From Candidatus Omnitrophota bacterium (GTDB taxonomy: Bacteria > Omnitrophota > Gorgyraeia > Gygaellales > Profunditerraquicolaceae), in NCBI GenBank assembly GCA_028716245.1, contig JAQUQW010000001.1, positions 104,793-168,792 of the forward strand: DNA of 64,000 nt, given 5' to 3'. Below the pieces are notes generated by a model. It was given only the letters and a program-made list of their open reading frames with translations, was not told where the DNA came from and searched no databases. Shown in pieces: positions 1-64,000 of the stretch (position 1 is its first letter; each line of letters starts with the position of its first letter). A program made the position numbers and the translations under genes.

Positions 1-495
1 AAAGAGGCAGTTATTCAATATTCACAGGAGTCAATTCCTTTAGGGACGGGCGGTGCCCTGCGTTATGCTATTACTCTTGTTCAATCTGAATCAGTTATGG
101 TTATGAACGGAGATTCATACTCTGGTCTTAATCTGAAGTTTTATATAGAATGGCATTTTAAAAAGAGATATAATTCATCCCTTGTTTTAACTAAAATTAA
201 TGATGTAAGCAGATATGGTAGTGTAAAGATTAATAAGAATAGCCGTGTCCTGAGTTTTGAAGAGAAAAGTTTAAATGTTGAACCGGGTTGGATTAATGGG
301 GGTGTCTATATATTTAGGAAATCAATAATAGCATCTATACCTACAGGAGTTAAGTTTTCCTTGGAAAGAGAACTTCTCCCGGTTCTAGCTGCGGATAATG
401 GATTATACGGTTTTTGTTTTAATGGGAAATTTATCGATATTGGAACTCCGGAGTCGTATCTTTCGGCGGCATATTTTTTAAAAGAAATCCAATAA
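1..495 (+). CDS. Sugar-phosphate nucleotidyltransferase (NTP_transferase fold), C-terminal part; 5' end lies outside the window
   Basis: Open frame from nt 1. Motifs LGTGGALRY and IDIGTPESY are typical of hexose/heptose-1-P nucleotidyltransferases. Confidence 0.55.
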   Translation, partial: KEAVIQYSQESIPLGTGGALRYAITLVQSESVMVMNGDSYSGLNLKFYIEWHFKKRYNSSLVLTKINDVSRYGSVKINKNSRVLSFEEKSLNVEPGWINGGVYIFRKSIIASIPTGVKFSLERELLPVLAADNGLYGFCFNGKFIDIGTPESYLSAAYFLKEIQ

Positions 496-524
496 TAATC
501 ATTGCGAAAGAGAGGTAATGTGAG

Positions 525-1196
525 ATGATTCTATTAAAAAGGTTGACCAGTGGGGAATATTTCGATCTGATTATTAAATCAGGCCGCTGGAAGATTTATT
601 CTCCCTATAAAATAAAAGTGCTAGAACAACTCAATGATTTTATCACTTTTGCGGAATTAACACCAGATAAGAAAATTCTCGAAATCGGTTCAGGGTTTGG
701 TCACAATACAATCCCACTGCTTCAAAAAGGATTTAATATTACCTGTATAGACTGTAATAACAAATCCGTTGAATTATTTAAACAGAATCTAAAAAAGTTC
801 TCTTCTCCCAATCCCGCAAATATTATTATATCGGATATTTTTAGCTTTGACCCGAAGACAAAATATGATGCAATTATTGGTTTTGGTATCTTGCATCATA
901 TTGCAGATAGTAGAGAAAAGCTGGAGCAGCTGGAAATATTATTTTTGAAGTTAAAAAGCATGCTTAATACTAACGGAACAGTCGCTTTTATTGAACCCAA
1001 GTATACATTTCTTTACCGTCTTTATGTTATGGCCAGTTTTTCGATGAATTGGGACTCAGAGAGAGGAGCTTTGTTTATGAAAAAAGAAATATTGGAGAAT
1101 ATGCTAAAGAAATGTTCCTTCACAGACGTATGCTACCGCTCCGGAAAGAAATTATTAGATCAGGTTCTTGTAAAAGCGAAATTTAAGACGGTGTGA
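525..1196 (+). CDS. Class I SAM-dependent methyltransferase
   Basis: ATG with upstream AGAGAGG RBS. LEIGSGFGHNT glycine-rich SAM-binding motif. Confidence 0.6.
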   Translation: MILLKRLTSGEYFDLIIKSGRWKIYSPYKIKVLEQLNDFITFAELTPDKKILEIGSGFGHNTIPLLQKGFNITCIDCNNKSVELFKQNLKKFSSPNPANIIISDIFSFDPKTKYDAIIGFGILHHIADSREKLEQLEILFLKLKSMLNTNGTVAFIEPKYTFLYRLYVMASFSMNWDSERGALFMKKEILENMLKKCSFTDVCYRSGKKLLDQVLVKAKFKTV

Positions 1197-1216
1197 TTGT
1201 TCTTGAAAAAATAAAG

Positions 1217-2284
1217 ATGAAAACGAGTCGTATCAGATGGATAGATGGTGCAAGAGGATTAGCGATACTTATGGTCGTCGTGGTTCATGTTGCCGGACAG
1301 ATGCACGGATTGCCTAGTGCGTTAGCTTTTATATGTACTTTTGGTAACATGGGAGTTCAGTTATTCTTCTTGCTTTCCGCATATTCTGCATGTTTGACTA
1401 ACGCGTCGCCTATTACAGCTCCAAGCGTACTAATTCCTTATTATATAAAGAGATTTATGCGCCTTGCGCCTCTTTACTGGATTGGAATTCTGTTATATTT
1501 TTTAATGGCTTCCGCAGGGATTGTTTATGGTGGGCCTATCGGTAATTACACAAAGTGGAATGTTCTAGCGAACATTTTATTAATCAACAATGTTTTTCCA
1601 TCTGCTCAGAATTATATTGTTCCCGGCGGATGGTGTATTGGGTGTTTCTCGCTATTTTATTTGTTATTTCCAGTACTGAATCGCTTCTTGGAATCGGGTG
1701 TTTTATTAAAGACTGCCTGTATTTGTGCTTTAGGTGCGGCGGTTACGGGTTGGCTTTTAAATTTTACCACATTGCCAAAACAATATATTTATTGGTTAAT
1801 CGTTAATCAAATCGGTATTTTTCTAATCGGGATGTTGTATTATAAGGATATAAGACTTCAGTCCAAAAGTTATATCGGTTTACAGCTTTTGTTTGGAAGT
1901 GGGCTGATTAGCGTTACACTTCTATTGATACACACTATAGGGCAGATGTATATTTATCGCCATATTCTCGCTGCTATTACTTTTATCTTTGTATTAAATG
2001 CGTTACGTCGATATGAAAAGCTGGTACCGGACTGGTTAGTGTATCTAGGCAGTCTGTCTTATCCAATATTTATTATACATTTTGCAGTTTCGTGGATGGT
2101 TCTCCACATAATAAATGTTTGGATTCTAGGTTCCTTTCCGTCTGTGCTATTTTTACTTTATGTGTTTGCAATAGTTTTAATTTCAGCCGGGTTTGCCTTC
2201 TTTTTGAATTGGCTAATTGAGAAACCTTGCTTAAAATTGACTAAGTTGTTAGTTGGAAGAATTAGAATTGAAATGCGGGTTTAA
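1217..2284 (+). CDS. Acyltransferase family 3 (OafA-like membrane O-acyltransferase)
   Basis: N-terminus RIRWIDGARGLAILMVVVVH. Polytopic hydrophobic protein. ATG at 1217 preferred over the GTG at 1193. Confidence 0.55.
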   Translation: MKTSRIRWIDGARGLAILMVVVVHVAGQMHGLPSALAFICTFGNMGVQLFFLLSAYSACLTNASPITAPSVLIPYYIKRFMRLAPLYWIGILLYFLMASAGIVYGGPIGNYTKWNVLANILLINNVFPSAQNYIVPGGWCIGCFSLFYLLFPVLNRFLESGVLLKTACICALGAAVTGWLLNFTTLPKQYIYWLIVNQIGIFLIGMLYYKDIRLQSKSYIGLQLLFGSGLISVTLLLIHTIGQMYIYRHILAAITFIFVLNALRRYEKLVPDWLVYLGSLSYPIFIIHFAVSWMVLHIINVWILGSFPSVLFLLYVFAIVLISAGFAFFLNWLIEKPCLKLTKLLVGRIRIEMRV

Positions 2285-2298
2285 ACTGATTCGTATAA

Positions 2299-3357
2299 AT
2301 GCAAACAACTAAAATTAGACCTCATATTATTTTCGGGGCAATCCTAATAGGTATTATCTTAAGTTATTTATATAGCCAAATGGTCGTTATCCATCCACAA
2401 GATAACTTTAAAGAAATAAGAGAGATTATTTATTGGAAAGATACCAGCTTCCATCTAGCTCTTGATTTAACCAAGGATTCTTATTTTCTAAGGATTAAGC
2501 ATGATATTCAAGAAGGAGAATTCAAGGATATCTTTATGAATGGGGTTGTTATCAATTCTGATATAGCCTACCACGTAAAGAAGAAGGGGAGTATTCAATC
2601 TACCTACTTTTATTTACCTAAAGAAATTATTAAATCGGGGGTTAACTCTGTCGATATAAATTTCTTTAAAAATAATCCTTCTGATATAGATATTATGCTA
2701 ACTAACTATCGAAGAAACATAAGTGATGATATTTATATTTTATTCTCTGACTCTGTACATTCACCTTCTGGAATGGTATCTATTTATGTCGTAATTTCGG
2801 TTATGGTTCTAGTTTATATTTTATTCGTCGGTGTCCCTTATTTTGTAAGTGGGTTTACGCCTTTAAGCATAGATAAGTTATTCCTTTATCAGGTGTATTC
2901 AATCTCGCCATTCCTTATTTCTTTAATCATTTCTTGTATATTCTCAAAGATAAACGGGTATTTTAAAGTAGTATTCACCCAAGCCTATTTTCTGAATTTT
3001 GCTATTGTTAGTTTTTCCATAGTAGAAACTTTTATTATTTTAGGGATAATTTGTAAAGGGGTTAAAGAAAGGTTTGCTCTATCTATGAAGGTCCAAATAC
3101 CCATAAAGTCCGGAGCTTCTTTAAATGTCCGGCTAAATGTGTTTGATTGGTGGTTAATACAATGGGCAGGATCAAGAAAGTTTTCCGATAAATGCATTCT
3201 TTTGTTTATGGTATTTTTAATGGGATGTCCCATCTTGTTATTCTTACATTTAGATACTATAGCTGAACAATTCGCAAAGGTGTCTTCTTTTTTTCTCATA
3301 TCCGGATTAATTATTAAATTCCTGAAGTTAAAAAAGGAAGAAAATAATAAAATATGA
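2299..3357 (+). CDS. Polytopic membrane protein, function unknown
   Basis: Long ORF with multiple hydrophobic segments. Stop overlaps the next gene's start. Confidence 0.35.
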   Translation: MQTTKIRPHIIFGAILIGIILSYLYSQMVVIHPQDNFKEIREIIYWKDTSFHLALDLTKDSYFLRIKHDIQEGEFKDIFMNGVVINSDIAYHVKKKGSIQSTYFYLPKEIIKSGVNSVDINFFKNNPSDIDIMLTNYRRNISDDIYILFSDSVHSPSGMVSIYVVISVMVLVYILFVGVPYFVSGFTPLSIDKLFLYQVYSISPFLISLIISCIFSKINGYFKVVFTQAYFLNFAIVSFSIVETFIILGIICKGVKERFALSMKVQIPIKSGASLNVRLNVFDWWLIQWAGSRKFSDKCILLFMVFLMGCPILLFLHLDTIAEQFAKVSSFFLISGLIIKFLKLKKEENNKI

Positions 3358-5192
3358 AAAATAAATTTTTTGTTATCTTAATCTTTTTTCTTCTAATTGT
3401 AGCAATAACTTTCCCCATGTTATTTAAGATTACTGTTTGTATTCCAGGGTTTTATTCAACTGATGAAATCTTTGGCAGTTTATGGGATAGCTGGAGGATT
3501 AAAACTGCTTCACAGGGATTTTTTACCTCAGGAGAAACCAATTTGATTGCTTATCCTTTTGGCGCATATTCTGGGACACCGGATTATTATTCTTATGTTT
3601 GGATGGGGTTAACCCATTTTCTGAGTAGATTCACTACACCCGTTATTACTCTTAACTTCCAGGTCTTATTGAATATTCTTTTTTCGGCATTCTTTACTTA
3701 TTTATTGATTGATAATTTAACTGGGAATAGCTTGGTATCATTCTTTGGCGGTGTGATTTTTGCTTTTTGTCCATATCAATTCGTGCGTAGCTGGCAGCAA
3801 CTGGGGCTTACCTTTAATCAATGGATCCCGCTTACGTTATTAGCTGCTATTTTGTTAAGAGAACAGCCTCAAAGAAAATATTCTCTGGTATTTTTAGTAA
3901 GTTTATTATTGCTTTTTTCTTTTGATTTTAGCGTAATGTATTTAGGGAGTATCGTTCTGTTGACATTTTTTATCTACGTTATTTTTTACCAATCGAAGGC
4001 AATAATATCTAAAGATAGAAAGCGTTTGATTGAAACTTTCCGTTACATCAAAAGGTTTTTATTTCTAGGACTTATTGTATTCGTTATTATGTTACCCGAG
4101 TTTTTTCCTATAATTAAAAATAGGGTGCTTCTTTCTTCTGTTGTCCAGGCTTCATCATTCAATGGCTATAAACGTCCCTTTGAGGATTTGTTTACTCAGT
4201 CCGCGAGGCCATTAAGCTATTTTCTACCGGCATCAGTACATCCATTATTTGGCAGTTTTACTAAGCAGTTTATTGGGTCTTCGTTATATGGAATGAGTTT
4301 AACTGAGCATACGCTTTACTTAGGTTGGATTCCCATGATTTTAGCTCTATATGCGATAAGGAGATGGAAAAAAGATAAAAAAATTCGGGGACACTCTTTT
4401 CTAGAGATAACTCCTCCTCAGGATTTTTATATCGGATTTTTTATGTTTCTTGCAATCGTAGCTTGGTTATTTTCTCAACCGCCATGGTGGCAGATTGGCC
4501 CACTCAAAATTTATATGCCTTCATTTTTCATGTATAAAATTTTACCTATGTATCGGGCATATTGTCGTTTTGGAATTGTGCTAATGTTAGCGGTAGCAGT
4601 CCTAGCTGGATTTGGGTTAAAGTTCTTACTTGAAAAATTCAAGAGTCAAAAGGCTAAAATTGCGGTTATGGTTTTATGCTGTGGTTTAGTACTGTTTGAA
4701 TTTTGGAATTGGCCGCCATATAAGATTATCGATGTTTCAAAAGTCCCAGAAGTCTATTATTGGATTAAAAGCCAGCCGGGTGATTTTGTTGTTGCTGAAT
4801 ACCCCCTGGATTATAATGGCCCCAATGAGATGTATAAGTTTTATCAGACGACTCATGAAAAAAAGATTATTAATGGCACTATCCCGGGAACCTATCCGAA
4901 TAAGGTCGCTAATACCGTAAAGAAGTTATCTGATCCTAGGACAACTGGCGTTTTAAAGTGGATGGGGGTAAAGTATATAATTGTGCATCGGGATGATTAT
5001 TTGCGTACAGAAATCGTAGATGAAATAGAAGAATTACAAAAGATTCCTAAGAATCCCGGCCTTAAACTCGTTAAGTCTTTTTCTGCTCAAGAATGTCCGG
5101 ATAAGAATATTATGTGTATTCAAAAAACCGGCCCGATTGATGTATATCTGCTTGAATCCGCTCCAATTGCGCCTTCCGTAACCGATAAATAA
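3354..5192 (+). CDS. Large polytopic membrane protein, possibly a GT-C/YfhO-like glycosyltransferase
   Basis: 612 aa with about 12 N-terminal TM helices and a C-terminal soluble domain. Located in the glycan cluster. Confidence 0.3.
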   Translation: MKNKFFVILIFFLLIVAITFPMLFKITVCIPGFYSTDEIFGSLWDSWRIKTASQGFFTSGETNLIAYPFGAYSGTPDYYSYVWMGLTHFLSRFTTPVITLNFQVLLNILFSAFFTYLLIDNLTGNSLVSFFGGVIFAFCPYQFVRSWQQLGLTFNQWIPLTLLAAILLREQPQRKYSLVFLVSLLLLFSFDFSVMYLGSIVLLTFFIYVIFYQSKAIISKDRKRLIETFRYIKRFLFLGLIVFVIMLPEFFPIIKNRVLLSSVVQASSFNGYKRPFEDLFTQSARPLSYFLPASVHPLFGSFTKQFIGSSLYGMSLTEHTLYLGWIPMILALYAIRRWKKDKKIRGHSFLEITPPQDFYIGFFMFLAIVAWLFSQPPWWQIGPLKIYMPSFFMYKILPMYRAYCRFGIVLMLAVAVLAGFGLKFLLEKFKSQKAKIAVMVLCCGLVLFEFWNWPPYKIIDVSKVPEVYYWIKSQPGDFVVAEYPLDYNGPNEMYKFYQTTHEKKIINGTIPGTYPNKVANTVKKLSDPRTTGVLKWMGVKYIIVHRDDYLRTEIVDEIEELQKIPKNPGLKLVKSFSAQECPDKNIMCIQKTGPIDVYLLESAPIAPSVTDK

Positions 5193-5255
5193 AATATAAG
5201 ACTATTTTACTTTGTTGTGATAAAATATATACTTAAAGTTTAATCAGGAGGTGCC

Positions 5256-6029
5256 ATGAAAAGATTATTTAAATTTATCCTATCAATAGTAATATTTGTG
5301 TTTTTAGTTTCTTTTGTTTCCGGTTCTTTAAAGAGCAGTCCCGAGGCAATTATAAAGAATGTTTTTAAGCCCGGGCAATTTAAGCCACAGATACTGAAAT
5401 ACAGGATTTATGTATTTGGAATTTTTCCTGTTGGAGAGGCCTATTTTTATAAAGCAATACTTGAGAAGGTAAATGGCAAAGATTTGTACCACGTTCAAGG
5501 GAAAGCCAGGAGCCTGGATGTAATAGCCACATTTTTTAAGTCTGAAGCAACGCTGGATTCATATATTGACCCGGTAGATTCTAATCCGGTATTGTTTAAA
5601 CAAAAAATATCTATTTCAGGTAAACCAAATGAGGATAAAGAGGTTATTTACGACCAGAAGCAGGGTTTTATGATTATGGGCGGCTCTAAACGCCAGATTT
5701 TACCGAATACCCAAGATCCTCTTTCGCTGGCTTTTAATCTTGAAAGAATGGATTTTGATAAAAGCAAAGAAATAGATATGAATATTAATACAAAACACAA
5801 AAATTATCTTTTTAAAGGATCAGCGGAAGAAAAACCGGATATTTCCAGGAAAATAAGCCGTAAAGTTTATCTTGCCAAAGCTGAAATAAGGAGGCGGGAT
5901 AAGAATAATCCATATCATCAATCTAAGGTAACCATATGGTTTGTCAGGGGAGAAGAGAATATCCCGATTCTAGTAAGAGTATTTGCAAGTGGATTTATAA
6001 TTCAGGCAAGATTAGTGGATGTAAAGTAA
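5256..6029 (+). CDS. Secreted or membrane-anchored hypothetical protein (DUF3108-like)
   Basis: GGAGG RBS. N-terminal signal/anchor LSIVIFVFLVSFVSG. Confidence 0.35.
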   Translation: MKRLFKFILSIVIFVFLVSFVSGSLKSSPEAIIKNVFKPGQFKPQILKYRIYVFGIFPVGEAYFYKAILEKVNGKDLYHVQGKARSLDVIATFFKSEATLDSYIDPVDSNPVLFKQKISISGKPNEDKEVIYDQKQGFMIMGGSKRQILPNTQDPLSLAFNLERMDFDKSKEIDMNINTKHKNYLFKGSAEEKPDISRKISRKVYLAKAEIRRRDKNNPYHQSKVTIWFVRGEENIPILVRVFASGFIIQARLVDVK

Positions 6030-6034
6030 TAAAA

Positions 6035-6748
6035 ATGCAAAGAATCAAGACCGTAATATTGTGTGGCGGAAAAGGTACCAGAATGGGTAGCGATGAGTTG
6101 CCCAAGGTTTTGTTCCCGGTTGGCGGCAAGCCCATACTTTGGCATATAATGAGTATTTACTCGTATTTTGGGTTTAATGAATTTATATTGTGTTTGGGTT
6201 ATAAAGGAGAAAAGATAAGAGAACATTTTTCGGGCTTAAAGAAATGGAAAATAACCTTCGCGGAGACCGGAGAGAATACCAATACTGGCGGTAGAATCAA
6301 GAAAATAGAGAAGTTTATAAAAGAAGATTATTTTCTTGCTACTTATGGAGATGGCGTCGCGGATATTAATTTGGCTAAGCTTGTCCATTTTCATCAGAAA
6401 CATAAGAAAAGCGCCACAATTACCGTAGCCAGGCCTCTTTCCCAGTTTGGTATTGTCGGAGTTGATTCGCATACCCAGTCGGTTACGCATTTCGAAGAAA
6501 AGCCCATATTAGATCATTGGATAAACGCCGGTTTTTTTGTCTTTAATAAAGAAATTTTTGATTATCTTAAGGAAAATGACATATTGGAGAAGGATAGTTT
6601 TAAGCGCGTGTTAAGAGATAAGGAATTAAATGCTTTTAAGCACGCGGGTTTCTGGAGGTGCATGGATACTTATAAAGACAATCTTGAGTTAAACGATCTT
6701 TGGAAAAAGAATAGGGCTGCTTGGAAAATCTGGCGCCCCGCGCTATAA
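6035..6748 (+). CDS. rfbF: Glucose-1-phosphate cytidylyltransferase
   Basis: ILCGGKGTRM...LPKVLFPVGGKPIL nucleotidyltransferase motif. ATG at 6035 preferred over the overlapping upstream extension in the ORF track. Confidence 0.7.
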   Translation: MQRIKTVILCGGKGTRMGSDELPKVLFPVGGKPILWHIMSIYSYFGFNEFILCLGYKGEKIREHFSGLKKWKITFAETGENTNTGGRIKKIEKFIKEDYFLATYGDGVADINLAKLVHFHQKHKKSATITVARPLSQFGIVGVDSHTQSVTHFEEKPILDHWINAGFFVFNKEIFDYLKENDILEKDSFKRVLRDKELNAFKHAGFWRCMDTYKDNLELNDLWKKNRAAWKIWRPAL

Positions 6749-6787
6749 GGTATTGCGCGGGTGTACCTTGGTAGCTAAGGAGGAATA

Positions 6788-7759
6788 ATGCGTATTTGGA
6801 AAAACAAAGTTATTTTTATAACCGGGGCCAACGGGTTTTTAGGGTCTCATTTAGTGAAAAGAGCCTTAGCTTATAAGGCCAGGGTGATTGTTTTAATAAA
6901 AGAAGATATTCCCTGTTCATTGTTCAGGATTGACGGGTTAGATCGTAAGTCTAAGATTTACAAGGGGGATTTGTCGGATAGCAAACTCATAAATTCTATA
7001 TTTAGGAAGAATAAGATCGATGTCTGTTTTCATATTGCCGCTCAGGCTATTGTGGGGATAGCTAATAAATCGCCCATCGGCACATTTAAGACAAATATTG
7101 AAGGTACCTGGAATATACTTGAGGCAGCCAGGGTTTTTGGGGTAAAAGCCATGGTTGTGGCCTCAAGCGATAAAGCTTATGGCGAACATAAAAAGCTTCC
7201 ATATAAGGAAGACTCGCCTTTAATTGCCTTGCATCCTTATGATGCTTCGAAGTCTTGCACCGATATTCTCAGCAGGACTTACGCCCATACTTATAATCTT
7301 CCGGTAGCTGTCACCAGGTGCGCTAATATATACGGCCCGGGTGATTGTAATTTTTCAAGGATTATACCGGATACCTGCCGCTCAGTTATCAAAGGCAAGA
7401 ACCCGGTCATCAGAAGCGATGGCACTCCTTTAAGGGATTATGCTTTTGTCGAGGATATTGTTGACGCGTATTTTGTTCTGGCTAAAAGTTTATTGAATAA
7501 AAAGATTAAGTTTGGAGAAGCCTTTAATTTCGGTATCGGTAAACCCATAAGCGTAATTAAGCTTGTGAGGATGATCCTTGAAGTTTCAGGAAAAACAGGA
7601 TTAGTCCCCGAGATATTGAGTAAAGGAAAAATAAAAGGAGAGATAGATAGGCAGTATCTCTCTAGCGGTAAAGCCAGAAAAGTTTTGGGTTGGTATCCTA
7701 AGCATACGCTTCAAAAAGGCCTGGGGATAACCTATCAATGGTATAAAGATCATCTCTAA
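6788..7759 (+). CDS. rfbG: NAD-dependent epimerase/dehydratase, CDP-glucose 4,6-dehydratase-like
   Basis: GANGFLGSHL Rossmann motif and YDASK catalytic YxxxK. Adjacent to rfbF. AAGGAGG RBS. Confidence 0.6.
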   Translation: MRIWKNKVIFITGANGFLGSHLVKRALAYKARVIVLIKEDIPCSLFRIDGLDRKSKIYKGDLSDSKLINSIFRKNKIDVCFHIAAQAIVGIANKSPIGTFKTNIEGTWNILEAARVFGVKAMVVASSDKAYGEHKKLPYKEDSPLIALHPYDASKSCTDILSRTYAHTYNLPVAVTRCANIYGPGDCNFSRIIPDTCRSVIKGKNPVIRSDGTPLRDYAFVEDIVDAYFVLAKSLLNKKIKFGEAFNFGIGKPISVIKLVRMILEVSGKTGLVPEILSKGKIKGEIDRQYLSSGKARKVLGWYPKHTLQKGLGITYQWYKDHL

Positions 7760-7763
7760 GGTT

Positions 7764-9227
7764 ATGAAGATTAATTTAAACAAGCACATTATATTATTAG
7801 CGGCAATTTTCGTTGCCGCTTTTATTATCCGTTTTTACCAGCTTTCATTTTTTGAATATAAGAACGATCAGTATTTTGCCATTGGTTTAGGTAATGATAC
7901 CAGGGCAGCCCATTTCCTGGTTACTCACGGTATGCGCTCCGGGATAGGGGTGAATAATCCTCCGGCATTCTCTTATGCTATGGGAGTCCTGACCGCTTTT
8001 ACTAATGACCCGGCCCAGCTTACATTCTTCTTTTTCTGCATAAATATACTGGCATTGATCTTAGCGATTATTTATTTCTACCGCACCCTTCCTGTTAAAT
8101 ACGCTATTTTATCAACAGCATTTTTAGCGCTATTTCCCGCATCCACGCTTTATTCAAGTAATATTTGGGCGCAGTTTTTTCTCCCGTTAATAATGATCCT
8201 GTTTAATATTTCATTATACAGGTTTGTGAAATACGAGCTTTGGCGAAACTTTTTCTATATGGGTTTACTTGCAGTTTTAGCGGCGCAGTTCCATATGTCG
8301 GGTTTCTTTTTATTTCCTCTGCTGGCTGTAATCGCCGCGGCCTATTGGAAGAAAATCGACAAAAAAGAAATCTGGTTAGTTTTTCTGGCGGTATCCGTAT
8401 TGTTTATACCGTACTTAATACATTTATTTAAGGATATGGAACTCTTTAAATTATTTGCTTATGGCGCTTCCGCGAAGCGGGCTTTTCCCTGGAAAATATT
8501 CCTGTTTCATTTACGCATGGCTTCCTTTGATTTCTTCAGGTACTATTTTAGGTATGATTTTAATGTTACATTGCGAAGTATGGCGGGGTTTTGGCGTTTT
8601 ATTCTTTATCCGTTAACATTTATCCCGGCGATTCTCTTTGCGTCAGGTTTTTTTAGCTATCTTAAGTGGCTGATTAAGGGGCGCAAGCTTTTTAATATAA
8701 ATGATGATGCTCGCCAAGGGTACCCGCTGCCTTTTCAGGTTTCCGGGTTTATGATTTTGGTTGTAACGCTTGGTTATCTTATTTTTAGGGTGCGTACCCC
8801 GATGCATTATTTTATTGTTTTATATCCCGCGTATGGTTTGATTACCGGATTTACGGCCTTTAGGATCTGGAAAATTGGATGGGGGAAGCCGGTAGTGTTG
8901 CTGGGTATCATTTCGACCGTTATCCTTTTATTAGCCGCTTTATTATTTTTGGATAGGGCCGGCGGACATCCGTACGAGTACGGTATTTCTTATAAGGCAT
9001 TGGTTTCCTGGCAAAAAGAATTGCGGTCAATTAGGCCCCAACGATCTTGTTGGGATTTAAGGATAAATTTTATTGGTGAGGGCAAGGCGGATAAAGAGAC
9101 AGTTTATTCTATGCTCAGCGATGGGAATAAGTGCGCCAAAGGCGATAAAATTATTCCGGTTGATTTTAATATCAGCTGGGATAATAAATTAATGCGCTAT
9201 CAACATTATATAAACATTATAAAATAG
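7764..9227 (+). CDS. GT-C family glycosyltransferase (ArnT/PMT-like membrane transferase)
   Basis: 487-aa polytopic protein. Followed immediately by a GT2 polyprenol-phosphate sugar transferase. Confidence 0.45.
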   Translation: MKINLNKHIILLAAIFVAAFIIRFYQLSFFEYKNDQYFAIGLGNDTRAAHFLVTHGMRSGIGVNNPPAFSYAMGVLTAFTNDPAQLTFFFFCINILALILAIIYFYRTLPVKYAILSTAFLALFPASTLYSSNIWAQFFLPLIMILFNISLYRFVKYELWRNFFYMGLLAVLAAQFHMSGFFLFPLLAVIAAAYWKKIDKKEIWLVFLAVSVLFIPYLIHLFKDMELFKLFAYGASAKRAFPWKIFLFHLRMASFDFFRYYFRYDFNVTLRSMAGFWRFILYPLTFIPAILFASGFFSYLKWLIKGRKLFNINDDARQGYPLPFQVSGFMILVVTLGYLIFRVRTPMHYFIVLYPAYGLITGFTAFRIWKIGWGKPVVLLGIISTVILLLAALLFLDRAGGHPYEYGISYKALVSWQKELRSIRPQRSCWDLRINFIGEGKADKETVYSMLSDGNKCAKGDKIIPVDFNISWDNKLMRYQHYINIIK

Positions 9228-9235
9228 GATAGAAT

Positions 9236-9925
9236 ATGCCGCTAATTTCAGTAATTGTTCCGGTTTATAATGAAGCAAAAACCATCAGCCAGATCCTGGA
9301 AAAGATCAATGCTGTTAATATTGATAAAGAGATTATTGTGGTTGATAACTGCTCAAACGATGGGACGCAGGGCATATTGCAAGATATTTTAAAGAGATCG
9401 GGATGTAATTCTATTCGGGTAATTTATCACTCTTACAATAAAGGAAAAGGCGAATCTGTAAGGGAGGGAATAATTGAAGCTAAAGGTGATTTTGTGGTTA
9501 TTCAGGATGCGGATCTTGAATATGACCCAGGCGAATTTTCTAATCTACTGAGACCATTGCAAAATAATGAAGCGGATTTAACATTGGGCGCCCGGTTTAC
9601 CAGGGGCCATAGTGGCCTTATGGCGCACAGGTTGGGAAATAAATTTCTGACAGCATTATTGAATTTTACGTTTGGCAGCCAGCTTAATGATTATGCCACT
9701 TGTTATAAAATGGCCAAGCGCCAGGTATTCATTGATTTTGGGTTAAAATCGAAGAGTTTCGATATTGAAGTAGAGATAATCTGCAAAGCCCTAAAATCTC
9801 ATTTGCGGATTTTGGAAGTGCCGATTGCTTACTATCCGCGCAGTTACGTTGATGGCAAGAAAATCAGGTGGATCGATGGTTTGCAGGCTATTCTGAGTAT
9901 CTTAAAGTATCGGTTAAGCCGTTAA
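9236..9925 (+). CDS. GT2 polyprenol-phosphate glycosyltransferase (ArnC/GtrB/DPM1-like)
   Basis: VSVIVPVYNE ... VVDNCSNDGT ... QDADLEYDP motifs. Confidence 0.65.
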   Translation: MPLISVIVPVYNEAKTISQILEKINAVNIDKEIIVVDNCSNDGTQGILQDILKRSGCNSIRVIYHSYNKGKGESVREGIIEAKGDFVVIQDADLEYDPGEFSNLLRPLQNNEADLTLGARFTRGHSGLMAHRLGNKFLTALLNFTFGSQLNDYATCYKMAKRQVFIDFGLKSKSFDIEVEIICKALKSHLRILEVPIAYYPRSYVDGKKIRWIDGLQAILSILKYRLSR

Positions 9926-9933
9926 GGAGAGCG

Positions 9934-11175
9934 ATGAAGAACAGGATTGAGGGGGCTCTTAATTTTTTGATTTATTGGTCGATTATAATATTCCCTTTTT
10001 CTATCAGCATCTCTAACGGTTTTATGAATACTTTTATGGGGCTTATTGTTGTTGCCTATTTGCTGAAGAAAATAATAAGAAAAGAATGCCTATTTCCAGG
10101 AACAAATATAAATATTCCGCTGCTGGCATTATTTTTAATGACTGTTTTTTCACTTTCATATTCTGCTTATCCGAAAGATACGGTTAAGGGCGGGGTATTG
10201 AGGCTTTTGCAATATATAATTATGCTTTTTGCGCTTATAGAAGAGCTAAGAGATAAGAAGCATATCTGGAGGATAATTTTTGCCATTCTTGCCGGCTTGG
10301 TATTGGTTTCAATAGATGCGGTTTGGCAGGTAGGTACGGGAAAAGATTTTATGAGAGGGCATGCGCCGATAATAAATATAGGCTTAGCGCGGGCGACTGC
10401 TTCATTTAGCGATGCCAATATTTTTGGGGTTTACATAAGCGCGATCGCGCCTTTGTTTTTTGGTTTGGCCATATATTATTTTAAGGGTTGGAAGAAAGCG
10501 TTATTCGGGGTATTTAGTTTATTAGGTTTAACCGGAATTACTTTAACATATTCTCGGCCCACGTTACTTGGAACATATTTAGCTTTATTATTTTTAAGTA
10601 TCGCCAGAAGAAGTAAATGGTTGATAACGTTTTTAATTGTGTTTATTTTGATCGCTCCATTTTTACTGCCTAAATCAGTGAAACAATTTGCTAAAGAGGT
10701 TAATTACAATCCGATAAGGTTTATGTGCAATGATGACCGGATCGCGATATTCAGGAATTCAGTAAAAATGATTAAGGCCAGCCCGATTATTGGCCATGGC
10801 GCGAATACTTTTATGAAGAATTATAAGCAATATAAAGAAAATCCCGAATATCTTCGTATCGTTACAGCTGACTTTTTGTACGCGCACGATAATTTCCTGC
10901 AGATGGCCGGAGAGATTGGTTTAGTAGGGCTGGGGATCTTTCTTTGGCTGCTTTATGAGTTATTTAAGGGGTGCGCCTATATATATAGACAGCTTAAAGA
11001 TTACCAGTTTAAGATTATTTTTCTTTCTTTGGTTGCTTGCATACTTGCTTTCCTGGTCAATGGATTGACTGAAAGCAGTCTTTATTCTTCGCACGTTACG
11101 CCGATCTTCTGGTATTTAATTGGTTTTTCGTTTGCATTTAAAAAGTTTATCGCCCCGGATGAAAAATCAAATTAG
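9934..11175 (+). CDS. O-antigen ligase/polymerase family membrane protein (Wzy_C-like)
   Basis: AAGGAGAG RBS then ATG at 9934. About 10 TM segments with a large loop containing H..N motifs. Confidence 0.5.
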   Translation: MKNRIEGALNFLIYWSIIIFPFSISISNGFMNTFMGLIVVAYLLKKIIRKECLFPGTNINIPLLALFLMTVFSLSYSAYPKDTVKGGVLRLLQYIIMLFALIEELRDKKHIWRIIFAILAGLVLVSIDAVWQVGTGKDFMRGHAPIINIGLARATASFSDANIFGVYISAIAPLFFGLAIYYFKGWKKALFGVFSLLGLTGITLTYSRPTLLGTYLALLFLSIARRSKWLITFLIVFILIAPFLLPKSVKQFAKEVNYNPIRFMCNDDRIAIFRNSVKMIKASPIIGHGANTFMKNYKQYKENPEYLRIVTADFLYAHDNFLQMAGEIGLVGLGIFLWLLYELFKGCAYIYRQLKDYQFKIIFLSLVACILAFLVNGLTESSLYSSHVTPIFWYLIGFSFAFKKFIAPDEKSN

Positions 11176-11182
11176 GAATATT

Positions 11183-11955
11183 ATGAAAAAAATAGCTGTG
11201 TTATTATCTTCGGTAATTATTTTACTGGGGGTTTTTATTTTTCCTGGCTTTCCCCAAGGTATACTGTCCCTATTTTGATGTATCACAATATTAGCTATGA
11301 AAAGAGTAGTTCCTGCGTTACTCCGGAGAACCTGGTTAAGCAGATGGAATATATTAAGAGGAACGGCTATGATGTGATCACTTTAGATGAATTAGCCGGG
11401 AGTATTAAAGACAAAAGGCGCCTTAAAAGAAACAAGGTTGTGATTACTCTGGACGATGGGTACGAAGACAATTTCAAATATGCCTATCCTGTTTTTAAAA
11501 AATTTGGATTTGCCGCTACAATATTTCTCCCTACGGATTATATGGGAAGGAAAGGGTATCTAACTTGGGACCAGATCAGGCTGATGTCCAAGGATAAGAT
11601 TTCTTTTGGCGGCCACACTAAAACACATTTGTATCTTGGTTTGGTAAATGATGATAAAATCTTAAGAGAAGAGATTGCCGGCTCAAAAAAAACAATCGAG
11701 CGGGAAACAGGGGTACCGGCGGATTATTTTTGTTATCCTATCGGTGGATTTAACGAGAGAGTAAAAGAAATTGTCAAAGAAGCAGGTTATAAAGGCGCCT
11801 GCACTACAAATCGCGGAACTAATAGCTTTAATCGAGATATCTATGAGCTTAAGAGAGTCAAGATGACTAATTTTGACATGGATAAACCTTTTTCTTTCCG
11901 GCTAAAGCTTTCAGGATATTATAATTTATTCAGAGGCAGGCAAGATTCATATTAA
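11183..11955 (+). pseudogene. Polysaccharide deacetylase (NodB family) with a +1 frameshift in its N-terminal anchor
   Basis: ATG at 11183 (frame 2) encodes a signal/anchor that stops at 11278. Frame 1 from 11176 encodes FYFSWLSPRYTVPILMYH, matching paralog 13895 (FYFLWLYPRFTVPVLTYH). The shift lies at the GGGGGTTTTT run near 11226-11235. Confidence 0.5.
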
Positions 11956-12103
11956 TAACATAGACAGTGTAGCTAACATCTTGGAATGTAAAGAGATATA
12001 GAACAAATATTTTAGATACAAAGAGTTTTTGTTAGATTTTGGCCTTTTCTGCGTCAGTTGTAGTAGGAAGAAAATAAAAAACGTAGAAAAGGGAGAGGAT
12101 AGT

Positions 12104-12934
12104 ATGGAGACAAAAATAGCAGTATTTAAAGGGAAAGGGGTACGGAAAGCCATCCATAATAATGAGTGGTGGTTTTCGGTCGTGGATGCGTGTGGGGCAT
12201 TAACGGATAGTCTTGATGCAGGCGCTTATTGGCGTAAATTAAAACAAAGACTAAAAGAGGAAGGTAGTGAGGTCGTGACATTTTGTCACGGATTTAAATT
12301 AGAAGCGCCTGATGGTAAAAAATACGAAACCGATTGCGCTAATACAGAAGGCATTTTTCGTATTATCCAGTCAATTCCCTCACCTAAAGCTGAACCATTT
12401 AAGCGGTGCTTGGCAAGGGTTGGTTATGAACGTATCAAAGAAATAGAGGATCCGGAATTAGCCACTAAGAGGACCCGTGCCTTATACAAGGCGAAAGGTT
12501 ATAGCGATAATTGGATTGAAAAACGGATGCGCGGTATTGCTATTCGTGAAGAACTTACGGATGAATGGCAGAAACGCGGGGCGCAAGAGCAAAAGGATTA
12601 CGAAATTTTAACGGCAGAAATCTCAAAAGCTACCTTTGGAATCACGCCCAGCCAGTATAAGAAGATAAAACGGTTAAAACGTGAAAACCTACGTGACCAT
12701 ATGGATGATTTAGAACTTATCTTTACAATGCCTGGAGAAAGGGCAACTACCGAAATTCACCGCACTGAAGATTCGCGGGGTGTGCCTAAGCTTAAATCCG
12801 ATGCCAAAGCAGGAGGAGATATTGCCGGTAATGCCAGAAAACAGTTGGAAAAAAGAATAAGAAGGTCTATTGTCTCAAAAGATAATTTCTTAGAGCAATC
12901 TAAAAAGTTAAAAAATTGCCTTATAAATAATTAA
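12104..12934 (+). CDS. Bro-N/ORF6N-like domain protein (phage antirepressor/DinD-like)
   Basis: GGGAGAGG RBS. N-terminus KIAVFKGKGVRKAIHNNEWWFSVVDACGALTD fits the Bro-N pattern. Confidence 0.4.
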   Translation: METKIAVFKGKGVRKAIHNNEWWFSVVDACGALTDSLDAGAYWRKLKQRLKEEGSEVVTFCHGFKLEAPDGKKYETDCANTEGIFRIIQSIPSPKAEPFKRCLARVGYERIKEIEDPELATKRTRALYKAKGYSDNWIEKRMRGIAIREELTDEWQKRGAQEQKDYEILTAEISKATFGITPSQYKKIKRLKRENLRDHMDDLELIFTMPGERATTEIHRTEDSRGVPKLKSDAKAGGDIAGNARKQLEKRIRRSIVSKDNFLEQSKKLKNCLINN

Positions 12935-12935
12935 A

Positions 12936-13889
12936 ATGATTAAAAATATACTTGTTGTTCGCAATGACCGGTTCGGGGAGTTTTTGCTGAATATCCCGGC
13001 AATGCGCGCGCTGAAAGAATTATATCCACAGGCAAAACTTACTTTAGCGGTAGATTTCGCGGTTTGCGAATTGGCAGGGGCGGTTGAATGTGTTGATGAA
13101 GTAGTGGTTTGGGATGAGGTTAAGGGTAATTTAAGAAAGTATAAGTTTGATCTTTGTGTTGTTTTAAATCCTACTAAAGAGGCGCATTTGAGTAGTTTTT
13201 TAGCTGGTATTCCTTTGCGGGTAGGCTATGATAGGAAATGGGGATTTCTGCTGACGCATAAATTAAAAGATACGAAACATCTTGGTGACAGGCATGAGGT
13301 AGATTGTAATTTAGAATTAGTTGGATTGATTGGGGCGCGTACGCAAAATAAATCTATTTCAATTAAAGTTGATGAAACTCTTTTTCCTGAACTATCGGGC
13401 CAGGAGATTATAGCAATACATCCATTTACCAGCGACCCGGTTAAACAGTGGCCGCTTGAGCGATTTAAGGAGTTAGCGCGGAGAATTGCGCAGGAGACCA
13501 AGGTTAAGGTTGTACTAGTAGGTAGATCTGAAGATCGGGGACTGTCCCCGAATGGGGACTGTCCCCATTCGCAGTCGCCTTCAGCGATAGTTCCCTTAGT
13601 TTTAGATGCGGGCGATGGAATTATCGATATGGTCAATAAAACTTCTTTGGTGGAATTAGCCGCGTTATTGAAACGCTGCTCTTTACTTATTTCAGGTGAC
13701 AGCGGACCGGTGCATTTAGCTGCTGCCGTGGGGACGCCGGTGGTGGCGTTGTTCAGGAATGATTTGCCGGGTAAAACTGCGCGGCGCTGGGGGCCCTGGG
13801 GAGATGGGCATATAATTATAGAGAAGAATAATTTATTGATGGTAACGGTTGAAGAAGTGCTTGAAACGATAAAAAAGGTTATCAATTAA
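12936..13889 (+). CDS. GT9 ADP-heptose:LPS heptosyltransferase
   Basis: NIPAMRALKELYP ... DSGPVHLAAAVGTPVVALF motifs. Carries an in-frame 30-bp palindromic-repeat insert at 13537-13566. Confidence 0.65.
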   Translation: MIKNILVVRNDRFGEFLLNIPAMRALKELYPQAKLTLAVDFAVCELAGAVECVDEVVVWDEVKGNLRKYKFDLCVVLNPTKEAHLSSFLAGIPLRVGYDRKWGFLLTHKLKDTKHLGDRHEVDCNLELVGLIGARTQNKSISIKVDETLFPELSGQEIIAIHPFTSDPVKQWPLERFKELARRIAQETKVKVVLVGRSEDRGLSPNGDCPHSQSPSAIVPLVLDAGDGIIDMVNKTSLVELAALLKRCSLLISGDSGPVHLAAAVGTPVVALFRNDLPGKTARRWGPWGDGHIIIEKNNLLMVTVEEVLETIKKVIN

Positions 13890-13894
13890 ATATA

Positions 13895-14710
13895 ATGCGA
13901 AGTAAAATTATCAAAACTTTTGTAAAAGTAATTATAATACTGTTTATATTTAGCAGCGGTTTTTATTTCCTCTGGCTTTATCCAAGATTTACGGTTCCGG
14001 TACTTACTTATCACAGTTTTGATTATGCAAAAGGATTGTTATTCGTATCGCCAGAAAACTTTGAAAGGCAGATGCATTATCTTAAAGATAAAGGTTTTAA
14101 GGTTATCCCCCTGGATGAACTGGTTGAGGGTATAAAAAATAAGAAAAAGTTTGCGCATAACACCGTTGTTATTACTATAGATGATGGTTATGAAAACAAC
14201 TTTACTTATGCCTATCCCGTCCTGAAGAAATATGGTTTTCCAGCGATTATATTCTTAATTACTAATGACATAGGGATCCACGAAAACTTTTTGAATTGGG
14301 ATGAAGTTAAGGAGATGTCTAAGAATAATATTTCTTTTGGCGGCCACACAAAAAATCATATTTATTTGCCTTCAGTAAAGAAAGAAGATGTCTTATGGGA
14401 TGAGATAGCCGGTTGTAAAAAAGCCATTGAGGAACATCTTGGGATACCGGTTGACTATTTTTGTTATCCTTTGGGTGGATTTACGGAGGAAGCGAAAATA
14501 ACCGTTAAGAAAGCAGGATATAAAGGGGCCTGTGTAACTAACCGCGGCGATGATATATTAAATAGGTACGATCTTTATGAATTAAACAGGGTCTCAGTTA
14601 GGAATACCGATCCGTATTTTTCATTTTCTAATCTGCTTAATCCAATCAGATTTCGGGCTAAATTGTCGGGTTATTACAATATTTTTAGAGAAGAGAAAAG
14701 GGGCTATTAA
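13895..14710 (+). CDS. Polysaccharide deacetylase (NodB homology domain)
   Basis: ITIDDGYENNF motif. Paralog of the gene at 11183. Confidence 0.65.
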   Translation: MRSKIIKTFVKVIIILFIFSSGFYFLWLYPRFTVPVLTYHSFDYAKGLLFVSPENFERQMHYLKDKGFKVIPLDELVEGIKNKKKFAHNTVVITIDDGYENNFTYAYPVLKKYGFPAIIFLITNDIGIHENFLNWDEVKEMSKNNISFGGHTKNHIYLPSVKKEDVLWDEIAGCKKAIEEHLGIPVDYFCYPLGGFTEEAKITVKKAGYKGACVTNRGDDILNRYDLYELNRVSVRNTDPYFSFSNLLNPIRFRAKLSGYYNIFREEKRGY

Positions 14711-14789
14711 ATAACCTGCAGGCGACTATCCAGCGCTTAAAAGGCGTGGTGGAGGCGCGGCGCTGGGTTCGGGGAGTGCGGATTTGTGA

Positions 14790-14818
14790 TTGACACCCCA
14801 TTAGCAATGTTCTATAAT
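14790..14818 (+). promoter_or_regulatory. Consensus sigma70 promoter TTGACA-17-TATAAT upstream of the MNT/HEPN pair
   Basis: TTGACA at 14790-14795, 17-nt spacer, TATAAT at 14813-14818. Confidence 0.55.
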
Positions 14819-14858
14819 ATCGAACAGTTGTATTATTATATAGAACAGGAGAAAATAA

Positions 14859-15482
14859 ATGTTGATACCAGCCGGAAGAAAAAATATTTTACAAGTATTT
14901 TTAAAGGATCCTTTTAGGGAAGTTCACCTTAGAGAAATCTCTCGCCTGTCGAAATCTTCGCTTGCCAATGTCGATAATTCCATGCGGCTATTCGTTAAAA
15001 ATGATATGTTTATAAGGCGTGAATTGTCGCACTCGACCTTCTTTAAGCCTAATCTTGAGAACGAAGATACAGTAAAGGTATTTGAGTTTTTAGAGCTTGA
15101 GCGGCGCAAGGTATTCTATTCAAAGAATAAGGGCATCGCGCGCCTGCTTAAAAAGTATACAGACACCATTATAGGACTCTCAAACAAAAAAATTCAACTT
15201 GTTATCCTTTTTGGTTCCGTAGCGAGAGGCGAATGGAAAAAGGGAAGCGATATTGATATACTTGCGGTTATTCCTGATAAAGAAAATGATATCGTTGATA
15301 TATTGAATAAGGCTAAGACTGATGTCAGCCCCCTATTGGAAATACGGCCGATAAGCACCACGATAAGAAAATTCGCGGAAGGTTTTAAGGCAAAAACGGA
15401 GTTCTATGATAACCTGTGGAAAGACCGTATAGTGCTGTATAATGAATTTTTATTCTGGCAGCTGATCAGAGAACGGGGGTAA
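14859..15482 (+). CDS. Nucleotidyltransferase-domain protein (MNT, Pol-beta superfamily) with N-terminal wHTH
   Basis: LFGSVARGEWKKGSDIDILAV GS...DxD motif. AGGAG RBS. Confidence 0.6.
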   Translation: MLIPAGRKNILQVFLKDPFREVHLREISRLSKSSLANVDNSMRLFVKNDMFIRRELSHSTFFKPNLENEDTVKVFEFLELERRKVFYSKNKGIARLLKKYTDTIIGLSNKKIQLVILFGSVARGEWKKGSDIDILAVIPDKENDIVDILNKAKTDVSPLLEIRPISTTIRKFAEGFKAKTEFYDNLWKDRIVLYNEFLFWQLIRERG

Positions 15483-15487
15483 ATAAC

Positions 15488-15988
15488 ATGCCTGCAAATA
15501 TCGAGAAGATATTACGCGGATGCTTTCATCCTAAACAAGGCAGGCCCAATCTTCATAAGGTACCTGTAAATACTGGACGTTCAAAACAGCATATTGATAA
15601 GGCGCATAATAACTTGCGCGCTATGAAACTGATGTTTGATAGCGATCTTTTTGATTGGGCTGTTATTTGCGGGTATTACGCGATGTACCACGCTGTGCTG
15701 GCAGCGCTTTTTAAGATAGGTATCAGGGCGACAGCGCATTACTGCGCCATAGCGGCTTTTAAGGAATTCTATGTTAAACGCGGGAAGGTAAAGCCTGAAT
15801 ATATAGGTTATATCAAGCGTGCGAAACAACTCGAGCAGAAATATGCCGAGTCTTTGGACAAGGCTCAAGAAGATAGAGTCATTGAGCAATATGGCGTTGA
15901 GGTTATTACTAACGATGATGCTGAATGGATTATAGAAGACGCAAAGGATTTTATCCTTAAAATAGAAGAAGTGTTAGCTGAGCAGTAA
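15488..15988 (+). CDS. HEPN-domain protein, partner of the MNT
   Basis: HEPN-like helical segment AVICGYYAMYHAVLAALFKIG. Starts 5 nt after the MNT stop. Confidence 0.5.
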   Translation: MPANIEKILRGCFHPKQGRPNLHKVPVNTGRSKQHIDKAHNNLRAMKLMFDSDLFDWAVICGYYAMYHAVLAALFKIGIRATAHYCAIAAFKEFYVKRGKVKPEYIGYIKRAKQLEQKYAESLDKAQEDRVIEQYGVEVITNDDAEWIIEDAKDFILKIEEVLAEQ

Positions 15989-16037
15989 AATGATTAAGTT
16001 CGGGAATTAGGCAATCGTAAGGTAATGCAGTAAATGT

Positions 16038-16805
16038 ATGAAAGAGGTTACTAAGTTTTTACAGAATTTGGTTTACCACTCTGGATATCTCAAATCGACC
16101 ATAAAAGATGGAGTCGTTTCGCTTAAGCCCTATGCGGAGCAATTGGAGGTTATCCATATACGCATCGATTATCCCGATCCATCTACCTGGCGAAAGAAGA
16201 AATATTGGCATATTTCAAAAGAAGAAATATCTTCGCGGCTGGATGAATGGGCTTTTAAACATCTTATCGATCAAAATGACTACGCTGCCTATCTTGAACG
16301 ATATCGTCCTGTAAAGGCGCGAGGGGAGATTGAGGATATTGATGAGCATATTATGGATACTCATTATCGGCCACAGGCAATAGAGATGTTGCGTCACAAT
16401 AAATTTTTCAATCTTGTATCTTGGACAAAAAAACGCGTTTGTATGAAATACCACCGGCGTTCCAATCTTTATTGGAAAAACGGTGACGAGTTTAGGTTTG
16501 ATTATCGCAATTCTGTTGAAAGTTTATTTATTCGAAAAAATGGTGGAGATAAAGAGGTGATTGGTGTGGGTGGCTCCGGAAGTTCCGGTCAGCGCCAGAT
16601 GCACACCTTCTTTACAGCCGTCTTTTATCTATTGGGTAAAAATTTGCCTCTTCCGCATTATTTATTTAAACAGAACGGCTTTAACGAGTTTGAATATGTC
16701 GGACGAAAATACCGTACAGTGTTAACATCGGGTTTCGGAAGTAATTTTGATTTAGACAAACGTCTCTACATGGAGATTCGGAAGAAGGGTTTCTATTGGA
16801 AATAA
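16038..16805 (+). CDS. Hypothetical protein
   Basis: 255-aa ORF with no recognisable motif. Part of the inserted block. Confidence 0.3.
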   Translation: MKEVTKFLQNLVYHSGYLKSTIKDGVVSLKPYAEQLEVIHIRIDYPDPSTWRKKKYWHISKEEISSRLDEWAFKHLIDQNDYAAYLERYRPVKARGEIEDIDEHIMDTHYRPQAIEMLRHNKFFNLVSWTKKRVCMKYHRRSNLYWKNGDEFRFDYRNSVESLFIRKNGGDKEVIGVGGSGSSGQRQMHTFFTAVFYLLGKNLPLPHYLFKQNGFNEFEYVGRKYRTVLTSGFGSNFDLDKRLYMEIRKKGFYWK

Positions 16806-16811
16806 GAAATA

Positions 16812-17520
16812 ATGGTTAAGTTTGGTATCAGACAATCATTCGACAATATCGAGCAGATTGAAGATAGGTACTCCAATATAAATGTTCCTGTCGAAGTGGC
16901 CTTGCCTTATTACTGGGATATATACGAACCGGTTAGAAGGCATTTAGCTGAAATTGCTGAGAAGATTAAGTCTTATGGCACGGTAGTGATAGGTATACAC
17001 GCTGTTCAAGCTCCTATTACGGATAAAAAATTTAAGATATGGGGAAAAGAAATAGCGGATTTCGCGAAAACTCTCGGCGTTAAGACGATTACATTGCATC
17101 CTAACAATATAAACAAAAACAAAATTATGCAGGAGAAGGCGCTTGAGAACTTGGAATACTTTGTAGATTTGTATAAAAAGGAAATTGTTTTTTTGCATTG
17201 AAACTTTTGAAGGCAAAAGAAGAGTATTTACTCCTGAAGAAATAGTCAGCTTCAATTTACCTATGACCCTTGATACTGCGCATATCAGGGATAATAAAAA
17301 GATATGGAAATTATTCAAAGATTACAAACAAAATATTAAGAACATACATCTTTCAGCTAAAGATGAGAATAAGCAGCATTTACCAATTGATAGTTTTTGC
17401 AAAGAGGTAGTAAGTTATCTTATCGAGAGCAAGTGGGATGGGAACTTGATTTTGGAGTATTTATTCGAATTTCACGACCAGATGCTGAGTGATTTAGAAT
17501 CTCTTAAAAGGATAAAGTAA
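16812..17520 (+). pseudogene. Xylose-isomerase-like TIM-barrel sugar-phosphate isomerase/epimerase split by a frameshift in a T7 run
   Basis: ORFs 16812-17201 and 17185-17520 are in adjacent frames. The junction at T7 (17188-17194) would give ...KKEIVFFCIETFEG... if corrected. Confidence 0.45.
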
Positions 17521-17524
17521 AAAT

Positions 17525-18907
17525 ATGAATTACGCGGTAATATTAGCGGGTGGGGTGGGAAGCAGGTTCTGGCCGTTTTCGCGCGAACTTGAGCCAAAGC
17601 AGTTTATGAAGATTATTGGAGAGGCTAGCCTCCTGCAGGCGACTATCCAGCGCTTAAAAGGCGTGGTTGAGGCGCGGCGAGTTTATATTATCACGAATAA
17701 TATTTATTTTTATGAAGTTAAGGCGCAGGTTGCTAAATTTGGCATTCCCGATACAAATATAATTTTAGAGCCGCAAGGCAAGAATACGGCTCCGGCGGTT
17801 GGGCTTTGCGCGAAGTTAATCAGCCGGATTGATAAAGAGGCCGTGCTTCTGGTTTTGCCTTCGGACCATTATATTAAAAATATAGAGAATTTTAAGAATA
17901 CACTTAAAAAAGCAATTGCCTGCGCCCGGAAAGATTTTCTGGTTACGATAGGGATTAAACCCAGCGTCCCGTCCACAGGATATGGGTATATAAAGGTGGA
18001 TGGAAAGAAAAATGGGCATATCGCGGTTGAGAAGTTTCTGGAGAAACCGGATTTAAATAAGGCAAAGAAATATTTTAAGGATAAGCGATTCTTCTGGAAC
18101 AGCGGGATGTTTATCTGGAAGGCTTCGGTGTTTTTGGAGGAGGCCAGGGAATATTTGCCTAAGTTGCACGCTAATTTACAGCTGATTAATTCGGTAAATG
18201 ATATTCCTAAAATCTGGCCTAAGATTGAGGCGATATCCATCGATTACGGAATAATGGAACATTCTCAGCGCATCGCGCTTATCCCGTCGAATTTTTATTG
18301 GACTGACCTTGGCAGCTGGGACGCGTTGTCCGAAATATTCCCTAAAGATAAAAAGGGGAATATCTCTAACGGGGATACCTTGAATTTAGACAGCCAGGGG
18401 GTATGCGTATTTGCCAGGGGCAACCGGCTGGTTTCAACCATCGGCATTAAAGATATGGTTATCGCGGATACCCCGGATGCTTTATTGGTTTGTCATCGGG
18501 ACAAAACGCAAGATGTTAAAAAGCTGGTGGAAAGATTAAAATTACTTAAGCGTAAAGAGCATCAGGTGCATTTAACCGAGCGCCGGCCCTGGGGTTCATT
18601 TACGATTTTACAGGAAGGAATAGGTTTTAAGATCAAGCTTATTGAAATAGCCGCCCATAAACGCTTGAGCCTTCAGCAGCACAAGAGGCGCGCTGAGCAT
18701 TGGGTAGTGGTTTCTGGTGTAGCTAAGGTTACTAGCGGAACGAAAATATCTTTGGTCAATAGTAATCAAAGTATCTATATTTCAAAAGGTAAAAAGCATC
18801 GCTTGGAAAACACGGCTAATCAACCTTTAAGGATCGTGGAAGTGCAGACTGGCAGCTACCTGGGTGAAGACGATATAGAGAGATTCGAGGATGATTTTAA
18901 GAGGTAG
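17525..18907 (+). CDS. manC: Mannose-1-phosphate guanylyltransferase / mannose-6-phosphate isomerase (bifunctional, cupin C-terminus)
   Basis: AVILAGGVGSRFWPFSR nucleotidyltransferase N-terminus with a C-terminal cupin. Confidence 0.75.
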   Translation: MNYAVILAGGVGSRFWPFSRELEPKQFMKIIGEASLLQATIQRLKGVVEARRVYIITNNIYFYEVKAQVAKFGIPDTNIILEPQGKNTAPAVGLCAKLISRIDKEAVLLVLPSDHYIKNIENFKNTLKKAIACARKDFLVTIGIKPSVPSTGYGYIKVDGKKNGHIAVEKFLEKPDLNKAKKYFKDKRFFWNSGMFIWKASVFLEEAREYLPKLHANLQLINSVNDIPKIWPKIEAISIDYGIMEHSQRIALIPSNFYWTDLGSWDALSEIFPKDKKGNISNGDTLNLDSQGVCVFARGNRLVSTIGIKDMVIADTPDALLVCHRDKTQDVKKLVERLKLLKRKEHQVHLTERRPWGSFTILQEGIGFKIKLIEIAAHKRLSLQQHKRRAEHWVVVSGVAKVTSGTKISLVNSNQSIYISKGKKHRLENTANQPLRIVEVQTGSYLGEDDIERFEDDFKR

Positions 18908-18984
18908 AGATTGGCCTCGCCCGGATGGGCTCGGCACTTCCTCGGGCATTTCGCCCTCGGTCGCTTCGTACTTCGCAATGACGA

Positions 18985-20058
18985 ATGTCCATGAAATTCT
19001 TAATTATAAATCCATTCGGTATCGGGGATGTTTTATTTACTACGCCGGTAATTAAGGCGATTAAGGGGCGTTATCCAGATAGTTTTATCGGGTACTGGTC
19101 GAATCTGCGGGTTAAGCCGATTCTTTCCAGTAACCTTCAAATCAACAAGGTTTTTGCCCTTTCGCGCGGAGACCTTAAAAAACTCTATCAGGAGTCATTT
19201 TTTAAGGGCTTATGGAGCGCGCTTAAACTTATCTGGCAGATAAAAAAAGAAAATTTTGACATTTGTCTTGATTTTTCCCTTGACCACCGCTATAGTTTAT
19301 TCGCGAAAATAATCGGGATTAGGCAGCGGATTGGGTTCAATTATAAGGGCAGGGGAAGATTTCTTACCCAACGCGTTGATCTGGCAGGTTATCAGGATAA
19401 GCATGTAGTTGAATATTATTTAGAGCTTTTGAAATTTTTAAATATCCCCGCTCAAGATAAGAGTTTGTTCTTGTCTGTTTTTCCGGAGAGTGAATTAAAG
19501 GCAAAAAATATACTTGCTTTAGCCGGCATTGAAGAAAATGATTTGGTAATCGGTATTGTTCCCGGTGCCGGCGGCAGTTGGGGCAAGGATGCTTCCTATA
19601 AACATTGGCCGGCATTGAAATTTGCCCAGCTGGCTGAGCGGCTTGCCGTTGAGCTCAAAGCAAAGATACTGATCTTAGGCGATGAGTCGGAGGCCAAAAT
19701 TTCAGATGTAATCGTGCATGTTATGCGCAATAAGCCGATAGACTTGGTGGGTAAAACCGGCTTAGATATCTTGCCGGCGGTAATTAAGAATTGTAATTTA
19801 CTGATTACCAACGATGGCGGGCCCATGCATATGGCGGTGGCCTTGGGAGTGAGGACGGTTTCTATATTCGGCCCGGTGAGTGAATTAGTATATGGGCCGT
19901 TTCCGTTTAGTAATAAACATATAGTTTTAAAATGGGATATCTCCTGCCGGCCTTGTTATAATAATTTCAGGCTGCCGGGTTGTGATAAAGATAGGGAGTG
20001 TTTAAGGTCAATAAGCGTGGACGCGGTTTTTGAAGCCAGCCAAAAACTTTTAAATTAA
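18985..20058 (+). CDS. GT9 ADP-heptose:LPS heptosyltransferase (RfaF/RfaC-like)
   Basis: LIINPFGIGDVLFTTPVIKAIK ... NDGGPMHMAVALGVRTVSIFGP. The ATG at 18991 is an alternative start. Confidence 0.65.
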   Translation: MSMKFLIINPFGIGDVLFTTPVIKAIKGRYPDSFIGYWSNLRVKPILSSNLQINKVFALSRGDLKKLYQESFFKGLWSALKLIWQIKKENFDICLDFSLDHRYSLFAKIIGIRQRIGFNYKGRGRFLTQRVDLAGYQDKHVVEYYLELLKFLNIPAQDKSLFLSVFPESELKAKNILALAGIEENDLVIGIVPGAGGSWGKDASYKHWPALKFAQLAERLAVELKAKILILGDESEAKISDVIVHVMRNKPIDLVGKTGLDILPAVIKNCNLLITNDGGPMHMAVALGVRTVSIFGPVSELVYGPFPFSNKHIVLKWDISCRPCYNNFRLPGCDKDRECLRSISVDAVFEASQKLLN

Positions 20059-20120
20059 ATAGGGACAGCGACCATTTTTCTTGGTCGCATCGAAGAAAAA
20101 AATGGTCGCTGTCCCTATTT
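20057..20120. repeat. Family-1 palindromic repeat, copy A (TAGGGACAGCGACC arm, loop, GGTCGCTGTCCCTA arm)
   Basis: Perfect arms of about 22 bp with a 14-16 nt loop, immediately 3' of the GT9 stop. Confidence 0.8.
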
Positions 20121-20134
20121 AAGAAAGGGATTAT

Positions 20135-21274
20135 ATGAAAATACCGGCACTAGACTTAAAAAAACAAATTGCCCCGATCCGCCAGGAGATCGATGCGGCA
20201 ATCAAAGAGGTAATTGATGATACCAGTTTTATCTTGGGGGAAGCAGTGGCCAGATTTGAACAGCATGTTGTGGAGTATTCAAAAGCAAAATACGCGATTG
20301 GTGTTTCAAACGGCACGGATGCCATTTCGCTCTCTTTGCTTGCTTTGGGAATTAAACCCGGGGACGGGGTAATCTGCCCAAGTTTTACCTATTATGCTAC
20401 CGCAGGCGCGGTGGCAAGTATCGGGGCGCGTCCGGTTTTTGCGGATATAGATTACGATACCTATAATATTTCGCTCAAGAGTGTTGAGAAAATATTATCC
20501 AAGAAGAATAAATTAAAAGTTAAGGCGATTATCCCGGTGCACCTTTACGGACAGTGCGCGGATATGGATGGAATTTTGAAATTAGCGCGTAAGTGTAAAT
20601 TAAAAGTTATTGAAGATACTGCGCAGGCCTTCGGCGCAGAGCACAGGGGGCAAAAAGCAGGGACGCTTGGTGATTGCGGCACGGTGAGTTTTTATCCGGG
20701 GAAAAATATCGGCGCATTTGGCGATGCCGGATTAATTTTGACGAATAATAAAGGGGTGGCAGAAAAATTAAAGATTTTGCGGAATCAGGGGAATAAAAAT
20801 AAATATTATCATCTGGTTTTGGGCCGGAATAACCGCATGGATACAATTCAAGCGGTGGTGCTGGATGTTAAGTTAAAGCATCTGGATGGATGGAATAGAA
20901 AGAGGCAGGAGGTTGCCCAATATTATAATAGGAATTTGGCAGGCCTTAATCTTAATTTGCCGTTTCTGCCTGAATATACCACGCATATTTATCATCAATA
21001 TGTCCTGAGGGCTCCGGCTTCAAATAAAAAATTTATTGACTATTTGCAGGCAAAAGGAATTGACTCGCGCGTATTTTATCCTGTTCCGCTGCATTTACAG
21101 AAGTGCTTTAAATATTTAAGGTATAAGGCAGGAGATTTCCCGGAAGCGGAAAAGGCGGCAAAGCAGACATTTACTTTACCGATTTATCCTGAATTGACAC
21201 AGAAAGAAAAAGATTATATTGTTGCCCAAGTCGAAACTGTTTCCTCTTTGAGTCCGAAACAGTTTCGGAGCTAA
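20135..21274 (+). CDS. DegT/DnrJ/EryC1/StrS-family PLP-dependent sugar aminotransferase
   Basis: AAGAAAGGGA RBS. Motifs ...GTDAI..., SFYPGKNIGAFGDAG and YHLVLGRNNRMD. Confidence 0.7.
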   Translation: MKIPALDLKKQIAPIRQEIDAAIKEVIDDTSFILGEAVARFEQHVVEYSKAKYAIGVSNGTDAISLSLLALGIKPGDGVICPSFTYYATAGAVASIGARPVFADIDYDTYNISLKSVEKILSKKNKLKVKAIIPVHLYGQCADMDGILKLARKCKLKVIEDTAQAFGAEHRGQKAGTLGDCGTVSFYPGKNIGAFGDAGLILTNNKGVAEKLKILRNQGNKNKYYHLVLGRNNRMDTIQAVVLDVKLKHLDGWNRKRQEVAQYYNRNLAGLNLNLPFLPEYTTHIYHQYVLRAPASNKKFIDYLQAKGIDSRVFYPVPLHLQKCFKYLRYKAGDFPEAEKAAKQTFTLPIYPELTQKEKDYIVAQVETVSSLSPKQFRS

Positions 21275-21287
21275 TCGGGAAATAGGG
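21254..21287. repeat. Family-2 repeat, copy a (CCGAAACAGTTTCGG...AATCGGGAAATAGGG)
   Basis: Overlaps the aminotransferase stop codon. Related copies lie at 29213 and 31594-31666. Confidence 0.6.
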
Positions 21288-21306
21288 TAAAAATAAGGAG
21301 TTATTG

Positions 21307-22062
21307 ATGGCTAAATTGTCGGTTGTGGTTTTGACGAAGAATGAGGAAAGTTGTATCGCCGCTTGCCTTGAGTCAGTGAAATGGGCGGATGAGATTATCG
21401 TGGTCGATGATGAGAGCGCGGATAAGACCATTGAAATTGTTAAGAAATATAATTGCAAAGTTTTCTTTAGAAAAATGGATATAGAAGGTAAGCACAGGAA
21501 TTGGGCTTACGCGCAGGCGGCCAATACCTGGGTTTTGAGTTTAGATGCCGATGAAACAGTCACGCCGGAATTAAAAGTGGAAATTGAACAAGCGATCCAG
21601 TCCTCGGATTTTGCCGCCTATGATATTCCCCTGCGTAATTTTATCGGCAATTACTGTGTAAAATACGGCGGCTGGTATCCGGCTTCAAAGGTGCGCTTAT
21701 TTCAAAAAGATAAATTTAAATATGAAGAGTCTGAAGTGCATCCGCGGGTTTTTATCGACGGCCCATGCGGGCATTTAAGATCCGATATTATCCACCGGGG
21801 ATACCCGGACCTGGAGCATTTTTTAAATAGCGTCAACCGGCAGTCGACTCTTGAGGCGGTAAAGTGGATTAAGACCGGGCGCAAGATGACCCTGCTCTGG
21901 GCTACCTGGAGAGCCGTAGACAGGTTTTTTAGGAGATATATCCGTAAGAAATCATATAAGGATGGCATGTACGGGTTTATTATCGCTTATTTTGACAGTT
22001 TGTATCAAATATTAAGTTATGTGAAATTTAGGGAGATGCAAAAGAAGGCAGGCGGCAGATAA
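21307..22062 (+). CDS. GT2-family glycosyltransferase
   Basis: AAGGAG RBS. LSVVVLTKNEE ... VVDDESAD ... LDADE motifs. Confidence 0.6.
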   Translation: MAKLSVVVLTKNEESCIAACLESVKWADEIIVVDDESADKTIEIVKKYNCKVFFRKMDIEGKHRNWAYAQAANTWVLSLDADETVTPELKVEIEQAIQSSDFAAYDIPLRNFIGNYCVKYGGWYPASKVRLFQKDKFKYEESEVHPRVFIDGPCGHLRSDIIHRGYPDLEHFLNSVNRQSTLEAVKWIKTGRKMTLLWATWRAVDRFFRRYIRKKSYKDGMYGFIIAYFDSLYQILSYVKFREMQKKAGGR

Positions 22063-22082
22063 AAAATTAAGTAAAATTTTTC

Positions 22083-22111
22083 TTGCAATACTTGTATAAC
22101 AATGTTATACT
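22083..22111 (+). promoter_or_regulatory. Promoter TTGCAA-17-TATACT with an overlapping 7-3-7 palindromic operator (GTATAAC aat GTTATAC)
   Basis: Palindrome at 22094-22110 overlaps the -10 element, upstream of the RHH antitoxin gene. Confidence 0.45.
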
Positions 22112-22136
22112 TATATTGTGAGAGGAGGGTAAGACG

Positions 22137-22355
22137 ATGACTTTATTAAAAGCATTTCGTTTACCGGCTGGATTGGTTAATCGGTTAGCCTCATTGGCAA
22201 AAACCACGCATCGCAGCGAGACTTTTTATGTTACCAATGCTTTAGTCCACTATTTAGAAGACTATGCCGACGCGCAAATTGCCAAAGACCGCTTTAATGA
22301 TCCTAAATCTAAGATTATTTCTGGTAGAGAGCTAAGGAAGCAGATCGGTGTATAA
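22137..22355 (+). CDS. Type II antitoxin, ribbon-helix-helix (RelB/DinJ-like)
   Basis: 72-aa ORF with GAGGAGGG RBS. Overlaps the downstream RelE-like gene by 8 nt. Confidence 0.5.
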   Translation: MTLLKAFRLPAGLVNRLASLAKTTHRSETFYVTNALVHYLEDYADAQIAKDRFNDPKSKIISGRELRKQIGV

Positions 22356-22608
22356 GGTTGCCTATCTTGATTCGGTTGAGGATGACCTTAAGAAGCTCGA
22401 TAAATCTACAGTTAGGAAGATTCTTAATCGTATCGAAACCTATCTTGCTTGCAACCCCAAAGAATTAGGGAAACCCTTAAAAGGCGAGTTTGGCGGTTAT
22501 TGGCGATACCGGTGGGGCGATTACCGCGTTATCTATAAAATAGCGGAACGCGAGATTTTGATTCTTGTCTTGCGTATTAGCAACAGAAAAGATATATATA
22601 GAATATGA
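22348..22608 (+). CDS. RelE/ParE-family toxin
   Basis: 86 aa. C-terminus GDYRVIYKI...ILILVLRISNRKDIYR fits the RelE/ParE fold signature. Confidence 0.55.
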   Translation: MYKVAYLDSVEDDLKKLDKSTVRKILNRIETYLACNPKELGKPLKGEFGGYWRYRWGDYRVIYKIAEREILILVLRISNRKDIYRI

Positions 22609-23216
22609 AAGTAGTATTTTTGGATAGGGATGGAGTAATAAATAAATATCCGGGAGATAAACTTTATGTTACTTCGTTGCGTAAATTCAAGTTTCTGCCC
22701 CGCGCAAAGAAAGCAATTGCTTTGTTGAGTAAGAATGGATTTAAAATATTTGTAGCATCTAATCAGGCTGGGGTGGGCAAGGGTACGTATAGCCAGAAAA
22801 CTTTAGACCTGGTAACTGCTAAAATGCTTGTTGATATCGAGAAAGCAGGAGGCAGGATTGATAAGGTTTATTATTGCCCGCACCGTAAAGAAATGGATTG
22901 TTCATGTCGCAAGCCAAAGCCGGGGTTGCTCAGGCAGGCGGCACAAAAATTTAAATTCAATTTAAAAAACACCTATTTTATCGGCGATACAACGCGGGAT
23001 ATTTTTACTGCCCGGGCGGCCGGATGCAAATCCATTCTTGTATTGACCGGTAAAGAAAAACTGGCAAACCAAAAAAACTGGGAAGCAAAACCGGATTTTG
23101 TATTCAAGGATCTCCTGGCAGCAGCTAAATTCTTAGCTAGAATTCAGGGACGTCCTAAAAGGGGACACCCTGCTACTAAGGGTGTCCCCTCAGAGGACGT
23201 CCCCACAAAACAATGA
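22605..23216 (+). CDS. gmhB: D,D-heptose 1,7-bisphosphate phosphatase (HAD-IIIA, GmhB-like)
   Basis: VVFLDRDGVIN HAD motif I. The C-terminal tail is encoded by a nested GGGAC/GTCCC palindrome at 23147-23204. Confidence 0.65.
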   Translation: MKVVFLDRDGVINKYPGDKLYVTSLRKFKFLPRAKKAIALLSKNGFKIFVASNQAGVGKGTYSQKTLDLVTAKMLVDIEKAGGRIDKVYYCPHRKEMDCSCRKPKPGLLRQAAQKFKFNLKNTYFIGDTTRDIFTARAAGCKSILVLTGKEKLANQKNWEAKPDFVFKDLLAAAKFLARIQGRPKRGHPATKGVPSEDVPTKQ

Positions 23217-24304
23217 AAGTATTAATTACTTATGTTTCAGCCGGCGCCGGCCACCGCAGGGTAGCTGAGGCGGTATATAATTATCTAAAAAATAATCGCC
23301 GGGATTTAAGCCTGGAATTGGCCGATCTTTTGCCTTCTGCTAATCCTTTTTTTCGTTTTTGCTACCTTGCCGGCTATCCTTTTTTAGTGCATTATGCCAG
23401 CTGGCTTTGGGGGTTTTTCTTCTGGATGACTAAAATCCGGCTGACCCGCTGGATTTGCCGCAAATCCTCTTTAATCGTAAATTACTTTAGCTGCCGTAAG
23501 TTCGCCGATTATCTGATCAAGGAAAAGTTCGATCTTATTATTTCCACGCATTTTCTCAATTCAGAATTAGCGGCAAATTTAAAATTAAAAAACAAAATTA
23601 AGGCAAAAATAATTACAATAATTACAGATTTCGGAGTGCATCCGTTTTGGATTTCAAACGGCACGGATCTTTATGTTGCCGCTTCCAAAGCTACCAAGGA
23701 TAAATTGTTAACCATGGGGATAGAAGAATCAAAAATTAAAGATTCCGGTATTCCGTTTGCCCCTAATTTTACCAGGAATCAAAATAGGGTTGGCCTGGCA
23801 TCTAAATTGGGTATTAAGGCGGATATGTTTACCGTATTGATCATGACCGGGTCATTCGGGTCCGGGCCGCTTGAGGAAATTGCCGAGAGCCTTTGTTCTC
23901 AAGCGCAGGTGCTGGTGGTTTGCGCAAAAAATAAAAAACTTTTTTGCCGCCTGCAAAAACGAAATCTAGGGAATGTGAAAGTTTTTGGATTTGTAAATAA
24001 CGCGCAAGAGCTTATGGCGGTTTCCGATATTATAATTACCAAGCCCGGAGGCTCAAGCATCGCGGAATTCCTGAATATGGAGTTATTTCCTATTTTTATA
24101 TCGGCAATACCGGGACAGGAGCAGGAGAATATCCGGATTTTGGCTGGTTATGGGGTAGGATACGCCTTAAAGGATGTTCGGCGGATTAAAGAGTTGATTG
24201 TTGAGCTCAAGAATAATCCGCGCAAACTCCAAGCTTTAAAAAAGAATGCCGGCCAGGCTGCCAAGCCGCTTGCCTGTCAGGAGATAGCTAGTGTTATATG
24301 CTAA
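23213..24304 (+). CDS. GT28-family glycosyltransferase (MGDG synthase/UgtP/MurG-like)
   Basis: N-terminus KVLITYVSAGAGHRRVAEAV is characteristic. Confidence 0.5.
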   Translation: MKVLITYVSAGAGHRRVAEAVYNYLKNNRRDLSLELADLLPSANPFFRFCYLAGYPFLVHYASWLWGFFFWMTKIRLTRWICRKSSLIVNYFSCRKFADYLIKEKFDLIISTHFLNSELAANLKLKNKIKAKIITIITDFGVHPFWISNGTDLYVAASKATKDKLLTMGIEESKIKDSGIPFAPNFTRNQNRVGLASKLGIKADMFTVLIMTGSFGSGPLEEIAESLCSQAQVLVVCAKNKKLFCRLQKRNLGNVKVFGFVNNAQELMAVSDIIITKPGGSSIAEFLNMELFPIFISAIPGQEQENIRILAGYGVGYALKDVRRIKELIVELKNNPRKLQALKKNAGQAAKPLACQEIASVIC

Positions 24305-26132
24305 GGTTGTATTAGGCCTGCCTATTGATGGTCCGTTTGACTACCTCATCCCGGCTGATTTGGAAAATAAGATTTCTGTCGGAGCAAGGGCCTGGGTAAA
24401 TTTCCGCAACAAAAAAGAAGTAGCCTACGTCGTCGGTTTAAGCAATAAAACTAAAATTAAGAAAATAAAAGAAATTTCGGCGCTCATCGGCCAGTCGCCT
24501 ATTTTAGATGAAAAGATGCTTTTATTGACCAGGAGGCTGGCGGAATATTATTGTTGTTCTTGGGGGGAGGCAATTGAAACCGCGCTTCCGGATGAGATCA
24601 GGAAAGGCAAAATAAATGGGACCGTTTCTATTTTTCCCCAGTCCAGTTCTAGAAAAATAGAAACGGTCCCTAGTTTTGTTCAGGGCCAGGATAGGATGCC
24701 GGTTTATTTAAGGGAGATTAAAGAGGTTCAGGCGCAGAAGCGTTCAGCGATTGTTTTGTTCAGTGATATTTCGGAGGCAGAAAGAGCCAAGAAGTTAATT
24801 GAAAAAGATTTAGGTATAGAGGTTTTTTTGACATTCCGCAAGCAGCCAAAAGAGCTGGAGGTATGGGAAAAAATCAGGCAGGCCCAGTATTGCGTTGTTA
24901 TCGGAACGCGTTCGACTATTTTTTCCCCGGTGAATGATCTGGGGCTGATTATCGTCGACCAGGAGGATGACCGGGTTTATAAGCAGGAGCAGGCGCCGCA
25001 TTACCATGCCCGGGAGGTTGCTTTGATGCGCGCCCAAATCCAAGGAGCAAAGGTTATCCTGGCTAGCCACAGCCTATCTTTAGAAAGTTTTTATCTGGCG
25101 CAAAAAGAAAATCTTAAGCGTGAAATTATTCCTTCTAAGAAAGCGTATCCGCAGGTTAAGATTATCGATGTGCGCAGGCTTGCCTATGCGCAAAGAAAAA
25201 GCAAATCTTTATTTTCAAAGTTTTTGGCCGATGCCATATATGCCCAACTGGGTGAAAAAGGAAAAATCCTTCTGGTTATCAACCGCACGGGTTTTGCCAC
25301 CGCAGCCGCCTGCCACAATTGCGGGGCAGCGTTGAAATGCCCGCGCTGCAATATTAATTTAGTCTTTCATTTTGAAGAGGATAAATTAAGGTGCCACCAT
25401 TGTAATTTTAAGATGGAGGCCCCTAAGATCTGCCCCAGCTGCAATACCGGTTATATTAAGTATTCCGGGATAGGCACGGAGAAAGTTGAAAGCGAGCTGG
25501 CCCGGATTTTTCCCCAGGCGCGGATTAAAATAATTGGAGAGGCTAAGGAAGGTATTAATTTACTAGATGCGGATATTTTTGTGGCGACAGGTTCGGTAGT
25601 AAAACAGCAGGGGACTTTAAATTTTGATTTAATCGGAGTCTTGGCAATAGATAATTCGCTTAACCGGGTGGATTTTCGGGCGGCGGAGAAGACATTCTCT
25701 TTGCTTGCCGGGCTGGTTAGCTTGACCTCTAAAACAATGATTATTCAAAGCGCTAACGCCAACCACCATTGTTTTCAGGCGCTGGTTAAAAATGACCCGC
25801 AGTTATTTTACAGGGAGGAACTCAAACAGCGTAAACAGCTTGAGCTGGCTCCGTTTAAACACATGATTTTACTTAAGGCAAGAGGATCCGGTCTTGAAAA
25901 GGTTAAGCAGGCAGCTGCGGATTTGTTCGAAAAATTAAACGGCTTAAAAAGCAATAGTATAAAAATACTATCCCTTAATCCCGGACAGCCGCCTAAATTA
26001 CGGGGTAATTTTTATTACCAGATATTGATGCGCGCATCCAGCGCGGAAAAAGCCAGCCATTTTTTAAAATTACACTTAAAAGAATGGCATTATTCAGGTA
26101 TAATAGTTTCGGTAGACCTAGATCCTGTTTGA
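24291..26132 (+). CDS. priA: Primosomal protein N' (PriA) homolog with a degenerate helicase core
   Basis: N-terminal 3'-DNA-binding-domain-like segment, IIVDQEDDRVYKQEQAPHYHAREVA (compare PriA [13 protein letters not shown]...YHARD) and a 4xCxxC zinc region (CHNCG...CPRCN...CHHCN...CPSCN). No GxGKT Walker A is visible. Confidence 0.6.
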   Translation: MLYAKVVLGLPIDGPFDYLIPADLENKISVGARAWVNFRNKKEVAYVVGLSNKTKIKKIKEISALIGQSPILDEKMLLLTRRLAEYYCCSWGEAIETALPDEIRKGKINGTVSIFPQSSSRKIETVPSFVQGQDRMPVYLREIKEVQAQKRSAIVLFSDISEAERAKKLIEKDLGIEVFLTFRKQPKELEVWEKIRQAQYCVVIGTRSTIFSPVNDLGLIIVDQEDDRVYKQEQAPHYHAREVALMRAQIQGAKVILASHSLSLESFYLAQKENLKREIIPSKKAYPQVKIIDVRRLAYAQRKSKSLFSKFLADAIYAQLGEKGKILLVINRTGFATAAACHNCGAALKCPRCNINLVFHFEEDKLRCHHCNFKMEAPKICPSCNTGYIKYSGIGTEKVESELARIFPQARIKIIGEAKEGINLLDADIFVATGSVVKQQGTLNFDLIGVLAIDNSLNRVDFRAAEKTFSLLAGLVSLTSKTMIIQSANANHHCFQALVKNDPQLFYREELKQRKQLELAPFKHMILLKARGSGLEKVKQAAADLFEKLNGLKSNSIKILSLNPGQPPKLRGNFYYQILMRASSAEKASHFLKLHLKEWHYSGIIVSVDLDPV

Positions 26133-26133
26133 G

Positions 26134-27072
26134 ATGAAAATAATATTTTTCGGAAGTTCACATTTCGCGGTTCTTTCATTGCAAGCTTTGATCGAAAGCA
26201 AGCATGAGGTTGCCTGCGTAGTTACCCAGCCGGATAAGCAAAAAGGAAGGCACCTGCATTTTACCGGCACAGACCTAAAGGATACCGCGCTCCAGGCAAA
26301 GCTTAAAATCTTCCAGCCGGAAGATATTAATAGCAAAGAAAGCCTAAAGTTCTTAAAAAACCTTGAGGCGGATCTTTTTGTAATTATTGCCTACGGCCAG
26401 ATATTGTCCCAGGAGGTTTTGGATATTCCCAAAATTATGCCGATTAATATCCACGCTTCGCTCCTGCCGCGTTACCGGGGAGCGGCGCCGATTAACTGGG
26501 CGATAATCAACGGAGAAAAAAAGAGCGGGATTACGATAATCTATGTAACCCCGAAGCTGGATTCCGGGCCGGTTATTCTGCAGGAAGAGGTAAAAATCGA
26601 GGATAAAGATACAGCGGTAAGTTTAGAGGAGAAACTAAGCCTTGCGGGGGCGAAACTTTTAGAACAGACGCTGGTTAAAATTGATAATCGGGATTATCGT
26701 TTAATCGATCAGGACGAAGCTAAGGTTATTTTTGCCCCGAAGATGAAAAAGGAGGTTGGTTTAATCGATTGGGATACTTCGGCTGCGGATATTCATAATC
26801 AGATCAGGGGCGTATTACCCTGGCCGGGAGCATTTACCAGTTTGCGCGGAAAAATGCTAAAAATATTCCAGGCGGAAATCCTTCCGATATTCCCCAATCA
26901 TCAACCATGTCCCGGTGAGGTGGTCAGGGCCGACAAGGCCGGTATCGTGGTAGCTTGCGGCCGCGGGTTTTTAAAGATCAATGAGCTGCAGTTAGAAGCG
27001 GGCAAACGGATGAGCGCGCAAAATTTTATTATCGGCCATAAACTTTCCATAGGGGATATCCTAGGTAAATAA
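26134..27072 (+). CDS. fmt: Methionyl-tRNA formyltransferase
   Basis: MKIIFFGSS...VVTQPDK and HASLLPRYRGAAPINWAIING motifs. Confidence 0.85.
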   Translation: MKIIFFGSSHFAVLSLQALIESKHEVACVVTQPDKQKGRHLHFTGTDLKDTALQAKLKIFQPEDINSKESLKFLKNLEADLFVIIAYGQILSQEVLDIPKIMPINIHASLLPRYRGAAPINWAIINGEKKSGITIIYVTPKLDSGPVILQEEVKIEDKDTAVSLEEKLSLAGAKLLEQTLVKIDNRDYRLIDQDEAKVIFAPKMKKEVGLIDWDTSAADIHNQIRGVLPWPGAFTSLRGKMLKIFQAEILPIFPNHQPCPGEVVRADKAGIVVACGRGFLKINELQLEAGKRMSAQNFIIGHKLSIGDILGK

Positions 27073-27135
27073 ATAGGGACAGCGACCGTTTTTCCTTTCT
27101 ATACGACCAAGAAAAACGGTCGCTGTCCCTATTTA
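27071..27135. repeat. Family-1 palindromic repeat, copy B
   Basis: AAATAGGGACAGCGACCGTTTTTC...GAAAAACGGTCGCTGTCCCTATTT, 3' of fmt. Confidence 0.8.
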
Positions 27136-27139
27136 TTTG

Positions 27140-27167
27140 TTGCAAGTTTTGGAACTTTTGTTATAAT
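27140..27167 (+). promoter_or_regulatory. Promoter TTGCAA-16-TATAAT positioned for a leaderless transcript of the GalT-like gene
   Basis: The -10 hexamer ends 8 nt before the ATG at 27176. No RBS is possible. Confidence 0.4.
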
Positions 27168-27175
27168 TATACTCT

Positions 27176-28201
27176 ATGCCAGAATTAAGGAAAGATCCAG
27201 TTATCGGTAGGTGGGTGATTATTGCCACTGAGCGGGCTCGCCGTCCGGACCAATTCGCCGGTAAGCTTGAAGACCAGGAGGACCAGAAGCCCTGTCCGTT
27301 TTGTGAAGGCCAGGAAACCAGGACGCCTTCTGAAATTTACGCCATTCGCCCGCATCATTCTACTCGCAACGGCCCGGGTTGGGACTTGCGGGTTGTGCCC
27401 AGCATATCCCCTTTCTTGAGGGTTGAAGGCGACCTGGAAAGGCGCGGAAACGGCCTTTATGACGTGATGAATGGCATCGGCGCCCATGAAATTGTAATCG
27501 AAAGCAGCCAGCATATCGCCAATATGGCGGATTTAAGCGAAGAGCAGATTGCTAAAGTGCTTAACTGCTATGCGGAAAGAATAGTTGATTTGGAGAAGGA
27601 TAGCCGGCTTAAATATGTCCTGGTATTTAAAAATTATGGCATCGGCAGCGGCGGCACAGAGATCAAACATTCGCGTTCGCAGTTAATTGCCACCCCGGTT
27701 AACCCCAAACGCGTAAAAGAGGAACTGGCCGGCGCCCGCCTTTATTATGAATATCATGAGCGTTGCGTGTTCTGTGATTTGATCAAACAGGAATTGGCGG
27801 AAAAAGAAAGGGTGATTGCGGATTTCGATGGATTTGTCGCGGTCAGCCCGTTTGCGGCGCGTTTTCCTTTTGAAACCTGGATTTTACCTAAACAGCATTG
27901 TTGCGATTATACTTGTATGGACGCCTCATCCAGAAAAAATCTTGCCCGGGTGCTTAAAGCTGTCCTTTTAAGGTTAAAAATAGGGTTAAATGACCCGGAT
28001 TATAATTATGTGATCCATACCGCCCCTTTCCGCCGGCAAAAAATCGGCTATTGGAAAACTATAGATCTGGATTACCATTGGCACATCGAGATTATGCCGC
28101 GTTTAACTAAGGTGGCGGGTTTTGAATGGGGCACGGGTTTTTATATTTGCCCGCTTCCTCCCGAAGAGACGGCTAAATTCTTAAGAGAGGTGCAAATTTA
28201 A
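27176..28201 (+). CDS. GalT-like (galactose-1-phosphate uridylyltransferase family) paralog 1 with HSRSQ in place of the HPH active-site motif
   Basis: CPFCEG zinc motif, GAHEIVIES, and KHSRSQ where GalT has HPHGQ. Confidence 0.6.
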   Translation: MPELRKDPVIGRWVIIATERARRPDQFAGKLEDQEDQKPCPFCEGQETRTPSEIYAIRPHHSTRNGPGWDLRVVPSISPFLRVEGDLERRGNGLYDVMNGIGAHEIVIESSQHIANMADLSEEQIAKVLNCYAERIVDLEKDSRLKYVLVFKNYGIGSGGTEIKHSRSQLIATPVNPKRVKEELAGARLYYEYHERCVFCDLIKQELAEKERVIADFDGFVAVSPFAARFPFETWILPKQHCCDYTCMDASSRKNLARVLKAVLLRLKIGLNDPDYNYVIHTAPFRRQKIGYWKTIDLDYHWHIEIMPRLTKVAGFEWGTGFYICPLPPEETAKFLREVQI

Positions 28202-29197
28202 ATGGGTGAATTAAGAAGGGATCCGGTAGTCGGCCGCTGGGTGATTGTGGATACGGAGCATCCGAGAAAGCCGGAAGATTTTAAACATGAGCAGAATATC
28301 GTCAGTGGCACGTTATGCCCGTTTTGTTATGGTAACGAATTTATGACTCCGCCTGAAATAAGCTGTTTTCGCGATCCGGGTACCGCGGCTAATACTCCGG
28401 GCTGGCAGGTGCGCGTGGTCGCCAATAAATTTCCCGCTTTGCAGATCGAAGGAGAGCTTAACCGCCGGGGGCTGGGTATTTATGATATGTCAAACGGCAT
28501 CGGCGCCCATGAAGTTTTAATTGAGAGTCCGTATCACAACAAGGATATCTGCGAACTTCTTCCGCAGGAAATCGAAAATTACCTGAAGATGTGCTGCGCG
28601 CGGATGATCGATTTAAAAAAAGACAGCCGCTTTAAATACATTATGGTTTTTCGTAATTATGGCGCTGCAGCCGGCGCCTCATTAGAGCATCCGCATACGC
28701 AGTTGATCGCTCTTCCCATGGTGCCGAAGAATCCCCTGGAGGAGATCCACGGAGCGCGTGATTATTATAATTATCGCGAGCGCTGTATATTCTGCGACAT
28801 TATCCGCCAGGAGATTCATGATAAGACAAGGTTAATTTTGGAGAATCAGTATTTTGTCGCCTTCTGTCCTTTTGTTTCCCGGTTTCCATTCGGGATCATG
28901 ATTATGCCTAAGCAGCATAGCGGATATTTTAGCCACATTTCAGGGCCGGAGATCTCGGCGTTAACGCAGATTTTAAAAGACACATTAACAAAATTAAAAA
29001 AAGTATTTGTAAATTTAGCGTATAATTATATAATTCATTCTGCGCCGATTAACGGTGAAACTGACGTGGAGTATTACCATTGGCATCTTGAAATTATGCC
29101 AAAGTTGACCCAAGTCGCGGGTTTTGAGTGGGGGACCGGTTTTTACCTCGATCCAACTTCACCTGAATTAGCCGCGCAGTATTTGAAATCCGTATAA
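28202..29197 (+). CDS. GalT-like hexose-1-phosphate uridylyl/adenylyltransferase paralog 2 with an intact HPH motif
   Basis: CPFCYGNE, GAHEVLIES, EHPHTQL. Start abuts the stop of paralog 1. Confidence 0.65.
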   Translation: MGELRRDPVVGRWVIVDTEHPRKPEDFKHEQNIVSGTLCPFCYGNEFMTPPEISCFRDPGTAANTPGWQVRVVANKFPALQIEGELNRRGLGIYDMSNGIGAHEVLIESPYHNKDICELLPQEIENYLKMCCARMIDLKKDSRFKYIMVFRNYGAAAGASLEHPHTQLIALPMVPKNPLEEIHGARDYYNYRERCIFCDIIRQEIHDKTRLILENQYFVAFCPFVSRFPFGIMIMPKQHSGYFSHISGPEISALTQILKDTLTKLKKVFVNLAYNYIIHSAPINGETDVEYYHWHLEIMPKLTQVAGFEWGTGFYLDPTSPELAAQYLKSV

Positions 29198-29212
29198 TGG
29201 ATTTAGGGTTGT

Positions 29213-29245
29213 CCCTATTTCCCGATTAATTTCGAAACAGTTTCC
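29213..29245. repeat. Family-2 repeat, copy b
   Basis: CCCTATTTCCCGATTAATTTCGAAACAGTTTCC between the second GalT-like gene and gap. Confidence 0.6.
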
Positions 29246-29257
29246 TATTCTATTTAA

Positions 29258-30325
<1,068 letters not shown>

Positions 30326-30327
30326 TT

Positions 30328-30393
30328 TAAATAGGGACAGCGACCATTATTTTTTGGTTGCATTGAAGAGAATAATGGTCGCTGTCCCTATTT
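30328..30393. repeat. Family-1 palindromic repeat, copy C (loop in inverted orientation)
   Basis: ATAGGGACAGCGACCATTATTTT...AATAATGGTCGCTGTCCCTATTT between gap and pgk. Confidence 0.8.
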
Positions 30394-30407
30394 AATAAGG
30401 AGAAGAT

Positions 30408-31589
30408 ATGGCGAAATTAACTTTAAAAGATATCGATCTAAAAAATAAAACAGTGTTGGTGCGCGCGGATTTCAATGTGCCGCTTGATGCCAGCTTTAAT
30501 ATTACGGATGATATACGCATCCAGGCAACCTTGCCTACCCTAAAATATATTTTAGAGCATGGCGCTAAAAAATTAGTGTTGATGAGCCATTTGGGCAGGC
30601 CGGATGGAAAGCCGGTTGCCAAATATAGCCTTAAACCGGTAGCCGCGCGTTTAAGAGAGTTACTAGGCCAGGATGTGCTGTTCCTTAATGACTGCGTAGG
30701 CGATAATATTAAGCAGGATATTGATAAAGCAAAAGAAAGGGTGATTTTGCTGGAGAATTTAAGATATCACGCCGAAGAGGAGGCAAATGACGCCGGTTTT
30801 GCCGGCAAGTTAGCCTCTTTGGCCGATATCTTTGTTAATGATGCTTTTGGTACCGCTCACCGCGCGCACGCCTCAACGGAGGGCATAACTCATTTCTTAA
30901 AATCCGCCGCAGGGTTTCTTCTGGAAAAAGAGATCAAATATTTAGGCGGCGCCGTAAGTAATCCCCAAAAGCCATTTATGGTTATTTTAGGCGGAGCGAA
31001 AGTTTCAGATAAGATCGGGGTTATCGAAAACTTACTCCCTAAATGTGACGCGATTATTGTCGGCGGCGGTATGGCCTATACTTTCCTGAAGGCGCAAGGC
31101 AAGCAGATCGGCAATTCCAAGCTGGAGAAAGATAAAATAGATTTAGCTAAATCCATCCTGGATCAGGCCAAAGGGTTGAATAAAGAAATCCTGCTGCCCG
31201 TGGATAATCTGGCGGTAGATAATATTGACCCGAATGCAAAAACCGAAATTGTCGGAGATAATATTCCTGACGGCAAGATTGCCGTGGATATCGGTCCAAA
31301 GACGGTTAAACTGTTTGAGGATAAATTAAAATCCGCCAAAACCATCGTTTGGAACGGCCCGCTGGGGATATTTGAGATGGATGCTTTTAGCAAGGGAACC
31401 CGGGATATTGCCAAGTTTATTGCCACTTTAAAAACTACCGCGATAATCGGAGGAGGGGATACCGCGGCGGCAATCGCTAAATTTAAATTAGAAGATAAAA
31501 TGGCGCATATTTCAACCGGAGGAGGGGCAAGCCTGGAATTTCTAGAGGGAAAAACTCTTCCAGGGATCGCAGCGCTTACCGATAAATAA
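30408..31589 (+). CDS. pgk: Phosphoglycerate kinase
   Basis: Pgk N-terminal and hinge motifs (RADFNVP, GGGMAYTFL). Confidence 0.9.
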   Translation: MAKLTLKDIDLKNKTVLVRADFNVPLDASFNITDDIRIQATLPTLKYILEHGAKKLVLMSHLGRPDGKPVAKYSLKPVAARLRELLGQDVLFLNDCVGDNIKQDIDKAKERVILLENLRYHAEEEANDAGFAGKLASLADIFVNDAFGTAHRAHASTEGITHFLKSAAGFLLEKEIKYLGGAVSNPQKPFMVILGGAKVSDKIGVIENLLPKCDAIIVGGGMAYTFLKAQGKQIGNSKLEKDKIDLAKSILDQAKGLNKEILLPVDNLAVDNIDPNAKTEIVGDNIPDGKIAVDIGPKTVKLFEDKLKSAKTIVWNGPLGIFEMDAFSKGTRDIAKFIATLKTTAIIGGGDTAAAIAKFKLEDKMAHISTGGGASLEFLEGKTLPGIAALTDK

Positions 31590-31593
31590 GTAA

Positions 31594-31666
31594 CCGAAAC
31601 TGTTTCCGACCCAATCGGGAAACAGGGGTATACATCCCTATTTCCCGATTGGGTCGGAAACAGTTT
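31594..31666. repeat. Family-2 repeats, two copies in inverted orientation forming a 73-bp palindrome
   Basis: CCGAAACTGTTTCCGACCCAATCGGGAAA ... TTTCCCGATTGGGTCGGAAACAGTTT between pgk and tpiA. Confidence 0.7.
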
Positions 31667-31689
31667 TGAAGTAAGGAGTTATTTGAAAG

Positions 31690-32463
31690 ATGAGGAAAAC
31701 GATTATTGCCGGAAATTGGAAGATGTATAAAACAATTAATGAAGCCATTGATTTGGCCAATAATTTAAAACGGGAACTTTTTAAAGTGAATTTTGCTGCA
31801 GTTGATGTAGTATTGTGCCCGGTTTTTACAGCCTTAAGCGAAGTTGCCGAAGTCTTGAATGAAACGGATATTCAATTAGGCGCCCAGGATATCTATTGGC
31901 AGGAGGAGGGAGCTTTTACGGGAGAGGTTTCTGGGCTAATGCTTAAGGACGCGGGTTGCCAGTATGTGATTATCGGGCATTCCGAACGCCGGCAGTTTTT
32001 TGGCGAAACAAATGAAACGGTGAATAAAAAAATCAAAGCCGCCTTAAGGCACGGGCTTATCCCGATTATTTGCGTAGGCGAGAATTTAGAAGAAAGGGAA
32101 TCCAATAATACTTTTAAAGTAATCCAGGATCATATCAAAGGCGGCATGGTGGATATTAGCGCTGAGGATATCTTAAAAACAGTTATCGCGTATGAGCCGG
32201 TTTGGGCAATTGGCACAGGCAAGACAGCGACTCCGGAGCAGGCTCAGGAAGTGCATAAATTTATCCGTGATTTATTAAGGAAAATGTACGGGGAAGAGGT
32301 GGCCAGCAATATCAGGATTCAATATGGCGGGAGCGTGAAACCGGAAAATATCCAAGAATTAATGGCGAAGCCGGATGTGGATGGCGCCCTGGTTGGCGGG
32401 GCCAGCTTAAAGGTGGATTCATTTAGTTCAATAGTAATTAAAGCAAGTGAGGTCCTAAAATGA
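31690..32463 (+). CDS. tpiA: Triosephosphate isomerase
   Basis: AGNWKM, IGHSERR and [11 protein letters not shown] motifs. Confidence 0.9.
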
Positions 32464-32879
32464 TGACGTTATTGATTATAATTCATGTAATTGCTTGTAT
32501 AGTTTTAATTGGCCTGGTTTTAATCCAGCGCGGAAGAGGCGCCGGTTTAGTGGAAAGTTTTGCCGGGGTCGAATCGATGTTCGGGACAAAAACCAGCGCT
32601 TTTTTAACGCGCACGACGACGATTATGTCGGTTGTTTTCTTTATAACCTGCTTAAGCCTTGCAGTTATGTCAGTTAAACAGAGCAAGTCATTGATGCGCA
32701 ATGTACGCCCGGTTACGCCAAAAACAAGCTTGGCTGTAACCGAGCCAGCCAAGGTTCCGTCACCCGCGCCTAAACCTGAAACAGTAACGTCAGAAGCAAT
32801 CAAAGTTCAGACGCCACCGCCACCGCCAGCCAATGCGCCAGCAGCACCAGCCAAGCCGGATGCAGCAAAATCCCAATAA
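32460..32879 (+). CDS. secG: Preprotein translocase subunit SecG with a Pro/Ala-rich C-terminal extension
   Basis: Conserved tpiA-secG synteny. N-terminus LIIIHVIACIVLIGLVLIQRGRGAG. C-terminus PPPPPANAPAAPAKPDAA. Confidence 0.7.
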   Translation: MMTLLIIIHVIACIVLIGLVLIQRGRGAGLVESFAGVESMFGTKTSAFLTRTTTIMSVVFFITCLSLAVMSVKQSKSLMRNVRPVTPKTSLAVTEPAKVPSPAPKPETVTSEAIKVQTPPPPPANAPAAPAKPDAAKSQ

Positions 32880-34014
32880 AAAATTATTCTGGGTATTTAT
32901 TTTAAGCAGCGCGGTTTATTTTACGCAAGGCATCGAAGGACTGCCCGCCCAGGGGCTGTTTTATTATCTTAAAGAAACCCTGCATTTCTCCCCCGAGAAA
33001 ATAATGCTTCTGGGATCCTTTACCACCCTTGCCTGGTTGGTTAAGCCTTTAATCGGTTACGTAATCGATAATTCATTCAGTAAGCGGGTTTGGATATTTA
33101 TTTCCCTGGCCTTAGATATAGTTTTTGTTTTGTTCCTGGGTTTGATGCAGATGCCGCTGATTATTTTAGTGGCGTTGCTGGCGCTTAACTCCTCCGGCGC
33201 GGCCTTTCGCGATGTCGCGGTTGACGGGATCATGTGCGTGGAGGGCAAGAAATATCAGGCTACCGGAAGAATCCAAAGTATCCAATGGGCCTCGATTTTA
33301 GTGGCAGGATTATTTACTGGAATCGGCGGGGCATTTATCGCCGAGAAATGGGGTTACCAGATGGGTTTTTTATGCTTGATCCCGGTTTATCTTGTCGTGG
33401 GCCTGCCGGCTTATTTTTACAAAGAAGAGCAGGCAGAGAAGAAGTATTCAACTTTGCTTACCGATTTAAAGAAGCTCTTTAGCGATAAGAAAATATTGAT
33501 TATCGGTTTATTTATATTTTTGTATAAATACTCTCCGTCTTTTGGCACTCCTTTATTTTTTATTCAGCGCGATAGCTTTAAATGGGGCAAGATGTGGATC
33601 GGTACATTAGCCACAATTGGCACGCTATTTGGCGTTTGTGGTTCGTTGCTTTATTATAAATTCAGCCAGAAGATAAATATCAAAAAATGGCTGTATTTTT
33701 CGGTGTTTGCCGGAGCCCTGACTACTTTAAGCTACCTATACTATACTCCCTTCTCCGCGGTTATTTATGATATTATTTATAGCCTGATCGGAATGTTTAT
33801 ATTTTTAATGCTTCTGGATTTTATGGCCAGGCATTCGATCAAGGGGCTGGAAGCGACTTCATTTGCGCTTTTATGCAGTATAAATAACCTGTCCGATGTA
33901 TCGAGTAGTTTATCAGGGGCATTTTTACTTCCGCTTATCGGCTTAAAATGGCTGATAGTTTTATCCGCGTTAACCAGCTTTCTTTGCCTGTTCCTCATTA
34001 ATAAGATTGAATAA
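32833..34014 (+). CDS. MFS-type membrane transporter (BT1/AmpG-like). The start is uncertain (32833 or 32860) and overlaps secG
   Basis: About 12 TM segments. Confidence 0.4.
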   Translation: MRQQHQPSRMQQNPNKKLFWVFILSSAVYFTQGIEGLPAQGLFYYLKETLHFSPEKIMLLGSFTTLAWLVKPLIGYVIDNSFSKRVWIFISLALDIVFVLFLGLMQMPLIILVALLALNSSGAAFRDVAVDGIMCVEGKKYQATGRIQSIQWASILVAGLFTGIGGAFIAEKWGYQMGFLCLIPVYLVVGLPAYFYKEEQAEKKYSTLLTDLKKLFSDKKILIIGLFIFLYKYSPSFGTPLFFIQRDSFKWGKMWIGTLATIGTLFGVCGSLLYYKFSQKINIKKWLYFSVFAGALTTLSYLYYTPFSAVIYDIIYSLIGMFIFLMLLDFMARHSIKGLEATSFALLCSINNLSDVSSSLSGAFLLPLIGLKWLIVLSALTSFLCLFLINKIE

Positions 34015-34017
34015 ATT

Positions 34018-34081
34018 AAATAGGGACAGCGACCATTTTTCTCTTCTATGCGACCAAGAAAAATAGTCGCTGTCCCTATTT
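34018..34081. repeat. Family-1 palindromic repeat, copy D
   Basis: AAATAGGGACAGCGACCATTTTTC tcttctatgcgaccaa GAAAAATAGTCGCTGTCCCTATTT. Confidence 0.8.
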
Positions 34082-34169
34082 CTATTTAAAATTTTCGTGC
34101 CGAAGCAAAAGACGGAAATCGAATTATTTCTATTGCCATTTTACGGAGTATTCTATATAATAATAAACT

Positions 34170-34772
34170 ATGATGGAAGCGCTTAAGCCCTATATACTTA
34201 GCTTTATTCCGCTGTTTGTGGCCGTGGATGCCATCGGCAATATCCCCATTTTTTTGTCTTTAGTTGAAAATTGTTCTAAAGCTCAAAAAAATAAGATAGT
34301 TTTGGACGCGGTTACCACCGCAACGGCGGTAGCGATTATCTTTATGATCATAGGCAAATGGATTTTTTTGCTCTTGGGCATAACTATCCCTGATTTTCAG
34401 ATTGCCGGCGGCGCGCTTTTATTCATTATTGCCGTGCGGCTTTTAATGCCGGGTGCGCAAAAAAGCACATTAACCAGCGCTCACAATAATAAAGATATGG
34501 GGGTATTTCCGTTGGGCACTCCTTTAATTACCGGCCCTGCGGTCCTGGCTACTACCCTGATGATGATGAATAGCTTTGGCGCGGCGGCAACGCTGGTTTC
34601 ATTGATATTAAACATGTTTTTTGTCTGGCTTACTTTGATCAAGGCGGATGTAATTATCAAATTTATCGGCCCAAGCGGTATCCGGGCATTCTCTAAAATT
34701 ATTTATATATTACTGGCAGCCATTGCGGTGATGATGATCCGGCATGGCATAACCGGGGCGTTCCTCAAATGA
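34170..34772 (+). CDS. MarC-family (UPF0056) integral membrane protein
   Basis: [19 protein letters not shown] motif. Confidence 0.6.
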
Positions 34773-35992
34773 TGCGTAAAGTCTTAACCTTTATTATGGC
34801 CGGCGGAAAAGGAGAGCGGCTTTTGCCTTTAACCAAAGACCGCACAAAACCGGCAGTGCCTTTTGGCGGGATATACCGGATTATCGATTTTACTTTAAGC
34901 AATTGCATTAATTCCGGGATGCGTAAAATTTATATCCTTACGCAGTATAAATCCGCTTCTTTGCAGAGGCATATCCGCCTGGGCTGGAATTTCCTGCCTT
35001 CAGAGTTAGGCCAATTTATCGAACTGCTTCCGGCGCAGCAGCGCATCGGGGATTCCTGGTATTTGGGCACCGCCGACGCCATCTATCAGAATCTCTATAC
35101 GTTGGAAATGGACCGGCCGGATGAAGTCTTGATTTTAGCCGGCGACCATATTTATAAAATGAATTATTACGCGATGATCGATGTGCATCGTGAGCAAAAC
35201 GCGGACCTAACGGTGGGGGTGGTTGAAATTGAAAAACCTAAGTCTAAGCATTTGGGGGTAGTTGAGGCAGATAGTGCCGGACGGGTTACGGGTTTTCATG
35301 AAAAGCCGGTGAATCCTAAAACTATCCCCGGGAAGCCGGATAAGATTTATGGTTCAATGGGAATTTATGTATTTAACCAGTCTGTCTTGATGCAGGAACT
35401 GCTTGAGGATTCCAGGAATAATAAATCTTCGCATGATTTTGGAAAAGATATCATCCCGCAGATGTTAAAGAAAGGGATGAAGGTTGTGGCCTATAATTTT
35501 CGCAATAAAGATAATGAAGATGAGTATTGGCGCGATATCGGGACCATCGACGCTTATTATGAGGCAAATATGGAATTGATCCAGGTGAATCCTACTTTTA
35601 ATCTTTATGACCAGGAGTGGTTGATCCGGACTTTTCAAGAGCAATATCCACCGGTAAAGACTGTGCACTCTGGCGATAAGGAAGAAGGAAGAGTGGGCCT
35701 GGTCCTGGATTCGATAGTTTCTGAAGGCTGTGTTGTTTCCGGAGGCCGGGTACAGCGTTCGATACTATCCCCTAACGTAAGGATAAATAGTTTCTCCGAA
35801 GTATACGATTCGATTTTAATGGAAGGGGTTAATGTCGGCAGGTATGCTAAAATCAAACGGGCAATTATCGATAAGGATGTGAACATCCCGCAAGGGATGG
35901 TTATCGGATTCAATTTAGAGGAAGATAAAAAGAGATTTTTTGTCAGCGAATCGGGAATAGTTGTGGTTGCTAAAGGTACGGAAATCAAGTAA
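34769..35992 (+). CDS. glgC: Glucose-1-phosphate adenylyltransferase
   Basis: [26 protein letters not shown]...[10 protein letters not shown] and a C-terminal LbH domain. Confidence 0.8.
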
Positions 35993-36000
35993 TGCCAGTA

Positions 36001-36026
36001 AGGGCGTCCCCTTAGAGGGCGTCCCC
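36001..36026. repeat. Tandem AGGGCGTCCCC x2 separated by TTAG (GGGAC/GTCCC repeat class)
   Basis: Direct 11-mer repeat immediately 3' of glgC. Confidence 0.6.
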
Positions 36027-36030
36027 TAAA

Positions 36031-36480
36031 ATGATTAGAAAAGCTAAAATAAAAGATATAAAGCAGATCCAGGAGTTGATTGGTTGTTTTGCCAAGATGG
36101 ATGTGATGCTGCCTAGGTCGCTCAATGAACTTTATGAGAATATCAGGGATTTTTGGGTGGAGGAAGATAAGGGCAAATTAGCCGGCTGCGCGGCTTTGCA
36201 TATTTCCTGGGATGATTTAGCCGAGATTAAATCTTTAGCGGTTGCTAAAAATAAACAAGGCAAAGGTATCGGCCGGGATTTGGTCACGGCTTGCCTGGCG
36301 GAAGCCAGGGTTGTGGGGGCAAAAAAGATTTTTGTGCTCACCTACCAGCCGGAGTTTTTTAAAAAATTAGGGTTCAAAAAAATTAAAAATAACCAACTTC
36401 CTCATAAAATCTGGGCGGAGTGCATTAACTGCCCTAAATTCCCCAACTGCCAGGAGATTGCCCTGCTGAAACGCTTGTAA
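36031..36480 (+). CDS. GNAT-family N-acetyltransferase with a C-terminal Cys-rich tail
   Basis: VAKNKQGKGIGRDL acetyl-CoA-binding motif. CINCPKFPNC tail. Confidence 0.6.
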   Translation: MIRKAKIKDIKQIQELIGCFAKMDVMLPRSLNELYENIRDFWVEEDKGKLAGCAALHISWDDLAEIKSLAVAKNKQGKGIGRDLVTACLAEARVVGAKKIFVLTYQPEFFKKLGFKKIKNNQLPHKIWAECINCPKFPNCQEIALLKRL

Positions 36481-36526
36481 AATAATCTTTTTATGTTATA
36501 ATTTCTCAAATTAACCGGAGGAAACT

Positions 36527-37678
36527 ATGGATTATTTATTGACTGAAGAACAAAAAATGATTAAAGATTTAGCGCATAAAATTGCCGAGGAGAAGATCCG
36601 TCCGGTTGCGGCTAAATATGATATTAGTGAAGAGTATCCCTGGGAGGTTTTAAAAGTAATGGGCGAGAGTGATATGTTTGGATTGTTTATTCCAGAGGAG
36701 TACGGCGGATTTGCCAATAGCACAATGAATCTATGTTTGGCAACCGAGGAGTTTTCCCGCGCCTGCGGAGGGATCGCGGTTTGCTACGCGGCCAGCGCCC
36801 TGGGAACAATTCCGATTGTTTTATTTGGCACTGATGAGCAAAAGAAAAAATATTTACCGGATTTAGCCAAAGGGAAAAAAGTCGCCGCATTCGCGGTTAC
36901 TGAACCGGAAGCCGGTTCGGATGCCTCCGGAATAAAGACTGTGGCTAAAAAAGAAGGCAACCATTATGTTTTAAATGGCCTCAAGCATTTTATTACTAAT
37001 GGCGGGGATGCGGAAACTTACGTTGTGATTGCCATGACTGATAAATCAAAAGGAGCCCGCGGAGCGACCGCGTTTATCGTTGAAAAAGGAACCCCCGGTT
37101 TTACTTTCGGGAAAAAAGAGGATAAGTTTGGAATCCGGGCATCCAGCACGCGGGAATTAATTTTTACCGATTGCAAGGTTCCCGCGGAAAATTTATTGGC
37201 AAAAGAAGGCATGGGTTTTATCGTGACCATGAGGACCTTTGATATGTCCAGGCCGGGTGTCGCGGCGCAGGCGTTAGGGATTGCTCAGGGGGCCTTGGAA
37301 CTGGCGGTAAAATATGTTCACGAAAGAGTGCAGTTTGGTAAGCCCATATCAAGTTTTCAGGGTATTCAATGGATGATTGCCGATATGGCCACGGAAGTTG
37401 AAGCAGCGCGCGGTTTAGTTTATTCAACCGCTAGAATGCTGGATGCCGGAGTAAAAGATGTATCTAAGGAATCGGCTATGGCTAAGATGTACGCGTCAGA
37501 TGTGGCGATGCGGGTTAGCGTGGATGCCCTGCAATTATTCGGCGGATATGGATACATGAAAGATTATCCGATTGAAAAATACGTGCGTGACGCCAAGATC
37601 ACCCAGATATACGAAGGAACTAACCAGGTGCAGCGCGGTATAATTGGTTTGAAAGTAATCAAGGAAATGGCTAAATAA
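36527..37678 (+). CDS. bcd: Acyl-CoA dehydrogenase (butyryl-CoA dehydrogenase-like)
   Basis: GGAGG RBS. Motifs [19 protein letters not shown] and YEGTNQVQR. Confidence 0.85.
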
Positions 37679-37680
37679 AA

Positions 37681-38463
37681 ATGAATATCATCGTCTGCAT
37701 AAAACAAGTTCCTGAAACTACTGATGTAAGGATCAATCCTGAAACCAATACGCTGATGCGCGAAGGGGTCAAGGCGATTATCAACCCTTTTGATATGTAT
37801 GCTATTGAAGAAGCCCTGCGGCTTAAGGAAAGATTCGCTGGTAAGGTCAGCGTAATTACCATGGGGCCTCCTCAGGCGGAGGGTGCTTTGCGCAAAGCAA
37901 TTTCCATGGGGGCTGATGAAGGATATTTGGTTTGCGACCGGGTTTTTGCCGGAAGTGATACCTGGGCAACCAGCTATACTTTGGCCGGGGCCATTAAAAA
38001 ACTTGGGGCATTTGATTTGATTATTTGCGGCAAACAGGCTTCCGACGGGGATACGGCCCAGGTTGGCCCGGGAATATCCACGCATTTAAATATTCCGCAG
38101 GTAACTTACGTTAAAAAGGTAGAAGAGGCAACGGACAAATCCATGCGTTTGGAGAGAATGCTGGAGGAAGGTTTTGAAATTATTGAAACTCCACTTCCGG
38201 CGCTTTTAACCGTAGTTAAAGAGATTAATGAACCCAGGATTCCTTCATTAAAAGGTTTAATGCGCGCAAAATCCGCCAAGATTACTACACTCACCCAGAA
38301 AGAATTGGATTTAGACCCGCAGCAGATTGGCTTATGCGGTTCTCCGACACAAGTGGTAAAAATATTTACTCCTGCCCCGAGGGTTGGAGGCCAGATACTT
38401 AAGGGTGAGATTCCGGAAATTGCTAAACAGCTGGTGGACTTGATTAAGGGTGAGGTTAATTAA
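37681..38463 (+). CDS. etfB: Electron transfer flavoprotein subunit beta
   Basis: MNIIVCIKQVPET N-terminus. Sits between bcd and etfA. Confidence 0.8.
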   Translation: MNIIVCIKQVPETTDVRINPETNTLMREGVKAIINPFDMYAIEEALRLKERFAGKVSVITMGPPQAEGALRKAISMGADEGYLVCDRVFAGSDTWATSYTLAGAIKKLGAFDLIICGKQASDGDTAQVGPGISTHLNIPQVTYVKKVEEATDKSMRLERMLEEGFEIIETPLPALLTVVKEINEPRIPSLKGLMRAKSAKITTLTQKELDLDPQQIGLCGSPTQVVKIFTPAPRVGGQILKGEIPEIAKQLVDLIKGEVN

Positions 38464-38465
38464 AG

Positions 38466-39668
38466 ATGCCGATTGCCATTATTGTTGAAAAATGCACGGG
38501 TTGCTCATTATGCGTTAAAGCCTGCCCGTTTGATGCTATCCGCGTAATGGATAAAAAAGCGGTGATCGATTTGAATAAATGCACGCTTTGCGGGGCATGT
38601 AAAGATGCCTGTAAATTCAAGGCGGTGCTGTTAGAAAAAACTCCGGCCAAGTGCGCTTTGCCCAATATCAAAGATTATAAGGGGATATGGGTATTCATCG
38701 AGCAGAAAAATGGCAAGGTGCAATCGGTTTCATATGAATTATTAGGCAAGGCGCAGGAGTTGGCTAAAAAATTAAATTGCCAGGTAAGCGGGGTTCTCAT
38801 CGGCGATAAATTAGAAGACCAGCTGGATGAGTTGATTTTTTGCGGGGCTGATAACATCTATCTGGTAGAGGCGCCGGAGTTGGCTAATTTTCAAGATGAG
38901 CCTTATACAAATATTTTGGTTGCGTTGGTTAAGAAATATAAGCCTGAGATACTTTTATGCGGGGCCACAAATATCGGCAGGTCTTTGATTTCACGGGTGG
39001 CAATAAATATCAAGGCGGGCTTAACCGCTGACTGCACGGGATTAGATATCGACCCGGATAAAAAGATTCTTTTACAGACACGCCCGGCTTTCGGCGGCAA
39101 TATCATGGCCACAATTATTTCTCCCAATTACCGCCCGCAGATGGCAACAGTAAGGCATAAGGTTTTTGCGCCTATGCCGGCGGATAAAAAACGTAAAGGC
39201 AGGATCATCAAAGAAAGTTTTGACAGTTCGTTTTATGTTTCGCGCACCAAACTCCTGGATATTATCGAAGAAATTGAAACTACGGTAAATTTATCCGAAG
39301 CAGACATCATTGTTTCCGGCGGCCGCGGAATGGGCTCTCATGAGAATTTTAAATTATTAGAGGAACTAGCCCATGTCCTGGGTGCAGCTGTTGGTTCAAG
39401 CAGGGCGGCAGTGGACTCCGGTTGGATGCCTTATTCACACCAGGTCGGACAGACCGGCCGGACCGTTGCTCCGAAAATTTATTTTGCCTGCGGAATAAGC
39501 GGTCAAATCCAGCATCTTGTTGGAATGCAATCATCAAAAATTATTATCGCCATCAACAAAGATCCCGAAGCACCGATTTTTAAAGTAGCAACTTACGGTA
39601 TAGTGGGGGATCTCTTTCAAATTATTCCTGCTCTAATCCAAGCCTTCAAAACATCTCTCCGAAAATAA
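38466..39668 (+). CDS. etfA: Electron transfer flavoprotein subunit alpha with an N-terminal 2x[4Fe-4S] ferredoxin domain
   Basis: CTGCSLCVKACP and CTLCGACKDAC cluster motifs precede the EtfA fold (GISGQIQH...). Confidence 0.8.
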   Translation: MPIAIIVEKCTGCSLCVKACPFDAIRVMDKKAVIDLNKCTLCGACKDACKFKAVLLEKTPAKCALPNIKDYKGIWVFIEQKNGKVQSVSYELLGKAQELAKKLNCQVSGVLIGDKLEDQLDELIFCGADNIYLVEAPELANFQDEPYTNILVALVKKYKPEILLCGATNIGRSLISRVAINIKAGLTADCTGLDIDPDKKILLQTRPAFGGNIMATIISPNYRPQMATVRHKVFAPMPADKKRKGRIIKESFDSSFYVSRTKLLDIIEEIETTVNLSEADIIVSGGRGMGSHENFKLLEELAHVLGAAVGSSRAAVDSGWMPYSHQVGQTGRTVAPKIYFACGISGQIQHLVGMQSSKIIIAINKDPEAPIFKVATYGIVGDLFQIIPALIQAFKTSLRK

Positions 39669-39672
39669 AATA

Positions 39673-39737
39673 TTAGGGACAGCGACCATTTTCCCGAGTC
39701 TAAGAATTGGTTGGAAAAATGGTCGCTGTCCCTAATT
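39673..39737. repeat. Family-1 palindromic repeat, copy E
   Basis: TTAGGGACAGCGACCATTTTCC...GGAAAAATGGTCGCTGTCCCTAA, 3' of etfA and 9 bp before the IS1-like insertion. Confidence 0.8.
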
Positions 39738-39916
39738 TCAATCTAAGGTAGTGGGTCAATTTGAAGGGGCTAGCCAAAATAAATTCCTGATTTTAAACAA
39801 TAACAGCAGTTTTAATAAAGCTTGACTATATTGTTTGTGTTGATAGAATAAGGTTAATATGAATCCCACCCTGGCTATCGCTAGAATATATTTTCAATAT
39901 TGAGGAGAGAATTGAT

Positions 39917-40513
39917 ATGGATATAGGCGCTGTCTTATTACAGTTGATGAAACAGCTTAATAGTAGCGTTTTTGTTTTATTGGCAATGTTGGGGTGTTTA
40001 TTTTGGGTAGTTTATAAGGTTGGAAAATGGTCAGAAAAATTCAAACATCATGCTGATAAGATATTAAGAATAGAAAATCTTGCCGAGAAGTTTATTGAGT
40101 TAAAAACTAAAGTAGATTTGATCTACGACAATACGAATCCAAGAAAGACAGTGGCAGCAATGAGTCCAATAAGTTTAACTGAAACAGGAAAAGATATAGT
40201 TAGTAAAATTAGTGCTAATAAAATCTTAGAGAAATATCTTCCACAATTAGTGAAAGAAGTTGAGTTAGAGAATCCTAAAAATGCTTATGATATTCAAATG
40301 TCTTCTATGAAGCTTGCGAAAGAAAAAATGATAGCTTTCCTTAATGAAGAAGAATTGAATACTATCAAGCAGGAAGCGTATTCACGAGGAATAATAGTTC
40401 AAGATGTAATGTCTGTGTTTGGAGTTTTATTGCGAAATCACATACTAAATCTGAAAAGCATACCAATATCTGATGTAGATGTGCACTCTCCTGCTAAACA
40501 AAAAATATCTTGA
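39917..40513 (+). CDS. Cargo ORF 1: hypothetical protein with one N-terminal TM helix
   Basis: GAGGAGAG RBS. 198 aa. AT-rich. Confidence 0.35.
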   Translation: MDIGAVLLQLMKQLNSSVFVLLAMLGCLFWVVYKVGKWSEKFKHHADKILRIENLAEKFIELKTKVDLIYDNTNPRKTVAAMSPISLTETGKDIVSKISANKILEKYLPQLVKEVELENPKNAYDIQMSSMKLAKEKMIAFLNEEELNTIKQEAYSRGIIVQDVMSVFGVLLRNHILNLKSIPISDVDVHSPAKQKIS

Positions 40514-40543
40514 AATTATACAAAAATATGGCATAATATATTT

Positions 40544-40795
40544 ATGCCTAAGCACTCAAGCATAAATAAAGACGAAAATCAGATAGCCGCTTCAATACTT
40601 AGCCAAATTACAGAAGTCGCAACGCAACAACCTACCAAAAACCCTGCTGCCGTAGCTTTAGGCCGATTAGGTGGACTTAAGGGTGGTAAGGCTAGAGCAA
40701 AAAAACTATCTGCTAAACAAAGAAAAAATATAGCTATATTGGCGGCTACAAAGCGTTGGAAAAAAAATCTTGACTTTCTACTTTACATAAGTTAA
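40544..40795 (+). CDS. Cargo ORF 2: small basic protein (LGRLGGLKGGKARAKKLSAKQRKNIAILAATKRW)
   Basis: 83-aa Lys/Arg-rich ORF. A 7-5-7 inverted repeat GGCATAA tatat TTATGCC overlaps the start codon. Confidence 0.3.
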   Translation: MPKHSSINKDENQIAASILSQITEVATQQPTKNPAAVALGRLGGLKGGKARAKKLSAKQRKNIAILAATKRWKKNLDFLLYIS

Positions 40796-40845
40796 AATTG
40801 ATAACTTGAAATTTAATCAAATTTATGGTAACCTAGGAGTAGATC

Positions 40846-41232
40846 GTGTGTTCGTTAAATTTCGGTTCTGACGGATACGTAACATTGCCAACAAAGTTTC
40901 ATGGGGATGTAAAATTATCTAGCTGGAAATGGGAGATAATTTGTGCAAAACCAGAAAGGCAGTGGTACAGATTTAATAGCGAGAAAATTCCTACAACTCT
41001 TGTTGCTCCTGATTATGTAAGGTTGCATCATAATAAAGAGGGACAAGTATTTTATTATAAGGAATTTGCTCGTTATAAACTAACAGAACAGATTGAAATC
41101 CCTGCAAGTGAAAGATTTAAATTTTTTGCCGTTATTATAGATTTAAATAATGGGAATACGATATGTACCATTTATCCCGTTGGAAAACCTAAGAAAGGTA
41201 AAGAATTTAAACCTGAGGAGGTAGAAGCATGA
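40846..41232 (+). CDS. Cargo ORF 3: hypothetical protein (GTG start), translationally coupled to ORF 4
   Basis: AGGAG RBS. Overlaps the next ORF by 4 nt. Confidence 0.3.
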   Translation: MCSLNFGSDGYVTLPTKFHGDVKLSSWKWEIICAKPERQWYRFNSEKIPTTLVAPDYVRLHHNKEGQVFYYKEFARYKLTEQIEIPASERFKFFAVIIDLNNGNTICTIYPVGKPKKGKEFKPEEVEA

Positions 41233-41564
41233 AAGGTATAAAAGGTTGTATGAATATTGATTTCGAGGAAATTTACGAACAAGAAACCGATACATATTAT
41301 GTTTCTTTTAGGACAGGTGAACCTTCGTATGCTATTGAAGTGGATGATGTTCTTATTATGGAAGCCGGAATCTTTACGAATATGCCTACGGGATTTAGGA
41401 TATTGAACTTTAAATCTAATCCAGTACAAGCGGTTAGATTTATTATTGAAAAGATCAAAAAAACAACGGAAGAAGCTAAAAAAGAGGCTTGTGGTCGTTT
41501 CCGAGTTATGGAAAATTGTTTAGAAAAAAGACTCGAAAAAACATTGGCACAAGCGAACGCATAA
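41229..41564 (+). CDS. Cargo ORF 4: DUF2283-like small protein
   Basis: YYVSFRTGEPSYAIEVDDVLIM...GFRILNFKS pattern resembles DUF2283. Confidence 0.35.
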   Translation: MKGIKGCMNIDFEEIYEQETDTYYVSFRTGEPSYAIEVDDVLIMEAGIFTNMPTGFRILNFKSNPVQAVRFIIEKIKKTTEEAKKEACGRFRVMENCLEKRLEKTLAQANA

Positions 41565-41594
41565 TATAAATTAAAGAAACTTAATATTTGGCAA

Positions 41595-41627
41595 TAGCCG
41601 AGTTAATTAAAACTCGGTTATTTTTTA
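41595..41627 (+). terminator. Rho-independent terminator after the cargo operon
   Basis: TAGCCGAGTT aattaaa AACTCGGTTA followed by TTTTTT. Confidence 0.6.
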
Positions 41628-41628
41628 C

Positions 41629-41657
41629 TTGACAATGCTTGAGCGCTCAAGTATAAT
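41629..41657 (+). promoter_or_regulatory. Consensus sigma70 promoter TTGACA-17-TATAAT with a 14-bp perfect palindrome (CTTGAGCGCTCAAG) in the spacer
   Basis: TTGACA at 41629-41634, TATAAT at 41652-41657. Upstream of the transposase gene. Confidence 0.55.
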
Positions 41658-41685
41658 ATATGTAGATAAGGAAAGGAGCGCTACC

Positions 41686-42534
41686 ATGAATAAATTGACT
41701 AAAGAGAAAAGAATCCAAGTTATAGCCTCACTCGTCGAAGGCAACTCTATTCGTGCTACCTGCCGCATGACTAATGTAGCCAAGGGCACAGTCTTAAAAT
41801 TGCTTAAAGACATCGGCAAGGTCTGCACAGAATACCAAAACAGGGTTTTTGTTAAATTGCCTTGTAAACGTCTCCAATGTGATGAAATCTGGTCTTTTTG
41901 CTATGCCAAAGCTAAGAATGTGCCTAAGGATAAGCAGGGTAAATTCGGCTATGGTAATGTTTGGACTTGGACGGCGATCTGTGCGGATACCAAACTTGTG
42001 CCTTCTTGGTATATTGGAAACAGGGACGCTATCTCTGCTTTACGTTTTATGAAAGACTTAAAAAAGAGATTAAAGTATCGTGTTCAACTTACCACAGACA
42101 GCTTCAAGTCCTATTTAGTTGCTGTTAACCACGCCTTTGGAAAGGATATCGACTATGCTATGCTTGTTAAGAAATACGGGCATGAGACAGAGAATTATCC
42201 GGAAGTGCGATATAGTCCGCCTACCGTAGTTGGGATAGAAGAAAGACCTATCAACGGAACGCCCGAATCACGGCATATCTCAACAAGCTTTGCGGAAAGA
42301 AATAACTTGACTATGCGCATGAATATGAGAAGATTTACCCGATTAACTAACGCCTTTTCAAAGAAAGTGGATAACTTAGCTTGCGCTGTAGCGCTTCATT
42401 TTATGCATTATAACTTTTGCCGGATTCATCAAAGCTTAAGAGTAACTCCTGCAATGGCTTGTGGAATTACTAAGCGTCTTTGGAGTATTGAAGATATCGT
42501 AAATTTGCTCGACGAGACCTCGACGAGAAAATGA
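41686..42534 (+). CDS. IS1-family transposase (single ORF with N-terminal HTH)
   Basis: AAGGAG RBS. C-terminus ERNNLTMRMNMRRFTRLTNAFSKKVDNLACAVALHFMHYNFCRIHQ parallels IS1 InsB [41 protein letters not shown]. Confidence 0.6.
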   Translation: MNKLTKEKRIQVIASLVEGNSIRATCRMTNVAKGTVLKLLKDIGKVCTEYQNRVFVKLPCKRLQCDEIWSFCYAKAKNVPKDKQGKFGYGNVWTWTAICADTKLVPSWYIGNRDAISALRFMKDLKKRLKYRVQLTTDSFKSYLVAVNHAFGKDIDYAMLVKKYGHETENYPEVRYSPPTVVGIEERPINGTPESRHISTSFAERNNLTMRMNMRRFTRLTNAFSKKVDNLACAVALHFMHYNFCRIHQSLRVTPAMACGITKRLWSIEDIVNLLDETSTRK

Positions 42535-42635
42535 AACTGACCCACTACCCAATCTAACTTTCCCATATTTTTGCAGTAATCTGCTTTAAATCAGTACTAA
42601 TCATACCTATATGTTAAATAATGTAAATATTTTCC

Positions 42636-42664
42636 TTGACAAAAAACAGTCCTTTATTTATAAT
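42636..42664 (+). promoter_or_regulatory. Consensus sigma70 promoter TTGACA-17-TATAAT for the excisionase-family HTH gene
   Basis: TTGACA at 42636-42641, TATAAT at 42659-42664. First in-frame ATG at 42671 implies a leaderless mRNA. Confidence 0.5.
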
Positions 42665-42670
42665 GCGACT

Positions 42671-42850
42671 ATGGTTAATAGCAATTTGATGACTATTGAA
42701 GACTTAGCAGATTATTTAAAAGTTACTCGCCGCACTATTTATGATTGGTTAAAACATAATAAGATACCGGCGCTAAAGCTGGTCGGGCAATGGCGCTTTA
42801 AAAAAGATAAAATTGATGATTGGCTTGAAGGCCAGTCGCAACCACATTAG
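42671..42850 (+). CDS. Excisionase-family (MerR-like) HTH DNA-binding protein
   Basis: MTIEDLADYLKVTRRTIYDWLKHNKIPALKLVGQWRFKKDKIDDWLE fits the excisionase-family HTH pattern. Start could be 42671 or 42689. Confidence 0.5.
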   Translation: MVNSNLMTIEDLADYLKVTRRTIYDWLKHNKIPALKLVGQWRFKKDKIDDWLEGQSQPH

Positions 42851-42852
42851 CA

Positions 42853-42880
42853 CCCGGCGCTAATCGGAATTGCGCCGGTG
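42853..42880. repeat. Family-3 hairpin repeat, copy b (CCGGCGC taatcggaatt GCGCCGG)
   Basis: Related hairpins at 6737-6763 and 55717-55748. Confidence 0.55.
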
Positions 42881-42906
42881 TGTGTTTGTACACAAGGGGG
42901 ATAAAT

Positions 42907-45900
42907 ATGTATTTTAAAAGACTGGAATTGGTTGGTTTTAAGTCGTTTTGCGATAAGACTACGCTTAATTTTGAACCGGGAATTACGGCTGTAGTTGGCC
43001 CAAACGGCTGCGGAAAATCAAATATCTTTGATTCTATCCGCTGGGTCCTGGGCGAGCAATCCGCCAAATCGCTGCGCGGCTCGGAGATGCTCGATGTCAT
43101 TTTTAATGGCACGGATAACAAAGAGCCGTTAAGTATGGCTGAGGTGAGCTTGACCTTTGACAATACCAACCGTTTTTTCAATCTCGATAATCCGGAAGTA
43201 TTGATTACCCGCAGGCTTTTTCGATCCGGTGAGAGTGAGTATATGCTTAATAAAACCACGGTGCGCCTTAAGGATATCCTGGATATATTATTGGGTACGG
43301 GGATTGGAGCGGAGAGTTATTCGATTATTGCCCAGGGTAAGATTGATTTGGTATTAAGTTCCCGGCCGGAGGACCGCCGGGTTGTTTTTGATGAGGCCAG
43401 CGGAATAAGCAAATATAAAGCCCAGAAAAGGGAAGCTATGCGTAGGCTGGAGGAGACCGAGCAGAACCTCCTGCGCGTAAATGATATTGTTACGGAGGTC
43501 AAGCGCCAGATTAGCTCACTTGAGCGTCAGGCTAATAAAGCCAGAAGGTATAAAGAAATTTTTGAGGATTTAAAATTAAAGGAAATCGATTTGGCAAATC
43601 TGGATAAAAAGATCATCCTTAAAGAAAAAGATGAGCTTATTCAGCAGCTGGCTGACTTGGAAAAAGAGCAGTCAGCCTTAGCGGATTTAGTGGCGCAGCA
43701 GGAAGAAAAAATCGCCAACCGCCAGTCAGAGTTGAAAAGTTTGGAGGAAGCGATGATGGAGGCGCGCAGCCAGATGCTTAATTTGGAGAATACCCTGGTG
43801 CGCAGCAACGAACATATTAATTTTAATCAGCAGCGTATTGCCGAATTAATCCAGAATAATAATGTTTTAGAGGGCCAAATCGACCAGGCAAAAGCCAAAC
43901 TTATCCAGGATGAGGAGAAATTGGGGAAGGTGCGCGATGAATACAACAGCCTTAAACAGGATATAGATAATAAGCAGTCTATCCTGGTGCAGAAGGAAGA
44001 TGAGCTTAATAAGCTAAGCGGCTCGATTAAAAGTTCGCTTGAGGTTATTGCGGAAAGTAAAAAGATAATTTTAGATTTAGAAGTCGCGATCACTAATATC
44101 CATAACGAAATCGGAAATTTTAATTCTAAACATCAGGTATTCCTGGCGCGTAAAAAAAGGCTGGAGATTGAAAAGGCCAAGGTCTATGAGGAAAAAGTAA
44201 TTACTGAGGATGCTTTGAATAAGGTTACCCAGGAATTGGCTAATACCCGGGCGCTGGTTGATGAGTTCAGGCAGAAAATCTCCAATGTAAAGCTTAGCCT
44301 TGAGCAGGAGGGGCAGAATCTAAGTGAAATTAATAAAGAGATTGTTGACCTGGGAGGCGAGAAAATTACTTTAGTTTCGCATAAAGAGTTCCTTGAGAAA
44401 TTAAAGAATAAATATGACGATATCGGCGAGTCGCTAAACGCGGTGATTTATTTGGATAAGCTGCCTAAGGAGAGCCTGACCGGCCTGGTGGTAAAGATCC
44501 AAAATCAGGAGGACTTGAAAATAAGCGGAGAGGCCAAGCCTATCGAATTAGATACGCAGAAAATCGACGAAAAGATTTTAAGGTTGGATGAGAAGCTGGG
44601 CGAGCTGCGGAACAAGATGATCTTGCGCCAAGCCTGTATTTCGGAACTAAATAAGATGTCTGCGGATTTAGAGCAGCAGTTGCGCAATCATGAAATAACT
44701 CTGGCGAATAAAGAATCAAGTTTCCAGGGAACCCGGGAACAGTTTGGTAAAATCAAGGAAGAAGAGGATGTTATTGTGATGGAGCTCTCTGATGTAGCAC
44801 GGGAGGTTTCGGCGATTGAGCAGAACTTAATTACCTCCCAGAATCAGCTTTCTGACTTGAATAGCCAGGAAAGGATTAGGCAGGATTTAATCAGCCGGCA
44901 GGAGGATGCCATTGCCTTAAACAGTAAAGCGCGCGAAGAGGTTTTAGTTTTGATTACTCAAACCAAGACTGAAATTGAAGCTTTGAATAAGCGTTTTAGT
45001 TCTGACGCAGCAACTCTAAAGATCTTAGATGAAACTTACAGCCAGGATAAGGCCAGCCTTGAAAATATCGTAAGGCAAATCAGCGAAACCGGGGGCCGCC
45101 AGGAGGCTTTAAAACTTGAGATTATTGAATGTCAGGATACGATTAAGGAAGCAGAAATCCAGATTACGCGGAAAAAAAGCGCCTTTGCTGAGGTTGAACT
45201 CAGCTATAATGAGGTTTCCGGAGGCACAGTCGGATTGGTAAAAAAGATCGAAGCTGATCGCAAGCAATTAGACCAAATTAAGAACCGGCTGCATGAGCTG
45301 GCGATGCAGGATAAAGACTTGGATTACCGTTATACGAGCCTAAAAGAAAGAATGTCCTCTTGCTATAAGGTAGAGCTGGATTCAGGAAATTGGGAAGAAA
45401 AAGAATTGGATTATTCGGGTTTATCCGGAGAAATCAGCGAATTAAAAAGAAAACTTGATTCCTGCGGGACGGTGAATTTGGTTGCGATTGAGGAGTACGA
45501 TGAGTTAAAGAAACGCTACGATTTTCTTATCCAGCAGCAGGCTGACCTTTCGGGAGCCAAAGAATCTTTGCATCAGGCGATTTTAAAGATTAACCGCACG
45601 ACCCGGCAGATGTTTATGGAAACATTTGAGAAGGTAAAGGTTGAATTTAAGAATTATTTCCGTTTGCTTTTTAACGGCGGGGACGCCCAGCTTTTCCTGC
45701 TGGATGAGAATGATCCGCTTGAGTCGGGGATTGAAATTATCTGCCGGCCTCCGGGAAAGAAACTCCAGAATGTTTTGCTCTTAAGCGGCGGGGAAAAGAC
45801 GATGTCGGCGATCGCTTTGATATTTGCGATTTTTAAAGTGAAGCCTTCACCGTTCTGTATTCTTGATGAGATTGACGCGGCTCTTGATGAGGCTAATGTC

Positions 45901-46101
45901 GACAGGTTTTCCAGGGTCTTGCAAGAGTTTGCTAAAACTTCGCAGTTTATCGTCATTACCCATAACAAAAAAACAATTGTCAATGCCAATATTATGTACG
46001 GTATTACTATGGAGCAGTCCGGGGTTTCCAAGATCGTATCCGTGAAATTATCGCAGACTAATAAGGAACAGCAGGAGCAGGAAGCTCAGGTTGCAGTTTA
46101 A
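42907..46101 (+). CDS. smc: Chromosome segregation protein SMC
   Basis: N-terminal Walker A GPNGCGKSNI, long coiled coils, and C-terminal LSGGEKTMSAIALIFAIF...ILDEIDAALD signature. Confidence 0.8.
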   Translation: MYFKRLELVGFKSFCDKTTLNFEPGITAVVGPNGCGKSNIFDSIRWVLGEQSAKSLRGSEMLDVIFNGTDNKEPLSMAEVSLTFDNTNRFFNLDNPEVLITRRLFRSGESEYMLNKTTVRLKDILDILLGTGIGAESYSIIAQGKIDLVLSSRPEDRRVVFDEASGISKYKAQKREAMRRLEETEQNLLRVNDIVTEVKRQISSLERQANKARRYKEIFEDLKLKEIDLANLDKKIILKEKDELIQQLADLEKEQSALADLVAQQEEKIANRQSELKSLEEAMMEARSQMLNLENTLVRSNEHINFNQQRIAELIQNNNVLEGQIDQAKAKLIQDEEKLGKVRDEYNSLKQDIDNKQSILVQKEDELNKLSGSIKSSLEVIAESKKIILDLEVAITNIHNEIGNFNSKHQVFLARKKRLEIEKAKVYEEKVITEDALNKVTQELANTRALVDEFRQKISNVKLSLEQEGQNLSEINKEIVDLGGEKITLVSHKEFLEKLKNKYDDIGESLNAVIYLDKLPKESLTGLVVKIQNQEDLKISGEAKPIELDTQKIDEKILRLDEKLGELRNKMILRQACISELNKMSADLEQQLRNHEITLANKESSFQGTREQFGKIKEEEDVIVMELSDVAREVSAIEQNLITSQNQLSDLNSQERIRQDLISRQEDAIALNSKAREEVLVLITQTKTEIEALNKRFSSDAATLKILDETYSQDKASLENIVRQISETGGRQEALKLEIIECQDTIKEAEIQITRKKSAFAEVELSYNEVSGGTVGLVKKIEADRKQLDQIKNRLHELAMQDKDLDYRYTSLKERMSSCYKVELDSGNWEEKELDYSGLSGEISELKRKLDSCGTVNLVAIEEYDELKKRYDFLIQQQADLSGAKESLHQAILKINRTTRQMFMETFEKVKVEFKNYFRLLFNGGDAQLFLLDENDPLESGIEIICRPPGKKLQNVLLLSGGEKTMSAIALIFAIFKVKPSPFCILDEIDAALDEANVDRFSRVLQEFAKTSQFIVITHNKKTIVNANIMYGITMEQSGVSKIVSVKLSQTNKEQQEQEAQVAV

Positions 46102-46103
46102 AA

Positions 46104-47288
46104 TTAACCGCAGCAGGTATTATTCTTACCTTTGTTTTTGGCTTGGTAAAGTGATCTATCTGAAGAGGTAATCAGTTCCGCGGGAAGCTGCCCATTTTCA
46201 GGGAAGGTAGAAATTCCCAAGCTCACCGTGAGCATCTTATTAGGAAAAATTTTTTCATTCAGGAAAGGGTATTTTTGGATATCCATTCGTATGCGTTCGG
46301 CAATCAAGAAAGCTTCTTTTTTATCGGTGTGGGGCAGGATAATCGTGAACTCTTCGCCGCCATACCGGCAAACATAATCCATCTTGCGTGATTGATTGCG
46401 TAGGAGCAGAGCCAGGTCTTTTAATATTTTATCTCCCGCCTGATGTCCAAGCGTATCATTGTAAATTTTAAAATCATCGATATCTACCGTAATCAGGCTT
46501 AAGGGGCTTTTGGTTGCCTTGGCTTTCTCAACTTCTATTTGCAGCAGGTATTGAAAATATCCATGGTTCCAAAGATTGGTCAGGTAATCTGAATGCGCCC
46601 GCTCTACGGTTAATTCAAAAAGCTGGGAGTTTTCGATTGCCAGGCCGGCCTGGTTGGCAAGCATAGTCAGCATGCGGATATCGTCTTTGGTAATCGGGTC
46701 ATTGGTAATAAAATTGTCCGCCACGATAATCCCGTTTACCCGGTCTTTAGCTTTTAACGGTATAAGCACAAGCTCGTTGCTTTCCAATGTCTGGATTACC
46801 GGTGAATTACGGTATTGATGCAGGGTTTGTCCGGTTAAATGCAGGGGCATGCCTTCTAATACCGCCAAAGCCAGAGGGTTTTCATTTTTATCAAGCATGG
46901 ATACTTTTAAATCCCGGACCTGCCGGTTAAAACCTGATTCTAATACAGCGTTGGAGTTTTTGAAGGCGCCGATTAAATCCTCAAGGTCCATTTTTTCCTC
47001 TTCGATTTTAGTCCAAGCGATATTGGCTTCTTCTCCGTTTTCCGGCCCGATCCCCATTTTACCCTCGATAATCTTTTCTTTTTCATTGACCAAGAAGAGC
47101 ATGGCGCGGTTAAACCCTAACCCGGTATGCGCAGTTACGCCGGTGAGGATAATGTAGAGGATTTCATCCAGTTTTAGCGTAGTGCGCATAGCATTGGAGA
47201 CTTCATGAAGGATCTTTAGCTCAATCTTGGTGCGCTCAAGTTCGGTTTTTAACCTGCTTAACTCTTCCATAATGGTTAAATCTAGCAT
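46104..47288 (-). CDS. Diguanylate cyclase (GGDEF) with N-terminal GAF domains
   Basis: RYGGEEF motif. Convergent with smc. Confidence 0.75.
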   Translation of the reverse strand: MLDLTIMEELSRLKTELERTKIELKILHEVSNAMRTTLKLDEILYIILTGVTAHTGLGFNRAMLFLVNEKEKIIEGKMGIGPENGEEANIAWTKIEEEKMDLEDLIGAFKNSNAVLESGFNRQVRDLKVSMLDKNENPLALAVLEGMPLHLTGQTLHQYRNSPVIQTLESNELVLIPLKAKDRVNGIIVADNFITNDPITKDDIRMLTMLANQAGLAIENSQLFELTVERAHSDYLTNLWNHGYFQYLLQIEVEKAKATKSPLSLITVDIDDFKIYNDTLGHQAGDKILKDLALLLRNQSRKMDYVCRYGGEEFTIILPHTDKKEAFLIAERIRMDIQKYPFLNEKIFPNKMLTVSLGISTFPENGQLPAELITSSDRSLYQAKNKGKNNTCCG

Positions 47289-47323
47289 ATTTTGGTTTAA
47301 GTGTCAAGTTAGAGGGGGATTTA

Positions 47324-47388
47324 AAATAGGGACAGCGACTATTTTTTATTCTAATATTTTATCAAAAAATAGTCGCTGTCCCTATTTT
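47324..47388. repeat. Family-1 palindromic repeat, copy F
   Basis: AAAATAGGGACAGCGACTATTTTTT...AAAAAATAGTCGCTGTCCCTATTTT in the divergent intergenic region. Confidence 0.8.
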
Positions 47389-47389
47389 A

Positions 47390-47417
47390 TTGACATTGCT
47401 TTATATTATTATATAAT
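47390..47417 (+). promoter_or_regulatory. Promoter TTGACA-16-TATAAT for the tail-fibre-like gene, abutting repeat F
   Basis: TTGACA at 47390-47395, TATAAT at 47412-47417. AAGGAGGT RBS follows. Confidence 0.5.
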
Positions 47418-47444
47418 GATTTTAACAAATATAAGGAGGTAATC

Positions 47445-48281
47445 ATGCTTAGATTTCTAAGAGATATTGGATTAATTTTTTCCGCGATACTTCTTTTTTC
47501 GACCATTGTTTCGGCTGCTGAAGAGATAACCATTACTACCTATTATCCTTCGCCGTATGGTTCGTATAATCAGTTGCAAAGTAAGACATTGGGTGTAGGA
47601 GATAATAATGGTAATGGTGTATTGGATAGTGGCGATGTTCCTGACCCAATTGCTCATCCTGGAGATGTTTGGATTAAGGGTAAAGTCGGCATCGGGACGT
47701 CGACGCCTGGAGCGAAGCTGGATGTTAATGGTAATATTTATGATAGTGGAGGTTCTCTTATTTTTTCTACTGCTACAGGTACTCATACTGGTATTGGAAA
47801 TACCGCTGGATGGGCAGCAATTGAAAATGCAGCAAATTATAATACTCTGATGATTTTGGGTCGAAGCGGAGGAATTGGAGGCGTAAGATCAGTAAGTATT
47901 TGGGATAGATTAGATGTGAATGGACAGGCGTATTGTTCTTCGGGTGTGTGGTCTGGTTCTGATATAAGATGGAAAAAGAATATCGAGAGCTTGCCGAATG
48001 ATACACTGGGCAGGGTATTAAAGTTGAGGGGTGTTAAGTTTCAGTGGAGGCGTGAAGATTTTAAAGATAAAAGTTTTCGGAAGGGTAAGCAAATAGGGAT
48101 AATTGCCCAGGAGATTGAAAAGCAGTTTCCAGAACTTATAAGCACAGACGCAGATGGTTACAAATCGTTTGCCTATGATAAGTTTACTGTTGTGCTTTTG
48201 GAAGCTATTAAAGCCCAACAAGAGGAAATCAAGGGATTAAAAGAGGAATTAGCAGGCATAAAAACTATGCTGAAGAAATAA
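47445..48281 (+). CDS. Secreted protein with a tail-fibre-like Gly-rich region and a C-terminal Peptidase_S74-type intramolecular chaperone domain
   Basis: Signal peptide. GIGTSTPGAKLDVNGNIY motif. C-terminus SDIRWKKNIESL...GVKFQWRRE...IGIIAQEIEKQFPELISTDADGYKSFAYDKFTVVLLEAIKAQQEEIKGLK. Confidence 0.5.
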   Translation: MLRFLRDIGLIFSAILLFSTIVSAAEEITITTYYPSPYGSYNQLQSKTLGVGDNNGNGVLDSGDVPDPIAHPGDVWIKGKVGIGTSTPGAKLDVNGNIYDSGGSLIFSTATGTHTGIGNTAGWAAIENAANYNTLMILGRSGGIGGVRSVSIWDRLDVNGQAYCSSGVWSGSDIRWKKNIESLPNDTLGRVLKLRGVKFQWRREDFKDKSFRKGKQIGIIAQEIEKQFPELISTDADGYKSFAYDKFTVVLLEAIKAQQEEIKGLKEELAGIKTMLKK

Positions 48282-48306
48282 ATAGATAATATTTTCGTGT
48301 TAGATC

Positions 48307-48352
48307 TCCCTCCTTATTACGTCTATTGGGCGTAGAAAGGAGGGATTTTTAT
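48307..48352 (+). terminator. Rho-independent terminator
   Basis: TCCCTCCTT...AAGGAGGGA stem followed by TTTTT. Confidence 0.6.
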
Positions 48353-48355
48353 TGT

Positions 48356-48384
48356 TTGACAGTGCGGTGGGGGCAGGTTATAAT
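48356..48384 (+). promoter_or_regulatory. Consensus sigma70 promoter TTGACA-17-TATAAT for recA
   Basis: TTGACA at 48356-48361, TATAAT at 48379-48384, then GTGGAGG RBS. Confidence 0.6.
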
Positions 48385-48416
48385 ATTTACTCAAATTTAA
48401 AAAGTGGAGGATTAAA

Positions 48417-49442
48417 ATGGTAATAGATAAGAAAAAAGAAGAGGTAAAAGACAGTTCTGATCGTCAAAAAGCGCTGGAACTAGCGCTTGCCCAGATTGAA
48501 AAACAGTTTGGCAAAGGTTCAATTATGAAGCTGGGGGCCCACACCAAGGCTAACGTTGAGGTTATTCCTACAGGCGCCCTTACTCTTGATTTAGCTTTAG
48601 GCGTAGGAGGCTTGCCGCGCGGCAGAGTAATCGAAATATTCGGCCCGGAAGCTTCCGGAAAGACCACGCTTACTTTAACGGCGATAAGAGAAATCCAGAA
48701 AAAAAGCGGAGTAGCGGCTTTTATCGATGCTGAACATGCTTTTGATTCAACTTATGCCAAGTTAATCGGCGTAAACTTAGATGACCTGTTAATTTCTCAG
48801 CCGGATACGGGTGAGCAGGCTTTAGAGATTGCCGAAACCCTGGTGCGTTCCAATGCCGTGGATTTAGTGGTGATTGATTCGGTGGCGGCATTGACCCCGC
48901 GGGCGGAAATCGAAGGAGAGATGGGTGATTCGCATATGGGGCTTCAGGCGCGCCTGATGTCCCAGGCATTGCGTAAATTGACCGGCTCAATCAGCAAATC
49001 GCGCACTACCGTAATTTTTATCAATCAGCTGCGGGAAAAAATCGGCGTGATGTTTGGTTCTCCTGAGACAACTCCGGGAGGCCGGGCGCTTAAATTTTAT
49101 TCATCAGTAAGATTGGATGTGCGCAGGATTGCTTACTTAAAAGAAGCGGATAAAGTTATTGGTAATCATGTCAGGGTAAGGGTAGTGAAAAATAAAGTTG
49201 CTCCGCCTTTTCGCGAGGCCGAATTTGATATTCTGCACAATGAAGGGATCGCAAAAACCGGCGCGGTGATTGATGCGGCGGTAAATTTAGAAGTTGTCGC
49301 TAAATCCGGTACCTGGCTTTCATATGAAGATAAGAAATTAGGCCAGGGCAGGGAGGCGGCGATAAAATTCTTAAAAGAGAATCCAAAAGTACAGGAAGAT
49401 ATTGAAAAAGCAGCACGTAAAAAGTCAAGCGAGGCTGAATAA
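48417..49442 (+). CDS. recA: Recombinase RecA
   Basis: [10 protein letters not shown] Walker A. Highly conserved RecA core. Confidence 0.95.
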
Positions 49443-49902
49443 GCCGCAAAGCCATAACGCGGAAAAAGCCAGAGCCTATGCTTTTCTGCTCCTAAAATTT
49501 CGCCTGCGCAGTGAAGCTGAGCTAAAGGGGCGGCTAAAGCAAAAAGGATTCTCCGAAGAATTAAGCCAGGATACGGTTAATTTTTTAAAGGATAAAGAGT
49601 TTATCGATGACCGCGTTTTTGCCAAGGGTTGGGTGGCCTCCCGTCTTAAGCGGCCGTTTGGCATAAGAAGAATAAAACAAGAGCTTATCGCTAAAGGCTT
49701 AAATAAAGGAATTATTGAGGATTCGCTGGTCCAGGCAAAAAAAGATTACAGCGAAGATCAGGTAGTCAGCCAGCTAGCTCAGCAGAGATTTTCAAGGTTA
49801 AGCAAGATAGAGCCGCAGAAAGCAAAAGCGCGGGTATACGCGTATTTATTGCGCCGAGGTTTCTCACCGGATGTAGTAGGTGAAATAATCCAACAATTAT
49901 GA
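49402..49902 (+). CDS. recX: Regulatory protein RecX (start uncertain; TTG at 49402 overlaps the recA 3' end)
   Basis: [26 protein letters not shown] RecX repeats. Conserved recA-recX synteny. Confidence 0.65.
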
Positions 49903-52535
49903 CCGCGGATATTTTAAGAGAAAAATTCCTGGATTTTTTTAAAGCCAGGAAACACAAAATTATTGACAGCGATTCTTTAGTTCCCAAGGATGACCCGACG
50001 GTGCTATTTACTCCTGCCGGGATGAATCAATTCAAAAAAGAATTCCTGGGTTTTGATTCTGGTTTTAAGCGCGCCTCTACTTCACAGCGCTGCCTGCGCA
50101 CGGATGACCTGGATAAAGTAGGCAAGACCAGCGTGCACCATACTTTTTTTGAAATGCTGGGAAATTTTTCTTTCGGGGATTATTTCAAGAAAGAAGCGAT
50201 ATCCTGGGCCTGGGAGTTTTTGACCGAAGAACTAAGGATACCCGCGGATAAACTTTGGGTTTCAGTATATCAGGATGATGCTGAGGCTTATGATATCTGG
50301 AAGAGTGTTGTAAAAATTCCCGCGCAGAAAATTGTCAGATTAGGGGATAAGGACAATTTCTGGCCGGCGGAAGCAAAGGCTAAAGGCCCAAATGGCCCTT
50401 GCGGCCCCTGTTCAGAGATATTTTTTGATTTTGGAAATGATGTGGGATGTAAAAAACCGGATTGCACGCCGGCTTGCAGTTGCGGGAGGTTTGCTGAAAT
50501 TTGGAATTTGGTGTTTACCCAATTTAATCGTAAAGCCGATGGATCCTTGGAGCCATTGCCTAATAAGAATATCGATACCGGCATGGGCCTTGAGAGATTA
50601 GCGGCGCTGATGCAGGGCAAGCAGAATAACTTTCAGACGGATTTATTTGAGCCGATAATTAAGGAGATAAAACATTTTTCAGAGGTAAATCAAAAAGACA
50701 ATAATGAATTTTTTTACGCGATTGCTGACCATGTACGGGCTGTAGTTTTTTCGATATATGACGGGATTTCTCCTTCTAATGAAGGCCGCGGGTATATAGT
50801 TAGAAAAATCATCCGCAAGAGTGTTCTGCATTTAAGAAGTTTAGGGATAAATGAACCGTTTTTAAATAAACTAGTGGGTGTGGTTGTCCAGATTATGCAT
50901 AAGCCTTATCCGGATTTAAAGGATAGGCAGGAGGATATTGCCCAGGTTATTTTGAATGAAGAGAATAATTTTATTAATACCCTGAGTTTAAGCAGTACCT
51001 TAATAGATAACGAAATTGAAAAAGTTAAAAAAGAGTTAGAAAATGATCCAAAGAAAGAAGGTTTTACTATTGCTAGTGCGGCTACTTCCGGGGCCTTAGG
51101 TATTTCTGCTTTTAGATTATATGATACTAATGGCATTCCGCTGGAGATAACAAAGGATGAATTAAATATAAGGTTCATTAAAGTTGGTGAGAATTTTGAA
51201 TCGGCTTATCAGAACGAGTTGGATAAACAGAAGAACCTTTCAAAATCATTCAGTAAAATGAAGGGGGATGTCTTTGACGCTAAAGGATTAGGCTTAAAAC
51301 TAAAAGAAACTAAGTTTGTCGGCTACAAAGAGAATTCTACGCAAACCAATATTCTGGCTATATTAAAAGACGGCAAGGAAGTAAATGAGACTTCATCCGG
51401 GAATAAAATACAGGTTGTTCTAGATCAAACTCCGTTTTATGCAGAAAGCGGCGGACAGGTTGGGGATACCGGGGAATTGATAAATGGAAAAAATATTTTT
51501 GAAGTTTTGGATACAAAAAAGATTAATAATGTTATTTTACATATCGGCCGGGTCAAATCCGGTAATTTTAAGAAAGATGACAAAGCCGTTGCCAAGATAA
51601 ATGTCCAGCGCAGGTTAAATATTGCCAGGAATCACACGGCTACCCATATTTTACAGGCATCCTTACGTGAAGTTCTAGGAAACCATGTCCAACAGCAGGG
51701 GTCTTTAGTAAACGAAGAAAAACTCCGTTTTGATTTTACACATTTTAAAGGATTATCCGAGGGAGAAATTGCCAGAGTTGAAGAGTTAGCCAATAGCTAT
51801 ATTATCAAAAATTATGCGGTGGATTCTCAAGAGATGGCGCTTAAAGATGCGAAGAAGCTGGGGGCCTTGGCGTTTTTTGAAGAGAAGTATGGCGAAAATG
51901 TCCGCCTGGTCCAAATAGGGAATATTTCAAAAGAATTGTGCGGCGGCACGCATCTTGCCAATATTAAACAAATCGGTTTGATAAAGATAATCAGCGAAAG
52001 CTCCGTAGCCAGCGGGATAAGAAGGGTTGAAGCGGTTACTGCTAAGTTCGCGGAACAGTTTGTCAAGGATCAAAAGCAGAAGGCCATTGAAGAATCTAAG
52101 AAGAAAAGCAGGCTAGCGGAACTAAAGGCGCAGGAAAAGAAGCGCAGCGCGGAAATTAATAATCTGCTGCCGGCTAAATCACTTGAGCTTTCGCAGAAGA
52201 GCGTAACGATAAACGGAATGAATGTTGTTTTTTCAGTTGAAAACAATTTAGATATGAATGCATTGCGGCTTCTGGCAGATATGATTAAAGTAAAGTTAAA
52301 CCGGGCGGTAATTGTTTTAGGCGCTCAAGACGGCAGCAGGGCATCTTTAGTAATCGGCTTAACCGCGGATTTATGCGCAAAAGGGTTAAGCGCCAAAAAT
52401 ATCATTCTTCAGGTTGCCCCGCTTATCGGCGGAAGCGGCGGCGGCAGGGGGGATTTTGCCCAAGCCGGCGGCAACGCCCCGGAGAATTTTGCGCTGGTAT
52501 TTGATAAAATAAAGGATATAATAATTAAGTTATGA
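49899..52535 (+). CDS. alaS: Alanine--tRNA ligase
   Basis: FTPAGMNQFK, the CxxC-containing catalytic core, and C-terminal editing/DHHA1 regions. Confidence 0.9.
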   Translation: MTADILREKFLDFFKARKHKIIDSDSLVPKDDPTVLFTPAGMNQFKKEFLGFDSGFKRASTSQRCLRTDDLDKVGKTSVHHTFFEMLGNFSFGDYFKKEAISWAWEFLTEELRIPADKLWVSVYQDDAEAYDIWKSVVKIPAQKIVRLGDKDNFWPAEAKAKGPNGPCGPCSEIFFDFGNDVGCKKPDCTPACSCGRFAEIWNLVFTQFNRKADGSLEPLPNKNIDTGMGLERLAALMQGKQNNFQTDLFEPIIKEIKHFSEVNQKDNNEFFYAIADHVRAVVFSIYDGISPSNEGRGYIVRKIIRKSVLHLRSLGINEPFLNKLVGVVVQIMHKPYPDLKDRQEDIAQVILNEENNFINTLSLSSTLIDNEIEKVKKELENDPKKEGFTIASAATSGALGISAFRLYDTNGIPLEITKDELNIRFIKVGENFESAYQNELDKQKNLSKSFSKMKGDVFDAKGLGLKLKETKFVGYKENSTQTNILAILKDGKEVNETSSGNKIQVVLDQTPFYAESGGQVGDTGELINGKNIFEVLDTKKINNVILHIGRVKSGNFKKDDKAVAKINVQRRLNIARNHTATHILQASLREVLGNHVQQQGSLVNEEKLRFDFTHFKGLSEGEIARVEELANSYIIKNYAVDSQEMALKDAKKLGALAFFEEKYGENVRLVQIGNISKELCGGTHLANIKQIGLIKIISESSVASGIRRVEAVTAKFAEQFVKDQKQKAIEESKKKSRLAELKAQEKKRSAEINNLLPAKSLELSQKSVTINGMNVVFSVENNLDMNALRLLADMIKVKLNRAVIVLGAQDGSRASLVIGLTADLCAKGLSAKNIILQVAPLIGGSGGGRGDFAQAGGNAPENFALVFDKIKDIIIKL

Positions 52536-53758
52536 AAATAATCCGTTTTACCAGTAAAAAATTAGAGAAGATTTATAACCGCGGCCAGTTACGCCAGAGG
52601 CGCGTTGAGGAAAAGGTCAGCAAGATTATCGACGATGTGCGTTTTTTCGGTGATGAGGCCTTGATTAAATATACCCGTAAATTCGATAAGGTCAAACTTA
52701 GCCTGCGCCAGTTAAAAGTTTCCCAGATCGAAATCAGCGGAGCTTACGCCAATATCAGCCCGAATTTTGTTTCTTCCCTTAAAGTAATCATGGAAAATAT
52801 AAACCATTTTTACCGCAAGCAGCTGCGTAAGTCCTGGAGGATTAAGGGCGCCGAAGGAGTTGTTTTGGGTGAAAATTATTCGCCTTTAGAGAGGATCGGT
52901 GTTTATATACCCGCCGGGACCGCTCCTCTGGTCTCTACCGTTTATATGAGCGTATTACCGGCAAAGTTGGCGCAAGTTAAAAAAATCGTAATGATCAGTC
53001 CGCCGGATAAGAACGGGTATATTAATCCGCACATTTTGGTAATCGCCGACCTGCTTAAGGTTGATGAAATTTACCGGGTCGGAGGGGCGCAAGGGATCGC
53101 GGCTTTAGCTTACGGGACTAAAACTATTCCCCGAGTGGACAAGATTGTCGGGCCGGGGAATATTTATGTCAGCGAAGCCAAGCGACAGGTATTTGGCGCG
53201 GTGGACATCGATATGATTGCCGGGCCCACGGAGCTGGTAATTATTGCCAATCGTTTTAGCGACCCGAAATATATTATCGCCGATCTTCGCGCTCAAGCTG
53301 AACATGCTAAAGGTTTGGCGATATTAATTACCAATTCTAAGAGTTTAGCCAATGAAGTAAAATCCCGGTTAGACGGGGATAACGGCTATATCATTTTGAC
53401 CAAAAATTTAAAACAAGCTGCTGAGATTGCTAATAAGATCGCCCCGGAACATTTAGAGATTCTTGTGCAGAATCCTAAGGGATTGCTTAAAGACATAAAA
53501 AATGCCGGAGCGATATTTTTAGGCCCTTATAGCCCTGTGGCGGTAGGGGATTATGTTGCCGGGCCAAGCCATGTTTTGCCAACTTCCGGAACAGCCAGGT
53601 TTTTCTCCGGTTTAAATGTTTCCGATTTTATTAAGAGCAGCCACATAATTAGTTATTCCAAAAAGGCGCTGGAAAAAATACGCGAGCCGTTAGAGAAGAT
53701 TGCTGGTATTGAAGGCCTGCAGAATCACGTCGATTCCGTCAAGAGCAGGTTTTTATAA
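52532..53758 (+). CDS. hisD: Histidinol dehydrogenase
   Basis: HisD-like sequence with the conserved QAEHAKG motif. Confidence 0.85.
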   Translation: MKIIRFTSKKLEKIYNRGQLRQRRVEEKVSKIIDDVRFFGDEALIKYTRKFDKVKLSLRQLKVSQIEISGAYANISPNFVSSLKVIMENINHFYRKQLRKSWRIKGAEGVVLGENYSPLERIGVYIPAGTAPLVSTVYMSVLPAKLAQVKKIVMISPPDKNGYINPHILVIADLLKVDEIYRVGGAQGIAALAYGTKTIPRVDKIVGPGNIYVSEAKRQVFGAVDIDMIAGPTELVIIANRFSDPKYIIADLRAQAEHAKGLAILITNSKSLANEVKSRLDGDNGYIILTKNLKQAAEIANKIAPEHLEILVQNPKGLLKDIKNAGAIFLGPYSPVAVGDYVAGPSHVLPTSGTARFFSGLNVSDFIKSSHIISYSKKALEKIREPLEKIAGIEGLQNHVDSVKSRFL

Positions 53759-53774
53759 TTTAAGAGGTAGGTTA

Positions 53775-54386
53775 ATGAAGAAAAGAGTTGCCGTAATCAA
53801 AAGAAAAACTAAAGAGACGCAGATTAGCGTAAAGCTATTGATCGGAGGCCAGGGCAAAAGCAAAATTGATACCGGTATAGGTATCTTGGATCATATGCTT
53901 GAATTATTTAGTTTTCATGGCCTATTTGATTTGGAAATTTTGGCCAAGGGCGATCTTAAGGTGGATATTCATCACACTAATGAAGATATCGGGATTGTTT
54001 TAGGGGATGCTTTTAAAAAGGCCCTGGGAGATAAAAAAGGAATTAAGAGATTCGGTTCCATTGCTGTACCGATGGAAGATGTAGTGGCTAACGTGGTAGT
54101 AGATATCAGCGGCAGAGGATTTTTTAGCGGGATAAAAAGCGTAGTGAATAAGGTTTCGAAATTTGAGAATAATGAAGGTTATTCTTTTGAATACGCCAAT
54201 CATTTTTTTGAGGCATTTGCCAAGAGATTGGGGATGAATTTGGATATTACCATTTCAAGTTTGAATCCTGACTTACACACCAACTTAGAGCCTATTTTTA
54301 AGGGATTGGGTATTGCTTTGGATCAAGCCACTCAAATTGACCCGCGCAGAAAAGGCATTCCTTCGACTAAAGGCGTTATTGACTAA
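53775..54386 (+). CDS. hisB: Imidazoleglycerol-phosphate dehydratase
   Basis: GIGILDHML and DIHHTNEDIGI motifs. ATG at 53775 preferred. Confidence 0.8.
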   Translation: MKKRVAVIKRKTKETQISVKLLIGGQGKSKIDTGIGILDHMLELFSFHGLFDLEILAKGDLKVDIHHTNEDIGIVLGDAFKKALGDKKGIKRFGSIAVPMEDVVANVVVDISGRGFFSGIKSVVNKVSKFENNEGYSFEYANHFFEAFAKRLGMNLDITISSLNPDLHTNLEPIFKGLGIALDQATQIDPRRKGIPSTKGVID

Positions 54387-55000
54387 TGAAGATCGCGATT
54401 ATCGACTATGGCATGGGTAATATTCATAGCGTGGCCAAGGCCGTGGCGCTTTTTGGCGCAAGGCCGGTAATCACGAATAAAAAAAACGATATAAGCTCTT
54501 GCGATAAAATGGTGCTGCCCGGGGTAGGGGCTTTTGATGACGCGATCTTTGAATTAGAGAAGCAGGATTTAATCCGAGTCATTAAGGAGCAGGTTAATCA
54601 AAAAAAAGCGTTTCTGGGAATTTGTTTAGGGTTGCAGCTTTTGTTTGAGAGCAGCCAGGAGGCAAAAGTTAATAAGGGCCTGGGTATTTTTGGCGGTCAG
54701 GTAGTTAAATTTCATTCTGAATCTGGTTTGAAAGTTCCGCACATGGGATGGAATGATCTTAAAGTTACGGCTGGTAATTGTCCTCTGTTGAATGGGATAA
54801 CCGATAATTCTCAGGTTTATTTTTGCCACTCCTATTATCCTGATCCTGCTGATAAATCGGTGATTGCAGCGACTACCCATTATGGATTGGAATTTGCCAG
54901 TGTTTTGTGGAAGGATAATGTTTACGGCGCGCAGTTTCATCCGGAAAAAAGCCAGGCAACCGGTTTAAAGATAATCAAAAATTTTGTGGAGCGATGTTAA
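54386..55000 (+). CDS. hisH: Imidazole glycerol phosphate synthase, glutaminase subunit
   Basis: GICLGLQLL and catalytic H...E motifs. Confidence 0.85.
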   Translation: MKIAIIDYGMGNIHSVAKAVALFGARPVITNKKNDISSCDKMVLPGVGAFDDAIFELEKQDLIRVIKEQVNQKKAFLGICLGLQLLFESSQEAKVNKGLGIFGGQVVKFHSESGLKVPHMGWNDLKVTAGNCPLLNGITDNSQVYFCHSYYPDPADKSVIAATTHYGLEFASVLWKDNVYGAQFHPEKSQATGLKIIKNFVERC

Positions 55001-55731
55001 TTATACCGGCAATTGATTTAAGGGGTGGCAAGGTCGTGCGGCTTTTTCAGGGAAAGTTTAACCGGGAAAAGGTTTATTCCAGCGACCCGGTCAAGGTAGC
55101 CAAACATTGGGCCAGGCAGGGGGCAAAATTTTTACACATTGTGGATCTGGACGGGGCTTCCAGCGGGGCGCCTAAAAATTTAGGAGTTTTAAAGGAGATC
55201 GTAATCCAGGTTGGCATACCGGTTGAATTTGGCGGCGGAGTAAGAAGCATAGAAACAATATCCAGGCTGTTTACTTTGGGGGTACAGAGAGTCATTTTAG
55301 GCACCAAAGCCGCCGGTGATGAAGAATTTTTAAAAAAAGCCTGGAAGAAATTTGGCGAAAAAATTATTGTGAGTATTGACGCAAAGAACGGTGAGGTCTT
55401 GACGCAAGGCTGGAATCGCAAAGTTGCCAAAACCACTTTGGATTTTACCAAAGATTTAAAGAAGATAGGTTTTAAGCAAATAATTTATACGGATATTTCC
55501 AAGGATGGGACTTTGGCCGGCCCGAATATCCTGGGGATTAAAGAATTGCTTAAGTTAACCGGGCTAAAGGTCATTGCTTCCGGAGGGGTTTCTGATTTAA
55601 AAGATTTAGTAAGGCTTAAGCAGCTTAAAAAACAGGGTTTGGTTGGGGTGATTATTGGTAAAGCGCTGTATGAAGGTAAATTTACTTTAGTTGAGGCGTT
55701 GAAATTAAAAGGTAAGACACCCCGCGCTTAG
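54994..55731 (+). CDS. hisA: ProFAR isomerase (1-(5-phosphoribosyl)-5-[(5-phosphoribosylamino)methylideneamino]imidazole-4-carboxamide isomerase)
   Basis: IIPAIDLRGGKVVRL. The stop codon lies in the loop of the family-3 hairpin. Confidence 0.85.
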   Translation: MLIIPAIDLRGGKVVRLFQGKFNREKVYSSDPVKVAKHWARQGAKFLHIVDLDGASSGAPKNLGVLKEIVIQVGIPVEFGGGVRSIETISRLFTLGVQRVILGTKAAGDEEFLKKAWKKFGEKIIVSIDAKNGEVLTQGWNRKVAKTTLDFTKDLKKIGFKQIIYTDISKDGTLAGPNILGIKELLKLTGLKVIASGGVSDLKDLVRLKQLKKQGLVGVIIGKALYEGKFTLVEALKLKGKTPRA

Positions 55732-55748
55732 CGGAATTGCGCGGGTGT
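55717..55748. repeat. Family-3 hairpin repeat, copy c (ACACCCCGCGC ttagcggaatt GCGCGGGTGT)
   Basis: 10-bp stem. The hisA stop TAG sits in the loop. Confidence 0.55.
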
Positions 55749-55776
55749 TGTCTTCGTAGACAAAAAAGGAGGGGGC

Positions 55777-56211
55777 ATGGCAAAAAGAGTATTGTTGTTG
55801 GGGTTAGCGGTGGTTTTTGTTTTTTCTTTAAGCGGGTGCGCTACAATGCGTAAAAACGATGCTTTAGAAATCCAGGGGTTAAGGGACAAAGTTTCGGCGC
55901 TTGAGGCGCAGTTAAAGGAAAAAGATGACGAACTTAACAGTTTGAAAGAAACTTCGGTAAAGGGCAGCGGAGATGTTAATGTGGTTGAGGGTAGGGTTGG
56001 CGAAGCTAAGCAGCAGGCAGATCCGAAACAGATTCAAACAGCTTTAAAAAATGCCGGATATTATCAGGGTACTGTTGACGGTAAGATGGGTAAGAAAACG
56101 CGCAAAGCAGTAAGGGAGTTTCAGAAAGCAAACAATCTTCCTGTTAACGGTAAGGTCGGCAAGAATACCTGGATAGTTTTAAAAGATTATCTTGAAAAGA
56201 AGGTTAAATAA
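55777..56211 (+). CDS. Lipoprotein with a coiled coil and a C-terminal peptidoglycan-binding (PG_binding_1) domain
   Basis: Lipobox LSGCA. IQTALKNAGYYQGTVDGKMGKKTRKAVREFQKANNLPVNGKVGKNTW. AAGGAGGGGG RBS. Confidence 0.55.
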   Translation: MAKRVLLLGLAVVFVFSLSGCATMRKNDALEIQGLRDKVSALEAQLKEKDDELNSLKETSVKGSGDVNVVEGRVGEAKQQADPKQIQTALKNAGYYQGTVDGKMGKKTRKAVREFQKANNLPVNGKVGKNTWIVLKDYLEKKVK

Positions 56212-56246
56212 GTAAGGCCGAGCAAGGATTTTGGTAAATAAAATAT

Positions 56247-57002
56247 ATGTTAAGTAAACGTATTATCCCCTGTTTGGATATTAAGGATGGCCGTGTGGTC
56301 AAGGGAGTAAAGTTTTTGGGCTTACGCGATGCCGGGGATCCGGTTGAGGCGGCCCGGGCCTACGATCAGCAGGGAGCGGATGAACTGGTATTCTTGGATA
56401 TTACTGCTAGTTTTGAAAACAGAAAAACTTTGGTGGCTTTGGTCCAAAAGATTGCTCAAAACATCTTTATGCCTTTTACAGTCGGCGGAGGCATCGGCGA
56501 GATCGAGGATATCCGCAATATTTTAAATGCCGGAGCTGAGAAAGTTTCAGTTAATACGCAGGCGGTAAAATTTCCGCAGTTAATCAGCGATGCGGCAAAA
56601 AGATTCGGCAGCCAGTGTATCGTCGTGGCCATTGACGCCAAAAAGCAGGATGATCACTGGGAAGTTTTTGTTAACGGCGGCAGGACTCCTACGGGGATTA
56701 ACGCGCTGACCTGGGCGGAAAAAGCAGCCAGGCTGGGGGCAGGGGAGATCCTTTTGACCAGTATGGATTTTGATGGGACCAAGAATGGCTATGATTTAGA
56801 GTTGACCAAGGCAGTTGCCGAAAAAGTGCATATCCCGGTAATTGCCTCAGGAGGGGCAGGTTCGTTAGAGGATTTTTATAATGTCTTTGTCAAGGCCGGC
56901 GCGGATGCCGCGTTAGCCGCTTCACTTTTTCACTATCAGGAATTTTCCGTAAAACAGGTAAAGAATTATTTAAAAGAAAGAGGGGTAGCTGTAAGATTAT
57001 GA
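56247..57002 (+). CDS. hisF: Imidazole glycerol phosphate synthase, cyclase subunit
   Basis: [17 protein letters not shown]-terminus. Confidence 0.9.
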
Positions 57003-57331
57003 GAAAGATAAATTTTAGATTGGGAAGTTTAAAGTTCAATAAGGATGGATTGATCCCGGCGATTATCCAGGATTACAAAAATAGCCAGGTATTGATGCTT
57101 GCTTATATGAACAAAGAATCGCTGCGGCGTACTTTAAAATTGGGTAAAACCTGTTTTTGGTCGCGTTCGCGCAAAGAATATTGGGTAAAAGGGTTAACCA
57201 GCGGGCACTTTCAGTTTGTTAAAGCAATTGCCTATGATTGCGATCTGGATGCGCTCTTAATCAAAGTGCGCCAGGTAGGTAAAGCCTGCCATACCGGTAA
57301 TAGGAGTTGTTTTTATAAAAGGATAAGATAG
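56999..57331 (+). CDS. hisI: Phosphoribosyl-AMP cyclohydrolase
   Basis: GLIPAIIQD... and C...HTG zinc motif. Confidence 0.8.
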
Positions 57332-57339
57332 GGGATCGA

Positions 57340-58818
57340 TTGATCAAGCCGGCTTTTAAAGAATTTCTAAAATTAAGCAATAAGGGCAACGTTGTCCCGG
57401 TTTACCAGGAGATCAATGCCGACCTGGATACTCCGGTCTCTGCTTTTTTGAAAATTAAGCAAGGCGATTACTCTTTTCTTTTGGAGTCCGTGGAGGGCCA
57501 GGAAAAAATTGCCCGTTATTCTTTCTTAGGCACTAATCCCAGCCTGATTTTTAAAAGCAAGGGAAGGCGGATAGAAATTATCGATACGGCCGGGAATAAG
57601 AAAAAGAGTTTTATTACCGATAGCTCCCCTTTGGCTGAAATTAAGAAGATAATGCAGGATTTTAGGAGCGTAGAGGTGGCGGGCCTGCCGCGTTTTTATG
57701 GCGGCCTGGTGGGTTATATCGGTTATGATATGGTAAGGTTCTTTGAGAATATTCCCGATAAAAATAAGGATGATTTGCATATTCCCGACGCGCTTTTAAT
57801 CCTCACGGATACGCTTTTGATCTTTGACCGGCTTAATCATACCATAAAAATAGTAACTAATGTTATCCTGCCCAAAACTTCCGGGCCGCTTAAGAAAAAA
57901 AAGCTTTATGAAAAAGCAATTAAAAAGATCGAATCAATATATAATGACTTCAACCGTTCTGTTGTCCAGAGAGGCGGCCCGGCTAAACCCGGAAAATTAC
58001 ATATTAGCAGTAATCTTAAGCAATCCGAATTTGTCAGGATGGTCAAGCGGGCCAAAGAGTATATAAAGAAGGGCGATATTATTCAGGTAGTCCTGTCGCA
58101 GCGGTTTAAGGTTAAGACGCAAAAGGATGATTTTGCCATTTACCGGTCGTTGCGCAGCCTCAATCCTTCACCATATATGTATTATCTTAAGTTAAAGGAT
58201 TTTTCGATTGTTGGCTCAAGCCCGGAGATGCTGGTGCGTTGTGAAAATGGTTTGGTGCAGAACCGCCCGATTGCCGGTACCCGCAGGCGCGGCAAGAACC
58301 CGCAGGAGGATCTACGCCTTGAAAAAGAGCTCTTGAGCGATGAGAAAGAAAGGGCTGAGCACCTGATGCTGGTGGATTTAGGCAGGAATGATTTAGGGCG
58401 GATAAGTAAGCCGGGCAAGGTTAAAGTTGATGAGTTTATGCGCGTAGAAAAATTTTCGCACGTAATGCACCTGGTCAGCCAGGTAAGCGCGATACTTGAC
58501 AAAAAAAGGTTTGATATCTATGATGTGTTAAGATCCGCGTTTCCCGCGGGCACGGTTTCCGGCAGCCCCAAGATCCGGGCGATGGAGATTATCGATGAGC
58601 TGGAAAATTTAAAACGTTCCTTATATGCCGGCTCAATCGGTTATTTTAGTTTCTCGCATAATCTGGATACTTGCATTGCCATTCGCACGCTGCTGCTCAA
58701 AGATGGCACGGCTTATGTGCAGGCCGGGGCAGGGATTGTCGCTGACTCTGTTCCGCAAAAAGAATATCAGGAATCAGTGAATAAAGCTAAAGCCTTGATG
58801 GAGGCAATTAGCAAATGA
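57340..58818 (+). CDS. trpE: Anthranilate synthase component I family (TrpE/PabB chorismate-binding enzyme), TTG start
   Basis: PVYQEINADLDTPVSAF N-terminus. C-terminus GSPKIRAMEIIDELE...AGIVADS. Confidence 0.7.
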   Translation: MIKPAFKEFLKLSNKGNVVPVYQEINADLDTPVSAFLKIKQGDYSFLLESVEGQEKIARYSFLGTNPSLIFKSKGRRIEIIDTAGNKKKSFITDSSPLAEIKKIMQDFRSVEVAGLPRFYGGLVGYIGYDMVRFFENIPDKNKDDLHIPDALLILTDTLLIFDRLNHTIKIVTNVILPKTSGPLKKKKLYEKAIKKIESIYNDFNRSVVQRGGPAKPGKLHISSNLKQSEFVRMVKRAKEYIKKGDIIQVVLSQRFKVKTQKDDFAIYRSLRSLNPSPYMYYLKLKDFSIVGSSPEMLVRCENGLVQNRPIAGTRRRGKNPQEDLRLEKELLSDEKERAEHLMLVDLGRNDLGRISKPGKVKVDEFMRVEKFSHVMHLVSQVSAILDKKRFDIYDVLRSAFPAGTVSGSPKIRAMEIIDELENLKRSLYAGSIGYFSFSHNLDTCIAIRTLLLKDGTAYVQAGAGIVADSVPQKEYQESVNKAKALMEAISK

Positions 58819-58823
58819 AGAAG

Positions 58824-58850
58824 ATCCCGCCTCAAATTATTCGGCGGGAT
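58824..58850 (+). terminator. GC hairpin (ATCCCGCC-loop-GGCGGGAT) without a U-tract, 3' of the trpE-like gene
   Basis: 8-bp stem, 11-nt loop. Confidence 0.4.
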
Positions 58851-58920
58851 AAATTCGCGTATTGACTTACTCACACTGTCGTGTTCGTAAGTTAAGCGCT
58901 CATTTAAAGGAGGATACACA

Positions 58921-59166
58921 ATGGCAGTGCATATTCGACTAAGAAGAATCGGTAAAAATCCCGGCGGAAAGCCGCATTTCCGCGTCACTGTTTTCGATGA
59001 GCGCCGGGGCCGGGATAGCCGGATAATCGAAGAACTGGGCTATTACAAACCGGCCAGCGGCTCGGCAGTGCTTAAGAAAGAGCGCATTGCGGCTTGGATA
59101 AAAAATGGTGCCCAGCTTTCGACAACCGTAAAGAGTTTATTGAAGAAGTCTAACAGAGGAGCTTAA
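58921..59166 (+). CDS. rpsP: 30S ribosomal protein S16
   Basis: MAVHIRLRRIGKNPGGKPHFRVTV. AAGGAGG RBS. Confidence 0.9.
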   Translation: MAVHIRLRRIGKNPGGKPHFRVTVFDERRGRDSRIIEELGYYKPASGSAVLKKERIAAWIKNGAQLSTTVKSLLKKSNRGA

Positions 59167-59167
59167 T

Positions 59168-59446
59168 ATGCCACAGCAAAGCGCAGTTAATCCGATAGTC
59201 CAGCTTTTACCATTAGCTTTAATCTTCGTTATTTTTTATTTTCTGTTGATCCGGCCGCAGAAACAAAAGGAAAAAGAGCACCAGAAAATGCTTGCGGGAA
59301 TTAATAAAAATGATGAGGTTGTAACTTCAGGCGGGATACACGGGGTGGTAGTCAATGTAAAGGAGAAGACTTTAACCTTACGCATTGATGAAAACGTGAA
59401 GATGGAGATTGAAAAAAACAGCGTTGCTTATATTAAAAAGCCTTAA
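59168..59446 (+). CDS. yajC: Preprotein translocase subunit YajC
   Basis: Single TM then LIRPQKQKEKEHQKMLAGINKNDEVVTSGGIHGVV. Confidence 0.8.
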   Translation: MPQQSAVNPIVQLLPLALIFVIFYFLLIRPQKQKEKEHQKMLAGINKNDEVVTSGGIHGVVVNVKEKTLTLRIDENVKMEIEKNSVAYIKKP

Positions 59447-59470
59447 AATATACCAAAAAACAGGAGTTAA

Positions 59471-61675
59471 ATGATGGAAAGAAAACTGACCTATAAAATA
59501 TTGCTTATCTTAGGTGTGATTGGATTGTGCGCGTTTTATACTTTTCCTCTAAGTAAGCATATTAACCTGGGCCTTGATTTGCAGGGCGGGATGCATCTGT
59601 TGCTTAAAATTGATACCAGCCACCTTGAAGGAAAGGCAAAATTAGATGCCTGTGACCGGGCAGTCGAGGTTATCCGCAACCGCATCGATGAGTTCGGGGT
59701 CAGGGAAACTTCCATTCAAAAGCAGGGCGAGGATGAGATTGTGGTGCAGCTTCCCGGGGTTACTGACCGGACGCGCGCCATTGATTTAATCGGTAAAACC
59801 GCAATGCTTGAATTTAAAGTTGTCTCCAGTGATGCGGATAAACTCAAAGAGGCAATTGCCGGGACGGTCCCGGAGGGGTATGAATTAAAGTATTCCCAGG
59901 AAGAGAATGAGCCGTTACTGCTTGAGAAGAAAGCTGTTTTAGTGGGGGATTCTTTAACCGATGCTTCGATGCGTTTTGATCAGAGCCAATTCAGTGAGCC
60001 GATCGTTGCTTTAAAGTTTAATCCTGCAGGCGCCAAGAAATTTGCCGAAGTAACCGCGGCTAATGTCGGAAAGCGGCTGGCAATTGTCCTGGATGGAAAA
60101 GTGCAGTCAGCACCCAGGATTAAGGAGGCGATTCCTTCGGGGGAGGCGGTAATTACCGGCAGGTTTGATGTTCAAACTGCTCAGGATCTGGCCTTAGTCC
60201 TGAGAGTAGGCGCATTACCTGCGCCAATGCATATTGAAGAGGAAAGGACAATTGGCCCGTTATTAGGGCAGGATTCGATAAACAAGGGAGTTAAGGCCTG
60301 CGTTATCGGTATCGGCTTAGTTTTTATTTTTATGGCCGCCTATTACCTTTTAGCCGGGATCATTGCTAATATCGCGCTTTTTCTTAACTTACTGATAATC
60401 TTAGGGTCATTGGGTATGCTTCCCTTAATATTTCCCGGCATATCCGCTACTTTGACACTGCCGGGTATCGCCGGTATTGCTCTTTCTCTAGGTATGGCAG
60501 TGGATGCCAACGTCCTTATTAATGAACGTATAAGGGAAGAACTGGCCGCGGGCAGAAGTTTACGCTTGGCAATAACTAATGGATATGAGCGGGCTTTTAG
60601 CGCCATATTCGATTCAAATCTTACGACCTTGATTGCCGCGTTCCTTTTGTTTCAATTTGGCACCGGCCCCATAAGAGGCTTTGCGGTTACCTTAACTATC
60701 GGTTTAATTGCCAGCATGTTTACCGCCATTGTCGTCACCAGGGTGATTTTTGAACTCCTTTTAAATTCGGGGATCCTGAAATCATTGCCGATGTTAAGGT
60801 TGATTAAGGATACAAAAATAGATTTTATCAGCAAAAGAAAGATTTTTTATACGCTTTCTATCGTAATTACGGTAGCAGGGTTAGTTTCTTTTTTAATGAA
60901 AGGCAATAAGGCTTACGGCATAGATTTCTCCGGAGGGCAGCTTCAAGAATACATGTTCAAAACACCGCCTTCTGTAGATAAGGTGAGGAAGGTTTTAGAT
61001 GGGATTAATCTTAATAACGCTTCCATGCAGCAATTTAAAGATAACCCGAATGTTTTACTGATCAGGACATCGGAAGATAAGAATGAGATATTGACTAAGG
61101 GGCTAAAACAAAGTTTTCCCCAGGATGATATTCAGGTTTTAAGGATTGAGCGCGTTGGCCCTATAGCCGGCAAGCACTTAAGGGATAAGGCGGTGCTGGC
61201 GCTTTTCTGGGCATTGGCCGGAATTCTTATCTATGTTGCTTTCAGGTTCAAGCATTTTAACTTTGCGATTGCCGGTATCATTGCTCTTATTCATGACGTC
61301 TTAGTTGCCTTAGGCGCGCTTTCCTTAACCGGCAGGCAGATAGATCTTTTAAGTGTGACTGCTTTTTTAACTATTGCCGGCTATTCAATAAACGATACGA
61401 TTGTTGTCTATGACCGGGTGCGGGAAAACGCCAAGCTTTACCGCAAATTAAATCTTTACGAATTGATTAATTTGAGTGTAAATCAATGCTTAGGCAGGAC
61501 AGTGTTGACTACCGGGGTTACCTTATTGTGCGTTTTGGCAATCTTTTTATACGGGGGAGAGATTCTCGGTAATTTTTCTTTTGCCCTGTTAATCGGTTTC
61601 TTCTGCGGAGCCTATTCCACGGTTTATATCGCTTCACCATTGGTACTTGCTTGGAGCCGCAAAAGCTCTAAATAA
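59471..61675 (+). CDS. secDF: Fused protein-export membrane protein SecDF
   Basis: 734 aa. SecD periplasmic domain followed by SecF TM repeats. Confidence 0.8.
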   Translation: MMERKLTYKILLILGVIGLCAFYTFPLSKHINLGLDLQGGMHLLLKIDTSHLEGKAKLDACDRAVEVIRNRIDEFGVRETSIQKQGEDEIVVQLPGVTDRTRAIDLIGKTAMLEFKVVSSDADKLKEAIAGTVPEGYELKYSQEENEPLLLEKKAVLVGDSLTDASMRFDQSQFSEPIVALKFNPAGAKKFAEVTAANVGKRLAIVLDGKVQSAPRIKEAIPSGEAVITGRFDVQTAQDLALVLRVGALPAPMHIEEERTIGPLLGQDSINKGVKACVIGIGLVFIFMAAYYLLAGIIANIALFLNLLIILGSLGMLPLIFPGISATLTLPGIAGIALSLGMAVDANVLINERIREELAAGRSLRLAITNGYERAFSAIFDSNLTTLIAAFLLFQFGTGPIRGFAVTLTIGLIASMFTAIVVTRVIFELLLNSGILKSLPMLRLIKDTKIDFISKRKIFYTLSIVITVAGLVSFLMKGNKAYGIDFSGGQLQEYMFKTPPSVDKVRKVLDGINLNNASMQQFKDNPNVLLIRTSEDKNEILTKGLKQSFPQDDIQVLRIERVGPIAGKHLRDKAVLALFWALAGILIYVAFRFKHFNFAIAGIIALIHDVLVALGALSLTGRQIDLLSVTAFLTIAGYSINDTIVVYDRVRENAKLYRKLNLYELINLSVNQCLGRTVLTTGVTLLCVLAIFLYGGEILGNFSFALLIGFFCGAYSTVYIASPLVLAWSRKSSK

Positions 61676-61686
61676 AATAAGACTGC

Positions 61687-61727
61687 AAAAAATGGACGCC
61701 TCCCTTAAAGGGGGCGTCCATTTTTAC
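61687..61727 (+). terminator. Rho-independent terminator after secDF
   Basis: AAAATGGACGCCTCCC ttaaa GGGGGCGTCCATTTT followed by a T-run. Confidence 0.65.
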
Positions 61728-61734
61728 TTATAAT

Positions 61735-63645
61735 ATGTTATTTAAATCTCTCAAGCTATATCTAAACCAAGATGTTCATTTAGAAACTCTCTTTGAGACC
61801 CTGGTTGATTTTGGTTACCGCAGGCAGGAGATGGTTTCCGCAGAAGGTGATTTTAGCCGCCGTGGGGCAATTATTGATATTTTTCCGGTTTCTTTTGAGC
61901 TGCCAATCCGTATTGAATTAGATAATGAAAAAATTATTTCTATCAAAACTTTTAATCCTTCCAGTGGAGAAGCCCTTTGGCAGCATAATATTGTTATTGT
62001 CCTGCCGCATAAAAAATCCTCAGGCGTAAGAAGCACTGTGTTCAGCGAAGAGTTCCCTTTAAAAAATTTCGTAGATTTGAATATCGGTGATTTTGTAGTG
62101 CATAACCAGCATGGCATAGGAAGGTTCCTGGGTATGCAGAAAATTAAAGCAGGAGGCGGTCTTAAGGATCACCTGGTGATTGAATATGACCGTAATGAGA
62201 AACTTTATGTGCCGGTAGATGCCATGCATCTGGTGCAGAAGTATATTGCTTTTCACGCGGGGCGGCCCAAACTCTACCGTTTAGGCAATAAGCAATGGCA
62301 GAGGGTAAAGGCGTCCGCGCGGAAGGGTATTCAAAAGCTGGCCTGGGAGTTATTGAGTTTACAGGCGATGCGCCTGGCTTCCAAGGGGTTTAAGTTTTCC
62401 GCGGACACCGATTGGCAGGCTGATTTTGAAAAAACCTTTCCGTATGTAGAAACTCCCGATCAGGCCAAGGCAATGGCAGAGGTTAAACTCGATATGGAAT
62501 CTTTTAAACCCATGGATAGGTTGCTTTGCGGGGATGTGGGGTATGGGAAAACCGAAGTAGCGATGCGGTCGGCATTTAAATCGGTGATGGATAATAAGCA
62601 GGTAGCTTATTTGGTTCCAACGACCATATTAGCCGAGCAGCATTATAAGAATTTCACCGGCCGGCTGGTTAATTTCGCGGTAAACGTTGCGATGCTTTCC
62701 CGTTTTAAAACCATTAAACAACAAAAAGAAATTATCCAGGGATTAGCTGATGGAAGCGTGGATATAGTTATCGGCACGCACCGGCTGCTTTCGGAGGATG
62801 TGCTTTTTAAGGATCTAGGTTTAGTTATTGTTGATGAGGAGCAGCGATTCGGAGTTAAGGCTAAAGAAAAGCTGAAAAAACTTAAAACCACCATAGATGT
62901 TTTAGTTTTAACGGCCACCCCGATTCCGCGCACCTTGTACATGAGCCTGATGGGGGCAAAAGATTTTTCCGTGATCAATACCCCGCCGCAAAATAGGTTG
63001 CCTATCAAGACGGTTGTGGTAGAATATGATGCGGATTTGGTAACCCAGGCCATAAAACGGGAGTTGGCGCGCCGGGGACAGGTGTTCTTTTTACATAACC
63101 GGATTATGGATCTTGAAAAAATCCGGGATAAGATCGCCAAAAATTTACCTGCTGGGGTGCGGATTGCCGTAGCTTGCGGCCGAATGCCTTCTTCTTTACT
63201 TGAGCGGATCATGTCGGATTATATTTGCGGCAATATTGATGTTTTGGTTTCGACGATGATTATCGAATCCGGAATCGATATTCCAAACGCCAATACCATT
63301 ATCGTAAATAACGCTCAGATGTTTGGTTTATCCGATCTGCATCAATTGCGCGGCAGGGTGGGCAGGTTCAATCGATCCGCATACGCCTATTTTATGATTC
63401 CGCCTAATCTAGTTTTAGAGGATGATGCCAGGAAGCGCCTTAAGGCGATCGAGGAATACAGTGAGTTGGGCGCTGGTTTTAATATTGCGATGCAGGATCT
63501 GGAGATCCGCGGGGCCGGCAATATCCTCGGCCAGGAGCAGCATGGATTTATCAGCGCTGTCGGGTTTGACCTTTATTGCAGATTATTAAAAGAAGCAGTG
63601 GTTAACTTTAAGAAAGCAGGGGTATTCAATGAAGCGCATAATTAG
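61735..63645 (+). CDS. mfd: Transcription-repair coupling factor Mfd, shortened form (no D1a or D3 regions, no C-terminal D7)
   Basis: UvrB-homology D2 segment LVDFGYRRQEMVSAEGDFSRRGAIIDIFP. CarD-like RID motif IGDFVVHNQHGIGRF. GDVGYGKTEVA, DEEQRFGV and RGRVGR translocase motifs. Ends just after the GFDLY...LLKEAV region. Confidence 0.7.
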   Translation: MLFKSLKLYLNQDVHLETLFETLVDFGYRRQEMVSAEGDFSRRGAIIDIFPVSFELPIRIELDNEKIISIKTFNPSSGEALWQHNIVIVLPHKKSSGVRSTVFSEEFPLKNFVDLNIGDFVVHNQHGIGRFLGMQKIKAGGGLKDHLVIEYDRNEKLYVPVDAMHLVQKYIAFHAGRPKLYRLGNKQWQRVKASARKGIQKLAWELLSLQAMRLASKGFKFSADTDWQADFEKTFPYVETPDQAKAMAEVKLDMESFKPMDRLLCGDVGYGKTEVAMRSAFKSVMDNKQVAYLVPTTILAEQHYKNFTGRLVNFAVNVAMLSRFKTIKQQKEIIQGLADGSVDIVIGTHRLLSEDVLFKDLGLVIVDEEQRFGVKAKEKLKKLKTTIDVLVLTATPIPRTLYMSLMGAKDFSVINTPPQNRLPIKTVVVEYDADLVTQAIKRELARRGQVFFLHNRIMDLEKIRDKIAKNLPAGVRIAVACGRMPSSLLERIMSDYICGNIDVLVSTMIIESGIDIPNANTIIVNNAQMFGLSDLHQLRGRVGRFNRSAYAYFMIPPNLVLEDDARKRLKAIEEYSELGAGFNIAMQDLEIRGAGNILGQEQHGFISAVGFDLYCRLLKEAVVNFKKAGVFNEAHN

Positions 63646-64000
63646 TTTTTTGGTCCTGGCAATAACCTTTACTTTTTCCAGCCCCGCTCTTTACGCGCAG
63701 GATAAGGTAGTGGCGATAGTGAATAATGAAGTTATTACGCAAAAAGATCTTAATGATTTTTTGAATTATATACGCCTGCAGTATTCACGCGAAGTTAAAG
63801 GAAAGGCTTTGGCGGAAAAAGTAGAAGCAATGCGGCAGGATTTATTACAGCGGCTGATCGAAGACCGGATTATACTTGCGCAGGCAAAAATCGATAAGAT
63901 AAGTATCGATCCCGGCAGGGTAAAAGAAAAAATTAACGAAATTAAGAAACGTTATCAGTCGGATTCGGAAATGGAACGTGATTTGGCTAAACAGGGATTA
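63629..64000 (+). CDS. SurA-like periplasmic chaperone / peptidyl-prolyl isomerase, N-terminal part (continues beyond the window)
   Basis: Signal peptide FLVLAITFTFSSPALYAQ then a SurA_N-like helical region. Confidence 0.45.
   Translation, partial: MKRIISFLVLAITFTFSSPALYAQDKVVAIVNNEVITQKDLNDFLNYIRLQYSREVKGKALAEKVEAMRQDLLQRLIEDRIILAQAKIDKISIDPGRVKEKINEIKKRYQSDSEMERDLAKQGL

Follow-up and report, generated by a model that had tools for sequence, protein, structure and literature searches.

A structurally intact, correctly delimited mobile element, which is of a recurrent type and not a one-off, occupies positions 39747-42549 (2803 bp) of the window, that is, the whole 64-kb stretch of DNA analysed here. 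It is very likely that this element is a single-copy unit transposon ('transporter IS') of a cross-phylum, IS1-related clade, with a backbone and two cargo slots and with a gene pair, ORF3-ORF4, that is probably of the toxin-antitoxin (TA) or abortive-infection type. The backbone consists of two 18-bp inverted repeats (IRs), orfS and a single-ORF gene for an HTH-DDE transposase, with the stop codon of this gene inside the right repeat; slot 1 carries ORF1, a membrane protein, and slot 2 carries ORF3-ORF4. All five ORFs of an initial annotation of this DNA were confirmed at their positions by the ORF list, and the features are as follows (strand in brackets):

39739-39746 (no strand): left target-site duplication (TSD), CAATCTAA, read directly and identical to 42550-42557
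39747-39764 (+): left inverted repeat (IRL), GGTAGTGGGTCAATTTGA, with one mismatch to the clade consensus GGTAGTGGGTCAGTTTGA
39822-39849 (+): promoter-like site 5' of ORF1, TTGACT-16-TAGAAT with extended TG (consensus scan, pattern match only)
39917-40513 (+): ORF1, 198 aa, in slot 1 (IRL to orfS), with one N-terminal transmembrane segment and a helical domain
40544-40795 (+): orfS, 83 aa, core gene for a small basic protein with the motif NPAAVALGRLGGLKGGKARAKKLSAKQRKNIA..AA..RW
40846-41232 (+): ORF3, 128 aa, putative toxin, first gene of the pair in slot 2 (orfS to transposase gene)
41229-41564 (+): ORF4, 111 aa, second in the pair, putative antitoxin or regulator of the DUF2283 family with a long C-terminal helix
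41593-41622 (+): terminator-like hairpin that ends the cargo operon after ORF4, boundary of cargo slot 2
41629-41657 (+): promoter-like site of the transposase gene, TTGACA-17-TATAAT, 12/12 matches (pattern match only)
41686-42534 (+): transposase, 282 aa, with an N-terminal HTH and an IS1-type DDE domain in a single ORF
42532-42549 (-): right inverted repeat (IRR), GGTAGTGGGTCAGTTTCA on the minus strand, with the transposase stop codon inside
42550-42557 (no strand): right TSD, CAATCTAA, read directly

The ends of the element (GGTAGTGGGTCA) were established by direct reading, which bears out the IRs and the exact 8-bp TSD of the initial annotation. The 16-nt part of IRL first described (39747-39762) is GGTAGTGGGTCAATTT (ggtagtgggtcaattt), and that of IRR (42534-42549) is aaactgacccactacc, whose reverse complement GGTAGTGGGTCAGTTT agrees with IRL at 15 of 16 positions. 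The true IR length is 18 nt, and each IR is one position off the clade consensus. IRR had been described as abutting the transposase stop; in the 18-nt repeat, the stop (TGA, 42532-42534) falls inside IRR. When up to three mismatches were allowed, the IR pattern was found at two sites only within the 64-kb window, both of which are the element ends, and a repeat search of the window also reports the IRL/IRR pair. Under a chance model of 16-nt inverted repeats with at most one mismatch, separated by 0.7-5 kb and flanked by an exact 8-bp direct repeat, the expectation is 8.7e-5 per window, given the base composition of the window; among all inverted-repeat pairs of equal quality in the window, this pair is the single case with a flanking direct repeat. 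In addition, the TSD starts with the preferred S-A-A. By analogy with IS1-family DDE chemistry, the transposase would bind the GGTAGTG... ends and join them to target DNA whose strands have been cleaved 8 bp apart; subsequent gap repair would yield the CAATCTAA duplication. It is plausible, judging from the perfect TSD, that this transposition was recent.

Canonical IS1 has 768 bp, and the transposase gene with its promoter fills no more than the final 0.93 kb of the element, both of which would suit a cargo-free IS of about 0.9 kb lying beside unrelated host genes, with the left repeat, which is far away, and the 8-bp repeat being coincidental. This reading, to which practically no probability can be given, is refuted by the lack of an inner left IR (no second IR-like sequence was found upstream of the transposase gene, with three mismatches allowed), by the joint chance expectation of IR and TSD given above, and by the recurrence of the order IR-orfS-cargo-transposase-IR with 8-bp TSDs in 74 independent elements.

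Judged from its sequence, the transposase is a distant relative of IS1. Its best NCBIfam match is transpos_IS1 (NF033558; E 2.2e-13, 50.6 bits against a cut-off of 100 bits), and Pfam DDE_Tnp_IS1 (PF03400) is matched with 19.8 bits against a gathering threshold of 24.1, a precomputed PF03400 match being present on some close homologues. BLASTP against E. coli InsB gave an E value of 7e-5 over the E motif, and both the residues D66, D138 and E204 and the motif T..ER.NL..R....R..R....FSK show no variation among 189 sequences and align with their counterparts in InsB. More than 8000 homologues (database clusters) exist, which databases name 'IS1 family transposase', and IS1595 profiles match the transposase far worse than IS1 profiles (E 4e-3 versus E 2e-13). 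Neither an InsA homologue nor a frameshift was found in the element, the transposase gene being one ORF. The earlier assignment to the IS1 family is supported by the InsB-collinear DDE residues, while the matches to the IS1 profiles of NCBIfam and Pfam are below the cut-offs; the relationship is a distant one, without InsA or a frameshift.

The clade as a whole is large, cross-phylum and distantly related to IS1. A check of related genomes for the same IRs and TSDs, as envisaged in the initial annotation, revealed 74 relatives from many phyla, which have the same ends and 8-bp duplications as their boundaries and measure 1.8-5.0 kb. Among loci L001-L080, 69 elements (1817-4969 bp, median 3008) are bounded by the same IR and 62 of these have an exact 8-bp TSD; the five closest relatives also have 8-bp TSDs. 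Extra genes amounting to 0.6-4 kb are present in all 74 delimited relatives, which indicates that cargo is the rule in this clade and not, as had been supposed for an IS1-family element, something unusual. In the relatives, these extra genes sit between orfS and the transposase gene, and many of them are of the defence or TA type, with matches to RmrA (7), RmrT (3) and PD-Lambda-2_B (9) and, further, to GmrSD/HEC-06, NotI, methyltransferases (MTase_II), PemK and restriction-modification genes. RosmerTA has been validated by experiment as a family of defence TA systems (PMC10440598). Examples from cultured organisms are located on plasmids of Mesorhizobium loti and Acidiphilium multivorum.

A blastn comparison with the relatives showed which parts of the element are DNA backbone and which are cargo slots. 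The orfS segment is conserved, the similarity of ORF1 DNA is limited to a 60-nt stretch shared with one of the two closest elements (L087), and similarity restarts at element position 1877 (window position 41623), so that the promoter-like site of the transposase gene falls within the common backbone. Among the four genes that had been regarded as cargo, ORF1, ORF3 and ORF4 are indeed cargo, but orfS is a core gene of the clade. It clusters with small ORFs of 51 loci, and an HMM built from this cluster detects it in 69 of 74 elements, on the transposase strand and upstream of the transposase gene. Its usual place is directly inside IRL, the median distance between its start and the IRL tip being 75 nt, and its identity to the closest relatives is 63-85%. 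OrfS, whose translation has no cysteines, showed no similarity to IS1 InsA; the orfS gene of the Mesorhizobium loti plasmid is annotated as 'histone H1'. Because of its near-universal presence, its fixed position by the left end and its strongly basic C-terminus, OrfS may be a DNA-binding accessory protein or a regulator of transposition. ORF1 had no match in Pfam, NCBIfam or PADLOC, and L087 (E 1e-15) and L081 (E 1e-4), the elements closest to this one, have homologues of it in the same slot. The low GC content reported for the cargo was confirmed (30-35% in the cargo region versus 43-49% in the flanks), and the reported terminator corresponds to the hairpin-like structure at 41593-41622. A promoter-like site is present for every transcription unit, according to a consensus scan that yields pattern matches only.

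The insertion point of the element lies between the terminator hairpin of etfA and the HTH_17-smc operon. This smc-upstream locus is occupied by elements in related Omnitrophota genomes as well, which, together with several other observations, could suggest an immobile relic, that is, a former transposon fixed in the lineage, with its genes kept or domesticated by the host. The element is single in the window and no second copy was found in the protein database, where the transposase cluster is confined to one contig; no empty site was found (the etfA look-up gave nothing, and the only other contig is identical); and each IR deviates from the clade consensus, as described above. However, the elements at the shared locus differ in TSD, position and cargo, which implies repeated independent insertions and not one inherited relic. 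Moreover, the TSD is perfect and the IRs agree at 15/16 positions, the transposase ORF is intact with all invariant catalytic residues kept, the promoter-like sites are intact, and the GC difference between cargo and flanks suggests a composition that is not yet adjusted to the host. A relic is therefore considered improbable, and the transposon in the window is presumably still mobile.

The two genes of slot 2 are co-oriented and overlap by 4 nt (ATGA), and ORF3 is found directly upstream of the ORF4 homologue in 73 of 80 ORF4 loci. The ORF3 family comprises approximately 140 clusters, all of which are named 'hypothetical' and none of which has a Pfam domain. ORF3 had no significant match to any toxin family; weak matches to PBECR3 were detected in 4 of 27 family members (best E 0.0068), the ORF3 of the window itself being without such a match, and a weak match to PBECR2 in one of 27 (E 0.049). 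The AlphaFold2 model of ORF3 is unreliable (pLDDT 46). ORF4 was previously described as DUF2283-like, and this was borne out at the family level: the window protein itself scores below the threshold of Pfam DUF2283 (PF10049; 14.7 bits, E 0.035, threshold 23), and 35 of 45 homologues (21-48% identical to it) match DUF2283 with a best E value of 1.4e-11, so that membership of ORF4 is supported by transitivity. Relative to DUF2283, ORF4 has an extra 45-residue C-terminal helix; no significant match to it was found among solved structures, and neither ORF3 nor ORF4 had a significant PADLOC match.

The ORF3-ORF4 pair was also detected in other elements (L088, L098, L110, L120/121, L124, L140 and L155). 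In L110 (2724 bp, TSD GACATTTG), the architecture is that of the window, with the pair upstream on the transposase strand, whereas in L088 (3512 bp, TSD CGATTTCT) the pair lies in another slot, downstream of the transposase gene and on the opposite strand; L098 is a 1307-bp derivative (TSD TCCGTCCG) that carries the pair without a transposase gene. Since the pair is found inside these independently inserted relatives with their own TSDs, co-transposition of the cargo, on which the initial annotation depended, is supported. Elsewhere, the neighbours of the pair include PemK, BrnT, ParE-like, MNT, Cas4/Cas2, integrase and TrwC relaxase genes, as well as an IS1595 transposase gene, which adjoins the pair in L101, L103 and L105. 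After dereplication, 17 loci of the pair have 1.5 kb or more of flanking sequence on both sides; an IS1-like transposase gene adjoins the pair in only three of them, so that the pair is not confined to the clade described here.

It is predicted from these patterns that ORF3-ORF4 is a toxin-antitoxin module. The pair would be an autonomous module of two genes, with a promoter and a terminator of its own (as judged from pattern matches), and would most likely act as a TA or abortive-infection-type pair, in which ORF3 might be the effector, possibly a BECR-fold nuclease, and ORF4, the DUF2283 protein, the neutraliser or regulator. Such a pair could stabilise the element in its host, protect the host, or both, while the element spreads the module. 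The previous suggestion of a small addiction or defence module spread by an IS is in line with the mobile, TA/defence-type behaviour observed here, namely conserved pairing and co-transposition.

A different role for the pair would be the control of its carrier's mobility, with the DUF2283 protein as a transcriptional activator or anti-activator. In a literature search, FseA and QseM were the only DUF2283 proteins for which an experimental characterisation was found; they are not antitoxins but transcription regulators of ICEMlSymR7A, whose excision they control (PMC4755241). In the window, the pair is located directly upstream of the transposase promoter, and it is often found on mobile elements, with IS1-like or IS1595 transposase, relaxase or integrase genes adjoining. 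However, these mobility genes are unrelated to each other, 14 of the 17 well-flanked loci have no IS1-like transposase nearby and lie among classic TA or cas genes, and most members of the clade transpose without ORF3-ORF4. The apparent possession of its own promoter and terminator and the variable slot and orientation (upstream of the transposase gene and co-oriented with it in the window and in L110, but downstream and reversed in L088) also argue against such a regulatory pair, which is regarded as rather unlikely.

Insertion sequences are usually treated as cargo-free. In this very large IS1-related clade (more than 8000 database clusters), elements of 2-5 kb were found wherever ends were delimited (74), and these contain a conserved accessory gene and variable genes, many of which are from validated anti-phage or TA systems. 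If the transporter reading is true, the clade would add a small and easily recognised vehicle that spreads immunity genes between phyla, its cargo slots would serve as a catalogue in which new defence or TA modules could be found through 'guilt by association', with ORF3-ORF4 as one candidate, and the Mesorhizobium loti and Acidiphilium multivorum plasmids would offer cultured examples for experiments. A broader proposal, which is put forward tentatively and at somewhat less than even probability, is that the clade may represent an undescribed, cross-phylum family of minimal 'defence shuttles'. These would have a fixed backbone (18-bp GGTAGTG... ends, OrfS and HTH-DDE transposase), two or three slots that swap TA or anti-phage modules (RosmerTA, PD-Lambda-2, GmrSD, restriction-modification and ORF3-ORF4), transposase-less derivatives with cargo only (such as L098), and, in Omnitrophota, repeated insertion upstream of the smc operon with a single orientation. 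Should this hold, it would amount to an IS-built cassette platform for immunity genes.

Compared with known systems, the element resembles E. coli IS1A in the D, D and E residues of its transposase, which are collinear, and in the motif ER.NL..R....R..R....FSK. The IS1 family is described in ISfinder by IRs starting with GGnnnTG and by a target duplication of 8-9 bp; the tips GGTAGTG of this element and GGTGATG of IS1A both fit this pattern, and the 8-bp TSD, which is also present in 62 of 69 relatives, fits as well. On the other hand, IS1A consists of 768 bp with insA and insB, whereas the element is 2.8 kb long with passenger genes, and the insA-insB' -1 frameshift and zinc-finger InsA of IS1 contrast with the single 282-aa ORF with its own HTH found here. 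Single-ORF subgroups of IS1 in ISfinder also lack the insA/insB' frameshift arrangement, and, among the single-ORF and ISMhu11 subgroups, one whose transposases have no zinc finger reaches about 4.6 kb, implying passenger genes. This long, zinc-finger-less subgroup would match the single-ORF HTH-DDE transposase and the long elements described here. We know of no published description to which the conserved orfS by IRL, the defined cargo slots and the defence-type cargo could be attributed.

Transporter IS (tIS) of the IS1595 and IS66 families likewise combine IS-like ends and a transposase with passenger genes inside the IRs. In the window, ORF1 and ORF3-ORF4 lie between the IRs and TSDs, and the pair recurs inside the independently inserted L088, L098 and L110. 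Passenger-carrying IS were considered by the TnCentral curators in 2021 to be restricted to IS1595 and IS66, and IS1595 is given as the sister family of IS1 in the citation of Siguier et al. (2009) in PMC4611040. IS1595 differs from the present element in its poor profile fit and in its zinc ribbon, which is absent from the window transposase.

For the cargo, gene pairs of DUF4258 and DUF2283 are known from database annotation, and these, as well as FseA/QseM, resemble ORF3-ORF4 in that the second of two genes in an operon on mobile DNA codes for a small DUF2283 protein. They differ in that ORF4 has the additional C-terminal helix and that its partner, ORF3, belongs to a distinct family without a Pfam domain. 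RmrA/RmrT, PD-Lambda-2, GmrSD and restriction-modification genes are present in relatives, and the window's own cargo matches none of these systems. TA pairs are carried by Tn3-family transposons and defence cargo by Tn7-like elements, for the latter of which the spread of small defence or TA modules by transposons is an established concept (PMC8649781). Compared with these Tn3 and Tn7 vehicles, the carrier described here is a minimal IS1-related element of 2-5 kb.

The initial annotation had described an IS1-family transposon with a perfect target-site duplication (TSD) and four cargo genes, and all of its coordinates were confirmed by reading the window. The element occupies 39747-42549 (2803 bp) and lies between a left and a right inverted repeat (IRL and IRR), with all genes on the forward strand:

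39739-39746 and 42550-42557: TSD, exact 8-bp direct repeat CAATCTAA, read directly
39747-39762: IRL, GGTAGTGGGTCAATTT, read directly
39917-40513, forward strand: ORF1
40544-40795, forward strand: orfS, encoding an 83-aa small basic protein
40846-41232, forward strand: ORF3
41229-41564, forward strand: ORF4
41686-42534, forward strand: transposase gene
42532-42534: transposase stop codon TGA, within the right repeat
42534-42549: IRR, reverse complement GGTAGTGGGTCAGTTT, 15/16 match to IRL, read directly

Among all 16-nt inverted-repeat pairs of equal quality in the window, only this pair is flanked by direct repeats, the chance expectation for such a configuration being 8.7e-5 per window (from window base composition), and no further copies of the repeat pattern were found elsewhere in the 64 kb at up to three mismatches. 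Besides its five ORFs, the element contains a 4-nt overlap between ORF3 and ORF4, a terminator-like hairpin 3' of ORF4 and a promoter-like site ahead of each transcription unit, and GC content is 30-35% in the cargo region, about 40% in the transposase gene and 43-49% in the flanks. No RNA family was detected by Rfam within the element, the sole matches, to miRNA families on the flanking hairpin, being spurious and below threshold. Sigma-70 consensus promoters (TTGACA-17-TATAAT, 12/12 matches) were observed at 41629-41657, for the transposase gene, and at 42636-42664, for a host HTH_17 gene immediately beyond the element. A transposase gene would not be expected to have a promoter of consensus strength, which suggests that the gene is tightly repressed, perhaps through OrfS or the transposase HTH.

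The transposase (282 aa) combines a DDE domain with an HTH at its N-terminus. The top profile match was the NCBIfam 'IS1 family transposase' (E 2.2e-13), whose 50.6 bits do not reach the curated cut-off of 100 bits, and the Pfam DDE_Tnp_IS1 score was likewise under threshold. BLASTP against InsB of Escherichia coli IS1A gave E 7e-5 across the glutamate motif, with the first aspartate motif collinear, and D66, D138 and E204, together with the motif T..ER.NL..R....R..R....FSK, were invariant in an alignment of 189 sequences and matched by the corresponding InsB residues. The repeat tip of the element (GGTAGTG) is similar to that of IS1A (GGTGATG), whereas InsA and the frameshift of IS1 are both absent. 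The likeness to IS1 in profile, BLASTP alignment, catalytic motifs and repeat tip indicates that the transposase is a distant IS1 relative; the original family assignment is thus upheld by an IS1-type DDE signature that aligns with InsB, but only as a distant relationship below the NCBIfam and Pfam cut-offs. More than 8000 homologous clusters, usually labeled 'IS1 family transposase', are present in the protein database, and the identical protein was found in one Candidatus Omnitrophica MAG, on a single 649 kb contig.

A search for the same ends and TSDs in related genomes, as the initial annotation had proposed, showed that both recur across a clade of elements sharing these ends and this transposase. 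A scan of species-representative genomes yielded 80 loci (L001-L080) from many phyla, including Acidobacteriota, Nitrospirota, Thermodesulfobacteriota, Planctomycetota, Chloroflexota, Verrucomicrobiota, Patescibacteria and Omnitrophota, with transposases 56-68% identical to that of the window. Using the consensus end GGTAGTGGGTCAGTTTGA to set boundaries, 69 elements of 1817 to 4969 bp (median 3008 bp) were delimited in these loci, and exact 8-bp TSDs were present in 62. Five of the closest relatives (loci L081, L082, L084, L086 and L087; 75-83% transposase identity) have the same ends and a flanking direct repeat, which is an exact 8-bp repeat in four of the five; in L082 it is CCTCGCG, where the eighth base could equally be counted as the start of the inverted repeat. 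Copies with the same ends and a direct repeat also occur on plasmids of cultured organisms, namely Mesorhizobium loti (CP050295; element of 3370 bp) and Acidiphilium multivorum (element of 2634 bp). A bare 0.9-kb IS was not seen among the 74 delimited elements, all of which exceed that form, and cargo, which had been considered unusual for an IS1-family element, is therefore normal in this clade. The Acidiphilium element adjoins at its right end a RES/Xre (MbcA/ParS-type) TA pair (L173 4883-5721; plasmid NZ_CP041717), which was rejected as cargo because it lies just outside IRR and TSD; this element has inserted beside a TA locus and does not carry it.

The small basic protein OrfS falls in the largest cluster of non-transposase ORFs. 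An HMM of OrfS detected the gene in 69 of the 74 elements, on the same strand as and upstream of the transposase gene, with its start at a median of 75 nt from the IRL tip. The C-terminus is conserved as NPAAVALGRLGGLKGGKARA.KLS...R..IA.KAA..RW. OrfS matched no family in Pfam or NCBIfam, and the PGAP label of the M. loti copy is 'histone H1'; an InsA-like identity was rejected, as OrfS has no similarity to InsA. The DNA common to the window element and its closest relatives comprises only element positions 763-1040 (orfS) and 1877-2803 (transposase promoter to IRR), positions 1-760 and 1050-1876 being element-specific. The near-universal orfS and these two conserved segments define a backbone of IRL, orfS, the transposase gene and IRR, and orfS is a core gene of the clade rather than cargo, which reduces the four cargo genes first counted to three. 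The cargo of the window sits in two slots, between IRL and orfS (slot 1) and between orfS and the transposase gene (slot 2). Slot 1 has opened in the Omnitrophota subclade and in the window holds the membrane protein ORF1, homologues of which occupy the same slot in two of the closest relatives, L087 (E 1e-15) and L081 (E 1e-4). The conserved basic motif at the C-terminus of OrfS (GG.KGG.ARA..L....R..IA..AA..RW; window 40673-40780, L081 2144-2230, L087 2439-2558) is also found as the N-terminus of P63C-domain proteins, a recurrent cargo of the clade encoded in loci L010, L019, L025, L035, L038, L056 and L057.

The cargo census of the clade covered 137 ORFs, each 110 aa or longer, from 67 elements. 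Pfam matches included HTH_3 (20), Peptidase_M78 (8), P63C (7), SDH-type ClpP protease (6) and PemK (3), as well as methyltransferases, NotI, GmrSD, Mrr and AAA_21, and PADLOC identified PD-Lambda-2_B (9), RmrA (7), RmrT (3) and capP-like proteins (7), in addition to HEC-06/GmrSD and MTase_II. RmrT and RmrA form RosmerTA, a TA family whose anti-phage activity has been validated by experiment (PMC10440598). These defense and TA matches show that the clade overall is a vehicle of small immunity and addiction modules, and by analogy the same reading is plausible for the unannotated cargo of the window, among whose own proteins PADLOC gave zero matches.

ORF3 and ORF4 were further analyzed as a pair. 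For ORF3, three relatives were found by word-index search and about 140 clusters by profile search, the latter all being 'hypothetical proteins' of roughly 120 aa without a Pfam domain, whereas ORF4 has 99 representative relatives. Residues K17, H19, E37, R38, D56 and R59 of ORF3 are invariant. The proposed DUF2283 likeness of ORF4 holds for its family, with 35 of 45 relatives matching Pfam DUF2283 (best E 1.4e-11), but the window protein itself reaches just E 0.035. In a metagenome scan with the ORF4 alignment, an ORF3 homologue was located directly upstream at 73 of 80 ORF4 loci, which makes ORF3-ORF4 a conserved module. Other clade elements also contain the pair, so that this cargo has been co-transposed elsewhere: locus L110 has the architecture of the window (2724 bp, TSD GACATTTG), loci L120/121, L124, L140 and L155 share this gene order, and in L088 (3512 bp, TSD CGATTTCT) the pair lies on the opposite strand 3' of the transposase gene. 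At L098 (1586-2892), a derivative of 1307 bp lacks the transposase gene (IRL, orfS, ORF3, ORF4, IRR) and has its own 8-bp TSD TCCGTCCG; it is a non-autonomous cargo-only form, presumably mobilized in trans. The pair is not confined to clade elements, and an IS1-like transposase gene was present at just 3 of 17 dereplicated pair loci flanked on both sides by 1.5 kb or more. Elsewhere its neighbors include an IS1595 transposase, PemK, BrnT, DUF4160, a TrwC relaxase, MNT with a ParE-like toxin, Cas4/Cas2 and an integrase, which are typical surroundings of TA and defense modules. In three metagenome loci (L101 5436-6341, L103 6381-7286 and L105 6381-7286) an IS1595-family transposase gene (Pfam DDE_Tnp_IS1595, E 2e-40) directly adjoins ORF3-ORF4, and the module may therefore also be carried by this sister IS family.

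Weak matches to PBECR3 (4 of 27 ORF3 relatives) and PBECR2 (1 of 27) had E values of at least 0.007, the predicted structure of ORF3 was unreliable (pLDDT 46, from a 4-sequence alignment), and PDB sequence searches with ORF3 and ORF4 profiles gave nothing significant. The TA-like surroundings and co-transposition agree with the early proposal of a TA-like module, whereas a TA or defense function as such is something that we only infer. A regulatory role of the pair remains a live rival, since the characterized DUF2283 proteins FseA and QseM are ICE regulators (PMC4755241).

On its upstream side the element is separated by 6 nt from a REP-like terminator hairpin that lies 3' of etfA, and on its downstream side by 61 nt from the small HTH_17 gene, which is followed by smc. 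The intergenic hairpin (arms aaataGGGACAGCGACC, loop, GGTCGCTGTCCCtattt) occurs six times in the window (20062-20115, 27076-27129, 30334-30388, 34023-34076, 39676-39732 and 47329-47382) versus 0 expected by chance, and the family looks like terminators or REP elements. The reconstructed empty site reads ...GGTCGCTGTCCCTAATTTCAATCTAACTTTCCCATATTTTTGC..., and exact-protein look-ups for the transposase and etfA yielded neither an empty site nor a second copy; the sole contig found via ORF3 is 100% identical to the window, with the same junction and no empty site. As the hairpin stops short of the junction, its other five copies cannot act as an in-window empty site. Because neither an empty site nor a second copy was found, it is only from the intactness of the element that we infer its possible current mobility.

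Loci L081, L082/83 and L084/85 likewise carry clade elements, in the same orientation, in the corresponding intergenic stretch 5' of the HTH_17(-ACP)-smc operon; the stretches concerned, each with the TSD of its element, are:

window 42558-42880: TSD CAATCTAA
L081 4048-4444: TSD AGCTGTTG
L082 6865-7296: TSD CCTCGCG
L084 6865-7660: TSD CCATCCCC

Since TSDs, positions and cargo all differ among these four Omnitrophota genomes, the elements are independent insertions into one smc-upstream region, suggesting a regional hot spot or preferential retention; those of L086 and L087 are located elsewhere. A clade-wide link with the downstream HTH_17 gene was rejected, as this gene follows the element only in Omnitrophota relatives. 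Directly after the right TSD of L082, GGTAGTGTAATAT (6865-6885) is similar to the inverted-repeat tip. It may have been left by an element that occupied this site before, and in that case the insertion would seem to have taken place beside ends already resident there. The insertion sites of L001-L080 (62 TSDs) have a weak palindromic consensus, roughly CAA-N7-[SAAnnKYS]-N7-TTG with the TSD in brackets; the first TSD base is C or G at 48 of the 62 sites and the second is A at 31, and the mirrored TTG lies 8-10 nt beyond the TSD. The TSD of the window agrees with the preferred S-A-A start.

In sum, the IS1-related transposon with cargo is borne out by its IR/TSD ends, IS1-type catalytic signature and passenger genes between the repeats. 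Literature searches on ISMhu11 and on IS1-family passenger genes returned no description of the clade. The IS1 family in ISfinder includes single-ORF and 'ISMhu11' subgroups, whose sizes reach about 4.6 kb and to which this clade may correspond. The element is a transporter IS (tIS; IS-like ends and a transposase with passenger genes inside) whose transposase is of the IS1 type and which has a small accessory gene of its own as well as cargo slots, while according to a 2021 TnCentral preprint tIS occur only in the IS1595 and IS66 families.
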